A stretch of 64,000 bases of DNA from Prasinococcaceae sp. CCMP 1430 (lineage: Eukaryota; Plantae; Prasinodermophyta): the NCBI GenBank assembly GCA_013416795.1, contig RQSC01001018.1, positions 1,908 through 65,907 of the forward strand. The letters are read 5' to 3'. Both the position numbers and the translations under genes were made by a program. Shown here in pieces: positions 1-64,000 of this stretch. The notes beneath the pieces are model-generated. The model had not been told where the DNA came from, did not search any database, and saw only the letters and a list, made by a program, of their open reading frames with translations. Every line of letters starts with the position of its first letter. Position 1 is the first letter of the stretch.

Positions 1-2
1 CC

Positions 3-256
3 GACGCCGGCTGTGGCAGGGCGCGCAGCGCGCGCTCGCGCTCGCGCTCGGCGAAGACGCCGTCCGCCCAGGCCGCGCTCGCGGCGGCGGCGGCGGCGAA
101 CAATCCCCGCCCGACCGGCGCCGCGACCCTCGGGGCGCAGCACGCGGTGGAAATCGCGGCCTACACGCACGCTGCGCAGGGGCAGGGGCACGTCGTGCCG
201 GCGCAACGGCCAGTGGCGCAGCCGATGCAGGTCACGCAAGCGCAGCTCACGGCCAT

Positions 257-289
<33 letters not shown>

Positions 290-502
290 CTTGCAGCAAA
301 AGCAGCAGCAGCAGCAGCAATGCCACGCAGTGCAAGCGCAGTACCAGCAGCAGCACTATGATCAGCACGGACAGTACCAGCCTCAGCAGCAGCAGAGAGG
401 ATACGCGTATCACGTGAACATCCAAGTCAATGCTGGCGCTGCGAACCCGCAGACGCAGAAGTACGCGCAGCACCAGCAGGGCCACCAGTCCCTCCCTTAC
501 CC

Positions 503-537
<35 letters not shown>

Positions 538-1034
538 GGCGGCTTCCGCAGCAGCAGCAGCAGCAGCAGCAGTACCACCCCCTGCAGGATCAGCAGGCGG
601 GCTTCGAACTTGCGTTTGACTTTGACGACGTCTGCTCCTACCTGCTGCTCGGCGACGGCACGAGTCCCTCCCTCGAGATAGACGACGATGTTTTCGGGGC
701 CTCTCGAACCACGACGACCAACTCGCGCGAGAGCATGTGTCGCAGTGGTGGTACGCCTCCGATGACCTCGCAGCACGTGCCGGATGACGCCCAGCCGATC
801 GACATCAAGGGCCTCGTGGACGGCCCAGTGACGGGCAACCAGAGCGTCGCGATTGCGCCGGGCGGGCAGCTCGCGCCCGTCGCGGCGCTGGACGTCAAGC
901 CCATCCTGGGCGAGCCGATGTTGGCCAAATCCGTTGCTGCGTCCCCACCTGCGGCGGGCCTCGTGCCCACCAGTGGCGTCTACCAGCAACAGGCACGAGG
1001 GGGCGTGCGTGGCGCGGGCGGGGAAATGCAATAG
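3..1034 (+). CDS. 3' part of a polyglutamine-rich protein (possibly a transcriptional regulator); 5' end lies outside the window
   Basis: Frame is open from position 3 to TAG at 1032-1034. It has several polyQ tracts and an acidic/hydrophobic patch (FELAFDFDDVCSYLLL). No recognisable domain in the visible part. Confidence 0.6.
258..572 (+). repeat. Clustered (CAG)n microsatellites encoding polyQ
   Basis: Several CAG runs of 5-11 units within the ORF. Confidence 0.95.
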
Positions 1035-2147
1035 CCCATCGAAGCTGGAGACAGCCGCCGGCAGCAGCGGCGGGAACAGCTGCGACGGCGATCGCAGCGT
1101 GGATGCAGGGAAGCATTTCGCAGCAGCAACGCGTGGCGCGCACGCCGGGGGTCCCTGCTCCAACAGGTCCCCCGCCGGCGGCGCGAGCGTGTGGGCTGCG
1201 CGCGCGCCTCGAAGGGCGCGATAATGAACAGTGAAAATGACACGAAAGTACGGCCGTGCGACCCATGAGTCGGAGGCACGCCCCACCTGTTGGCCGCTCG
1301 GCAAGGGTGCAATGAACACTAAAAGAAAACTTTCTGCAATGATCGACGGCGTCCGAAGCGGGGACGCGCTCGCGCACGCGACGCGCCCCGCGCGCGCGCG
1401 GCGTCGGCCGCCACACGCCCCCCCCCCGCTCGTCGGGTGCGTCTGGTGGCGTGGAACGGCGCCGCAACCCCCAAGGCCGCGCCCACAGCCACGCGGCACA
1501 GCTATAGAGCAGTCACACCACCACCATCAACGGTAGCTCCTGTGCTGTACGGTACGGTGCACAGTACTGTATGGGGTTTGATTTGTTTGGGGTTTTGTTT
1601 TATAGGGTTTATTTTGTATGCGTGGCACGTGTGCACGTGCGTCTGTGATGTGATGAGCGCGTGAGCGCGCGCTGAGTGCGCGCGGCGCCGGATTGAGCAG
1701 CAGGGGCCTGGGCTGGCGTGCCGGCCGCCACGGGCGGGCGCCGCTGGCTCGCTCGCCCGCGCGGCGCCTCCGCCCCCGCACCACCCGCACGGCCCCGAGG
1801 GAGCGCGGGCGGGGAGGGCGCCAGAGCTGGCGCGGCTGGCGCAGCTGACGCCGGCGGGCACCCGGGAAGAGGGAGGTGGGGGGGGGCGAGGGCCGGGGAC
1901 GGGCGGGGGGGTGAGGGGCGTGAGGCCGCGGCGGGGGCGGGCGCTACAGAGAGAGCGGCCGGGCCTATCCGCGCGCGAGAGAGAGAGAGCCGACGGCGGC
2001 GGTGGCGGCGCGGGTGCAAGCGCGGGGAACGGGGTAAGGCGGTGGCCGGCGCTAGTCACAGGCGCAAGCAAGAGGTGCGGAGACGAAGCGAGAAAGCGTC
2101 CGGAAAAGAAGGGCGGCCGGGCCGAGACTACACCCAAAAATAGCGCC

Positions 2148-2966
2148 ATGGCGGCGACTGTGGTTCGTGGTGGGCGTCGAGCGGGTCGCGGCAGGACATG
2201 GGAGGCGCGCGGAGTGATTGTGGCGAGCATCCTCGCGCTCGCGGTACAACGCGCGAGCGCGAGCTTCACGCGCGAGAGCGCGAGCTTCGCGCGACGCATG
2301 CTCGCCCCGCCGCAGCCCGAGTCGCAGCTGTCATACGAGGACGCTCGTGCCTCTGCCAGTGGTAGTGGTGGCACTGCCGCTGGGAAGGAGGAGCTGCCCC
2401 CGCCGCGCTTGTGCATCCTCGACCGTTTCGGCGTCGAGGGGTCGGGCGTGAGCGAGAACGAGTTCCTCACTCGCCTCGACATCGCCATGGCGGACAACAT
2501 GCGCATTTACAAATTCTTGAGCTACTCACGGCCCCTTGCGGACCGCGTGTTCACTCCAGAGCATGACACGCTCTTCAAGGGCACGGACGCTGCCGTCATC
2601 GAAGAGACGCAGGGGCCCCTCCTGTCCGAGAGGCCCCCGGTGAGCGACTACGCCGAGCGCTGGCAGTACCCGTACGTGAGCCCACCGACATATCCGTACG
2701 GCCCGTGTGCGGCCGACCTCATCGCACAGTCGCAGGCGCCGGCCTCGAAGTGGCTCATGGTGAGCGGGCGGTCGCGCACGTACTTCATCTCCAATAACGA
2801 CAAGCTCGGGTGCCTCGGGCGCGCGGTGGGCGCCGCGAGCTCCGACAAGCCGACCGTGCTGCTCATGGACGACAACCCGCACTCGAAGGGGGGAGTCGCG
2901 CGCGAGCGCGCGCTCGCTGGCAGGGTGGGCGGCGGCGCGCACGCACGTCGTCCATGCACGAGCTGA
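2148..2966 (+). CDS. Hypothetical secreted or membrane-anchored protein
   Basis: ATG at 2148 in a gccATGg context, in frame with ORF 1911..2966. Hydrophobic N-terminal segment (VIVASILALAVQRASA) and GC3-rich coding-like codons from 2400 to 2890. The 3' end overlaps the opposite-strand gene. Confidence 0.6.
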   Translation: MAATVVRGGRRAGRGRTWEARGVIVASILALAVQRASASFTRESASFARRMLAPPQPESQLSYEDARASASGSGGTAAGKEELPPPRLCILDRFGVEGSGVSENEFLTRLDIAMADNMRIYKFLSYSRPLADRVFTPEHDTLFKGTDAAVIEETQGPLLSERPPVSDYAERWQYPYVSPPTYPYGPCAADLIAQSQAPASKWLMVSGRSRTYFISNNDKLGCLGRAVGAASSDKPTVLLMDDNPHSKGGVARERALAGRVGGGAHARRPCTS

Positions 2967-5900
2967 ATCCGACCATTTCGTGCCTGTCGTCTCCGAACCG
3001 GTTCACGAGGAAGTCGCTGAGGCGCTCGAAGGGGAAGTGGTACTCGCAGCGCTCCGCGTACGCCGACTGCGGCACGAAGTGGCAGTCGTCCATGTTGGGA
3101 AACTTGGCGAGATCGGCCAGCACGAGCTCGGTCCACTTGGCCCACGTCTCGCACGTGCACTCGCGCATGTTCAGCGTGTCCCTGATGAACCTCCCGTGGT
3201 GCAACGGCGTGTGTTTGTCGTCGCCAAACTTGAACTGGTATATGAACTCGCTGATGACGCGATCCATCGGCTGGCGGATGAAGCAGTACGAGCCCTTCAC
3301 GAGCCCCGTCGGCAGGCGATGCCACATCGGGCACACTTTGCCGTCCGGCCCGACGTCCTCGACCTCGAAAGGGTTCTCGATGTTCGGATTCAGCCATCCG
3401 GCCCGCGCTCCGCTTTTCGCGTGGTGCTTCTCCATGGCGACGAGCTCGATGCTCGTGCCGCCAGTTTTGGGTATGTGGATGAACTTGTTTTCGTCAATGC
3501 CTGGCTCCAGTGCGGCGGCGTACGGCTCGCGAGGGGCGGGCGGCGGCGGGGGCGGCGAGGGGGCGGGAAACCCCCACGCTGTCGCAGGTGCCAGACATGC
3601 ATACGCCACCACAGCTGCGCTCTGCGCGCCCTCCGCGGTCGCGGCGCCGTCGGAGGCGCGTGTGCGCAGCGCCATGCATCCGTCATCGCCGAGGGTGAAG
3701 CTGGCGTCCGTGGGGCGGCCGTCGTAGTCGCAGATGCGACGCGCGCGCGTGTGCACGGCGGTGTGCAGAGCAAGGCTCTCCAGCACGTCGTTGAGCAGTG
3801 CGTCCTCGCTGGTCACCAGCTGCGTTGGCATGTCGACGCATCGGCCATGCAGGCCCGTGCCCGCAAGCACTGTGGCGCGGGCGGTGAGATCTGCTGTGGC
3901 CGCGGCGCGAGCGAAGAGGCTTGCGCGCGACAGTACTGCGCGAGAGACGGACACCGCTTCCGCGCCTGCGCGCAAAAGGAGCATGCGGGAGCTGAAGGGG
4001 GTGCCGTCGTCGCCGCCATGCTTCAAGCCAATCAATGGCACAGGCGTGTCCGCGCCGTTGGCGGCACTCGTGCGCACGTCACGGAGGCCCGACAACGGAT
4101 CGGCGAAAAGCGGTGCGGGCGTGCCCAGCAGCAGGACGTCGAAGCCGAGCTCGAGCGCTGCCCCTGCATGCTGCCACCGAGGTGGGAAAGAGGGGATCGT
4201 GCTGTCGCCATCGCCGACTCCGGTGCCCTTAGAAACAGCGCAGCACTCACCTGCGCCCGCGCCTTCGCACGTCTCGCGAGTGGACACGAGCAAGACGAAG
4301 CCAACGCCCAGCTCGCGCATGCTCGATGTCGTCTTAGCGCACGCTTCCTCCGCCCCTTCGTCACAGTCGAAGAGTGCGAAGGTATTTGAACGCGCGCAGG
4401 CCTTAGCCGCAGTCACAAAGGCGACTAATGAGTCCGCGTCAAGCAGCGGCCGAGGCGAGCGATCATCGGTGGCAGAAGCGCCGCCGGAATCGGAAGGATC
4501 AAGCCAGGCCGGCAGCGTCTCTGTGGCAGATACCGCGGCGCTACGAGCGGCCTCCCCCTGACCCGCCTGCTCCTGCAGCGGCGCGCTCGGCGTTGTCACA
4601 GCGGGCATGGCCGTGGCATCGACCGCCGCAAACCTAGGCGAGTCCTGAGTGTTTGGTAGCACGCGGCATCTCTGCTTTTCGCCTGGCGTGTTTGCTCGTG
4701 CTGCCAGCGCGCGATCAATGCTCGACAGCGGAGCCACGTTGGCGACGCCCCAAGGCAGGTCCGCGCCCTCGCCAATGTCGATTGTCACAATGGCCTCGGA
4801 GCCGCCAAGGAGTCGAGTAATCTGCGCCGTTCAGGCGCGTGGCGACGCGCGGGATCGTCAGTGCCCCCGAGCTAGCTCGCGCGTGCGAGCGCGTGCATGT
4901 CAACAACGCGTCTACTTGAGCGCGCACCTTCTCCGCGTCAAATGCGTAGCTCGCGTTGGCCGAGGGCGTGCCTGCGTAGCGCCGCCACGTGCGTGCCTCC
5001 CAGGTCACTGTATCGCCGCCGCTCGCAGCGCCCACGTAACCATCGACGAGCAAATCGGCCAATTTGACCTTCTTCACGGCGGCCACCCCACCGGTCTCGG
5101 TCGCAAGCCTGTCCAAGTCGGGCGCGTGCATGAACTCCCATTCCTTGCAGCCAGGATTGGCATACATGACCCACACGCACACTCGCCTGATGGGCTCCGC
5201 AACGTGCGGTGGCTGCGAGAGCGACGCAGATCCTTGCGCTTGGCCCTCGCCGACGGGCATCTGAAACGTCGTCGTCTGACCGGTCCACCACTTGTCTCTC
5301 ACGTTCACCGGAGACTTCTCGCAGATCGTGACTGGGGCCGCCATCATCCGGTCGGCCGCATCGGCCACCATCAGCAGTGATTGCAGCAACTCGTCGAACG
5401 CCACCCTTGAAGGTATGCTCGAGGCCACCAGCGGATGCGCCAGCGCGAGCGCGCGCCGCCTGCGCGCCGCAGGCACGGCCGTGTCCACTCCCTCGACGAG
5501 CTGCCCATCTATGCGCTCGTGGTCCCACGCGCCGCTCACGCGCATGATCACCCCGCGACCAGGATGGGATGCGCCGACCAGGTGCACTATCGACGCGGGC
5601 GCCACGCGCGCACGTCCCCACAGCTCCGCCGGCAACGCTGCCTCACCCACCGCGCAGTCGCGAGCTCGGGTGTGCTGCTGCATGGCCAGGGGGATACCTC
5701 CGAAGAGCTCGTATGGCGCAAAGCCGCCGTACTCGACAAGCCCATCTGCCTCGCCACCGCCGCAGAGCACATCGCCCTCAGCCGCGTCGGTGTTGGCACG
5801 AGCTGCGCGATGGGCGGTCAGCGAGTGCACAAGCGCGCGAGGGTGCACACCCTCGTGCGAAGGGATGTAGCACACTCCCGGCAGCGCCTCGGAATCCAAT

Positions 5901-6961
5901 TCGACCGCGTCGCAATTGTAGTCGCCGACCTCATCGCGATAACGCTTGAGCCAGTGCTCACGCCCAAACTTCTCCCACGCCGTCGCGCGCGCGCCGTACA
6001 AGTGCAGGTCTTTCCCAGTGAAAGCGCTAAGCAAGCAGTCGCGCAGGGTGTCCTGCTCGTCGCTGGTTCGGACCACGACGTGCCTCCTCGCGGCTTCGCT
6101 GTTGAGGTCTGTCTCGTCGCCGATGAGATCGGGGTAGTACATGTTCATCGTGCGCGGATCCTCGAGGTTCCTGTGCACGCGCTCGTAGACCTCGCGGAGC
6201 ACCCAGTGCGCCACTGACCCGCTGCACGCGTGCTGCGCGTACAGGAGGCCACCGTTCGCCCTCGCCTCGTTGCACGGCCCTTCCTGCAAGTGCACGAGCG
6301 ACACGTCCCTCAGAACACCCTTCAGCGCGGGGTAAGGATTGTCGTAGAAGATGACGTCGAGATCGGCCTGGAGCACCCCAAGCCCAAGCTCTGCCCAGCG
6401 GCCGACGAGGCGCTTTCGCGTCGTCCACACGGTGAAAGTCGCCGACTCGGCCATCGAGGCCGTCGGCCCCGCCGCGCCGGTGATCAGGGTCGAGTATGCA
6501 CACGCCAGGCCCGGGCGCTTGTCGCGGAGCGCGTCGCAGTCCGCACGGGTGGGCGCGATAAAGATGTAATGCTCCATGCCAATGTCCTCCAGTTGCTTGA
6601 CGACGTTGACGGCGTATGGCCAGTGGTTGGCGGTGGCGGCAAATACTATGAGCTCGCCGCGGTACGAGCGCGCGCGCGCCACAGCCTGGAGCGCCTCATC
6701 GCTGTCGGCGAGATCGACGGGCTCGATGGGCGCAACCCGGCCAGCCGAGCGGAAGAGTAGGTCGGGCAGAGACCCCGCGTCGACGCCGAACGGACCACAT
6801 GCGCGGAAGCTCGCTGGGCAACGCGTCGCACCCACCCCGGCGCTGGCGGGGAAGACCTCCGAGCGCTGGTCAGCATCGCGCAGCGCTCGACGCGCAACGC
6901 ACGTGCCGCACGACACCAGCAACGAGAACAGCGCGAGGGACCGCGCCACGCCCGCGCGCAT
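2863..6961 (-). CDS. Multidomain glycan-modifying enzyme: GT77-like nucleotide-diphospho-sugar transferase + degenerate second GT77-like domain + Sulfotransfer_2-type sulfotransferase (~1330 aa; exons 6961-4928 and 4821-2863)
   Basis: Signal/anchor MRAGVARSLALFSLLVSC. GT77 motifs: ELGLGVLQADLDVIFYDNPY (DxD), ANGGLLY, SDEQDTL. The intron 4927-4822 (GTGCGC...CACTGAC...CGCAG) joins the two ORFs in frame (EK|ITRLL). Sulfotransferase PAPS-binding motifs: FIHIPKTGGTS and IRQPMDRVISEF. Confidence 0.75.
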
Positions 6962-7033
6962 CGGCGCGGCCCCGGCCGCGGCCGCCGATGTCTCCGCCGG
7001 GGCTCGCCGTCCCTGCGCCGCGGCNNNNNNNNC

Positions 7034-7978
7034 GCGCTGGCCGCGCTCGCGCTCGCGCTTGCGGGCGCCTTCCCGGTCGGGGGCGAGTCGGTCGTCGGCG
7101 CGGGGGGGGAGGCGCGCGAGTGCGGTGCGTGCGGCGCCCCCGTCGCGGAGGACGTGGCGGGCCTGCCACCGCGCGCACCTGCGTCGCCGCCATCGTACGA
7201 GAGCTGCGCGGTCGTGTTCGCCTCCGGGCTGCTGCTTGACTTCGATCTCGGCGAGGAGATCGACGCGCACGACGCTGTGTTCCGCATGAACAAGCACTCG
7301 CCGTGGAAGTTCGAGAGACACGTCGGCCACCGCACCTCGCTTCGCATCATCAACTCGCAGCACGACGGTGAGCACGACATGATGTTCACCGAGTTTACGC
7401 GCGACAGCGAGGTGGTGCTGCTGCGCGACTGGAACACCCGCGCCAAGTCACACGCCGAGTGGCGCAAGCAGAGCAAGTTCGATGTGTTCCGCACGCTGGA
7501 GAGGGCGCGCAAGAGCCATCCGGACAGGCCAATGTTCCTGCTGAGCCGCGGCCTCATGCGGCTCACGGAGGCGTGCGCGGCGCCCACGAACAAGTCGCCG
7601 ACCACCGGGCTGACCGCCGTGCTGGTCGCCCGGCAGCTCTGCGCCAACGTGACAGTGTATGGCGCGGGCTGCCCCGAGTGCGGCTACTATGCGCCGCGCC
7701 GCCGCACGGGCACGTCGCCGAAAGACGCGCGTGCGGGCGGCGCCGAGCAGTTCGGCACACACTTCCAGACCAAGTTCCACAATATGACCGCGGAGATGCG
7801 CTCGCTCACGCGTCTCGCGGGCATGGGAGCCGATGAGATTCGCCAGCGGGGAAGGTTCAGCATCGTGGGCTGCGCAAGCGCTGGCGCACCGGCAGAGGCG
7901 GGCCGGGGTGATAGCGCTGGCGCGGAGGGCGGAGGCGGCGCGGGTGCGCGAGTAGCACGAGCGCGAGCACGAGCGTAA
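7034..7978 (+). CDS. GT29 sialyltransferase-like glycosyltransferase; start probably within or before the N gap at 7025-7032
   Basis: Sialylmotif L (CAVVFASGLLLDFDLGEEIDAHDAVFRMN...HVGHRT), motif S (PTTGLTAVLVARQLCANVTVYG) and VS-like HNMTAE. In-frame hydrophobic anchor ALAALALALAGAF lies immediately after the gap. Confidence 0.85.
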   Translation, partial: ALAALALALAGAFPVGGESVVGAGGEARECGACGAPVAEDVAGLPPRAPASPPSYESCAVVFASGLLLDFDLGEEIDAHDAVFRMNKHSPWKFERHVGHRTSLRIINSQHDGEHDMMFTEFTRDSEVVLLRDWNTRAKSHAEWRKQSKFDVFRTLERARKSHPDRPMFLLSRGLMRLTEACAAPTNKSPTTGLTAVLVARQLCANVTVYGAGCPECGYYAPRRRTGTSPKDARAGGAEQFGTHFQTKFHNMTAEMRSLTRLAGMGADEIRQRGRFSIVGCASAGAPAEAGRGDSAGAEGGGGAGARVARARARA

Positions 7979-8264
7979 GCGGGCGCCGGCAATACCCCAA
8001 GTAATAGTTCACATAAAATGGCAGGGGCGAAGCAGGGCCTGCTGCGTCCGTGCGACCGCACACTCACGGTCGCGCGCGCTCGCGCGCGCCAACCCTGCCC
8101 CGCCCTCGCCACGACGGCCGCAGTGGCGGTTCAGCCGCTCGCCCGCCAGCCTGCGGCCAGCAATACCACGAACGCGCCATCGCCTGCCGCTTCGGCCGCC
8201 TGTTGTGGGCTGCGCGCGCCGCGCAGCTCCTCCAACCCCGCCACTCGCCCGCGCCCGCCCGCAC

Positions 8265-9280
<1,016 letters not shown>

Positions 9281-10598
9281 CTGGGAAGCCGGCGGCGGCG
9301 GCGGGCGCGGGCCGGGCGCGGGTGTGGGATGAGGCGCGCGCCGTTGCGCTGTCAGCAGCGAGGCGCGGTCACTGCCGGGTAATGCATCTCTCGTGCCGGC
9401 AGCGTTGCTGGTCGCTCCATCCCTGCCCACCTCACTCCCGATCACTCCCTGGGGGGAAATAATGGCACGTGCACAGAGCGAGCGCCGCCCGTGCTCGGGC
9501 CGGCCTTTCCGCACGGCGACAGGGCGACGCCAGGGGCGCCTGGCGCCAACCGCGCGGCGATGATGGGACCGATCCTCGGTCGCCTCGCCTACCGCCCGCC
9601 TCCTCATGCGCCGCCCGCCGCCCCGGCGCGCCTGGCGGGCGCCCTACGCACACGCAGCAGCAGCGCCGGCGCGAACCGCACTCGCGACGCCGGCGGGGCG
9701 CGCTGCGCTGTGGCGCGGCCGGGGCGCGCCGCGCAACGCAGATGCCCTCTCCCCGGGCCAACAGCCCGACGGAAAAAAAACAAAAACAAAAAACAAACAA
9801 ACAAAAACAAAAAAACAAAAACAAAAACAAAAACAAAAAAAAGAACTCGCGCCTCCAATCAAAAGAGATCACACACGCGCGCGCGCGCCTGCGCGAGAGC
9901 CCCCCGCGAAGCCGATATTAAAAAAAGACGAAGAAAAATTTTAAAAAACCGCGACGACCGAATGCGAGCGATCGATCGAATCGCTGCGTTTTGTGACGCA
10001 AACGATTTGCTCGCTCGTTCGTGTGTGCGCCTGTGCGTGCGCTTTGGTATTATTATTTTTTGGGAAATTAGCACCCAGACCGTTTTTTGGCCCCCTTACG
10101 TAATATGGTTGCTATTCGGGGGGCCAAAAAACGGTCTGGGTGCTAATTTCCCTCATTATTTTTATTTCATTGGAATTTCGGCTCGCGCCTGCTCTGTGCG
10201 CGTCTGTGCGTGTGCGTGTTTTTTTTTTAAATTATTTTTATTAATTTTTTATTTCATTGCACCTTCCGCTCGCGCCTCCTCTGTGTGTTCGTGTGTGTGC
10301 GTTTTATTTATTTATTTATTTATTTATTTTTATTTTAATTTTATTTCGTTTATTTCCGCTCGGGCCTGCGGCCGAAAGAGAGCAGCGGAAATTCTGCCAT
10401 CGTCTTCTGGCTGGCCGGCCGGCCGGCCGGTGCGCGCGCGTCGCTCCGTCGACTCCGGGTCGGATCGAGGGTCCGCGCGCGCGCCGTCCCGGCGGGGAGG
10501 GCGTCGCCGCGCGCGCGAACACCCAGGATGAGCGCGGGCGCGAGCGCGTGACGCTTGGGGCGGCGCAGCGGGCGAGGCGCCCGGCGGTGGGCGGTGGG

Positions 10599-12110
10599 AT
10601 GGCGGCGAGGACGCCGCGGACGCGGGCGGCTGTAGCCCAGGCGGCGGTGGTGCTAGATGGCGGCAGTGGTGGACGCGGTAGGCGGCGCCCGATCCGCGCT
10701 CCGCGCTCGGCGCCGCGCGCGGAGGCGCGGAGGTGCGATGGCGCAGACGCGGGATCGAGCGCGCCTGGCGCGGTACAATGGGACGATGGGCGCGCGTCGT
10801 CGGCGTCCCGCGCGTCCGCAAGCGCGGGGCCACGGGCGGGAGGCCGACGCCGCGAGCTGTTTGCCGCCGCCGCCGCCGCCGCACTGCTCGCGCCGGCGGG
10901 CGCGAACTCTCCCGCAGACGCAGAGGAGCTCGCCGATGCAGCAGCGGCGCTCGGAGGCGCAGGCGGCGTCGACTACAGCGCCCCGGGGCCCTTCCTGACG
11001 GGCACGCTCCTCACCCTCGAACACACGCCTGAGGACCTCTACCCTCTGTGCCAGGGCTCGCTTTGCCTGGAGCGCCTCCGAATTACCTACCCAAAGGCAT
11101 CCGGCGCGGGTGCCAAGCGGCAGAAGGCCCCGCTGGCCGTGCTCTCGTCGGGCTTCAGCGTCGACGCGAAGATGTACTCGTCGTACGCGCAGCACCTGGC
11201 CAGCTGGGGTTGGTGTGTGGTGGGGTACGACGTGAACAACAACAGCATGCTCTCGCCGCTCACCGACGACTTACTCGCCGGCCACGTGCGCGAGATTATC
11301 AACTACGTGACCGCGCAGCCGCCCTTCGCGGGGCGCGTCTGTGCCAAGGAGGCCGAGGTGCTGCTCGTGGGACACTCGCGCGGCGCGAAGGTCTCTGTGC
11401 TCGAGAGCGCATCGGATCCGCGCGTGGGCGCACTCGTGCTTCTGGATCCCGTAGACAATACGGTGTATGCGCCGCTGGCGCCCGGATTCCCATCGGCGAA
11501 CGCGTTGCTGCGCCACGGCCTCGATGGCAGGGGTGCTGATATCGATACCAAGGAGACGGCCGCCGCGGCCGCGCGAGATTCCACCGCGACACCGTCGATG
11601 GCGGAGGTGGGCGCGGCAGAGGCAGCGGAGGTGGGCAAGGCGCCCTCGGAGGGGAGCGCAACGCGCCGGCAGCGGCGCGTGCCCATCGCAATCGTGGGGG
11701 CTGCTGGCGGCAACGACTGCGCGCCTGCCGATGCAAATTACTCGACTTTCTACGCATCGGCCGTGGCGGGACGCACGGGGGACGCGTACCTCGTGGAGCT
11801 GCCGAAAGCGGGTCACCTGCAGTACCTTGACGGGACCAACTTGCAGCGCGCTGCGTGCGCCGAGTCCGAGGAGGTCGACGACGAGGTGGTGCACGCGGTG
11901 TCCAGGGCGCTCATAGTCTCGTGGGGGCTCAAGCACCTTCGGAACTCCAGCGCTACGGGCGGCACGTTCTACAGCGATACCTCGGGCGGCGGCAACGGCA
12001 CGTACCTGCCAGCTGAGCTCGACGGGGCGACAGTGGACGTGCAATCCGTCGTGGACAGCATTGGCTCGCGGTACGGCGTGGAGCTCAAATCGCAGTCGCA
12101 CAACGCCTAA
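10599..12110 (+). CDS. Chlorophyllase-like alpha/beta hydrolase with plastid transit peptide and possible Tat signal
   Basis: GHSRG nucleophile elbow, LLDPVD, AGHLQYLD, and SGF...YSSYAQHLASWG. The N-terminus is Arg/Ala/Ser-rich and ends in RRRELFAAAAAAALLAPAGANSPADA. Confidence 0.8.
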   Translation: MAARTPRTRAAVAQAAVVLDGGSGGRGRRRPIRAPRSAPRAEARRCDGADAGSSAPGAVQWDDGRASSASRASASAGPRAGGRRRELFAAAAAAALLAPAGANSPADAEELADAAAALGGAGGVDYSAPGPFLTGTLLTLEHTPEDLYPLCQGSLCLERLRITYPKASGAGAKRQKAPLAVLSSGFSVDAKMYSSYAQHLASWGWCVVGYDVNNNSMLSPLTDDLLAGHVREIINYVTAQPPFAGRVCAKEAEVLLVGHSRGAKVSVLESASDPRVGALVLLDPVDNTVYAPLAPGFPSANALLRHGLDGRGADIDTKETAAAAARDSTATPSMAEVGAAEAAEVGKAPSEGSATRRQRRVPIAIVGAAGGNDCAPADANYSTFYASAVAGRTGDAYLVELPKAGHLQYLDGTNLQRAACAESEEVDDEVVHAVSRALIVSWGLKHLRNSSATGGTFYSDTSGGGNGTYLPAELDGATVDVQSVVDSIGSRYGVELKSQSHNA

Positions 12111-12251
12111 TATCAACGTAATATGCGCGCGCGTTTGAGATGACGAATAATTAATGTGTGTACAGGCTGCGGCGCCAGCGCGGCGTTTCGTAATGCGGTC
12201 TGTCTTTCGGTCGCCCGCCTCGTGATGCGCCCGCTCGCACGCGCACACGCG

Positions 12252-13714
12252 TTACGACAGGTCGACCTCGGGTGCGTCGCTCTCGCCGAGGTCCAGGGCG
12301 TCGGTCGTCATGTTGTCGAAGATGGATTCGTCGACGTCCTCACTCGACAGGCGTTTCTGCTCGTATGCTGCGCGCTCGTCGCATGCGTCCTTCCACGACT
12401 CCTCCTGGGTGACACGCTGGAAGGTTGGCAGGTGGCGGGCCTCGAGGACGCGCCAGTCGCCGTCGCGGAACATCAGTGCGGGCTCCTCCAGCTCGCTGGC
12501 GTGCGGGCCGGCCACGTGCACCTTGCGGATGGTACGCGTGGCGGAGTCCAGGCAGTAGAGCTCGTTGTGCTGTGGTGTGAACTCGAACATGGGCGGCAGC
12601 CACCAATCGCTCTCCTCGACGCGCTCCTCCATGGTGGTGTCGATGCGGAGCAGCTCAGTCGGGGGCTTGAACTCGCACCTGGGACCGATGGGGATGTCGG
12701 TCTTGACGGGCACAAGGAAAACCTGCTCGAGCTTGGATCGGATGATCGTGTCCATGAAGGGGACCCGCTCGGGATAGTCCTCATGCCACTGCTGTATGTC
12801 AAAGTCGCGTGCTTCGGTCATCTCGAAACGCATGACGCTGTAAAGCTGCGGCGGCGGCGCCTCCGCCGCGCCCTCCGCGCCATCCTCCTCGTCTTCCTCG
12901 TAGCGCGCGCGCTCGTACGAAACCCTCTGCGCCGCCGCCCAGCGCTCGTACGAGATGTCCTTGTCGATCACATGGTCACGCTTTGGCATGGCCTCCGCCT
13001 GCACCCACACGTCCGACAGGTCGAAGCGCCCGTCCTCGAGCTGCCGCACGAGGAATTCCGCGTCGTCGAGATTGAACGCGTAGTAGCCCTCGCGTGAGAG
13101 TTCGGTGCCGTCCGGCGCGAGCGCCGTGCCCGGCGGCTGGGTGTGCATGATCGGATTTGAGAACCATTTCTCCGCCCACTCCGTGTCGCTCAGCGCCACG
13201 TCCTCCGGGTCCGTCGCCCACGTGAGCCCGTAGTCGCGCTTGGTGTGGAAGAGCGCCGGCGCCCGCTCCTTCCGCTCCTCAAAGGGGAGTTCCGGCCGCA
13301 GCGGCGGCAGGTCGCGCCAGTACTCCGCGAGTCCGAGCTCTTCGCCGCCGTCGAGACTGTCCGCGCCCCTCGGAAACGCTCCGTCAAGGCTGTCCAGGTC
13401 GAAGAGGTCCTCCGCGCTGCCGGCCTCGGCGGACGCGACGGCGCCGTACGCGAGCAGCGCGTCGTCGTCCGAGTCGCCCGCCTCCTCCTCGCGCTGCGCG
13501 ACCGCATCGATGTTGACCGCCGCCCCGCTCATCCCAGCGCGCGCGGACTCCTCCGCCTCGCGCCTCCGCCTCGCCGCCTCCAGCATCGACCTCCAGCTCA
13601 CCTCGCCGCCGTCCTCGCCGCCGGCGCCCTCCGCGGCGCCCTCGCCTGCCAAACCCTCGCCGCCCGCGCCAGCTCACCCTTCTCCTTGGCGAGTGCGGCA
13701 TGTGCCTCGCGCAT
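12252..13714 (-). CDS. Uncharacterised acidic, Trp/Tyr-rich protein; 5' end uncertain
   Basis: 466-aa ORF with strong coding-like codon usage and complex sequence. The upstream frame MREAHAALAKEK can join via a 32-nt GT-AG segment or a frameshift. Confidence 0.7.
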
Positions 13715-14043
13715 GGCCGACACGCCGGGGGGAGGTGGAGGGCGGGGGTGTCGGTGCGCAGGCCCAAGACGCGCCACAATTCCGCCGCGGCGCGGCGCGG
13801 ACGTCGCAGCCCTTCTGCTGCCGCAGCCGCGACAATGGTCAACAGAGACAGATTGCCTGTAACTCCTGAGCTCGCGACAGCTACTGCCCGCTGCATTGAG
13901 CTCTGGCTGCTACCGAAACGTCACCTCACCGCGAGGAGCCTTGAAAAACACACCTATTAAATCACATGCACGCCGCCTCGCAGCCGATCCGATGCCCATG
14001 GCGCCCACGCGCGCGCGGAGCGCGGACCGTTCCGCGGGGGGGG

Positions 14044-14458
14044 GGGGGTGCTGGAGCGTGACATTTTCCGTTTTTGATATAGAAACCATCCCAGCACCCG
14101 TCGGTGCATTTTGTACTGCATCTACATCAAATGCATTGCGAAGGGATTTCAGCGCAACATGCATTTTCTATATCACGAGCTCACGAACCAGCTCCCCCCG
14201 AACATTCGCTCCAGCTCCCCCTGCGTACGCTCCAGCTCCCCCCTCTTCTCCATTCATTTGATGTAAACTTGGGAAAAAAAAATATTCATCGATTCATTCA
14301 AAATTATATAAAGGGTCTACATATATGTTCTAATGTGGATCGCGTTTCACAATCCATTCAAATTGGCCTTCGCCCGAAGGGCGAAGGCCATAAACCTCAA
14401 ACAATCTAACCCAAAGGGGGTGCTGAGAGCGTTTTCTTGCAGGGGGGGGTGCTGGAAC
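14044..14458. repeat. Array of 7 copies of a GGG(T/A)GCTG(G) motif in both orientations, in the divergent intergenic region
   Basis: Plus-strand copies at 14044, 14416, 14445; minus-strand copies at 14090, 14188, 14208, 14229. Confidence 0.7.
14364..14390. other. Perfect 12-bp inverted repeat with a GAA loop
   Basis: TGGCCTTCGCCC-GAA-GGGCGAAGGCCA. Confidence 0.9.
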
Positions 14459-14849
14459 GAATGTGACCCCAGAACCAAACCACACCAAAGCAAATATCAA
14501 AGCAAAGCAGACTCACACAAACACAAACGCAGGGAGGGACAGGTGAGCCACAGGGCGCGCGCGCGGCGAGAGCGGTGCGGGCTCCTCCCCCCCCCCCCTC
14601 TCCCCTCACGCGCCGCGCGGCACGCGCGGGAGAGGGGAGGCCGGGAGATCGCGGCGGCGAGCGTTCGGCCCGTCGCCGCCGCTCGCTTCGTCCCCAGGGG
14701 GGGGGGCGCGGCGCGCGCGCGCGCGCCGGCCGGGGAGGCGAGGGCGCAGGGGCTGATCGGTGACCTAGCGAAGGCCGGGGGGAAGGGGGAGGGGGTGGGG
14801 TGCAGGCGTGCGTGCGTGGGCGAGAGAGGGGGGGAAACGCGGCTTGGCA

Positions 14850-17800
14850 ATGGCGGCGTCGCCGCTGCTGCCACCCGAGGTGCTCAAGGCGTGGGCCGCA
14901 GGGAAGGAGTGCGTGGCGCCGTCGGGCATCGGCGAGGCAAACGTCGCGGACTTCGTCTATGAGGCCGTCGCGGCCTGCGCGCGTGGCGAGCTCGCCCCCG
15001 GGCACCTGGCGGGCGGAATCGCCAAGTGCGGCCTAGTCGCGAGGGAGGGCGTCGATCTCGCGGATGCGTGTGCCGACGCGCTGTGGCTCGCGGGCGCAAC
15101 AGCGGGCGCCGCGGACGCTGGCGACGACGGAGCGTCAGACGCTCTCGTCGCCGCCGCGGACGTCGCCAAGGAGTTCGTCGCGGCCGGCGTGTGCAGCGAG
15201 CGCATGCTGCGTGAGCGCCTCGAGCTCGACCACCTGGACGCCGCGGGGCTCCTTCCCGCGGGCGGCGCCGCCGGCTGGCGCAAGAAGGAGGTCAAGGTGA
15301 ACACGCGGCTGAAGTACGAGCAGAAGCGCTTCAATCTGCTGCACGAGGAGAGCGAAGGATGGGCCAAGGCCGCGTCGCTGCTGCACTGTCGGCGCGCTGC
15401 CGCGGAGGGGCCCAACGCCGACGCGACCGAAGTCGAGCGTCACACGCGCGCGCTGGTGACCTCCGTGCAGATGCTCGTCGGGCGCTTCGATCTGGATCCG
15501 AACAGGGTCATGGACGTCGCTCTGGACGCGCTGCAGGCCGCGCCAGCGGACGCGGCGCTGCGCAGCTTGCTGAAGGCGCCCGTGCTCAAGGTCAGCGCGC
15601 TGCCGCACCTCTTGGGCGCGAAGTTCCGCGCTTATGCGGAGGGCGCTCACGCCGAGGAAGGCGAGGAACCCGACGCGCGCACGGCGGCAACACCGCCGGC
15701 GCTCTACGACGCGGCTGCGGCGCTCGTCGCCGACGGCATCTTGGACGTCGGGGCGCTGTACGCGCACCTCTCGCCGAGCGACGCGGCAGCTGCCGCCGCG
15801 CACAAGCTTGAAACCAAGGCCGCGCTGGACGCCGTGCGCTCCAAGGGCATGGTCAACCTGTCCGCTGCGTCCGCTACCGCCGAGGAGAAGGCCCTCGCGG
15901 AGGCCAAACGCGAGAAGGCCGAGCGCGAGCGCCGTGCCGAGGCCGTCGCGCGCCGCGAGGCCAACCAGAAGCTCGGACTTGCTGCTGCCCTGCTCGAACG
16001 CGGCTGCGCGTGGGACGGTGCTCGCGCGCTGCTGCGCCGCCTCGCGCCCATCGACCCTGCGTCGCATCCACGCATCCGCCGTGCACTTCTCTCGCAGTGC
16101 ACGCAGGTCATAGCACCGCTCTACGCTGAGATCTCAGTGCAGGCCAAGCTGCGCCGATTCCGCGAGACGGGTGACGCCGACGCGCCCGCGCCCACCACGG
16201 TGGGCGCGCTGCCTACGTTGGCCTTCGAGCTGCTGGCGGAGCTGGGCTCGCACCTCAGCACCGATGTCGTGCTTCTGGCCAAGGTTTGCAGGTGCTTGCG
16301 CGCGCACATCGAGCGCGCGTCGATCGGTGGCGAGGGCGCGCTCGCGGCCGCGCAGGAGGCCGTGTGCGGCGCACTGTCATCGTGCGTGCTGCCCTCGTGC
16401 GCTCTCACGCCCTCCAATCCCGCCTTACTGGACGAGGCGTGGCAGGTGCTTCAGCTGCTGCCATGGGGCACGCGATACCGCACGTACGCTGCATGGGACG
16501 ACCCAGCGCTCGCGGAGCGCTCGCCGGCGCTCGCAGCCGTCAAGCTTGAGGCCGATCGAGAGGCCAAGTGGGTGCTCAAGCGACTCGTGCCGGAGAACGT
16601 CAAGATGTACGGGCGGCGATTCTGCAAGGCCACGCACGCATTCCCGCTCCCCGCCCTTTCCGCTGCCGTCAAGCAGGTCGAGACCTACCCCACACACACC
16701 GAAAACGTTGTGGGTCTTCTCAACTACATGTCGTCACTCGACCTGGACGCGCTGGCGTACGTTGTGGTGGAGCGCCTGGCGAGCGCACGCGACAAGCTCA
16801 AAGAGGACGGCCAGAACATCGCTGGCTGGCTGCAGAGCCTTGCGTCGTTCGCTGGCCACGTGTGGCGCCGGCACAGCGCGATAGATATGCACGGCCTGCT
16901 GGAATACATCATCGCCCGGCTGCGGAGCGACGAGTGCCTTGACCTTGTGGTGCTGCAGGAGCTGCTTGCGCGTGTGTGCAACGTGGAGTGGCAGGAAGAG
17001 CTCTCCGGCCCGGCACTTGACAAGCTTGCGGGCGGGCGCGTGCTGCGCTCAACGGCTGTAGTGGTTACGCAGGGCATGCAGCGTGGCGTCAACACGGTGG
17101 CGAAGGCTATCGCACACATGCGCGCCGCGCTAGTGACGCAAGCCGACGAAGACCTGGCGGTGCCATTGCTCGCACTCATCGGCCACCAGCGCAGCGCCGC
17201 CGTGTACGCCGTGGACATGCCGCACCTGAAGCTCGTGAGCGAGCTCGTCGACCGTTCGCACGTGTGCTTCCTACAGTACGCCGAGTTCTTGCAGCTCGCG
17301 GTCGCTGGCTTACCCGAGTACGGTGCTCTGCTGCCGTCTCTCGACGAGGCTCTGCCGGCACTCAAACTTGGACCGGACTCAATCTTCCACGTGTACCGCC
17401 CGCTGCTCGCCGCGGCAGCGCTAGGTGCTCCCTCGGATGACGCTGAGATGGTAGCCATCGGTGGGAAACAGGTGAAGTACGCGGACCTACTCGACACCGC
17501 GCGCGGCATGCTACCCAGCGAGGCGTGGCAATCCCTATCGCCCGAGCTCTACCTGACGTTTTGGGCGCTCAAGCTGAGCGACGTGCGTGATCCGGCGAAG
17601 TCGTACGCTGATGAGCTCAAGGTGACGCGTGAGGCGCTCGCAAACGTGGACAAGCAGGCCAAGACGGCGCCGGGCATGTCTGCGGGGCTGGTTGACAAAG
17701 CCGGCGTGCGTAGCACTGACACGGAGAAGAAGCGCGATCGCGAGAAGGGTCGCCTGGGCAACATCATCGAGGGGCTCACACGCGAAGCCAAGGAGGCTAC

Positions 17801-19139
17801 GGTGCGCTTCCACGCGGTTGGGTGTAGCCTGAAGGCCGCCAAGGGGCGGTGGTTTGCCGGTGCGGTCGACCCCAACGGGATCGACGAAGCGCTGCTCACG
17901 CACTGCGTCCTGCCACGCGTGACCATATCGCAGATCGATGCCATCTACGCCGCCCGTTTTGTGGAGACGCTGGTGAAGATCGGCACACCGGGCTTCAGCG
18001 CTTTCAGGTATTTCAACACGCTCCTCGCGGGCGTGCGCCCGCTCGTGTACACGGCAACCGAATATGAGGCGGGGCGCATGGGCCGCTTCCTCGCAGAAAC
18101 ATTCGCCGTGATCGCCGGATGGGTCGACGACAGGAAAGGCTTCGAGTCCACATCGAAGCTGCCAGGCTTTGCCAAGAGCATGGCAGATCCGGAGGCCGAG
18201 GGTGCCACCTACGTCGAGTTCGCCGCTGCGGTCACCAAGTGGTACAACGGGGCCGCGAAGGCTTTCTTGGACATATTTGAGGCCGGCGAGTACATGGAGA
18301 TGCGCAACGCGCTCATCGTCCTCACCAAGCTGCAGGGCGTCTTTCCCAAGTACATGACCTTGTACGAGCACTTGGAGCGCGCTGTGGAGAAAATCAAGAC
18401 GAGTGACCCTCGTGAAGACCTCAAGGTGCTCGCGAATCGCTATCACGCCGTCCTGCAGCGCGAGCAGCGTGACGGCAGCCTTCTTCCGTTCCCTGACAGC
18501 AAGGAGGCGCTCGAGCCAGCCGACTCGGATGAGGATATGGCTGAAGCCGATGAGGGCGAGGTGCCTCAGGCCAAGGCAACCAAGGGCGGTGCGAAGGCTG
18601 AGCGCAAACCTAGCAAACCCAGCGGCGGAGGCAAGCAGGACAGACAAGGCGGCAAGCAGGCGGATGGCGCTGGGCGCGAAGGCAACGATCGCCGCGATCA
18701 GCCAACGCGTGGCGGCCGCACCGCGCGCGACAGAGACAAAGGTGACGCCGATGGCGTTGGCGGCAGCGGTAGCGAATCAGGGCGTGACGCACGCGGCGGG
18801 CGTGGCGCTGGGCGCGATAGCCGCGACGGCCGCGAGCGCAATGGGCCGGCGGCCCGAGCTCGGGACGGCAAGGGTGGCGGTGGCAGTAGCGCTGGCGATG
18901 AGCCTCGCGAGAGTGATCAGCGCACGAGTGGACGCAAGCGCGGCCGTGAGGACGAGTCAAAGGCGGTTGCCCCTGCTGCCGGCTACGGCAAGGGAGCGCA
19001 GCCTCGGCGAGCTTCACAAGAAGGCAGAGATCGCGACAGCCGTGGCAACCGGGACAGCCGCGACAGCCGCGACAGCCGCGACAACCGCGACAGCCGCGAC
19101 AATCGCGACAATCGCGACAACCGCGACAATCGCGACAAT

Positions 19140-19172
<33 letters not shown>

Positions 19173-19556
19173 AAGGGCAGCAAGTTCACCGCCGCGCGCG
19201 AGGCCGCCATAGAGGCGACGCGCAGCGGGGGAGGAACGCGTGGCGCCACTAAGCGCGGCTACGATAGCGACGGCAGGGGCGGAGATCGCGGCGGCGCGGA
19301 CGACTACACCCCGCCCTCCAAGCGTGCTCGTCAGACCCGCGAGGACAGCGGCGGACCTCGTGGGCCGTCAAGTGGGGGCCAGCACCACAGTGGCGGTCGG
19401 GGACGCGGCGGCGGTCGCGGACGCGGCGGCGGTGAGCCGCCGCTGCCGCGCGGGCCTCGTGGCGGCGACAACAGGGACGACGGCCCGTCCCGGGGGTACC
19501 AACGCAAGGACGGGGGGGGCAGAGGTCGCGCACCGCCGCCGCGCAGATATAGCTGA
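14850..19556 (+). CDS. THO2: THO complex subunit 2 (intronless)
   Basis: NTRLKYEQKRFNLLHEESEGWAK, GRFDLDPNRVMDV, YMEMRNALIVLTKL and REDLKVLA match THOC2 motifs. R/D/G-rich C-terminal tail. Confidence 0.92.
19032..19175 (+). repeat. 16 x 9-bp coding tandem repeat (RD[S/N/G]) in the THO2 tail
   Basis: Units of cgcgac(agc/aac/aat/ggc) with two variant units; 144 bp in total. Confidence 0.95.
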
Positions 19557-19970
19557 GAGCACGGACACGAGCGGCCCCGCCGCTCGGAGCCACGCGTGCC
19601 CTCGGCAGCGTGCGCACGTCTGCGTGCGCACCCCAGCGTGCGTGGAGCGCCTGGCGCGCACTGTAATAATGTGACAGCCTTTCACAGAAAAAAGGCAAAA
19701 AAAAAAAGCGACGCTCTGCGCAGTCGCAGCGGGGCGTGGCGCACCCCACAGCGCGCCGCAGGCGCACGGGCAGGCCGCGCGAGCGGCGGCGGTGTGAACG
19801 CGTGCCCGCGGGGGGAGCGGCCGTTTTCCGCGGCGGCAGCGGTTCCGGGGGCTCGCGCTCGCGCGCACGCCCCACCTGCTCGCGCAGAGGCGCTGCGCGC
19901 CCCCTGCCGGCTGTCCCCTCCAGCGTCCGCCACCCCGTGCGCCCGCGCGGGCGCCGTGGGCGACACGGCC

Positions 19971-21269
19971 ATGGCGCATGCTGGCGGTAGCGGGGCAGAC
20001 GATGCGCAGAAGCGCTGGGAGCTCGAGAACGAGATAGGCACGCTCGCTGCGCGCGACGCCGCCGAGCTGGACGGGCTCTTCAAGTACGACGAGGCCGAAC
20101 AGAAGGCCATCGACGCCGCCAAGCCGTGGCGGTCCGACCCGCACTACTTCAAAAAAGTGCGCGTGAGCGCGCTCGCGCTCATCAAGATGGCCATGCACAC
20201 TCGATCTGGCGGCAACCTCGAGGTCATGGGCATGCTCACAGGCAAGACGATGGGCGACACGTTCGTCGTGCTCGACACCTTTGCGCTGCCCGTCGAGGGC
20301 ACTGAGACGCGCGTCAACGCCGCGGGCGAGGCAAACGAGTACATGGTGGACTTCATCACCGCAAACAAGGTGCGATTAAGCGCGCACAAGAGTGCCTCTG
20401 CCCTGTCCCACTCTCTACCCCGTCCCCCTCCGGCAACCCGACCCACCCCTCGTGCCCGCGCGTCACCCCCACTTCGTCCCAAGAACGCTCGCTCACGCGG
20501 CCCGATGGCGCTGGCTGCTGCGCGGTTGCAGGAGGTCGGTCGGTTAGAAAACGTGGTGGGCTGGTACCACTCGCACCCTGGCTACGGCTGCTGGCTGTCG
20601 GGCATCGACTGCAGCACGCAGATGCTCAACCAGCAGTTCCAGGAGCCCTTCCTCGCCATCGTGATCGACCCAGTGCGCACGGTGGCTGCAGGCAAGGTGG
20701 AGATTGGCGCATTCAGGACCTACCCCGAAAACTACAAGCCCCCCGAGGCACGCGGGAGCAGCGAGTACCAGACGATCCCGCTTGATCGCATCGAGGATTT
20801 CGGTGTGCACGCGAACCAGTACTACCCGCTGGACGTGTCCTTCTTCAAGAGCGCCGGGGACTCGCAGCTGCTGGACCTGCTGTGGTCCAAGTACTGGGTC
20901 AGCACGCTGTCGTCGAGCACGCTGGTAAGCAACCGCGCCTTCATCGCCGGGCAGATCGCAGATCTCGCCGGGAAGCTCGAGCAAGCCGAGGGATCCGTCG
21001 GTGCCGGCGGGCGCGGCGGAGAGGGGTTCGCGATGGGCGTCGGGCCAGGCAAGGCGCCCGGGGGTGGCAAGGGCCAGTCGCAACTCGCGAAGGTCGCGCG
21101 GGACTCGGCCAAGGCGGCCGCCGAGCAGATCAATGGCCTGATCACGCAGACCATCAAGGACATCGCTTTCAACAGACCCATTGTCGGCGACCAGGCGTTG
21201 GCGGCGCTCACGTCGGCGGCCGCGGCAACAGCTACCGCGGCCGGCGGGGCGGTGCCCATGCAAGAGTAG
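19971..21269 (+). CDS. CSN5: COP9 signalosome subunit 5 (JAMM/MPN+); intron 20370-20531
   Basis: [71 protein letters not shown]. Confidence 0.96.
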
Positions 21270-21527
21270 GCGCGCGCATGTGTGCAAGTGTGCGTGCGCA
21301 TGCTCTGCTAGTGCGCTGCTGTACCTATGTCAACCGTAGACCGCCAACGAAGCGGCACAAGTCTAATCGCTTGGCGGGCCGCACCCCCTCCTCGGACGGG
21401 GCGGCGCACCCTCGCTTTTCATGTACACACTCGACAGCGTCCGCACGGCAGCGCGCGCTAGCAATCGCGGTTGAGTGGAAGGGTAATTAAGGGTGTTTTA
21501 TACTGCACGACGGCACAGTCCGCGCAC

Positions 21528-22229
21528 TTACGCGTACTGGGCGCGGTTGAGAATGACGCCCTCGAACTGCAAGGCCGCGGCAGCAGACGCGTCGGTCAGC
21601 ACTCGCGAGCGGAGCTTATCCAGGGCGATCATCGGCACCGGCGCGCGGCCCCGCCGACACCCGGCGCCCGGCGCCCGGCGCCACCCACTGATCCCACGGG
21701 AACGCGCATCGCTGCTCGCGCGTCTCGCACGCACCTTCTTCTGGAACCACTGCATCGCGTCGTCGCGCGTCACGCGGTGCTGGATGCCAATGCGGCTCTG
21801 GCGGCTCTTGCGGCGCGACACGCGGTAGCCCGCCCTCTCAAGCACGACGTAGAAGTCCATGCCGTAGATGCCGGTGGCCGGGTCGTACTTGAGGCCGAGG
21901 TCGATGTGCTCCGAGATGCCAAAGCCAAAGTTGCCGCTCTCCGAGAAGTTGCGGCGCAGCAGCTCGTACTCCTTCACCTTGAGGCCGGACTCAAGGATCT
22001 GCATCGCCTTCTCGCCGCGCACGGTCACGTGGCACGCGATCTTCTCGTTACGGCGGATGCCGAACGTGCGCACGGTGTAGCGCGCCTTCGAGAACACCGG
22101 CTGCTGGCCCGTAAGCTGCTCAAGCACCTTGGAGGCGCGGGTCAGGCGATCGCCCGACTCGCCGGTGCAGATGTTCAGCACCAGCTTGGCCACCTTGATC
22201 TCCCTCATGACGTTGGTCTTGCCCTCGGC
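21528..22229 (-). CDS. RPL11: 60S ribosomal protein L11 (uL5); exons 22229-21735 and 21566-21528; first exon probably lost at N 22435
   Basis: [52 protein letters not shown]. Splicing gives WFQKK|FEGVILN. Confidence 0.97.
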
Positions 22230-22435
22230 CTGCGAGCGTCGGCGTCGAGCGCGGTGGGGGCGCGGACACGTCAGTGGGCGCGCACAGGACACAACACACA
22301 GCACGGACCGGCGCCGGGTGGCCGACGCATGAGCGCACACGCCCCAGCGAGCGGCGCCCCAGCGAGAGGGCCGAGCGGCCGGGTGGTGCGGCAAGATGGC
22401 GCGCGTCGGGCCGCGCAGGGCACGCGCCCCGGCCN

Positions 22436-22769
22436 GCTCGACGTGGACACGCTGCCCGCCAAGGTGCTGTGGGACCTGGACGCGTTCGTCAAGAGCACGA
22501 AGAAGGCCGCCGCGCCCGTGCCCGTGACCGAGGCCGAGAAGGCCGCCGCCAAGCTCGCCGAGACCGAGGCTGCCATCCGCCAAGGGCAGGAGAAGCTCGG
22601 CACGCTCGACAGCCACATCAACTCCATCGACGGCGGCGGCGCTGCCGCCGCCGCCGCCGCCGCACCGCCCGCGGCCCACCGGCGGCGGCTGGGCCGCCCT
22701 CCCTACCCAAAAAAACTAAAAAAAAAAACACGGAAGCGCAGGCGCGAAATCACACCTAATGCCGCATGA
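22436..22769 (+). CDS. C-terminal fragment of an extraterminal (ET/NET) domain protein (BET/GTE-like), truncated at N 22435
   Basis: LDVDTLPAKVLWDLDAFVK resembles the ET-domain C-terminal helix and is followed by a coiled coil. Codon usage is strongly coding-like and starts abruptly after the N. Confidence 0.55.
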
Positions 22770-23544
22770 TGCCTATATTCAGAACGTCACCGGAACACAG
22801 ATGCGCTTCGGCTGACTCTTCCGTTGTTTTGGCTGTTTGTTTGTGTGTGTGTGTGTTGTGTGTTGTGTGTGTGTGTGTGTTTGTTTGTTTTTTTGCGTCG
22901 ATTTTTCCGCCGCCATAAGAGTCCTTCGCACCGCCCAGGCAGCCAGGCGCCGACGCACCCATCAATAAAAATAATAAATAAATAAATAAATAATAAAAGG
23001 ATCTTTTCGGGTGAAAACCCGGGGACGAACGGACGGAGGGCACTTCCGCGAAACATCCGCGCCCACGGAAAACGGGTCTGAATTCGGCTTCGGCGGCGGA
23101 GGCGCCCTCCCCTTTTTTTTTGTTGTCGGTCGCGCGCCGCGCCGCGCCCCGACCGACGCCCTTCGTCGTGACGCGCGCGCCTGCGTTTTGACCTCAACCC
23201 CTTTTTTCCCCCCCGGTGCGCAAAAGGCGCCCGAAAAGAAAAAGATCAAAATCAAAATCGGGGCGGGATTTGGTGCTCTATCCGCGCCGCGCAGATAATA
23301 TTAGGGTACGCTCCGGCATGAAGGGTTCAATATACACATCAAAGCACAAGAAATCATGCGGCGTTTTCTGCGTCGGCGATTCGGGTTTCGGCCGAGGCCG
23401 CGCCCGCTTCATCCGCGCGCGCGCGCGCGCGCGGCCGAACCTGAACCGGCGCCCTCGCCGCGCCGCGAATTCGGCGTGCGATGTGATGTGGAATGGTGAC
23501 CCTAATTGGGGTTTGACCGTAAAGGGGCGCGCGCGCGCGCGTGA

Positions 23545-25326
23545 GCGCGCCACACCGCCCGCGCGCTCGCACCCTCCGCCCGAGCGCCGCTGCGGCGGCG
23601 CGCGCCCGTTGCAGCGGCGGGGGGGAGTAGCGGCGGCCGTGCGGAAGTGCGTCCCCGCAGGACGCTCGTGGGCCAGGGGAGGCGGCGCGTGCGGGGTGCG
23701 AAGGGCGTCCAGCAGGACGCGACGCCCGCTGCGTCCGCGGCGTCGGCGGCCGCGACCACAGAAGCGACCGTCGAGGAGGAGGTCGCCGTGCGCGAGGATG
23801 CGGGGGCGGGGCCCGCCTCGCGGGCTCCTGGCGGAGAGTACGCGCCCAACGTGCCGCATGCGGGCGAGCAGCTGCAGGAGGCCGTGGACACGTACCAATG
23901 GACCAAGCAGTGGTACCCCGTGTGCGTCGTGGCGCACACGGACCCGGGGAAGCCGCACCACATCCAGATCCTTGGGAAGGATGTGGTGTTCTGGCGTGAC
24001 GGCGGTGGCAGCTGGCGCGCGTTCGAGGACCGTTGCCCGCACCGCCTGGCGCCGCTGTCTGAGGGGCGCATCGAGCAGGATGGCACGCTGTTGTGCGCGT
24101 ACCACGCCTGGCGCTTCGATGGCGACGGCAAGTGCGTGGCGCTGCCGCAGGCCAACAACGCCGAGCATGAGCGCGAGCTCTGCTCGAACCAGCGCTCGTG
24201 CGCTCGCTCCTTCCCGACGGCGGAGCACCACGGGCTGCTTTGGGTGTGGGCGGAGTCGGGGCCCGAGGCCTTCATTGAGAGCGCCGTGCTCAACCCGCCG
24301 CGGCTCAGCAAGGAGTACCAGGCCATCGAAGCGGGAGGCAGCAATGGCGGCGGGGGGACGGACTACAAAGTGAACGAGTGGATGCAGCGCGACCTGCCGT
24401 ATGGCTGGGACTCTTTCTTCGAGAACGCCATCGACCCCGCGCACGCGTGCGTGTCGCACCACGGGCTCGTGGGGAGCCGCTACACCGACGCGGTGCCCTT
24501 CCAGTGGGTGCCGCGCCGCCCACAGTCTAAGGCCGACGGCTTCCGCCTGGCGCTCGACCCCGCGCCGCCGCCCTTCAACGTGGCCGGCAAGTACGAGGCC
24601 AGCTGCGAGTACGACTTCCAGCCGCCCGTGCACCTGCGCTTCGACTGGGAGCACCCTCGCGGATACGGCCTCGCCATTCTCCACTACTGCACGCCCACTG
24701 CGCCGGGCAAGTGCAGGCACTTCCAGGCGACGGTGTGCACCGCGGACGCGGGTGGGGACTTCAACGAGCAGCCCCGGTGGTTCCGCCTCAACAAGCTGAG
24801 TTTCCAGCCCGCCTGGTGGTCACACATTGTGAGCCCCACGTTCCTGCACCAGGACCTCGTGCTGCTGCACTCGCAGGAGAAAATCGTCGAGGCTGAGGAG
24901 GACAGCTGGTTCGGCGCGTGCCACATGCCCACGGCCACGGACAAGACAGTGATAATGTTCCGACGCTGGCTGCAGCGCGCGGGTGGCCTGGGCTGGCAGC
25001 TTCCGCCATCTGCGCGCCGACTGCCGCCCATCGAGCGCGACCCCGAGCGTCTCTTCGACACGTGGAACGCACACACCAAGAATTGCGTGCCGTGCCAGCG
25101 CGCGCTGCTCGTGACCCAGGGCATCATGCTCGCGAGCGCCGTGGGCTCCGCGGCGGCCATTGCCGCCGGCGACCTGGCCAACGGGCTGCTGTTGGCTGCC
25201 AATTGCGCGGGCTTCAACATCCTGAGGGACCTGTTTTACAAGTATGAGTTCAGCCACCAGGCGAACGGCGAGGACCTTTGGAATGTGTTCGCCAGGGATG
25301 TCCTGCTCAAGGAGGACGCCGGATGA
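23545..25326 (+). CDS. Rieske non-heme iron oxygenase of the PAO/PTC52/Tic55 family; start codon not found
   Basis: Rieske DRCPHRLAPLSEG...CAYHAWRF, mononuclear-iron ENAIDPAHACVSHHG, C-terminal HTKNCVPCQ (CxxC) and terminal hydrophobic helices. The in-frame upstream stretch is transit-peptide-like. Confidence 0.88.
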   Translation, partial: ARHTARALAPSARAPLRRRAPVAAAGGSSGGRAEVRPRRTLVGQGRRRVRGAKGVQQDATPAASAASAAATTEATVEEEVAVREDAGAGPASRAPGGEYAPNVPHAGEQLQEAVDTYQWTKQWYPVCVVAHTDPGKPHHIQILGKDVVFWRDGGGSWRAFEDRCPHRLAPLSEGRIEQDGTLLCAYHAWRFDGDGKCVALPQANNAEHERELCSNQRSCARSFPTAEHHGLLWVWAESGPEAFIESAVLNPPRLSKEYQAIEAGGSNGGGGTDYKVNEWMQRDLPYGWDSFFENAIDPAHACVSHHGLVGSRYTDAVPFQWVPRRPQSKADGFRLALDPAPPPFNVAGKYEASCEYDFQPPVHLRFDWEHPRGYGLAILHYCTPTAPGKCRHFQATVCTADAGGDFNEQPRWFRLNKLSFQPAWWSHIVSPTFLHQDLVLLHSQEKIVEAEEDSWFGACHMPTATDKTVIMFRRWLQRAGGLGWQLPPSARRLPPIERDPERLFDTWNAHTKNCVPCQRALLVTQGIMLASAVGSAAAIAAGDLANGLLLAANCAGFNILRDLFYKYEFSHQANGEDLWNVFARDVLLKEDAG

Positions 25327-25726
25327 TTGCCGGGCTCCCGAGGCCTCCAACGAGTCCGGGGGGGGGGGCAGGGAAGCGCGACGACGCGGCGGGAGGGGGG
25401 CGCGCCCGCGCGTCGGCCGCGTGTGTGATTTTGACAAGAGGCGGCGATGTCGCCGACCCACGCCGCGCTTGCGGCCCGCGGCGTCCACTGCAGAGAGCGC
25501 CACGAGCCACGCCGACGCATGACACGATCCGCTCGTTGTTGATAAGTGAAGTGTCATGACTGTGTATCAAGACGCCTCCTCGGAGCGCCCGTGCTGCCAT
25601 TGCCTCGTGTGCGAATGTGCCTGATCCAGAATCGCGGAACGGCCGCGTGCGTTATTGTACATAGTGTACAGCTGCGCCCAGAGTATTTCTCGGCCTTGGA
25701 AGCCTCCCCACACCAGAAGTAGCTAG

Positions 25727-27247
25727 CTAGGCCTTCTGGCGTTTCGAGGCCGAGCCATCCTCACCCCCAATCTCGGCCCCGACCTTGCTGTCCACGGCCT
25801 TGGCAACGCCGCTGGCGCCACCGCTTGCAGCGTCGCCACCTCCCTCGCCGTCGCCGCCGCCGTGGCTGTACTTGATGCGGCAGGTCTCCACCTCGTACGC
25901 GCGCTCACTCATCGCTGCGCCCCGCGTGGTTCGACACCCTGGCTTGGCGCACGGCACAGCGACAGCGTGAGCGACGGCGATTGACACAGGCTCTGAGCCC
26001 GCAGCGTTGGCGGCTGGCCGCACGCCCTCGCGCAACTCGATGGAGAGGTCAAGGTGAGCGAGGAAGGGGTCGGCGTCTGTGCCAGGCGAGGCCACGGGCA
26101 CGCGCACGCTCAGTCGCGGTGCGGCGCTCGTGGACGCACGCGCGCCGCCGCGGGCGCGCGCGTGCAACCGCGCGGCGAACGTCGGCGGCGGGCAACGCGC
26201 ACCACCCGCGTTGCGGAGCGTGATCTGCAGGCGCGTGCGCTCGGGTTCCCCTGGCACGTTGACGCCGGAAGCGCCGGCCGGCTCGCCGCATGTCTCCTCG
26301 TCGAAGGCATGCCTCGCCGCGGTCTCCACTACGAATCTATCTACCCTCACGTAGTCAAAGATCTCCATGCCAAGCATGCGCATGACCCTTGACATCACGT
26401 CATCGACCCTTGCTCGTATGACAAGCGCCGCCTTCGAGTCCTTGGGGGTCTTCTGCAGATTGACGATGGCCATCTTCCCACCCTTCCTCACAGCTTTGAG
26501 CGGCAGATTGCACGCTGGCGTTATCTCCATCGAGGTCCCGAGGCACAGCACCAGGTCCGCGTCGCGGCACTCGCGCTCGGAGCGGCGGAGCTCCTTGACG
26601 GGAAGCGCGTCCTCCCAGTCCAGGCAGTTGTCGCGCAGGCGGCCGCCGCACACGGGCCCCGCCAGCTCAAGCAGGTCGTCGTGGCCCTTCGCGCGCGACC
26701 TCGCCCTCTTCTTACGAGCGGTGCACCTCCGACCGGTGAGCTTGAAACCCACAGACTCGACCTCGAAGTCCCTCACGTACTCGGCGCCGCAGTCCTCGCA
26801 TCGCTCGGCAAAGCAGTTGCCGTGCAGCTCGGCGAGCTCGTCGCGCGGGATACCGCTGCGCAGGTGCAGGCAGTCGACGTTTTGCGAGATGGTGTACACG
26901 ACCTTGCCCGCGGCAGCAAGTGTGCGGATGGCCATGTGCGTGAGGCCTGGCCGCGCGAGCTCGAAGGGCAGCGAAGCGGCGGGCGGCGGGAGGCCTTTAC
27001 GCTCACGCGTCCACACGCCGTTCGGGCCGCGAAAGTCGGGCACGCCGCACGACGTGCTGACGCCAGCGCCCGTGAACGCCACCACGCGCCGCGAGGCGGC
27101 GATGAGCTCTGCGAGCGCGCGCGACGCCTCCTCGACCTCGGCCTCCTGGGCGAAGTACTCCGCGGCGCCGAGCTGGCCGCCGTAGTCATCGCGCCGCGAG
27201 AGCCTCGAGGCGTACCCGAGCGACCCGCTGCCGATGCCGGCGCTCAT
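25727..27247 (-). CDS. SRT1: Class IV sirtuin (SIRT6/7, plant SRT1-like)
   Basis: SLGYASRLSRRDDYGGQLG N-terminus, FTGAGVSTSCGVPDFRGPNGVW, SQNVDCLH, ELHGN, LGTSMEITPA, IVNLQKTP. Confidence 0.92.
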   Translation of the reverse strand: MSAGIGSGSLGYASRLSRRDDYGGQLGAAEYFAQEAEVEEASRALAELIAASRRVVAFTGAGVSTSCGVPDFRGPNGVWTRERKGLPPPAASLPFELARPGLTHMAIRTLAAAGKVVYTISQNVDCLHLRSGIPRDELAELHGNCFAERCEDCGAEYVRDFEVESVGFKLTGRRCTARKKRARSRAKGHDDLLELAGPVCGGRLRDNCLDWEDALPVKELRRSERECRDADLVLCLGTSMEITPACNLPLKAVRKGGKMAIVNLQKTPKDSKAALVIRARVDDVMSRVMRMLGMEIFDYVRVDRFVVETAARHAFDEETCGEPAGASGVNVPGEPERTRLQITLRNAGGARCPPPTFAARLHARARGGARASTSAAPRLSVRVPVASPGTDADPFLAHLDLSIELREGVRPAANAAGSEPVSIAVAHAVAVPCAKPGCRTTRGAAMSERAYEVETCRIKYSHGGGDGEGGGDAASGGASGVAKAVDSKVGAEIGGEDGSASKRQKA

Positions 27248-27400
27248 CCCGTGGCGCTGCGCGCGCGCCGCAGCGCGCGGCGCGCGCGGCGGTGAGGCGC
27301 GCGCCCGCGAAGCGCTCCATGCACCCCAAAAGAACGCGCCACAGCGCGCGCGGGGGGCGGGTCTGGTGCGCCCCGCCCCGCGCCACCGCGCCCCGCCCCG

Positions 27401-28183
27401 ATGGCGGCGGCGGCGCGAGGCGAAGATGATAGGGTGGGCGTGAGCATCATCGCCGGTGCGCTCGGCGCGGGCAAGACCACGCTGCTCACGTGGCTGGCGT
27501 TCCGCGCGGCGCCCGCGGTCGCGGAGCGCTGGGTGGCCGTGCTGAACGAGTTCGGGGAGGCCAAGTTCGGCGACGGTGTGAACACCGCCATCACGCCCGC
27601 GGGCGCGGGCGCGGGCGTAGCGGGTGCATTTGAGACTCCAAGGTCAGCGGCGGAGCGTGCCATCCTCAGCGGGCAGGCCGCCATCGACGTCTTGGACCAA
27701 TCGAGCACCGTCGCCGGCGGGTGCGTTTGCTGCACGTCGGCGCCTCTCCTCGAGAGTGTCCTCGCCGGTATTCTGCGCAAGAGCCGCAGGAGGGGGCCAC
27801 GGGTCGACCGCATCCTGCTCGAGCCGTCCTCACTCGCATCGCACGCTGCGCTGCTCGAGGTTTTGCGCGGCCCTCACCTCGGGGCGTTCGTGCGCGCCGA
27901 CGCGGTTGTGTTCGTGGTCGACGCGAGGCCGTTTGCAGATGGCGCGGCAGCGCCGGCGGCGGGCGACGTGTCATGGCTCGCCGTCGCAGTCGCGGAGACA
28001 GCTGCTGCGGCGACAACCATCGTGGGCACGCGTTGCGTCGACGCCGCACAGGCGGAAGCCGCGCTTCCCAGGCTGCGCGCATGGGCCGCCGCGCTGCCGC
28101 CGCTGATGGGCGCCTGCGTGAGCACCTTCGCGAGGTCCTACGGCCGGCCGCGGGCGGGAGCGACTTCGACGCGGCGTGGGTGA
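27401..28183 (+). CDS. COG0523/CobW-family (G3E) GTPase-like protein lacking an evident CobW_C domain
   Basis: IIAGALGAGKTTLL (Walker A), NEFGE, GGCVCC (CxCC metal site), ILLEPSSLA (Walker B-like), VVFVVDA. Confidence 0.85.
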   Translation: MAAAARGEDDRVGVSIIAGALGAGKTTLLTWLAFRAAPAVAERWVAVLNEFGEAKFGDGVNTAITPAGAGAGVAGAFETPRSAAERAILSGQAAIDVLDQSSTVAGGCVCCTSAPLLESVLAGILRKSRRRGPRVDRILLEPSSLASHAALLEVLRGPHLGAFVRADAVVFVVDARPFADGAAAPAAGDVSWLAVAVAETAAAATTIVGTRCVDAAQAEAALPRLRAWAAALPPLMGACVSTFARSYGRPRAGATSTRRG

Positions 28184-28372
28184 GAGAGCCGCACTCGTCG
28201 GAGCCGCAAGGCCCAGCCGCCGCTGCCTGACCCTCGCAGCGCGCCAGGTCGAGGTGCGGCCGCGTGCCGCTCGCGCTGGCAGCTGCGCGACGCGCGTGCT
28301 CGTTCATAATAATATACGTAGTAGTCACAAAATAATATATCTCAAACCCTCGTGCATTGGGCCACGAAGTCG

Positions 28373-31300
28373 TCAGGGCCCGTAGAGGTCATCCGAGTCG
28401 TACGAGGAGACGCTACCGGTTTCGACGTCGCCGCCAGCGTCGGAGCCCGCGTCGGGCTCGCAGTTGTTGCAGCCTCCGCCTGCGCAGCAGCTGTCATCGC
28501 CGAGCTCCAGGTGGGCGCCCGCGCTGGCCAGCAAGTCCGGGGTGCCACTGCACGCGCCGCCCTCACAGCATGCAGGCATCGGGACTGCCTCCGCCGCCTT
28601 GGAGCAAGGGCCGCGCTCACAGCATGCAGGCTTCGGGGCCGCCGCAATCGGCGCGGAGCACGTCCCGCCCGCACAGCAGCCACCGCCAGCGCCCGCACGC
28701 TCCCCGCTCAAGGTCGCATCGCGCCCGGCGAGCACGCGCTTGGAGTGCTTGTTGTTGAGCAACATCATGCCATTTGCGATCACAACCAGCGCCGAGCCCA
28801 TGTCCGCGAGTATGGCCATCCAAAGACCGCTGTACGAGGTCACTGTGGTAATCACCACGCATGTCTTGAATATGCATGCGAAGGCGATGTTCTGCTGGAC
28901 CTTTCTGACGGCCGATTTCCCAAGCGCGACCACGTCCGCCAGCACGCGGAGGTCGTTCGTGAAGAGCGACACGTCCGCGGTCTCCATTGCGACGGCCGTC
29001 CCGGCGACGCCCATTGCGATGCCGACGTCGGCCGCGGCCAGCGCAGGCGCGTCGTTGACACCATCACCCACCATGGCCAGCGTGCCTGGGCGCGATTTGA
29101 AACCGCACCACCGACGTCTACTTTCGAGCTGGAGGTGGAGCTTGAGCTCCTCGACGCGCGCCAGCTTGTCCTCGGGGGTGAGCCCAGCAAACACGTTCTC
29201 GCGCAGCACGCCCACGTCCTCGGCCACAGCGCCTGCGACGCCGGCATTGTCACCGGTGAGCATCGTCACCTCCACGCCACCGCTCGCGAGCGCCGCGCAC
29301 GCTTCTGCGGAACCCATGCGCACAGTGTCGGCACACGCAAAGACTCCGAGCGCGACGCCGTCCAAAGCAACCCAGCTCACAGTGCTGCCGTTTGCCTCCA
29401 GGGCGTCCTGCAGCTGCAGCAGGCCCGCCGCCACTGCAGCAGGCTGTGTGTCCCAGCTGCGCCTCGCGGCGAGTTTGCCGCTGCCAATCTCCACCAGCGA
29501 TGCACCGATGGTGGCGCTGATGCCCTCGCCAGGGATGATTTTGAAATCCTGGGCGTCCGCGCCTCCCGCAGCCGGCGGCCACGCACCGCGCGACCCGAGT
29601 TCCCTCACCACAGCCTTCGCCATCGGATGCGGGCTCTGTACTTCCAGGCGCGCCGCAATCTCGAGTAGAAGCGTCTCGGCGTCATTCGTGCCCGAATGGC
29701 CGGCAAGACAGGATGCCGCGCGACGCATGGCGCCGAGGTCGTGCGCGGCGACCACGCGGGTCACGCTGAAGCTTCCTGATGTGAGCGTGCCGGTCTTGTC
29801 CGTGGCCACCTTTTTGAGGCGACCGAGGGTTTCGAGATGAGCTCCTCCCTTGACCACCACGCCACGGTGCGCGGCTGCCGCCAGCGCGCAGACGGTCACC
29901 ACGGGCGTCGAAAGCACCAGGGCGCACGGGCACGCCACCACCAGCAGTGTGCAGGCCATGTACGCGTACTTTGTGCCCTTCGCCCCAAACATGGGCGGGA
30001 CCACGGCGATGAGCAGAGCAGCGAAGCACACGACAGGCATGTAGTACTTGGCGAACATTTCCACGGCACGTTCCGACTTGGTCCTGCGCGTCTGCGCCTC
30101 ATTCACGAGGCGGGCGAGGCGGTTCACGGCAGAGTCCTCCGACCTGGATGTGGCGGTCACCTCAACGAACGAAGTGATATTCATCGTGCCGGCGAACACC
30201 TGCGAGCCACGGCTCTTTTCGACGGGCTTCGACTCTCCAGTCAGTGTCGCCTCATCCACGGCGGAGGCGCCGGAGGCCACTTCTCCGTCAACGGGAATTT
30301 TGGAGCCCGGGAGCACGGCAAGCACCATCCCCACCTGGATGTCCTTTGCCTCGATCACCTCGCCCGTGCTGGCGAGGGTTGCTTGCTCGGGGGCGAGCTC
30401 AAGCACTGCCTCGATGGCATCGCTCGCCTTGCTGATGGACAGCGCCTCGAGCCACTCCGAAAGGCCGAAGAGCGCAACGACAGCGCCACCTTCGGCGTAC
30501 TCGCCAATTACCATTGCGCCTGCCACCGCGACCGACATGAGCGTGTTGATGTCGAGCACCTTGTTGCGAATGCTGCCGACGGCCTTCTTCAGGATCCCCG
30601 GGATGCCAACGACCGCAGCTGCAACCCCGAGGTACTTGAGCCACTCCACGGCGCTCACGTGGCCAAAGATGGAAACGAGGGTGAGCACGCAGGCCAAGAG
30701 CACATTCCAGGGCGGAATGTTGCGCTTTCTCGTGGCCTTGGAGCGCCGCCCCCCCTCCTTGACGTAGGCCTCCAGGGACGCCGCGTTGAGGGCGTCTACT
30801 ATGTCCGCTGCACTCACCAGCCTCGGCGAGTGCGTCACAAAAGCCGTCTTCGTCGGCACAGACACGGCAACCTCGGTCACGCCTTCCATGGCGTAGAGGA
30901 TATTCTCGATCAGAGGGATCTCAGACGGGCAGCAGATGCCGTTGACGAAGATGCCAAGCCGCGCCGTATCGTCAGGCGGCGCATGGCCGTGCTCACAGCG
31001 GTGCGCGCGCTCGTGGCAGCGCCCGTGACCACCGTGCGTGCGCGCACGCGCGCGCGCATGCTGCCCATTCCCGCGCCTCTCCGCCACCGAGTCCGCGAGC
31101 TCGGAGTATTGTTTGCCCGCCCGCCGATTCAGCTTCACGATTCCGGTGAGGTGCACGTGGTTGTCGGAGCCGATATGGTACAGCCTGTTTCCATAGAGGT
31201 AGTCGTAGCGCCCGCTGTGGGGGACAAGCACTCCGTGCGCGCGCAGCGTCGCTGCGGTGGGCGGCGCCGCGTGTGGCATGTCGTCCAATCCCTCAGCGAC

Positions 31301-31489
31301 CTCGTCGCCGAAGCTGCACTGCTCGAATGCGCCATCCGTGCCCTTGCGGCACATGAGCGTCCCGTTCGCCACGTACGCGGCCCCGCCGCAGTGCTCAACC
31401 TCCACCGGGTTCGAGCACGTCGCCTCGTCGCACAGTGGCGTGTACGTGCAGCGGCCTTCGCACGCTCGCCATGTCTTCTCTCGCGCCAT
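28373..31489 (-). CDS. P1B-2 heavy-metal (Zn/Cd) ATPase, HMA2/3/4-like
   Basis: N-MBD GICCPSE, TGES, CPCALVLS, DKTGTLT, SPHPMA, TGDN, GDGVNDAPAL. Cys-pair C-terminal tail. Intronless. Confidence 0.95.
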   Translation of the reverse strand: MAREKTWRACEGRCTYTPLCDEATCSNPVEVEHCGGAAYVANGTLMCRKGTDGAFEQCSFGDEVAEGLDDMPHAAPPTAATLRAHGVLVPHSGRYDYLYGNRLYHIGSDNHVHLTGIVKLNRRAGKQYSELADSVAERRGNGQHARARARTHGGHGRCHERAHRCEHGHAPPDDTARLGIFVNGICCPSEIPLIENILYAMEGVTEVAVSVPTKTAFVTHSPRLVSAADIVDALNAASLEAYVKEGGRRSKATRKRNIPPWNVLLACVLTLVSIFGHVSAVEWLKYLGVAAAVVGIPGILKKAVGSIRNKVLDINTLMSVAVAGAMVIGEYAEGGAVVALFGLSEWLEALSISKASDAIEAVLELAPEQATLASTGEVIEAKDIQVGMVLAVLPGSKIPVDGEVASGASAVDEATLTGESKPVEKSRGSQVFAGTMNITSFVEVTATSRSEDSAVNRLARLVNEAQTRRTKSERAVEMFAKYYMPVVCFAALLIAVVPPMFGAKGTKYAYMACTLLVVACPCALVLSTPVVTVCALAAAAHRGVVVKGGAHLETLGRLKKVATDKTGTLTSGSFSVTRVVAAHDLGAMRRAASCLAGHSGTNDAETLLLEIAARLEVQSPHPMAKAVVRELGSRGAWPPAAGGADAQDFKIIPGEGISATIGASLVEIGSGKLAARRSWDTQPAAVAAGLLQLQDALEANGSTVSWVALDGVALGVFACADTVRMGSAEACAALASGGVEVTMLTGDNAGVAGAVAEDVGVLRENVFAGLTPEDKLARVEELKLHLQLESRRRWCGFKSRPGTLAMVGDGVNDAPALAAADVGIAMGVAGTAVAMETADVSLFTNDLRVLADVVALGKSAVRKVQQNIAFACIFKTCVVITTVTSYSGLWMAILADMGSALVVIANGMMLLNNKHSKRVLAGRDATLSGERAGAGGGCCAGGTCSAPIAAAPKPACCERGPCSKAAEAVPMPACCEGGACSGTPDLLASAGAHLELGDDSCCAGGGCNNCEPDAGSDAGGDVETGSVSSYDSDDLYGP

Positions 31490-32136
31490 CCTTGGCCCCC
31501 ACGCCCGCCCCTTCTTTCAATCTCAACACCCACCCACTGGGCGTAGGCGCACGCCCCCCACAGCACAAAAGTACGCGCCGGACGCCGGCGCGGCCCGCGG
31601 CGGCGCGCTCCCAGTCCCGCAACGCCTCCTCCTCGAGCGCGCTACCCCCCGCGATGCAACCAAGCCCTCGCACCTCCCACGACGCACCACCCGCCCACGC
31701 CCACGCCCGCGCAACCCCCGCCGCCCAGCGCCCAGCCGCCCAGCGCAAAGCGCCAGCGCGCGCGCGCGGTGTGGCGACCGCGGTACACACCGCTCGTGTG
31801 CTCGCACACAGCCTCATACTGCAATTCAGGATATAGTACATCAATAACGATATATAATTTCCCCACGGGATATCTCAATACCGGTACCAGTCAAAAAAAA
31901 AAAAAAAGACACGGAGCCTGCATCGCACTGCACCCCTCGACCGCATTTTTTTCCCGTTTTTTTTTTTTTTTTTTCTCGCCGCGCGCGAGCAGCGCGCCAT
32001 ATCATATCATGTCGTGCGCGGGAATCGGAATCGGAATCCGCGGGGCGGCGCGCTCGAAACCGCAACGCCGTCGCGTTGAGGTGCGTTTAGACCACCTTCT
32101 GGATTGAATTCGGATGCGTTAGATTGCGTTTTCCGT

Positions 32137-32137
<1 letters not shown>

Positions 32138-32191
<54 letters not shown>
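32138..32191 (+). repeat. Poly(T) tract of about 54 nt
   Basis: Directly visible; abuts NDUFS6 coding sequence. Confidence 0.95.
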
Positions 32192-32193
<2 letters not shown>

Positions 32194-32935
32194 CGCCGGC
32201 GCGCGCGCCTACGCGGCCGCGGCGGACGGTGCCCTCGGGCCCACGGCCAACTCGAGCAACGCCGCGGGAGACCTCCGCGGCACGAGCGGCGTGGGGCTGG
32301 GCGACGGCATCAGCGCGCACACGGACAAATGGATGACGGTGCGTGCTTTGAGGGAGGTCGGGCCGCCATCGGCACGGGTGGGGTGGCCGCGCGATGCGCG
32401 CGCTGTGCGGACTGCTTCCCCCGCGGCCGGCCTGCAGCCGCCCAGACTCGTTTCCGACCCCTAAATGCGCACGTTTGCGGACGTGCGGCCTGCTGGGGGG
32501 GCGAGGGGGAGGGGAGCGTGGCAAGCGCCCCCCTGTCTCCCTCCCGCTGCCCGCGCGTCGCGTCGCGTGCTCGCGCCCTTCGGGATGGCTTTTGAACGCC
32601 CGCCGCGCGAGTGCTGTTGCGAGATCGCCGCCTGTCGGGAAGCTCAGGGAGCCGAAGTCGCGACGCTGCATGCGCTGACGTGCGCGCGCTCGCCCGATAT
32701 GCCCTGCGCTGCCCGCTCGCGCGGCGTGCAGCCCGGGACCGGCAAGAAGAGCCCGATGGAGCTCATTGCTGAGGTTGCCCCCATCGGGGTCGAAGAGGAT
32801 GTTGCTGTCTGCTACGGGCACGAGGACCCCGTGCTCGGACACCCGGTCGAGTTCATCAAGGTGTCCACGGCCACCAAGGAGAACCCCGCCGTTTGCAAGT
32901 ACTGCGGGCTGCGCTACTACCAGCTGCATCACTGA
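32192..32935 (+). CDS. NDUFS6: Complex I zinc-finger subunit NDUFS6 (13 kDa-A); intron 32339-32731; N-terminus missing
   Basis: GLGDGISAHTDKWMT|PGTGKKSPMELIAEVAPI...CYGHEDPVLGHPVEFI...AVCKYCGLRYYQ matches the plant/algal zf-CHCC subunit. Confidence 0.88.
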
Positions 32936-33152
32936 CAGACGTCCCGAACTGGGGACACGGCAGGCACGGGGAGTGCTGGGGGGGGCGGTCATGCGCAGGA
33001 GAAGCCACGCACTTCGTCGGCCCGCGCACGCAGCCGGCGGTTGCGTGCTCGCGCACACTCGCATGGCCGGGTCCCTGCTCCTCAAGTCGCTGTATTTTTT
33101 GACTCCACGCACAGATTGACGCGGCGCGCGACTGCTGCGCGCGCGCACGCGC

Positions 33153-33958
33153 CTACAAAGCGCCGTCGAGCTGCCGCAGGAACTCCTCCTCGGAGAAAGC
33201 TAGCCGCCTGCTCGCCTCGATATGGAGCTTCTGCCTCTTGAGCACGTCGACGAGCTTGGCCTGCTTCTTGAAGGCCACCGCGAGCTCCGAACGCTGGCGC
33301 TCGAGGCGCTTCACCTCCTGCGTGAGCGCCGCCGCGTCTTTGCTGGCGACTTGCCTGTTCTCACGCTGGCTGGCGTTGACCTCCTCCAAAACCTTCTTGT
33401 ACTTCTCGACCTCCTCGAGCGCACGGTTGAGGCGTACGTTGCGGCTGCGACCGTCCGTTTCGGCCTGGCGGCGCTCCTTTGCGGCACGCGCAGCTTCGGA
33501 CTCGAGCTCGGCCACGCGCGTGCTCTTAGCGTCGAGCTGCGCCTTGAGACTGTCGTTCGAGCGCATGCGCTGCACCGAAACACGGGTGCGGCCGGCGCGG
33601 CACAGGCGCAACGAGGCGTCACCTCCAGTCAGCGCTTAAGAGCACCCCTCGCAGCCCTGCGGCCGTGCGCAAGCTCATCCCGCTCACGCATTCGCGGCCG
33701 CAGGCGCTCACTCACCTTCTCCAGCGCAGCCTCCGCCTTGGCCAGCGCCTTCTGCATGGCCAGCTTCTCCGCGAGCAGCTCCTTGACCTCGAACTCAGCG
33801 GTGAGCAGCGCAGCGGCACGCTCGGCGCTCTCCTCGGCGCTCGTCGCAAGCTCGCCCTCGAGCGCGATGATGCGCGCGCGCTGCAGGCGGATCTGCGCCT
33901 GCGACCCGATGTCATCACCGCCTCCCGACGCGTACTCCTGCGCCGACGGGCTGCCCAT
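33153..33958 (-). CDS. TEX9: TEX9-like coiled-coil protein (intron 33715-33570)
   Basis: [13 protein letters not shown] and [32 protein letters not shown] match the conserved TEX9 segments. Confidence 0.8.
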
Positions 33959-34582
33959 CCTCCTCAATACGCCGCTCCCCTCCTACAACCCACCCGCAAG
34001 GTAGCGGCGAGGCTCGGTGCGCCGGCGCGCCAGCAGCACCGCCCGCGCCCCCGCTGCGCGCGGCGGGGAGGGACAGATCCTTCCCAGAGGCTCGTATCCG
34101 CGCACCCGGCAAAACCGCCTCCCCCCGCCCCCCGCGCGCTGCCCTCGCGTGTGCGCACGCTCCCCTCCCCTCCCCCCCGCTCTCTCCCGGGGCGCGCGCG
34201 CTGTGGCGCGGCGGTGCCCGCGCGCCCGCTCGCGTTTTAAAAAAAAACGCCAGGCCTTTTTTCGAAATTCTCTTCTGCGTTTTCCATCGTCGATGCACTC
34301 ATTCACATATCAGCAATACGACATGGAACGACGGGATCCGAATTGGGATGACTATTGGAGATACTGCACTCTGGGTTAGGTTTAGGGTGGTATTTGGGGT
34401 TATTTGTTTAAGGGTTATCATATTTATATCAAAACGCACCTGATCGATTCGGAGGCCGCACGCGCAGGTCAGAACGAGAGGGGCCACTCCGCGCGCGCGC
34501 GACGGCCACGGCGCCGCTCCCCCTCCCCCCCTCCCTCCGTTGCCCTTCCTTCCCTCCGTCTCCCCCTCCCCCGCCGGGCGCG

Positions 34583-35471
34583 ATGGGCGACTTCAACGCG
34601 GTCTCCGAGGCTTTCGTCAACCACTACTACAACACCTTCGACACCAACCGCGCGGGCCTCGCGTCGCTCTACCAGGACACGAGCATGCTCACCTTCGAGG
34701 GCCAGCAGTTCCAGGTGCGGCCGCGCGCGCTGCGGGGCGACGGCGCGGTGAGGCTCCGCATGGACGGACCCAGCGCGGCGGGGCTATCGGGGGCGCCTGC
34801 GCGCACATCCTGGCAGGTCTCGCTGCTGCGCGCCTGGCCGCCCGCGTGCGCCTATTCTGCCGGCGTCTGCCAGCCGCCGGCCCCGCTCCGCCCTGACGGT
34901 GCTCCGCGCGCCGTGCCCGGCATCCCTGTCCCGCACACGTACGCACCCCAACGCCCCAACGCATCGCCGCGCGCGCGCAGGGCGCCACCTCCATCGTGGA
35001 GAAGCTCCAGAGCCTCGCTTTCGACGCGTGCAAGCACACCGTTACCACCCGCGATGCGCAGCCGGTCATGACGGGCCAGACGATGAGCATCATCGTTTTC
35101 GTCTCGGGCACCATCGCGCTACCAAACGAGGAGAGGCCTCTCAAGTTCTCGCAGGTGCGCCCGCTTCGCCAGCACGCCCGGTGTGCGCGTGCGCTCGCAC
35201 AAGTGCGCTTCGATGCCCGCTCGGATGTCTGCGGGCAGACGCAGCTCGGTCGAGCGCGGATCGGGGGGGTCGTGCCTCCCGTTCATCGGTTGCTTTGCCA
35301 GCGTGTAGTAGAGGACGGCGGCGCCAATGTGCCCGCACCCGCCTGGGTACAAGCTGACGCTCTCCCGCGCGCGCGTACGTGATGTCGCCCTCATCGTTGC
35401 AGGTGTTCCACCTATGCCAAACGGCGCAGCAGAGCTGGTTCGTGTACAACGACATGTTCCGCCTCAACTAG
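34583..35471 (+). CDS. NTF2: Nuclear transport factor 2 (exons 34583-34714, 34981-35154, 35403-35471)
   Basis: AFVNHYYNTFDTNR...SMLTFEGQQFQ|GATSIVEKL...LKFSQ|VFHL...VYNDMFRLN. Confidence 0.93.
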
Positions 35472-36025
35472 TACGTTTCGCGCCCGACGCTGCGTGCTGC
35501 ACTCGGACCTGTACTTGCGCGCACTCAGGAGTCGGTGCACGCGTGCATGGGAGCGCGCCCAATTCCTCGACCTTCGACAGGAGCAACGAGTGCTTCGTGT
35601 GCGAAGATCGAATGCCGATCGTGGGCCGAGAGGCGCCCCCCTACGCGAGCTGACACGGCGCCCCACGCTGGCAACCCTGCCACAACAAACAGCGCGTGAG
35701 CACAAGGCCTGGCACGGTGCTCGCGACCAACGATGCACACTCATGGCGTAACTATCGCAACGCGCTCAGAGTGCGTGCGCCTGTCGCTGCGCTCGTCGCT
35801 CACCATGCGCTCTCACGCGCCAACGGTGCTGAGCGAGTCGCATGGATGCTCGCGACAGGCGCGAGTCTCGCAGCGGCCGTGCCGAGTAAATGCATTCACC
35901 GTAGTCACGGTTGTCGTAGCGTACGCGTGTACACAACTACTAGTCTACACATATATAAACATTACAGCAGAGCGGAGCGCTGCGGCGACCTCTACGCGGT
36001 CACTCTGCGACCGCGGCTGCGACCT

Positions 36026-37067
36026 CTAGTCGATCAGCTCGACGTCGTCGCCGGTGCTTACCACGCCCTTTTGCACGACGGTACAGTACAGCCCCAGGTA
36101 CGAGCCCCGCGTCCGCAGCGGCGCGCTCTCCCGACCGAAGATTGAGGCCTCCAGATGCGGCAGTTTCTCACGGATGGACACGTCTGAGCGCGGCAGCAGG
36201 TCAGAGACAGGGACTCGCACTCTCTGCTGCGCCATCCATTCACTCGTATGCACCCCCTCTCTCTCTTTTGCGCGCGCGGCCGCTTTCCGTACAACAAAGC
36301 ACACATGACACGCACTCACCTGGGCGTAATGGCGTCCTCTCGCCGCTGTCTGGATCGACGCGAGTGACCGGACACCTCACGGTGGGCTCGTTCACCCTGA
36401 TGACACACCTCGGCCCCAGCGCCAGGTACCTGCCGCACAAGTCGAAGTTAAAGGGGTCTGCACATTCGCCGTCCTGCGTGCCACTCAGCAAGATGTTGGG
36501 CCGGAATCGCCGCCAGTCGAGCTCCGGCTCGCCAAGGGCCTCGCCAGCCGCTCGAACGCTCTCGGCACTCACAACGTGCAGCACGTGCTCGCCCGGTCGG
36601 CCGCCAACATTGGCAAACGATGCGCCGGGCGCCTCCACCAGCTTCGGCCGCGCCACCTGGAGCGCCGACGCGAAGAACTCTTCCACATCTCGACGCCCGT
36701 CCGCCGTGGAGGTGTCCGCTCGGACCTGTGACTCCCCAGCACCCCTGCGGCGCACCGTGAGCACGTCGTCCTTGACGAGACACTCGAAGGCCGACAGCAG
36801 CGGGTCAGTTATGCCCTGGTGGAAGAGGTGCTTGTTGGAGTGGTGCCCGGGATCCTTGCCGTCCCGCCCCGCGAGCAGCGCGTCGGCCGCGGCAGCCGGC
36901 GAGGCATGCGCCAGCCAGTTTTCGACGTTTTCGGCGCGCAGCAGCGCGAATCGCCGATCGCCCGGCGCCGACGCCCCCGGCAGCAGCTCGCAGCGCTCGA
37001 GCGCCGCGCCCGCCAGCCCCTTGACGGGGTACGTCGCGAGCCGCGCCACGCGGCCAAGTCGGGGCAC
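36026..37067 (-). CDS. MOSC-domain protein (mARC/YcbX-like); one intron near 36225-36320; ATG not found
   Basis: TYPVKG, GDRRFAL, RFRPNILL, RCPVTRVDPDSG. The last exon has LGLYCTVVQKGVVSTGDDV. Confidence 0.85.
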
Positions 37068-37619
37068 GCCGCGGCGGCGCGCGCGCTCTGGCGCCGCGCA
37101 GCGGCCCCCGCCACCGCTCCCCTTTTTTTTTGTTTTTAGCGCTTTTTTACAGCAGAAGTGATTTTGATATTGATTGTGCGTTTGCGTTTTTCCGTTTCTT
37201 TGTGTTTGCGTGGGGGCGTGACTCGCGCGTGTTTCGAGGTGTTTTGATTTTGATTTTGATTTTAAAACGCACCTTTTTCCCTTTTTCGCGCGCGGGGGGG
37301 CGCGCGACCCGCGTGCGTTTCGGGCAGCGTCCCGGCGCGCGATTTCGTTTTCGGCGGGATTTTGTTCGTCCCAACCGTTTTTGTTTTTGGTTTAGCGTGT
37401 GCTCTCTCGTCTGTGCCTGTGCGTGTTGGTGTGACTGCAGGCGTTTTGAGCTGTTTTCCACCGAGGGAAAACAAAAACAAAAACAAAAAAGGCGGCGTTT
37501 ATCCACTGCGCGCGCGGTGGAGCGCGAGGCACACGGCGTGCCCTCGGCGCGGCCTCGCTCGCTTTACCTCCCCCTTCCCCCTCCCCCCCCCTCTCCGCGC
37601 CCCCGTTCCGCCCCGCGCG

Positions 37620-38700
37620 ATGTCCCTCGCCAGGGTTGCCGCCCGCGCGGCCGCGCGCGGACTCGCGCTCGCCGCCGCCGCGCCCGCGGGCGAGCGCGCG
37701 TACGCGACCGTGCTCGAGGGGCTCAAGTACGCCGAGTCGCACGAGTGGGTCAAGGTGGAGGGGGACACCGCCACCATCGGCATCTCGGACTTCGCGCAGG
37801 TGCGTGGCGGGTGGGATGGGGGTCAGAGACGACCCGCGCCCGGGCGTTTGGGCGCGCCGGCGCGCACGCGCGCGCACGCGAGTGCGACCCGCGCTGCGAC
37901 GAAGAGGGCGCAGCGCCAGCGCGAGAGCCAGCAGGGAGAGGCAGCGTAGCGCGTGCGGCCGTTTGGCACCCACGCGTCCGGATCGCGCGCGCGCGTCACC
38001 CCGCCACTCCCTCGGCGCATGCCGTATGGGGCGGCGTGCCTCGTCGCTCTCGTATGAGCAATACGGGGACTTTGGGGTGGGCGGGGCGCGCGGCGGGCTC
38101 CTTGGCTGCCCTACTCGCGGCGCTCCACGCGGACGGGGCGGAGGCATCCCACACCAAGCGGCACGCCATGCCGCGCCGCATGGCGCCTCGGTCGTGCGCG
38201 CGGTGTCGATCTCCCCCACCAACACCCACCACCACCCCTTCGTTCGCGCTGCCGCTGCTGACGCCGCCCCTGTCGGTCCTGCGAACCCGTTCGCGCGCGC
38301 CCTACCGCTCTTGCTGACGCGCGTCGGTCTCATCTGCTACGCTCTCTCATCCTCTTTCGCCTCCGTCTCCCCCTTCCCCCGCCCATTGCCCCGGCCGTTT
38401 GTGCGCGCCTTGCAGGAGGAGCTCGGCGACGTCGTGTACGTGGAGCTTCCCGAGGAGGGTGCCGAGTTCGAGAAGGGCGACTCCTTCGCGACCATCGAGT
38501 CGGTGAAGGCCGCGTCAGACGTGTACATGCCCGTGTCCGGCACTGTGGTGACCGTGAACAGCTCCCTGGCGGACGAGCCCTCCAAGGTCAACGAGGACTC
38601 GTACGCTGAGGGCTGGCTGGTGAAGCTCAAGCTCGCCAACCCGGCGGAGGTCGAGGAGATGATGGACGCGGCCGCATACACCGCCTCGACGGAGTCGTAG
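37620..38700 (+). CDS. GCSH: Glycine cleavage system H protein, mitochondrial (intron 37800-38415)
   Basis: [24 protein letters not shown]|[23 protein letters not shown] (lipoyl-Lys). Ala/Arg-rich presequence. Confidence 0.97.
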
Positions 38701-39138
38701 GCTGCGGCCGCCTCACCTGCCCCCGGGGCGGCGCGCGCCAGCCCTCGTTGCACCGCTGGGTGCCGTTGAGGAGATGGCTGTGGCCATGCAGGCGGGGGTG
38801 GTGCAGGGAGATGCGATGCCCCCTCGCTCCTCGCGCCGCGCCTCGCGCGCGTTGGGCGTGCCGTGCGCTCTTGCACGGATGCACTATCATGTGACTTTTA
38901 TAGCACCAGGTACTGCTGGTGTCGAGAGCGGCCGCACGTGCGTTCGCGGGCCGCACGTCCCGTGCCGCCTCCGCGCACGCCAACCTTTGCCTGTGCGTGT
39001 TTGTGTGTGTTTGTGTGTGTTTGTGTGTGTGTGTGCGAGCGCGCGCACGCGCGTGTGTATGTATGTGTGCGCTCGCTCGCATGTGCATGTGCTCGTGCAC
39101 ACGTGTTCGCATCCAGCACGCGCACACGCCTGCATTTC

Positions 39139-40654
39139 TCATGCGCGCGCTGCGTGGGCTGCCACGAGCATCTCTTGCGCTGCGGCGTACGCCTCGTGCG
39201 CTGCACGGACAACTGCGCGCCTCCCGACGACCAATGTTGAGCCTGCAGCTGGCAGCGCGTCCGCGACCTTTGGCGCGAGCTCCACGCCGAGCCGGCGCAG
39301 CTGCCCGTACGCCCACGCCGAGCCGAGGATCGAGTCGCTCCACGCGACGAGCCAGCACAGCGCGACGGCAAGCGCCATGCGCCACTGGCAAGGCAAGGTG
39401 TAGAGCCACGGCAGCCACGCGCTACGAGGTCAGAGTGGGCGGGGTGTCTCTCTGTTCGTGCGTGCGTGTGGGTGTGCGTGTGCATGTGTGTGCGTGTGGG
39501 TGTGGGTGTGCGTGTGCGAACCCGACATTCGCACGTGTGCGCGCTCGCGCTCGCGCGCATCTGCGCCCGCACCTCGCCCCCGGGCCTGGTCTCATCCACC
39601 CACGCTGCGTGCCCCTGGAACATGGCCTCCTCCTCGCCCTCGTCGAGCACGCCATCGCTCACCGTCCAGTCCCTGGCGCGCTTGTCGCTGAGGCCGTTGT
39701 GGTGCATGTTCTGACGCACGAAGCGCGCGCGCTCGTGGACCGATGAGGCCTTGTGCGTGGCGCGCGGCGCCCGCTGCGGAGCGTCCCGCTTCCAGCCATC
39801 GGCCGCCGCCGCGGGCTGCGACGCGCCCTCGCTGCCGCCGTGGGGCACCATCGCGCCCGCCCGCCTCCTCGCACAACACGCCGCGTAGCCCCCACTATGG
39901 CGGCACTGGCGCCCTGCGGCCGGGGTGGTGCGTTGCGCGGCCTCGCGGCGATCATTTTGGGCTTGAACGTGCACTCCGCGACAGCCTCGGCCGCGGCCTC
40001 GGCGCGCAGCGCCTTCGTCTTGGCCTCAGCACGCGCACGCCATCCCCCCGTGCGCTCCCACACAGCCTCAGCGCGCCACGACCCAATCTCATCGCCGTGT
40101 GCGGCCTTGTCGGTGATGACAGGCGCAAAGGTGCACTCGCGGACCTCGTCGGCAGCCTCCTGCGCCGCGTACTCGGCGCGAATCGCCTCCGCGCGCTCGT
40201 GGAACAGGTCCACGTCGACGCCCTGCGCGGCGAGCCTACGGCTACGAGCGTTGATTGTCGGCTGGAATGGTTTGGACCCGCGCGGCCGCGCCGCGTGCTC
40301 TTCGTTTGCAGACGGCGCTCCTGCCGCGCGTGCCTTCGTGGCGCCGCGCACTGCGTTGGGCTTTGCCCCGTTGGCACTGGCGAGGCGGCGCAGGGCTCGA
40401 TCGGCCGTGCGCTTGGGTCGCATGGCGGGAGTCGACGCCGCGCGCAGCGCGTCATCGCGAGCCGCAGACGGTGCGGCGGTCCCGTCAGACGTGCCCACGC
40501 GCGCGCGCTCGCGGCGCGCGAGACTTTCCTCCCGTGGTGCCAGCGCCAGCGCCACCGCCGCTGCGAGCGCTGGCGGCGGCCGTGCCGCCACGCGGCACGC
40601 GGGGTCCGCGCGCGAGCCGTCCGCCATCTCACGCTGGAGCATCGTCGCCGGCAT
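39139..40654 (-). CDS. Uncharacterised protein with repeated (EC)TF/FxPxI motifs; exon structure unresolved
   Basis: ATG at 40654; motifs PFQPTINARSRRLA, ECTFAPVI and ECTFKPKM. The frame changes near 39900. A GTGCGG donor lies at 39572 and a possible hydrophobic exon at 39139-39420. Confidence 0.45.
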
Positions 40655-41155
40655 GGCCGTGCGCTCTCGCTCCCTCGCTTGCTAACACACGCCTTCGCTC
40701 GCTCGCTCCCACGCCCCCCCCCCTTCCCCTGCGCGCACGAGCGCGCGAGCGCGAACGCGCGCCCTGTGACGGCGCCGCGCGAGCGGGGCCCGCCGCCCCG
40801 CCCCGCCCACGCGCGCGCGCGCGCGCGCGCCGTCGGGGAACAACGAAACTCACCATCAAAACGCATGCGGGTCGCGCAGGCCCCTGCAACGTTCGGAAAT
40901 CTCCCCTTTCCTTTTTTTCTTTTTCCGTNCGCGGGCGCCGCGCGCGCCGCCATCGCCCCCGCCGCGCACAAAAAAAAGGAGGGGGCCGGGCCAGGCGCAG
41001 GGCCGCGCCGGCGGGGCCTCCGCCGCGCACGGCGACACACACACACACACACACACACCTCCCCCCGCCGCGGGGCTCACCTCCTCTGGCACACACACAC
41101 ACACACAGCGCACACTCCACGCAGCTGCAGCGCGCGCGCGCGCGCTTGCGCGCCC

Positions 41156-41380
41156 CGCCCAGGTCTAACAGATGCATTGAACGGGGTAAGTCGCGCGCGA
41201 GCGGGGATGACCCGGGTCTACTCGAGGCGTGACCGGGGATCACACCCGGTTCGACCGCGCGTGTTTCATGCGTCTCGCCCAGGTCTAAGAGTTGCGATGA
41301 ACGGGGTAAGTCGCGCGAGAGCGGGGATGACCCGGGTCTACTCGCGGCGTGACCGGGGGTCACACCCGGTTCGTACCGCG
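41156..41380. repeat. Two tandem copies of a ~104-bp palindrome-rich element (period 120 bp)
   Basis: Copies start at 41156 and 41276 (CGCCCAGGTCTAA...). They differ by 7 substitutions and 1 indel by manual alignment. Confidence 0.92.
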
Positions 41381-41605
41381 TGCGGGCGCCCCCCGAATTT
41401 TGGTCGGGTCGGATCGCCCTGGCGATGCGCGCGCGCGTTGGACCCAAACCCACCTTTTCGGAAAACTGCGTATTTACATGTATTTTGATTTATCTGACAG
41501 ACCCTTTTAGTGGATTGACCGTAATTGACCGTAAATGTGCGTAGGAACTGTGATACATCAGTGTGTGTGTGGCGCGCCCGCGCGACACACCGCGTGCGGC
41601 ACGCG

Positions 41606-41654
<49 letters not shown>
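41606..41654 (+). repeat. Poly(C) tract of about 49 nt upstream of CTP synthase
   Basis: Directly visible. Confidence 0.9.
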
Positions 41655-41657
<3 letters not shown>

Positions 41658-41691
41658 TTGAGGCCCCGCCCGGCGCGCCCTCGCGATCGTG

Positions 41692-43796
<2,105 letters not shown>

Positions 43797-43992
43797 GGTC
43801 GCGATGGGGCGCTGGGCTGGCTGGGGGCGGCGGGTAGGAGGGGGAGGCGGACGGGCGGGCGCGCCGCCGGGCGCGCCGTGGACTCTCTCCCCGCCGGGGG
43901 CGGGCGATGTTGATTAATGACTAGGACTTGTACAGCGGGCGCCCCCGACCCGCGCACGTGCGCGAGCATGCGTGCGCTCGTGCGTTCGTGCT

Positions 43993-44367
43993 CTACGTGC
44001 CCCCGGCTTTGGGCGCCGCAGCGCTCTTGAGCTCCCGTATCTTCCTCTCGGTCTCCATCCGCTTGCGCCTCTCGTCGGCGAGCGAGCGCTCGAGCATGGC
44101 GAGCCGCGCGACGGCCTCGGCGGGCCCCAGGCTGCTGCCGCCACGCGCTGCTGCGCGTTCGGTGACGGCCGTTGCCGGGTAGGTTGTCACCGTCGACGCC
44201 GGCGGCGCGTCCCATCTGCCGTCGGCGTTGCGCGGCGCGAAGCCCGGCACGCCCCACACGGACGACGCGGCCGTCCGCGCCTTCGCGCCGCTGGCGGCGC
44301 TCGCGAGCGACGCGGACGCGGCGTGTGCTGCACGGCGCGGCCGCTCGGAGCGGCCCCGCGCCCGCAC
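43993..44367 (-). CDS. Possible small coiled-coil protein or terminal exon
   Basis: LAMLERSLADERRKRMETERKIRELK looks like a real coiled coil. No ATG was found. Confidence 0.35.
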   Translation of the reverse strand: MRARGRSERPRRAAHAASASLASAASGAKARTAASSVWGVPGFAPRNADGRWDAPPASTVTTYPATAVTERAAARGGSSLGPAEAVARLAMLERSLADERRKRMETERKIRELKSAAAPKAGGT

Positions 44368-45871
44368 GCCCGAGCGCGCCCGATCGGGGGGGGAACGCGC
44401 GCACCGGCGGAGCGGATCCCAACCCTAACCTCCCCACGCCAACATTTACGGTTTTCAACCGCGGTCACGTACGCAGGGTCTAATTTGAACTGACCATCAA
44501 AAAGCTGCGGTTCATGCCCGGGGCCTCACCCGTCGACCGCACCGGGGTCGACCTTGTGTCGAACCCGAACAGTTCGCCCACACCTCGGGTACGTTCGCGG
44601 CACGTCGTGGCACTCACCCGAACTGACTCTCATCATTCCGTGCGTGCACGCAAGGGTCCGTCAGTCACTATGCTAAAAGCTACGGTAGATCAAAGCTCGT
44701 GTGAAAACGTGAAATTTACTCGGAATTGTACGGGAGAAATTGCGGGCGAAAATGCGGCGCCGCGCATGTGAATTGATATGAGATCCAGCCACCGGGGGGG
44801 AAAAAAACGCGCTTTTTTTTGTTCCAGCATAGCATAGAAAGTGTGCTCGCCTGCCTCCGCGCCTGGCTGTGCCCGCCTGGCTGGCTGCGGAGCCGCAACG
44901 GTCGCCTCGAGCTCGCCGGGCGGTGGGCTCGCACCGGCCGGCTGACGCGGCCGTTGATCCGCGCGGCCACGTGTGCGCAGGCCGGCTGGCGCCTGGCGTG
45001 CGTGTGCAGCTGCGTGGCCGGCACGTGTCCGAAAAAGCGAGCGAAAGGAGGGTGCGGGCGTTTCCCTTTTGAATTTCGTGCGGGAGAATTCGATTATTTT
45101 TTGGAATGGAGGTTGAATTTTGGGCTCATCCGCGGGAAATGAATGCGGTGTTTCGAGACCGTGAAAACGGCAGGAGGCGAAAACGAAAACGGCCGGTCGG
45201 TGGCGGTGGGGAATTTTTATTTAAAAAAAAAAAAACGCCGCATTTTGGGACGTTTTCATTCAAATGCGATTTTACGCGGTTCGAAATGCCGCGCGGAGGC
45301 GCGCCATCGCGCATCGAATGACCTGACTTCGCGGCCGTTGCTGCGCGCCCAAATCCGATTCCGTCGCTCCGCCGAAAATCGAACGTTTGCGCGTCGCGCG
45401 TGTTTTTTTTTTTTCAGAGGCCCAATTTTTTTTCAATTTTCCGGCGCATGCGGCGCGAAAAGGGGGGCGTCGCCCCATCGTTTTCTTCTCGTCCCTTTCG
45501 ATACGGGCTCTTCGCCGCTCGCGTCCTCGTCGGTTCATTTTGATCCGAATTCGCGGGTGCGACGACGCGCGAAAACGACGCTCCCGCGGGTACGTTTATC
45601 GACACACAACCTTCGAATCCAAAGCCTCGAGGGGATCCCACCCCGTCCCAAACTTTTCAAAAGCCGGACTCAAAGGTGTGCGTTCCGCGTTTTTTTTTCC
45701 TGGGGGGACAATTTTTTTTTCGGTTGCGGGCGCGCGCGGCGCGTGCGCGCGGCGCGCGAAAAGCGGGGGCGTTTGCGCCCCTGGCGTTTGAAAACGCGCG
45801 CGCGTTCGGCGCCATCAAAACGCATGCGAACGCGCGCCCTCCGCGCGGCCGCGCGCGGCCTCTGCGCGTTT

Positions 45872-45929
45872 NNNNNNNNNNNNNNNNNNNNNNNNNNNNN
45901 NNNNNNNNNNNNNNNNNNNNNNNNNNNNN
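45872..45929. other. Assembly gap (58 N), likely hiding the first RNR2 exon
   Basis: N run followed by intron-like sequence ending ACAG at 46034. Other Ns occur at 7025-7032, 22435, 40929 and 41920. Confidence 0.9.
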
Positions 45930-46034
45930 GCCGCCCAGCGCTGCCCCGCGCCGCGCTGCGGGCGTCCGCCGCTGACGTCGAGCGCGCCGCCCACGCGACC
46001 CTTCCCCCGCTCTGCGCGCGGCCCCGACGCACAG

Positions 46035-46900
46035 CCGAGGAGGTTGACCTCTCGTCCGACATGAAGCACTGGGAGACCCTCAACGACGGCGAGAAGCACT
46101 TCATCAAGCACGTCCTCGCGTTCTTCGCGGCGTCGGACGGCATCGTGCTCGAGAACCTCTCGGAGCGCTTCATGGGCGATGTGCAGCTGCCCGAGGCGCG
46201 CGCGTTCTACGGCTTCCAGATCGCCATCGAGAACATCCACAGCGAGATGTACTCGCTGCTGCTGGACAACTACATCAAGGACCCGCAGGAGAAGGCGCGG
46301 CTGTTCCAGGCCATCGACACCATTCCGACCGTGCAGAAGAAGGCCGACTGGGCGCTCAGGTGGATCGGCTCCAAGAGCTGCTTCGCCGAGCGCCTGGTGG
46401 CGTTCGCGTGTGTCGAGGGCATCTTCTTCTCGGGCAGCTTCTGCGCCATCTACTGGCTCAAGAAGCGCGGCCTCATGCCGGGGCTCACCTTCTCCAACGA
46501 GCTCATCAGCCGCGACGAGGGCCTGCATTGTGACTTCGCCTGCCTGCTGTACTCGCTGCTGGAGAACAAGCTCACCGAGGCCACCGTGAACGAGATCGTG
46601 GCCGAGGCCGTCGCCCTCGAGCAGGAGTTCGTCTGCGACGCGCTGCCGGTGTCCCTCGTGGGCATGAACGATACGCTCATGAGGGAGTACATCTCCTTCT
46701 GCGCTGACAGGCTGCTCGTGGCGCTCGGCTACCCGAAGGTGTGGAACTCGACGAACCCCTTCGAGTTCATGGAGCTGATCTCGCTGCAGGGCAAGACCAA
46801 CTTCTTCGAGAAGAGGGTGGGCGAATACCAGAAGGCCGGCGTCATGGGCGGCGCCGAGGGCGCCGCCATGCACTCCTTCTCCCTTGACGAGGACTTCTAA
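46035..46900 (+). CDS. RNR2: Ribonucleotide reductase class Ia small subunit (R2); 5' exon missing
   Basis: [63 protein letters not shown]-terminal LDEDF. Confidence 0.97.
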
Positions 46901-47105
46901 GTGCCGGCCGAGTCCCGAGCAGTCCCCGGTGTGTAGCCTGTGCGTTTTGCAGGAGTGCTCCGCGGCCCCCGCGAGGGTTCTAGTGCGGCGTGTTGCGTGG
47001 GGATGACGCTTCCCTGATAATGTGTATATTATCATAACAAGAAAGCGCACAGGCGCGCGCCCTGGGTGCCCGCTTGGTCGCGCCGGCCTTGCGCAGCGGC
47101 CGGCC

Positions 47106-48882
47106 CTAGATGAATGCGCTCGTCAGCTCGGGCAGCGGCGCGAAGGGCCTCAGCCCGTCGCCGAGCCAGTAGCTCATGTTGGCCATCTGCCGCGCGACCA
47201 CCTGCTCGCGCCCCTTCCCGTGCTCCTTGGCGACGACGCACAGCAGCGCCCGCCGCGCGCCGAGGCCGGGCGCGTCCTCGAAGAGAGGGTTGGGCCGCGC
47301 CACGGCCTTCGCGTGCGCCTGCGCCGGCGGCGCCGATGCCTCGCCCTGTCGCCCCGCGCCTTCCTGCCCGCCCCCTCGCTCTCGCCCCGCCCCCTCCGCC
47401 CTCGCACCCCGCACTTGCGCACCACCTTGCGCGCCGACCCCGCGTCGCGCCCCCGCCTGTCGCTGCTCCGCCTCGTTCTCGGCGCGGACACCCACGAAGA
47501 AGCTGCCGACGGCCGCCTGCACCGCGCCGCGGCACCGCGAGGCCTCGTACTGCCTCGCAGCATCGCCTGTCTTCTCCGCCTTCGCAGCCTCCTCCTCCAG
47601 CAGGGTAAGGTACTCGCCGAGGTTGGGCATGAGCAGCAGCTGCACCACGCGAGCGCCCAGCGCAGCTATGCCCACGATGGATCCGTAGTGCGTGGTGAGC
47701 GGCTTCTTGGGGTCCATGAGCGCCCGCACGAGCGTGCGGGTGATGCGCGGCTGGAGGTTGGCGTACGAGCCGCCGAAGCGCTCGCACACGAGCGCCACGA
47801 GCGACGCGGCGTGCTCCCGCAGCTGCCAGTGGTCGACTGTCAGTGCGGCCGACTTGTCGGCGGCCGACTTCTCTGCGGGCGCCAGGCCGCCGCCGGGCCC
47901 TGCCCCGCCCTCCCCCGCGGCCTTGGGCACGCCCAGGCGCTTCCCGACCAGGCAGGTCAGAATGGACGGCATGAGCTGATGCAGGTACGCCTCGATGTGC
48001 AGGCTCGGGTTCGTGAGCAGGGCGTACGCGGCGCGCATGAGCGCCGAGAGGATGTCCACGTCGGCCAGGTGGCGCGTGACCTCGTCGGCGATGAACTGCA
48101 CGAAGAGCGGCGTCAGCGGGTGCAGGCCCGTGTCCGTGCTCAGGCTCTTGAGCGCAGCGCGCAGGAGCGACTTGTTTGCGTCGGAATCGCCCAGCAGCAC
48201 GAGCTCGGTAATCTTCTCGTAGTACTGCTGCAGCTCCTTGGAGATGATCTGGCGCACAACCGGCTTGACGGCGTCCTTGCCCTTGCCCGCGGCGGCCGCC
48301 GCCCCGCCCGAGGGGGGCGCGCCCTGGCCGGCCGCCGCGGGCGCCGGGTTCGCCGGGATCGCGGGCTGCACGCCCTCGATGGCCAGCCAGTGCGTCATGA
48401 GGTGCACGTCCAGCGGCGCCGAGGGGAGCTTGGAGGCGACCACATCGGTGAGATCCAGCTCGGGATCCTCGACCTGCGGCGCGCGGCGCGGGGAAGCAGG
48501 GGCGGTGGGCGTCAGCGCCATGCGCGCGGCGGCGCGGCGGCAGCGCGATCGCGCCGCCGTCCGGCGCGGGCGCGCCGCGGCCGGCGGCGCGACGCACGTA
48601 GTAGAGGTCGGCGCCGCCGAGCACGCCCGCGCGCTTGAACGACGCGTTCTCCGAGAAGCCGTACAGCGCCTCGCGGTTGCGCAGCCGCAGCGCCGCGTTG
48701 ACGTCGTCCGCGACCAGCCGCCGGCGCTTCGAGTGGCGCATGAACTTGAGCGCCTCCTGGATGACCTCGCGCGTGCGGTACTCCACATCGGGGGCGAGGT
48801 GCTTGGTGATGGCGTCCGGCAGCCCCGGGTGCCCCAGGCTCTCGGCGATGTCGCTGATCGTCTCGCGCCGCACGTGCGACAT
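47106..48882 (-). CDS. TAF6: TFIID subunit TAF6 (intron 48597-48474)
   Basis: H4-like histone fold LAPDVEYRTREVIQEALKFMRHSKR, HWLAIEGVQPAIP, SKELQQYYE, YLHQLMPSILTCLV, TTHYGSIVGI. Confidence 0.95.
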
Positions 48883-49307
48883 GGCCGCCGCCGCCGCCGC
48901 CGCCGCCGCCCTTCGCCGCCGCGGGCCTCGGGGCCGAGGCGGCAGGGCGCGAGGGGTCGAGGGCCGCCTCCGATCTCCCTCGCCGCGCGCGGTCTGGCGC
49001 GCGCCCCGCGCGGCAGGCGCCCTAGGGGCGCCTCCGCCCCCCTCACCCACCACACGCTCCTTCCCCCCCAAAATGCCCTAACACATCAGACCGCATTGCC
49101 GCATAACAGTCCCATTCAACGGCGCGAAACCACCCGCGTTCCGCGAAAACACGCGGTGAGCGGTTTCAATCCCTTCGCATCGGCGAATTCGTGGGTGCGC
49201 GCGTACGCGCGTTTTCACGCCAAGAGGGGGTGAATATTTGGCGGGAGTATCTGGGATTTCGTTTCGATTTCGGGTTGTTGGTTGTGCGCGTGCGCGCGAG
49301 CGCGAGC

Positions 49308-49368
<61 letters not shown>

Positions 49369-49370
<2 letters not shown>

Positions 49371-50567
49371 AGGCGGCCGCCGAGACGAGCGCCGCGACGA
49401 GCGCCGCGACGAGCGCGGGCCGCCCGCCCGCGACTACCGCGCCGACCTGCCGCCGAGCTCGATGCCCACGCTCACCGACCTCAACAAGTGCGTGCGCGCG
49501 CGAACACGCGTGTGCTTGTGCGTATGTATGAGTATGCAAACGTGTGTGCGTGCGTGCATGCGTGCGTGCGTGCGTGCGTGCGTGCATGTGCGTGCGTTGT
49601 TGCGCGTGTGCGTATGTTTGAGTGTGTCTACGTCTGTGTGTATGTGCTGACTCTCCTCACGCCTTCCCCCTCAAACACACAAAACACACACACACACACA
49701 CGCACAGCCGCGTGTACGTCTCCAACCTCGCCGAGGGCGTCACCACCGACGACCTGCGGGAGCTCTTCGGGCGCATCGGCGTCATCGCCAAGCAGCACCA
49801 GAAGCGCGGGCGCCGCGACCAGTGGCCATACGCGGTCAAGCTCTACACCGACGAGGTGCGTGGGCGCGCGGGGGGGCACGGGTGGGCGTGGGAGTGTGTG
49901 CGTGTGCGTGTGCGTGTGCTTGCGTTTGTACGTATACAGTGTGTGTGTGTGTGTGCAGCGTGGTGTGTGTGTGTGTGTATGAAGTGGGAGGGGTGAAGTG
50001 GTGTGTCTTTGTGTAGCCCCGCGCTGACGCTTTGTGCGCGCGCGTGCGTGTGTGCGTGTGTGCGTGTGCGCACTTCTGGATGTGCGTGCGCGCGCGCGCG
50101 CGCGCGTGCAGCGCGGACGCCCCAAGGGCGACGGCGTGGTGAAGTACGAGGACCCGATGGCCGCGCAGGCCGCGCCGGGCTTCTTCGACGGCCACGAGCT
50201 CAAGGGCAAGAAGATGAAGGTCGAGATGGCGGAGGTCAAGCCCGCCAGCGAGTACGCCAACCGCGGGGGTGAGGGCGCGCGTGCGCGCGCGCGAACGCAC
50301 ATACGCTCGCGCACACGCCACATACGTGCACGCGCAAGCACGCAGACACAAACACACGCACATGCACACGCACGCACACACACGCGCGCACACGCACACA
50401 CGCAAACACGCACGCACACGCACACACACACACACACGCACGAGCGCACGCGCGCACCCACACGCACACAAGCTCTCGCTGACTCTTCCTCGCCCCCTCC
50501 ATTCTCGCCAACGCGGACACGCATACACGCGCATGCATACACACACACACACACACATACACACACA

Positions 50568-50611
<44 letters not shown>

Positions 50612-50821
50612 TACACACACCCTGTGTGCGTGCACGCAGGCGGCGGCGGCGGGTACGGTGGAGGCCGCGGTGGAGGCCGCGGGTACGGTGGAGGCGGCGG
50701 AGGCGGCCGCGGCTACGGCGGAGGCGGCGGCGGAGGCTACCGGGGCGGCGGAGGAGGCTACGGAGGCGGCGGCGGAGGCTACGGGGGCGGCGGCGGAGGC
50801 TACGGGCGCGACCGCTACTGA
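49369..50821 (+). CDS. TAF15b: TAF15b/FUS/EWS-like RRM + RGG protein (exons ~49369-49487, 49708-49855, 50112-50268, 50640-50821); 5' end unresolved
   Basis: Spliced [28 protein letters not shown]...[18 protein letters not shown]|[21 protein letters not shown] closely resembles the plant TAF15b RRM. Gly/Tyr/Arg tail. All junctions are GT-AG and in phase. Confidence 0.85.
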
Positions 50822-51072
50822 CTGCGCGCGCGCGGTGGCGTAAATGCACACACGTACGTACACACGCGCACACACACGTGCACATGTGTACACACACACG
50901 TACGCACACACGCACACACACATGCGCACACGCACACACACACATGTGGGCCGCATCTCACAGGCGCGTGCGCGTGCGCGCGATTTGTTCGCGGTTTGCG
51001 CTCGCGCGTGCGCGCGTGCGTGTGCGTGTGCGTGTGTGCGAGCGCGTGTGCTTACGCGCGCGCGCGGCGCGC

Positions 51073-51236
51073 TCAGGGCGCCCCCGACGCCTGCTCGAGC
51101 GCCTGGCCGATCTGCTCGTCGAGCACGGCCTCCACTTGCTCGCTCACCTGCACGCGCGCGCCGGGGGGTGTCAGTGGGTGCACTCGCACACACGACCAGA
51201 CTACGCACACGCGCATGCACACACACACACACAAAA

Positions 51237-51317
<81 letters not shown>

Positions 51318-51796
51318 AACACACACACAAAAACACACGCGCATGCACACACACACACACACACACGCACGCACGCACATACACACACACGCCTCACCTT
51401 GTTGATCTTTTGCCTCTGCGCTGCGACCTCCGCCTCCTGAATGATGGCCTGCTTGTCGATGGTGTTGGCCGCCTTGTAGTACTCGGAGCGCAGCGTCTCC
51501 TTGGCCTTGAGCAGCTCGGCGATGGCCTTGGAGGACTCCTCGCTGGGGTTGGAGCGCGCGGCGGCGCGCTCGGCGGTGAGGCGCTGCGTGAGGCCGCGGT
51601 CGATCGCGCGCGCCTGCGCGCGCACGTGCGTGCGGCGCGTGCGTGAGCGCGTGCGCAGGCGCGCGCGAGCTCGTGAGCGCACACACATGCGCACACGGGT
51701 GCGCACGCACGCACGCACGCACATGCACCTACACGTACATGCGCAAGCACACACACACACACACACTGAGTACGCATTCACACACACACACGCGCG

Positions 51797-51845
<49 letters not shown>

Positions 51846-52199
51846 ACACACACACACACACGTATTCACGCGCGCGCGCGCGCACACACACGCACACGGC
51901 CCCGCGCACAAACGTCCTCGCGCGCTCCGCACCTGCCTGTCGACGCTCTGCTTCTCCTGCGCGCGCTTTGCCGACTCGACGAGCGCGGCGCGGTCGAGCG
52001 AGTACTTGGCCTTGGAGGCCTCCTGCGCGAGCGCGCCCTTCTGCTCCTCGAGCCTCTCGGCGCGCTGCGCGGGCGAGTCGGCGGCGAGGGCGGCGCCGGG
52101 GGCGGTGGCGGTGAGGAGCAGCGCGGCGGCCGCGGCGAGGACGAGCACGATTCGCGACGCCGTCGAGGCAGCCGCCGTGCGCGCGCGCGTGCGACGCAT
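51073..52199 (-). CDS. Uncharacterised helical/coiled-coil protein with a signal peptide, possibly thylakoid lumen (exons 52199-51933, 51613-51398, 51147-51073)
   Basis: Arg-rich leader, hydrophobic [23 protein letters not shown]|AD cleavage motif. In-frame splicing gives SVDRQ|ARAID and KINK|VSEQ. Confidence 0.7.
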
Positions 52200-52456
52200 G
52201 GCACGCCGCGTGCGAGGACGCGGCCTTCGCGCTGGGCGACGGGGGCGTGCTGGAGCCGTGCGCGTTCGGGGCCGGCGGCGCCAATGAGGTGCGTACGCGC
52301 GCGTGTGTGTATCTGTAAGCGTGTGTGTGCGTGTGTGTGTGCGCACGCGCCGACGCTCACACATGCATGCACACGCACGCACACGCACGTGCATTCGCAC
52401 ATACACACACGCGCGGTCACACATGCACACCACATCAAACACTCACACACACACAC

Positions 52457-52487
<31 letters not shown>

Positions 52488-52510
52488 TGCGCACACACAC
52501 ACACACACAC

Positions 52511-52579
<69 letters not shown>

Positions 52580-52848
52580 TGCACACACACACACGCACAC
52601 GCACACGCACACACACGGCGCGTGCGTCGTCGTCGCCGGCGCCAGCGCGCGGCCACGCGCGCGCGCTGCAAGATTGCGCGCGCGATCCACACCCGCGCGC
52701 GCAAACGCGCGCGCGGGCAGAGGGGTTTAGGTTTTGTACTTTGGGTTGTATGCTGTGTGATAGAGGGTTTGGAAGTTTGAAACGGGCGCGGGTTGCGTTA
52801 CGAACCCGCAGCGGCGGGCGGTGCGGGGGCCAGCGGAGGGGCGGCGCT

Positions 52849-52879
<31 letters not shown>

Positions 52880-53051
52880 GCGCCGAGCGTGTGCCCGTGG
52901 GTGCGCTGGTGTGCGTGCGTGCGCGTGTCCACGTGCGCGCGGCGCGCGCGCGCGCGTAGCGCTGCCGCGTCGTGGGCGCGCATTGCCCGCGGGTACGGAT
53001 CGTAGCCGTTTCAGAGCGCGCGCGCGCGTGTGTGTGTGTGCGTCGGCGGCC

Positions 53052-54932
53052 TCATGCGCGCGCGCTGCCCATGCGCCGCGCGGCCTCGCGCGCCATGTCG
53101 AGATCGGCTGCCACCCTGGCGCCGCGCCCGGCCACCTCGACGGCGCCCGTGCGCGCGCACGTGGTGTCGTCCTCGAGCATAGCCAGCGCCATGCCGACCA
53201 GCGTGCCCACGCCGTAGGGCAGGCTGTCCTCGTCCACCTGCGCCCGCTCGCGCGCGCGCGGTCAGCGACGCCTGCGCGCACACCACACGTGCGCGCACGG
53301 GCACACGGGCACGCACACACGCGCGAGCGCGAGCGCGCTCACGCACCTCGAACGTGGGCGCGTGGTGGTTGGTCCCCGTGCGCTCCCCCGGCGCGTGGCC
53401 CGCGGCGCGGTGCCCCGAGAGCATCGCCACGCACGGCACGACCTCGCAGAAGAAAGCAAAGTCCTCGCCTATCATCAGCTGGTCCATCTCGCGCCACGCG
53501 GCGGCGCCGAACGCGCCCTCGACCATGCGCCGCGCGAGGCCCACCAGCGCGGGCGAGTTGACCACGGGCGGGTACGCGCGCGTCGTCCACGTGTCGCCGA
53601 ACGCGGTGGTGTGCACCTCCGCGTCGAGGAAGTCCACCTCGGCCTCCACGCCGTGCGCCGCGGCCACGCCGGCGGCGGCCGTCTCGATCGCCGCGCGCAG
53701 CTTGGCGTGCGCGCCCTGGACCGGTACGAGGCCGTGCGCGTGGTGCGTGTGAACGGATGAGCGCACGGTGCGTAAGCGCACGCGCACACGCAAATCACGC
53801 GCACAGTCGCGCACGCACGCCGCGCACCTTTGACATGGCACGAAAGGTACCTCCAACCTCCGCTACGCCCGGGATGATGTTGAGCGCTTGCCCGCCCGCA
53901 TGCAGCCGCGTGACGGAGAGCACGACGGGCTCGAGCGGGTCGCTGGCGCGGCTGACGGCGAGCTGCAGCGCAGCGACGAGCGCGGCGGCGGCGACGACGG
54001 GGTCGCGCGCGAGGTGAGGCAGTGCGGCGTGGCCGCCGGCGCCCGCGAGCGTCACGACGAACTTGCCGCTCGCGGCGAGGAACGGCCCCGCGCGTGAGGC
54101 GACCACGCCCGTCGGGAGGCCGCTCCATGTGTGTACCATGGCTGCAGCGGAGACGCCCTCCGCGGCGCCCTCCTCCACCATACGCGCGCCGCCCGCGCCG
54201 CCCTCCTCAGCGGGCTGCCACACCAGCCGCACGGTGCCGCTCGGCAGCCGGCCCGCGTCGGCCCGCGCCTTGAGGACCTGCGCGCGCGCGCGCGTGTATG
54301 CGCGTATGTGCGTGAATACACGCGTGTGTGCGCGTATGTGCGTGAGCGCATGCAGCCGCGCGTGCGTGCTGTCGCACGCACGGGCCCGCGCACACGCGCG
54401 GCGCCGCGCGCATGCGAACCTTTGCGGCGCCGAGCAGCATCGCCGCGTGCGCGTCGTGGCCGCACGCGTGCATGCGCCCTGGGTACGCGCTGGCGAAGGG
54501 CACGTCGGCCTCCTCGTGCACCGGCAGGCCGTCAAGATCCGCGCGAAGCAGCACGATGGGCTCGCCCTCGCCCACCTCCGCCACGACACCGGTGATCGCC
54601 ACGGGGAAGGTGTATCGCACGCCGAGCGCGTCGAGCTCGCGCCGCACGATGGCGCTAGCGTTGTGCTCCTCGTACACCACGGCAGGCACGCGATGGAGCT
54701 CGCGGCGAAGTGCGACGACGTGATCCGCAACGGCGAAGGCCTCGGCGGCCACGCCAGCGTCGGGGGCGGGAACTTCCGCCGGGCGGACGGCACCGTCGGC
54801 GGCAAGCGCGATGCCACCCGCGCCCACACCCAAGCCCGCGTCCACGTCCGCGCCCGCAGCGACCGCGGTCGCGAGCCCCGCCAGCGCCGCCGCCAACGCC
54901 GCCAGCGTCGCCCTCGACATCGCCACTGTCAT
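53052..54932 (-). CDS. M20D amidohydrolase (IAA-amino-acid hydrolase ILR1/ILL-like) with signal peptide; exons 54932-54420, 54277-53828, 53715-53347, 53237-53052
   Basis: LRRELHRVP, LLRADLDGLP, GRMHACGHDAH, WQPAEEG, GGHAALPH, EDFAFF, NHHAPTF. Confidence 0.9.
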
Positions 54933-55139
54933 GGCCGTAGCCGTCAGCCAGCGGCGGCGCGGGCGCGCGTTGTGGCGCATCGTGTGGCGCACGCAGCGGT
55001 CCCTCGCGCCACGCGAGCACGCGCGCGCCCGCGCGTATGCGTTCGCGTGCGCGCACGCGCGCGCGTGTGTGTGTGCCTGTTGTGTGTGCGTGTGCCACTC
55101 GCGCGAGCGCGAGCGCGCGAGCTCGCGGCGGGCGCCAGC

Positions 55140-56943
55140 ATGGCGCTCGCCGCGGCCGGTGCCCTGCAGGCCAGGCGGCTGGTGTGCTTCGTGGGCGGGT
55201 GCGTGCTCCACTCCTCTCTCGCTGGCTTTCGCTCTGGCCTCAACGCGAGCGCACGCACGCGCGCCCTGACACGCGCGGGCGCTGCACACACGCACGCGCA
55301 CACGGCACGGCGCGGCACGGCACGCGCACCTCAGGTACAGCGCGCCGCGCCAGGCGGATCCGTTCGGTGGCACGGTAGGGTACGCTGACGAGGGGCGCGT
55401 GTGCGCCGGCGTGGGGTGCGTGGCGCTCTGGGGCGACGGGCGCATCGACCGCGGCGCGCTGCGCGCCCCCACGCCCGCGGGCGCCAACCCGTCGTATGTG
55501 CTCGCGGGTCCCGCCGACACACACGGCACGCGCGTGCTCTACGTCGCCAACGAGTTCACACGCGGCGATGTCGCCGGCGGTGGCGACGAGCCCGGCGTGC
55601 GCGCGCTGGAGGTGGTCCAGGACGCCGATGGCGCAACGTTGCGGCCGCTGGGGGCGCCCGTGCCCACCGGCGGTGACCTCCCGTGTCACGTTGCGCTCGG
55701 CGCGGGCGGCGGCGTGCTGTGCGTGAGCCACTACGGCGTGGGCGGCGTCGCTGGCGTTGAGGTGTGTGGGCGCGCAAAAGTGCACGCGCATGCGGACACA
55801 CGCGCGCGTACGAGAGCGCGCGCCCACGTGAACTCAAGCACACCCACGAACGCACGCACGCGCACACGCGCCCACACACGCACGCACGCGCGTATGCGCG
55901 CATGCTGACGCACACGCGCAGGTGGGCGCGGACGGCGCGCTGGGTGCGGTAACGTCGAGGGTGGAGTTCGCCTTCGCGGGCGTCGGGCCGGACTCGGCGC
56001 GGCAGGAGGCCTCGCACGCGCACAGCGTCGAGCTCGATCCGCTGCGGCCTGGGAGCGCCCTGGTTTGCGACCTGGGCGCCGACACCCTGCACCGGCTGGT
56101 GGTGACTCGCGGCGTCCTCGCCGTGGAGAAGGACGAGGTAAGCGAACGCGCGCGCTCGCGAGCACACTGCATGCGCACTCGCGCGCGCGCGCGCGCTGAC
56201 TCGCGCTTCAAGAGCTCGCCGCCTGTGGCGACGCCGCCGGGCGGCGGCCCGCGCTCGCTCGCATGGCACCCGTCCGGCCGCTTCGCGTACGTTGTGCTCG
56301 AGATGGCCGCGCAGGTCGCCGTGTACCGCCGTGCGGCAAGCGCTGAGGGAAGCTCCGGCGCGGCAGGCGCGCTCGAGCTCGTCGGCGTGTCGCCCACGCT
56401 GCCCGAGGGCTGGCCCGCGCCCTGCGACGAGCCCAGCTGGTCGCGCAACCGCGGGCGCTGGGCGGCTGACGTTGGTGCGTGCGCGGTGGGGGAGAGCCGA
56501 GACTCGATTACCTGACGGGAAGGTCGCGTCGCATTTGTTGGCGCACGCGCTCACGCGCGCGCCCAAGATGTCACACAGATGCGTACGCGCACACACACGA
56601 GCGCTGACACGCGTGAGCGAACGCACACGCTGCGCGTGCAGCCGTGACACCCGACGGGCGCTTCGCCTTCGTTTCCAACCGCCTGCACGACAGCATCGCG
56701 CGCTTCGCGGTGGACGCCACCACGGGGCTGCTCTCCCTGTTGGGCCACACGCCGTGCGGCGGCGCGTGCCCGCGCTGCATGCGCCTGTGCGCGGGCGGCG
56801 CGCTGCTCGTCGTCGCCAACCAGCACAGCCACTCGGTGGCCACCTTCCGCGTGGACGCCGCGACGGGCGACCTGGAGCTCGCCGACGCCCTCGCCGAGTT
56901 CCCCAACGCCAGCTGCGTCGAGGTCGTCGAGCTACCGTCGTGA
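55140..56943 (+). CDS. Seven-bladed beta-propeller lactonase (6-phosphogluconolactonase/Pgl-like); exons 55140-55198, 55335-55761, 55922-56137, 56213-56474, 56642-56943
   Basis: FVGG|YS, NPSY, LYVANE, GGDLPCHV, RQEASHAH, DLGAD, GPRSLAWHPSGRFAYVVLEM, TPDGRFAFVSNRLHDSI, LVVANQHS. Confidence 0.88.
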
Positions 56944-57256
56944 GACGCACATGCGCCCTCGCAGGCACACACACACACACACACACACTGTGCGGTTAAT
57001 AATAGGCGCTATTGAACGATCGGTCGGCGAATCGCTCGCACTGTTTTTGGTGGGAGTCGATGTCACCACCCTCGCAGCCGTTTCGAAATTCAAACGCGAC
57101 CGCGCGCGCGCGCCGCCGCAGGCCTCTCAGGTAGAGTGGTGGGGGTGGGGAGGGGGAGGGGGCCACATCTGCGCCACTGGACACACGCACACGCACACGC
57201 TCACGCGCGTGCGCGCGCGCACGTTTGGCCCTGGGGAGCGTCGGCCGCACGCGCGC

Positions 57257-58108
57257 CGGCAATTGCGCGCGGGATGCCGGCGCTCGCCGCGCAGCGCCGA
57301 CGCCGCCGCGGCGCGCGCCCGCTGCGCGGCGCTTGCGACGTCGTCCGCGGAGTGCGGCGGCGAGCGCGTGCGTTTCTACGAGGCGCGCGCTGCAGGCGAC
57401 CAGGCACGCGCCGCAGGTGTGGACGTGCTCGTGCTGCACGAGTTCTTCGGCCTCACGGAACGCGAGGCGGCCATTGCTGACGCGCTGGCGTGCCGCGAGG
57501 GCGTGCGCCGCGCGCTCGCTGTCGACATGTGGGCCGGCGAGGGCGCGACCGAGCGCCTCATACCGCGGGCGATATGGCTCGCGCTGCGCCCGGGGGGCAG
57601 ACGCGAGGCCGTCAGGAGGGTGGCCGCCTTCGCCAATGCCGTTGCGGCGCCCGCCGACGGCGCAAGCGAGGAGGCGCCTGCGGTGGCGACGCTGCTCGTG
57701 GGCTTCTGCTACGGCGGCGGTGTCGCCGCGCGCGCGGCGGCTGCGCTGGGCGGAGGCGAAATGGGGGGGCGCCCGGCGGCATTCGCGTGCTTCTACGGCG
57801 CGCCGCTCGACGCCGACGCCGCGGACGACGAAGAAGCGCTGCACCGGCTGCGTGGCACGCGCGCGTTGCTGGTCTACGGCGGCCGTGACGCGCAGTTCCC
57901 GCCGGCGGCCGTCGACGCGTACGAGCGCGCCCTCGAGGCCGCGGGCGCGCACGCGCGCGTCGCGCGCTACCCGGCGCAGGGCCACGCGTTTCTGCGGGCC
58001 GTCCCCGAAGACGGCGACGGAAGCAATGCCGACGCCGCGGACGCCTGGCGCGAGCTCGAGGCCTTCGTTGACCAGGTCGCTGCGGACGTCGCCGACGCCG
58101 CCAGCTGA
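57257..58108 (+). CDS. Dienelactone hydrolase family protein; start unresolved
   Basis: LHEFFGL, GFCYGGG (Cys nucleophile), FYG, YGGRDAQF, YPAQGHAF. Confidence 0.85.
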   Translation, partial: RQLRAGCRRSPRSADAAAARARCAALATSSAECGGERVRFYEARAAGDQARAAGVDVLVLHEFFGLTEREAAIADALACREGVRRALAVDMWAGEGATERLIPRAIWLALRPGGRREAVRRVAAFANAVAAPADGASEEAPAVATLLVGFCYGGGVAARAAAALGGGEMGGRPAAFACFYGAPLDADAADDEEALHRLRGTRALLVYGGRDAQFPPAAVDAYERALEAAGAHARVARYPAQGHAFLRAVPEDGDGSNADAADAWRELEAFVDQVAADVADAAS

Positions 58109-58159
58109 AGCGCAATTCCGCCAGCTTACGCGCGACCACGCGGCTGTAACAGTGATGTA

Positions 58160-59450
58160 TTATCGGAGCTCGTCGCCACCGCCGCCGCGGTCGGCGGGCG
58201 CGTCGCCGGCAAGCCTGCGCGCGTATTCGCGCGTGAGGTTGAGGTAGAGGTACGGATCGCCCCCGTAGCCCACGTACTCACCCGCGGGCAGGCCGCGTGC
58301 GGCAGGCCGCACGACGCCATCCGCGGCCGGCTCGATCTGCGTGCCCTCGCCCCACTCATTGTAGCTGGTGATGGCTACGCCCAGCACGTTCCCTCCGCCC
58401 CCGCCGGCGCGTCCGAAGACGCGCAGCGCGCCCTCCCATCGCTCCCTGTACACGTCCCCGCCGCGCCTGTCGATGGTGTGCGCCGCGTTCCACGGCCGTA
58501 TACGCGCGTCGTCGTAGCCTGGCGCGACGCACGGGAAGAAGCCCATTCCGCGCGAGCGTAGCTCTCCCACCATGGCGTCCCAATTGCGCACGGCCGCCCC
58601 GTAGCCCATGCGCTCGCTGGCGAAGTACGGGTACGCTGCGTCGAAGCCGCCCGCGGCAAGTTCGGCGCCGTGGCCGCGCTCAAGGAAGAGGCCGACAGCG
58701 AAGACATCGAGCGGCGTGCCACGCACGCTGGCGCCTCCCCGCGCGAGCACCGCGGCCCAGTCAGAGGCCGAGATGTGGTAGCTGTCGTAGACGAAGGCGA
58801 GCGGCCTGCCGGCGACGCGAGCCAGCGCGGGGTGCGCGAGCAGCCGACCCCCTTCGGGTGACGCGAGGTATTCGAGGTCCTCGCGGAAGCTCGCCGCGGT
58901 GCGCCCCGGGTATGGCTCCATGTGCAGCGCCCAGCGCACACCCGCGGCGGCGCAAGCGTCCGCTGCCTCGGCGAGCCGCGCATCGGTGCTCACGCCTTGT
59001 GTGTCGGTGGCGCCCTCGCGCCACGATGGCCCCCACCAGCTCATGGCAAGAACGTCGATCCCCGCCGCCTGCACGAGGAGGGTGCGCACGCGCGTGTGCG
59101 TGTGTGAGCGCGCGCAGTCGCGAAGGGGGGCAACGGGGGGAAGGCCTTCACGCACGCGCTGCGCCGCACTCCGCCCGCCTTACCTTGGCCTCCTCCGCCT
59201 GCGCGCGCAGCGTGTCTGCGTCGGCCGACGAATACGGCCCACGCAGCGGGTAGAACGGCGCGTGGATGTCGTCAGGCGGCGCGTGGCGCGCGCCGACCGA
59301 CGGATGCTGAGCGTTGACCTCGGGCGTCCAGTGCGGCAGCACCTCGTGGTCCCAGTGCGCGTACGGCGCGCGTGGCGCGCGCCCCGTCGGCGCACCGTAC
59401 CACAGGTAGAAGAAGGCCACCACGAGCGCGCGCGGCGACGCACCCGCCAT
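58160..59450 (-). CDS. GH99 endo-alpha-1,2-mannosidase/mannanase-like (intron 59183-59069)
   Basis: AFFYLWYG, HWDHEVLPHW, FYPLRGPYSSAD, AGIDVLAMSWWG, LHMEPYPGR, PGYDDARIRPWN, ITSYNEWGEGTQIEPA. Confidence 0.9.
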
Positions 59451-60036
59451 GACGGCGACGGAAACGGGAGGCAGGGGGGCGCGAGCGCCCCCTCGTGTGG
59501 CGCGCGCGCGTCGGCGCCATGGAGGTCCCCCGCCACTGCCACGAGCAGGTCCACCCGCCGGCGCAGCCCCCAACACGGCGCGTTACGGTTTCGCATTTCA
59601 AACCGAGGTCAAATTGCATTAGGAAGAGCTTTTTGAAGGCGGCCGAAGGTCAGCGCACCGCACGTCAAAGCGCACGCAAGTCTTCAAATTGGGTAGGGTC
59701 AGCGTCTGTCGTATCTCAGGTCAAAAGCATTGATACTCTGCAGCAGTTTGAATGCATTGAAAAGCTGATATGAATATGATGGTCCTCAAAAAGGCGCGGG
59801 TGTTGGCAGTGTCGGAGGGCTCCAACACCCCTCAGTCGCCGGCGATGGCGGAGGTGGCGGAGGTGGCGGAGGTGGCGGCGGGCGTGAGGGTGGCGGTGGA
59901 GGTGAATGTGAGGAGGGCGGGGCAGAGGCGGATCTGAGAAGGGCCGAGGGCCTCCTCCTCGAGGCGGTGCTTCGCCAGCTTGGAGAGGGAGAGACAGAAC
60001 AGGCGGGCGAGCGCGCCCGCGGGCGCGGGCGGGCAG

Positions 60037-62678
60037 GCGCGGCCGTCAGGCCCGCGCGCCTTCCGCATCAAGCCCTTCAGCCACAAGCTGCAGATGGACC
60101 CGCAGTACCCAGGTGCGCGCGCGGGGGAGTGGGGGCAGAGCCGGCGCGCCAGGCTGGCAGGCGGGCGGGTGGCGCCCAGTATGCAAACTCGTGCGCGCGC
60201 AAAAGACCGCGGAGGCGCGCGCGCCGTCGCGATGGCGCGGGCCTTGCGATGAGGCGCCGCCGACGGAGCGCGGCGCTTCCGCCGCCCTTGTACGGAGCGG
60301 CATGACGGCCGCCCGACAGCCGCGGGCCCATGCCGAGCACAGGCCAGCGCGGTGGGCAGGCGCCGGCATGCCCGCGCCACTGCTGTTGCGCGCCCTCGCG
60401 CAAACAAACGCGGCCTCGCAAGAGCGCTCTGCCTGCGGCCGTCATGCGTTACTGCTGGATGCCCTCGCCTCGCCGCTGACCCCCTCGCATCGACCCTTCA
60501 CACTCGCTGCTTTGCGGTGTTTCCTTCCCGTGCTCGGGCGCCGCCTCGCATGCAGACAAAACGTGGAAGATCATCCGCGACGCGATCCGGGAGATCAACA
60601 CTCGCAACCCGAGCGGGCTGTCGTTCGAGGAGCTCTACCGCAATGCATACAACATGGTGCTTCACAAGTTCGGCGACAAGCTGTACGACGGCGTGCGCAC
60701 GGAGATCACTGCGCACCTGCAACAGGTATCGTCGAAGATCGAACAGGCGCAGGGCCTCGAGTTCCTGGAGGAGCTCAGGGTGAAGTGGAACAACCACAAC
60801 GGCTCCATGCGATGGATGGGCGACATACTGATGTACATGGACCGCACCTACGTGTTGCAGCAGCGGAAGATGTCCGTGCACGAGATGGGCTTACAGCTGT
60901 GGCGTGACCACGTGGTGAGATCGCCGCAAACGCACGAGTGGCTGCAAAAGGAGATGCTGGACAGAGTGGCGCGCGAGCGGCAAGGCGAGGTGATCGACCG
61001 CGGGCTGATGAAGGGCGTGGTGAAAATGCTGACAGACCTGGGCCTCGCCGTCTACCGGCAGGACCTCGAGGCGCCGTTCCTCAGGGACGCCACAGAGTTC
61101 TACTTCGCGGAGGCGACGGAGTACATGTCGCAGTGCGACTGCTCCGAGTACCTGCGCAAGGCGCAGCGGCGGCTGGACGAGGAGCTCGAGCGCGTGTCGA
61201 GCTACCTGGACAAGTCCACTGAGGAGAAGGTCTTGGATGTGGTTCAGGAGCAGATGCTGGAGAAACACATGCAGACGCTGGTAATGATGGAGAACAGCGG
61301 CCTCGTGAGCATGCTGCTTGCCGACAAGTACGACGACCTGAAGCGCATGTACACGCTTTTCAAGCTCACCTCACAGGGACTGTCCACGATGCGCGGCGTG
61401 CTTCTGGAGCACCTGCGCTCGAGTGGCAAGGTGCTGGTGACGGACCCGGAGCTGTGCAAGGATGCGGTGGCGTACGTGGACCGGCTGCTGGTGGAGAAGG
61501 CCAAGTACGACGCGATCGTCTCGAAGGCGTTTGACAACGACAAGTCCTTCCAGACGACCATCAACAGCGCCTTCGAGTACTTCATCAACCTCAACCCGCG
61601 CTCGCCGGAATTCATCTCGCTGTACGTGGACGACAAGCTTCGCAAGGGCCTCAAGGGTGTCAGCGAGGAGGACGTGGAGAAGGTGCTGGACAGGGTGATG
61701 ATGCTGTTCCGCTACCTGCAGGAGAAGGACATTTTTGAGAAGTACTACAAGCAGCACCTATCGCGGCGGCTGCTCGGCGGCCGCACGGTCAGCGACGACG
61801 CCGAGCGCTCGCTCATCGTCAAGCTCAAGTATGAGTGCGGCTACCAGTTCACGTCCAAGCTCGAGTCGATGTTCACTGACATGCGCACGAGCCGCGACAC
61901 GATGGAGGGCTTCCGAAACATGCTGCGATCGACCGACACGGCCATGGCGCTTGACCTCAACGTGCACGTGCTCACGACGGGCAGCTGGCCCACCACGCCA
62001 TGCAAGTGCAACCTGCCGCAGCAGCTGGTGGAATGCTGCGAGCTCTTCACTAATTACTACCTCAACGCGCACTCGGGCCGCCGCCTCTCGTGGCAGACTA
62101 ACATGGGCAATGCCGACGTCCGCGCGACCTTCGCCAAGTCCAAGCACGACCTCAACGTGACGACATACCAGATGTGCATTTTGCTGCTGTTCAACGACAC
62201 GGACAAGCTCACCTACGGCGAGATCGCTGCTGCGACCGCGATCCCCGCCAACGACCTGAAGCGCGCGCTGCAGAGCATGGCGTGCGTCAAGGGCAAAAAC
62301 GTGCTGCGGAAGGAGCCGATGAGCAAGGAGGTGCTGGAGAGTGACACATTCAGCTTCAATGACAAGTTCCACTCGAAGCTGGTGAAGATCAAGATTGGAA
62401 TGGTGAGCGCGCGGCAGGAAACGGAGGGCGAGAAGGCGGAGACGCGCACCAAGGTGGACGAAGACCGCAAGCCGCAGATCGAGGCTGCCATCGTGCGCCT
62501 CCTCAAGAGCCGCCGCGTCATGGACCACAACACGGTTATCGCCGAGGTCACCAAGCAGCTGCAGTCGCGCTTCGTGCCCAACCCCGCGGTCATCAAGAAG
62601 CGTATCGAGAGCCTCATCGAGAGGGAATTCCTCGAGCGCGACAGGGAAGACAGGCGCACGTACCGATACCTCGCGTGA
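60037..62678 (+). CDS. CUL3: Cullin-3 (intron 60113-60555); start codon unresolved
   Basis: FRIKPF...DPQYP|DKTWKII...LSFEELYRNAYNMVLHKFGDKLY, KDIFEKYYKQHL, KYECGYQFTSKLESMFTDM, IEAAIVRLLKSRR, IESLIEREFLER. Confidence 0.96.
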
Positions 62679-63302
62679 TGCACGCGCAGCGCCGCGCTGT
62701 AACATTGCCACTCCCTCCTCGGCTGCTGCCAGAAGCCCACCAGCCCGCCTGCAAGCCAGCCAGAGCTCTCTCTAGCCTGTTGCGCCCGCTAGCCAGCCGG
62801 CCGACCCCCCAACGCCATGCGCTGCGTGTGGAGTGGCAGGCCCGTCCGACCGCACGGCGCCATCGCCTCCGCACAGCCGCGTGAGGGGCCGCTCGGTGGG
62901 TGGTGGGTGCGAACGAAGGTCAAAATGCATCCAGATCGGCGATGGAGGAAAAAAAGCATGCGGATGCGCGCGACAGACAACCGCCGCTGCTGCGGGCGCG
63001 CTGCTGCTGCTGCCACAGCGCGCGGGGGCGGCGGGGGAGGAGGGGGGCGGTGCAGCATTCGCCCTGCGTCAAGGCGCGGCCTGTCGCCATGGCGGCGGTG
63101 GCGCGTGTGGCGGCGGCGGCCCTGACGATGAGCACTTTCTTGACGATTCGGATGATGATTGCGTCTTACGCCCTCGGCGGCCTCCCCTCCCTCGCGCGCG
63201 CGCACGCGCCCTCGCGCATCCGCCCCGGCAGCTGCTGCCGTCATCCGACGACCCCCATCAAACGCAACGCGCGCGCGCGTCGGGGGGCGGACCGCCGGAG
63301 CG

Positions 63303-64000
63303 CAAAAAGCGAGAGCGAAAGCGTGCTTTCGAGCGCGCGAGTCGCCTGCGGGCGTGGTATCGCGGCGACGGAGACGAGCGCCGGCGGCGGCTGCGGCGGG
63401 CACACCGGCCGTGGCTGCCTCTCGGGCGGCACGACCCGCGGCGGGTACGGTTGCTGGCGCGTTCGCTGCATCGGCCGTGGCAGCGGGGCTCGCGGCTTCT
63501 GCCGTCGCCGCGCCTGTCGTGCTCGCGAAGGATGCGCCCCCCGCGGCGAGCTCCGCTGGGCGCGCGCTCGCCGCGCCGGCGACGCTGCCGGAGATGGATA
63601 TCGTGCTGTACCAGTATGAGGTCTGCCCCTTCTGCTGCAAGGTCAAGGCCTACCTCGACGGCCGCGGCATCCCGTACCGCACGGTGGAGGTGAATCCGCT
63701 CTTCAAGAAGGAGATCAAATTCTCACCTGACTATCGCAAGGTGCCCATCGTCATGGTGAATGGCGAGCAGCTCAACGACTCGTCGCACATTATCGATGCC
63801 ATTGAGGCAAAGATCGCCCAGGCCAACCCGCCCGCCGCCGCCCGGAAGTCCAGCTGGTTTGGGGGCAAGGCTAAGGCCGCCGAGGGCGCCGGCGGCTCGC
63901 CCGAGGACGTCGCCAAGTGGCGCGCGTGGGTGAACGACCACCTCGTGCACCTGCTGCCGCCCAACATCTACCGCACCCCGGCCGAGGCAATGCGCAGCTT
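63303..64000 (+). CDS. PTGES2: Prostaglandin E synthase 2-like (glutaredoxin/GST fold); runs off the window, start unresolved
   Basis: Frame containing ATG 63594: IVLYQYEVCPFCCKVKAYLD, VEVNPL, YRKVPI, LNDSSHII, WRAWVNDHLVHLLPPNIYRT. An in-frame hydrophobic leader lies upstream. Confidence 0.88.

Follow-up and report, generated by a model that had tools for sequence, protein, structure and literature searches.

A candidate divergent pair of secretory glycan enzyme genes, GT29 and a GT77-type/sulfotransferase fusion, in the green alga Prasinococcaceae sp. CCMP 1430

We lean toward reading the locus in Table 1 as a divergent pair of genes for secretory glycan enzymes, with a proposed joint role in a wall or mucilage glycan, and not as a cluster of three. 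Positions are those of the window, the whole 64-kb stretch of DNA analyzed. The first gene is predicted to be a single-exon GT29 gene whose product has a type II anchor and motifs for a CMP-activated ulosonic acid donor. The second, about 374 nt away on the opposite strand, would have at least three exons and encode more than 1,300 aa, in the predicted order signal/anchor, GT77-type retaining GT-A domain with the DxD intact, extension, middle region, and PAPS-dependent carbohydrate sulfotransferase. What appears to be the front half of a GT47/RXYLT1-like gene is brought up against the sulfotransferase by an unsupported join at 2885/2886, which would also have removed the last exon of the fusion gene. 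A first-pass annotation had placed three adjacent genes in less than 6 kb here; the adjacency of the GT29 and fusion genes stood, but the third gene is attached via the contradicted 2885/2886 join.

Table 1. Features of the locus, in window coordinates
Feature	Position	Strand	Description
Truncated first exon, putative GT47/RXYLT1-like glycosyltransferase gene	2148..2885	+	Transcript contig, GC3 periodicity
Breakpoint	2885..2887	.	Window junction without support from any independent sequence
Fusion gene intron 2, first 59 nt	2888..2946	-	Donor GT at 2946-2945, after ...SSCMDD
Sulfotransfer_2 domain	2947..3480	-	PF03567 and PAPS motifs
Fusion gene exon 2, front part	3481..4821	-	Low-complexity linker, conserved middle region (~4431-3700), poly-Pro linker (3555-3538)
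Fusion gene intron 1	4822..4927	-	106 nt, GT..AG, phase 0
Fusion gene exon 1	4928..6961	-	N-terminal signal/anchor (MRAGVARSLALFSLLVSCGTCVA), GT77-type GT-A domain, ~320-aa conserved extension of no known family
Divergent intergenic/promoter region	6962..7033	.	Contains the 8-N gap 7025-7032
GT29 (sialyltransferase-family) gene	7034..7978	+	Single exon; stop codon 7976-7978; PF00777

That the GT77 part and the sulfotransferase part are one gene, and not two, is supported by RNA-derived and comparative evidence. A metatranscriptome run (X1) contains a 4821/4928 joint ("skips 106, CT..AC") that is exactly the predicted splice of intron 1, and the reading frames on either side of this intron join exactly. 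The same junction is continuous, with no intron 1, in two diverged homologues (L004 and L005). L004 holds the whole GT77 - middle - sulfotransferase order in one frame (58% / 37% identity), which is interrupted by one stop codon, a TGA in frame immediately ahead of the PAPS loop. The fusion proposed in the first-pass annotation was thereby confirmed, and its GT29, GT77, and sulfotransferase domain calls were each borne out by a Pfam match (PF00777, PF03407, and PF03567, respectively). All of the encoded products have an N-terminal hydrophobic anchor or signal, as Golgi enzymes do, in line with the secretory-pathway assignment made earlier.

The GT77-type profile PF03407 scores 21.8 bits on the whole ORF against a cutoff of 22, and 23.7 bits when the domain is scanned alone, with an alignment that spans only profile positions 3-119 of 208. 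Each of three diverged homologues matches the same profile at about 1e-5 to 3e-5. The DxD (ADLDV) lies at 6367-6350, and in an alignment of the window with L004 and L005 the surrounding VLQADLDVI is invariant. An AF2 model of the domain built from a 3-sequence alignment had a pLDDT of 42.9 and was unusable for judging the GT-A fold. Homologues of exon 1 share 97% (P0001), 58% (P0002), and 54% (P0004) identity with it. The PF03407 match, invariant DxD, and secretory N-terminus liken the protein to GT77 enzymes such as the Arabidopsis RGXT xylosyltransferases, the RRA/XEG113 extensin arabinosyltransferases, and Dictyostelium AgtA. It is unlike them in that its single polypeptide also includes the ~320-aa extension, a further conserved region, and a sulfotransferase, and in a Pfam score that barely clears the threshold. 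We know of no named GT77 enzyme among these (RGXT, RRA/XEG113, AgtA) with such an extension, middle region, or sulfotransferase.

The middle region is 35% identical to that of L004, the conserved blocks including LNDVLESL and RRxCDxDGRxTD, and has no Pfam match in either species. We considered whether it could be a second, DxD-less "pseudo-GT77"; this was not demonstrated, the comparison with the GT77 domain giving E=0.14 by BLASTP and E=0.12 by hhalign (probability 0.5%). An AF2 model of the region had a pLDDT of 33. Two short local resemblances to GT77, RW..G..DV.. and E.A.LNDVL, follow each other in the expected order and are a lead only.

PF03567 (Sulfotransfer_2) matches the window at 6e-05 (23.7 bits against a cutoff of 22) and the L004 homologue at 1.5e-08 (35.5 bits). 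The domain has the PAPS 5'-phosphosulfate loop IHIPKTGGTS (3480-3451), the 3'-phosphate motif FIRQPMDRVIS (3285-3247), and a CHFVPQSAY block (3084-3058). A PDB search with it found no detectable sequence relative. In the window, the Pfam scores of the GT77 and sulfotransferase domains both fall just over their cutoffs. The 5'-PSB loop PKTGGTS, the 3'-PB RxPxxRxxS, and the H-x-x-P-Q block are as in Golgi Sulfotransfer_2 enzymes of the animal CHST/HS2ST type, from which the window enzyme differs in lying at the C-terminus of a glycosyltransferase and in having its last exon missing from the window. Like NDST (N-deacetylase/N-sulfotransferase), the fusion combines a sulfotransferase with another glycan activity in one secretory polypeptide; unlike NDST, its partner domain is of the GT77 type. 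Our literature search turned up no account of an algal GT-sulfotransferase fusion.

The window lacks the fusion gene's last exon; there the sulfotransferase domain breaks off where the donor of intron 2 begins (2947). This donor, GTGCGT, is directly readable, and two metatranscriptome contigs (X1 rec1 and X2 rec9) exit the window exactly at 2947. L004 has 39 more residues past the aligned end, and by comparison with it the missing exon would encode about 30-40 aa. We expect a complete sulfotransferase domain to be present in the true genome.

The sequence is lost at the 2885/2886 join, which is probably an assembly collapse or chimeric join. From the left, a transcript contig of the same organism has 0 mismatches over 2100-2885 and then departs from the window, and nine metagenome contigs (L013-L017, L018-L020) also contradict the join. 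From the right, both L001 and L002 part from the window at 2887, and the end of L011 is at 2888. Because the join is contradicted from both sides, the third gene is truncated and its adjacency is unsupported. The true continuation past 2885 runs for at least 4.9 kb, through the rest of that gene, a gene for a 125-aa membrane protein, and a GH27 gene, and is absent from the entire 64-kb window. As assembled, the locus is wrong at 2885/2886 and incomplete at 7025-7032, and three genes come out truncated in gene models based on it.

Such a collapse could hide a larger real cluster with the true order GT47-like, GH27, GT77-sulfotransferase, GT29, which we think unlikely. On this reading, the stretch lost between 2885 and 2887 would comprise at least 5 kb, with the rest of the GT47-like gene, the 125-aa membrane protein gene, and the GH27 alpha-galactosidase gene. 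At the breakpoint, each side breaks off cleanly at a single base, the typical pattern of a local collapse, beside a poly-C/G tract that is also an end point of metagenome contigs, and the lost sequence bears two further carbohydrate-active genes. However, no contig bridges the two sides, and L018, which extends 4.9 kb past 2885, never reaches the stretch of 60 nt found after 2887 in L001.

A true strain-specific rearrangement, truncating a duplicate GT47-like copy as well as the fusion gene at its 3' end, is more improbable still. Of the words sampled from 2100-7024, a share of 0.99 is found in DNA runs labeled as this organism, and the 2885/2886 junction may therefore exist in the reads; this share nevertheless leaves room for the few junction-spanning words to be missing. 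Moreover, past 2885 the transcript contig of the organism itself runs on in the same way as the relatives, and the rearrangement would inactivate a conserved, expressed sulfotransferase. The divergent pair, with a probably artificial join on its left, is the reading we carry forward.

The third gene had been described as coding for a secreted unknown, a description at odds with the relatives' version of the gene. Its product begins with an Arg-rich stretch followed by a hydrophobic anchor, and GC3 periodicity agrees with its frame. In the relatives an 80-nt intron and a second exon follow, for about 504 aa in total, and the continuation SQLNETLMQE... is given by both P0009 and L013. For the second exon, the PDB matches are exostosin-GT47 proteins (8q8i, 8avq, and 8asa, including chlorovirus A075L; E=1.7e-5), and its match to Atlas RXYLT1_C clusters scores 0.96-0.97; the Pfam Exostosin_GT47 match of the gene has an E of 0.19 only. 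On these homologies, the third gene is the 5' half of a predicted GT47/RXYLT1-like glycosyltransferase gene. The PDB and Atlas matches liken it to the chlorovirus PBCV-1 A075L and RXYLT1-type exostosin (GT47-like) xylosyltransferases. It differs from them in its N-terminal half, the only half in the window, which has no relative but itself among 1.84 billion representatives.

On the right side of the locus, PF00777 matches 7154-7978 at E=1.1e-25 (91.1 bits against a cutoff of 23). The full-length GT29 copy in L001, of 333 aa, scores 5.2e-26 (92.1 bits), and the PDB match is to ST6Gal1 structures (E=6.9e-15). We take CAVVFASG...RMN (7205...) to be sialyl motif L, PTTGLTAV...YG (7598...) motif S, and HNMTAE (7778-7795) the H-x4-E of motif VS, each assigned by resemblance to the family and not with a curated model. 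The site presumably corresponding to motif III reads GYYAP (7679...), the usual type being H/Y-Y-x-E. In the window the frame is open already from 7034, and the bridging sequence of relatives places the start codon and the first 18-19 codons inside the gap 7025-7032. The gene product has a type II anchor (ALAALALALAGA), and the complete N-terminus, with an RRR tail and a hydrophobic anchor, is seen in L001. Metatranscriptome contigs cover 7140-7941.

The nearest named algal protein, from Pycnococcus, is 32% identical. The fold signature, putative sialyl motifs L, S, and VS, type II anchor, and green lineage are shared with plant and prasinophyte GT29 enzymes (PMC13213038, PMC5811610). The systems compared were the Arabidopsis RG-II CMP-Kdo transferase MGP2/RCKT1 and the expanded GT29 families of Bathycoccus and Pseudoscourfieldia. 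The window GT29 is unlike these in its low identity to the Pycnococcus protein, its GYYAP at motif III, and its scale-less host.

The head-to-head arrangement of the GT29 gene (+) and the fusion gene (-), noted in the first-pass annotation, was upheld when the gap between them was examined as a possible large false join. Positions 7025-7032 are bridged identically, by 367 nt, in four independent contigs of marine metagenomes that come from different samples (L001, L002, L011, and L012; 98-99% identity), so the gap is not such a join. The bridging 367 nt carry the GT29 start and membrane anchor, and the two ATGs are about 374 nt apart in these relatives. The adjacency is conserved in the 98-99% identical populations only; contigs of relatives at 50-58% identity end at or inside the intergenic region, and scans of JGI metagenomes for the adjacency in relatives came back blank. 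Both genes are present in two marine metatranscriptomes, in the same sea-water samples, the contigs showing presence and not level. The first-pass annotation had set the locus among unrelated housekeeping genes, which holds for the right flank (Ras, a chlorophyllase-like hydrolase, and THO2).

A substantial, if lesser, possibility is that the two are chance neighbors in a compact genome, functionally unrelated and acting on different glycans. The genome is reported with 7,139 genes and 83 GTs (PMC7455551). We estimate that about 100-130 GT/ST genes placed at random would give about 1-2.5 adjacent pairs genome-wide; head-to-head pairs are common in compact genomes, and the synteny is seen in near-identical populations only. 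However, a GT or ST would be the single divergent partner of GT29 in only about 1-2% of cases by our estimate. The divergent partner of the 32%-identical Pycnococcus GT29 is a DEAD helicase, neither a GT77 nor a sulfotransferase gene. We retain the functional pair as the preferred reading.

The keto-sugar (Kdo/Dha) product suggested in the first-pass annotation is an idea borrowed from scaly prasinophytes and land-plant RG-II, and is not supported. In Arabidopsis RG-II, Kdo is transferred by a GT29, and GT29 has also been linked to Kdo-rich scales (PMC13213038, PMC11288761, PMC5811610). The host alga is wall-bound with no scales, and there is no chemical description of the Prasinoderma wall (PMC7455551). 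The host is a GC-rich marine green alga.

We propose that, in the Golgi lumen, the fusion protein would attach both a sugar and a sulfate to one growing glycan of the wall or mucilage, the tether holding both active sites on one acceptor. A possible role of GT29 is the addition of an acidic keto-sugar, to this polymer or to a different one, and the short shared upstream region could drive the two genes together. A wider reading, which we put forward tentatively and think improbable in full, is that this early-branching green alga, like its uncultured marine relatives, makes a surface polymer that is both sulfated and acidic by means of enzymes hard-wired to one another. A GT77-type enzyme would be tethered to its own sulfotransferase and share one bidirectional promoter with a GT29 ulosonic-acid transferase, as one case of a genome-wide fusing or pairing of GTs and sulfotransferases. 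To our knowledge, no green microalga has had a sulfated-polysaccharide pathway worked out enzyme by enzyme. Where a glycosyltransferase and a sulfotransferase share one polypeptide, an experimenter learns which two activities have a common acceptor, and the divergent GT29 partner is a third candidate enzyme for the same polymer.

The stretch is eukaryotic in character, with 65-72% GC and a strong third-position GC periodicity, which marks three coding runs at the locus. Pfam recognizes GT29, GT77-type and sulfotransferase domains there (see table); the scores of the latter two are slightly below the cutoff on whole ORFs and slightly above it when each domain is taken alone. No Pfam family was assigned to the plus-strand ORF at 2148, and NCBIfam returned no relevant match. 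Spliced gene models were searched one exon at a time. The window also has single Ns at 22435, 40929, and 41920 and a 58-N gap at 45872-45929. Gene models crossing these positions may be incomplete, as at 7025-7032.

Features of the locus and of contigs carrying its relatives (window positions unless a contig, L001 to L018, is named)
Feature	Position	Strand	Basis or remark
Coding run	~2250-2850	+	Third-position GC periodicity
Coding run, frame change near 4800	2850-6900	-	Third-position GC periodicity
Coding run	~7050 to 7700	+	Third-position GC periodicity
GT29 (PF00777)	ORF 7154-7978	+	Pfam, 1.1e-25
Nucleotid_trans/GT77 (PF03407)	ORF 4715-7375	-	Pfam
Sulfotransfer_2 (PF03567), at ORF end	ORF 2863-4788	-	Pfam
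Fusion gene, exon 1	4928-6961	-	
Fusion gene, exon 2	2947-4821	-	
Ras/Rab-type small GTPase gene, multi-exon	8268-8615; L001:671-1440		Directly 3' of GT29, opposite strand
GT47-like gene, second exon	L013:904-1617		
GH27 alpha-galactosidase (Melibiase_2) gene	L018:310-2127		Downstream of GT47-like gene in relatives
125-aa multi-pass membrane protein gene	L018:3579-3956		Downstream of GT47-like gene in relatives
Fusion-gene relative, shorter	L005:100-2526		Also in L006-L008
Tandem GT29 relative	L009:72-1748		

On the minus strand the two ORFs overlap but are read in different frames, and splice sites at 4928/4927 (AAG/GTGCGC) and 4822/4821 (GCGCAG/ATT) join those frames exactly. A marine metatranscriptome contig carries this joint, skipping 106 letters with CT..AC borders, its short side being 27 letters. 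Two diverged relatives lack the intron. In L004 (58% identity over exon 1, 37% over exon 2) both parts are contiguous, and the junction in the shorter L005 (49% identity) is likewise uninterrupted. The GT77 domain, middle region and sulfotransferase of L004 follow one another in one frame, except for a sole in-frame TGA (L004:3484-3486, one contig) that falls after the poly-Pro linker and just ahead of the PAPS loop. This stop could reflect a sequencing error, polymorphism or a pseudogene. The transcript joint, the contiguity in both relatives and the single-frame order in L004 show that the GT77-sulfotransferase fusion proposed in the first-pass annotation is real. We found no paper on a glycosyltransferase-sulfotransferase fusion in algae, and the fusion is new. 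Its closest known functional parallel is the animal NDST.

The fusion gene begins with an ATG at 6961, and a hydrophobic, signal-like stretch comes next. The DxD in VLQADLDVI is invariant across three lineages, and the sulfotransferase signatures PKTGGTS, RQPMDRVIS, and CHFVPQ are intact in the window. About 320 residues after the GT77 domain and about 250 before the sulfotransferase are conserved, with no family found for either in Pfam. The middle region was considered as a second, DxD-less GT77, a reading not supported by BLASTP (E=0.14), hhalign (E=0.12) or Pfam (no match); two short resemblances to GT77 in the correct order are a lead and no more. AlphaFold2 models of the middle region (pLDDT 33) and of the GT77 domain (pLDDT 43) were unusable, and a word search with exon 2 gave no match inside the length range searched. 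At 2947, where a GTGCGT donor comes after ...SSCMDD, metatranscriptome contigs depart from the window, so a second intron is present in the gene. The last exon is absent from the window and is expected, by comparison with L004, to encode about 30-40 residues.

The gene in L005, from the same Tara sample as L001, is a shorter paralogue or orthologue with the GT77 domain and extension only. It has neither middle region nor sulfotransferase, and a DDAH_eukar gene follows it. NCBI lists, under a 'Pseudomonadota bacterium' MAG, a 380-aa fragment (P0003) that shares 97% identity with the algal GT77 protein; its contig is probably eukaryotic and was wrongly binned with bacterial sequence.

Marine metagenome contigs, those of Tara Oceans among them, carry an ORF 97% identical to exon 1. 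Four of these contigs, from different samples (L001, L002, L011, L012), align on either side of the 8-N gap (7025-7032) with 98-99% identity, and all four bridge it with 367-368 nt. The concern raised in the first-pass annotation that the gap might hide a large false join is answered by these contigs: the join is correct, the gap is small and the head-to-head layout of the GT29 and fusion genes is real. The ATG at 6988 was rejected as the GT29 start, the real one (MTAAGARRRASLAGPSPALALAALALALAG...) lying inside the gap stretch, where a short basic tail precedes a hydrophobic anchor. The gap had concealed the first 18-19 codons. With them the product is a 333-aa type II protein encoded in a single exon, and the start codons of the two genes are about 374 nt apart. 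The Ras/Rab-type GTPase gene keeps its position next to GT29 in all near-identical contigs. In L009, the run that holds a 50%-identical GT29 relative has two GT29 domains in tandem, predicted as a single ORF of 558 aa; the contig starts within the first domain.

The third gene of the proposed cluster runs into a break at 2885/2886. A 2,465-nt transcript contig from a run labelled with the same organism has no mismatches over 2100-2885 and then continues with TCTCAGCTGAATGAG..., which is absent from the window. The single relative in a full-library protein search (P0009, 99% identity) reads SQLNETLMQE... after ...MDDNPHS, the translation of these off-window letters. The DNA contigs L013-L017 and the longer L018-L020 also match the window to exactly 2885 and then continue for up to 4.9 kb through an 80-nt GT..AG intron, that gene's second exon, and the membrane-protein and GH27 genes, none of which occurs anywhere in the 64-kb window. 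An intron at 2885 was rejected, as position 2886 offers no GT donor and the DNA contigs continue identically. Positions 1-2885 are collinear with relatives, L020 covering 518-2885. Read in the opposite direction, L001 and L002 agree with the window as far as 2887, beyond which they have 60 nt of different GC-rich sequence, and L011 ends in a poly-C run at 2888. No transcript or metagenome contig contains the junction of 1-2885 with 2887-64000. The longest contig reaching out through the two neighboring genes, L018, falls short of the fusion gene. At least 4.9 kb, two and a half genes, is lost. The simplest reading of these sequences would be that the assembly collapsed or made a chimeric join here; a rearrangement specific to the strain could also account for them but is less likely. 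The locus lies in a badly assembled stretch.

The window holds only the first 246 codons of this gene. Its second exon matches three exostosin-GT47-domain entries in the PDB (E=1.7e-5), including chlorovirus A075L, its nearest ESM-Atlas clusters carry RXYLT1_C (scores 0.96-0.97), and Pfam Exostosin_GT47 is faint (E=0.19). From these matches the gene most likely encodes a divergent GT47/RXYLT1-like glycosyltransferase, about 504 aa long and carrying a type II anchor. The N-terminal half found only itself in the full-library search and had no usable match in the Atlas; a JGI metagenome scan with the third-gene query was blank. The 'secreted unknown' of the first-pass annotation is thus a cut gene, attached through an unsupported join, and the three-gene cluster is not supported. 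The second exon is most similar to giant-virus proteins, namely the A075L structures and Atlas clusters with a Nucleocytoviricota share of 80-98%, a hint that algae and giant viruses may have exchanged genes.

Contigs of two marine metatranscriptomes cover 2947-6232 and 7140-7941, so both genes of the pair are transcribed, these data showing presence and not level. Among diverged relatives, L004 starts 30 nt 5' of its start codon and does not overlap L009, and a JGI metagenome scan with the GT77 alignment was blank. A Pycnococcus GT29, 32% identical and not an orthologue, belongs to a set of about a hundred paralogues (PMC13213038); the gene divergent from it encodes a DEAD helicase. The genome paper's supplementary tables searched gave no counts of GT29, GT77 or sulfotransferase genes. 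The GC content here fits the 69.8% published for Prasinoderma coloniale. Using that genome (7,139 genes, 83 GTs; PMC7455551) and an assumed some tens of sulfotransferases, we roughly estimate a 1-2% chance that the GT29 gene has a glycosyltransferase or sulfotransferase as divergent partner, and one to a few such pairs by chance genome-wide. A single pair as a functional module is therefore suggestive, not significant.

Green-lineage GT29 enzymes have been associated with the transfer of Kdo in RG-II and with Kdo-rich scales (PMC11288761, PMC13213038, PMC5811610). The alga here has a wall of uncharacterized chemistry and no scales (PMC7455551), which makes a keto-acid product an analogy, with no specific product supported. 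What stands at the locus is a genuine divergent gene pair, both members expressed: a GT29 gene and a GT77-sulfotransferase fusion.
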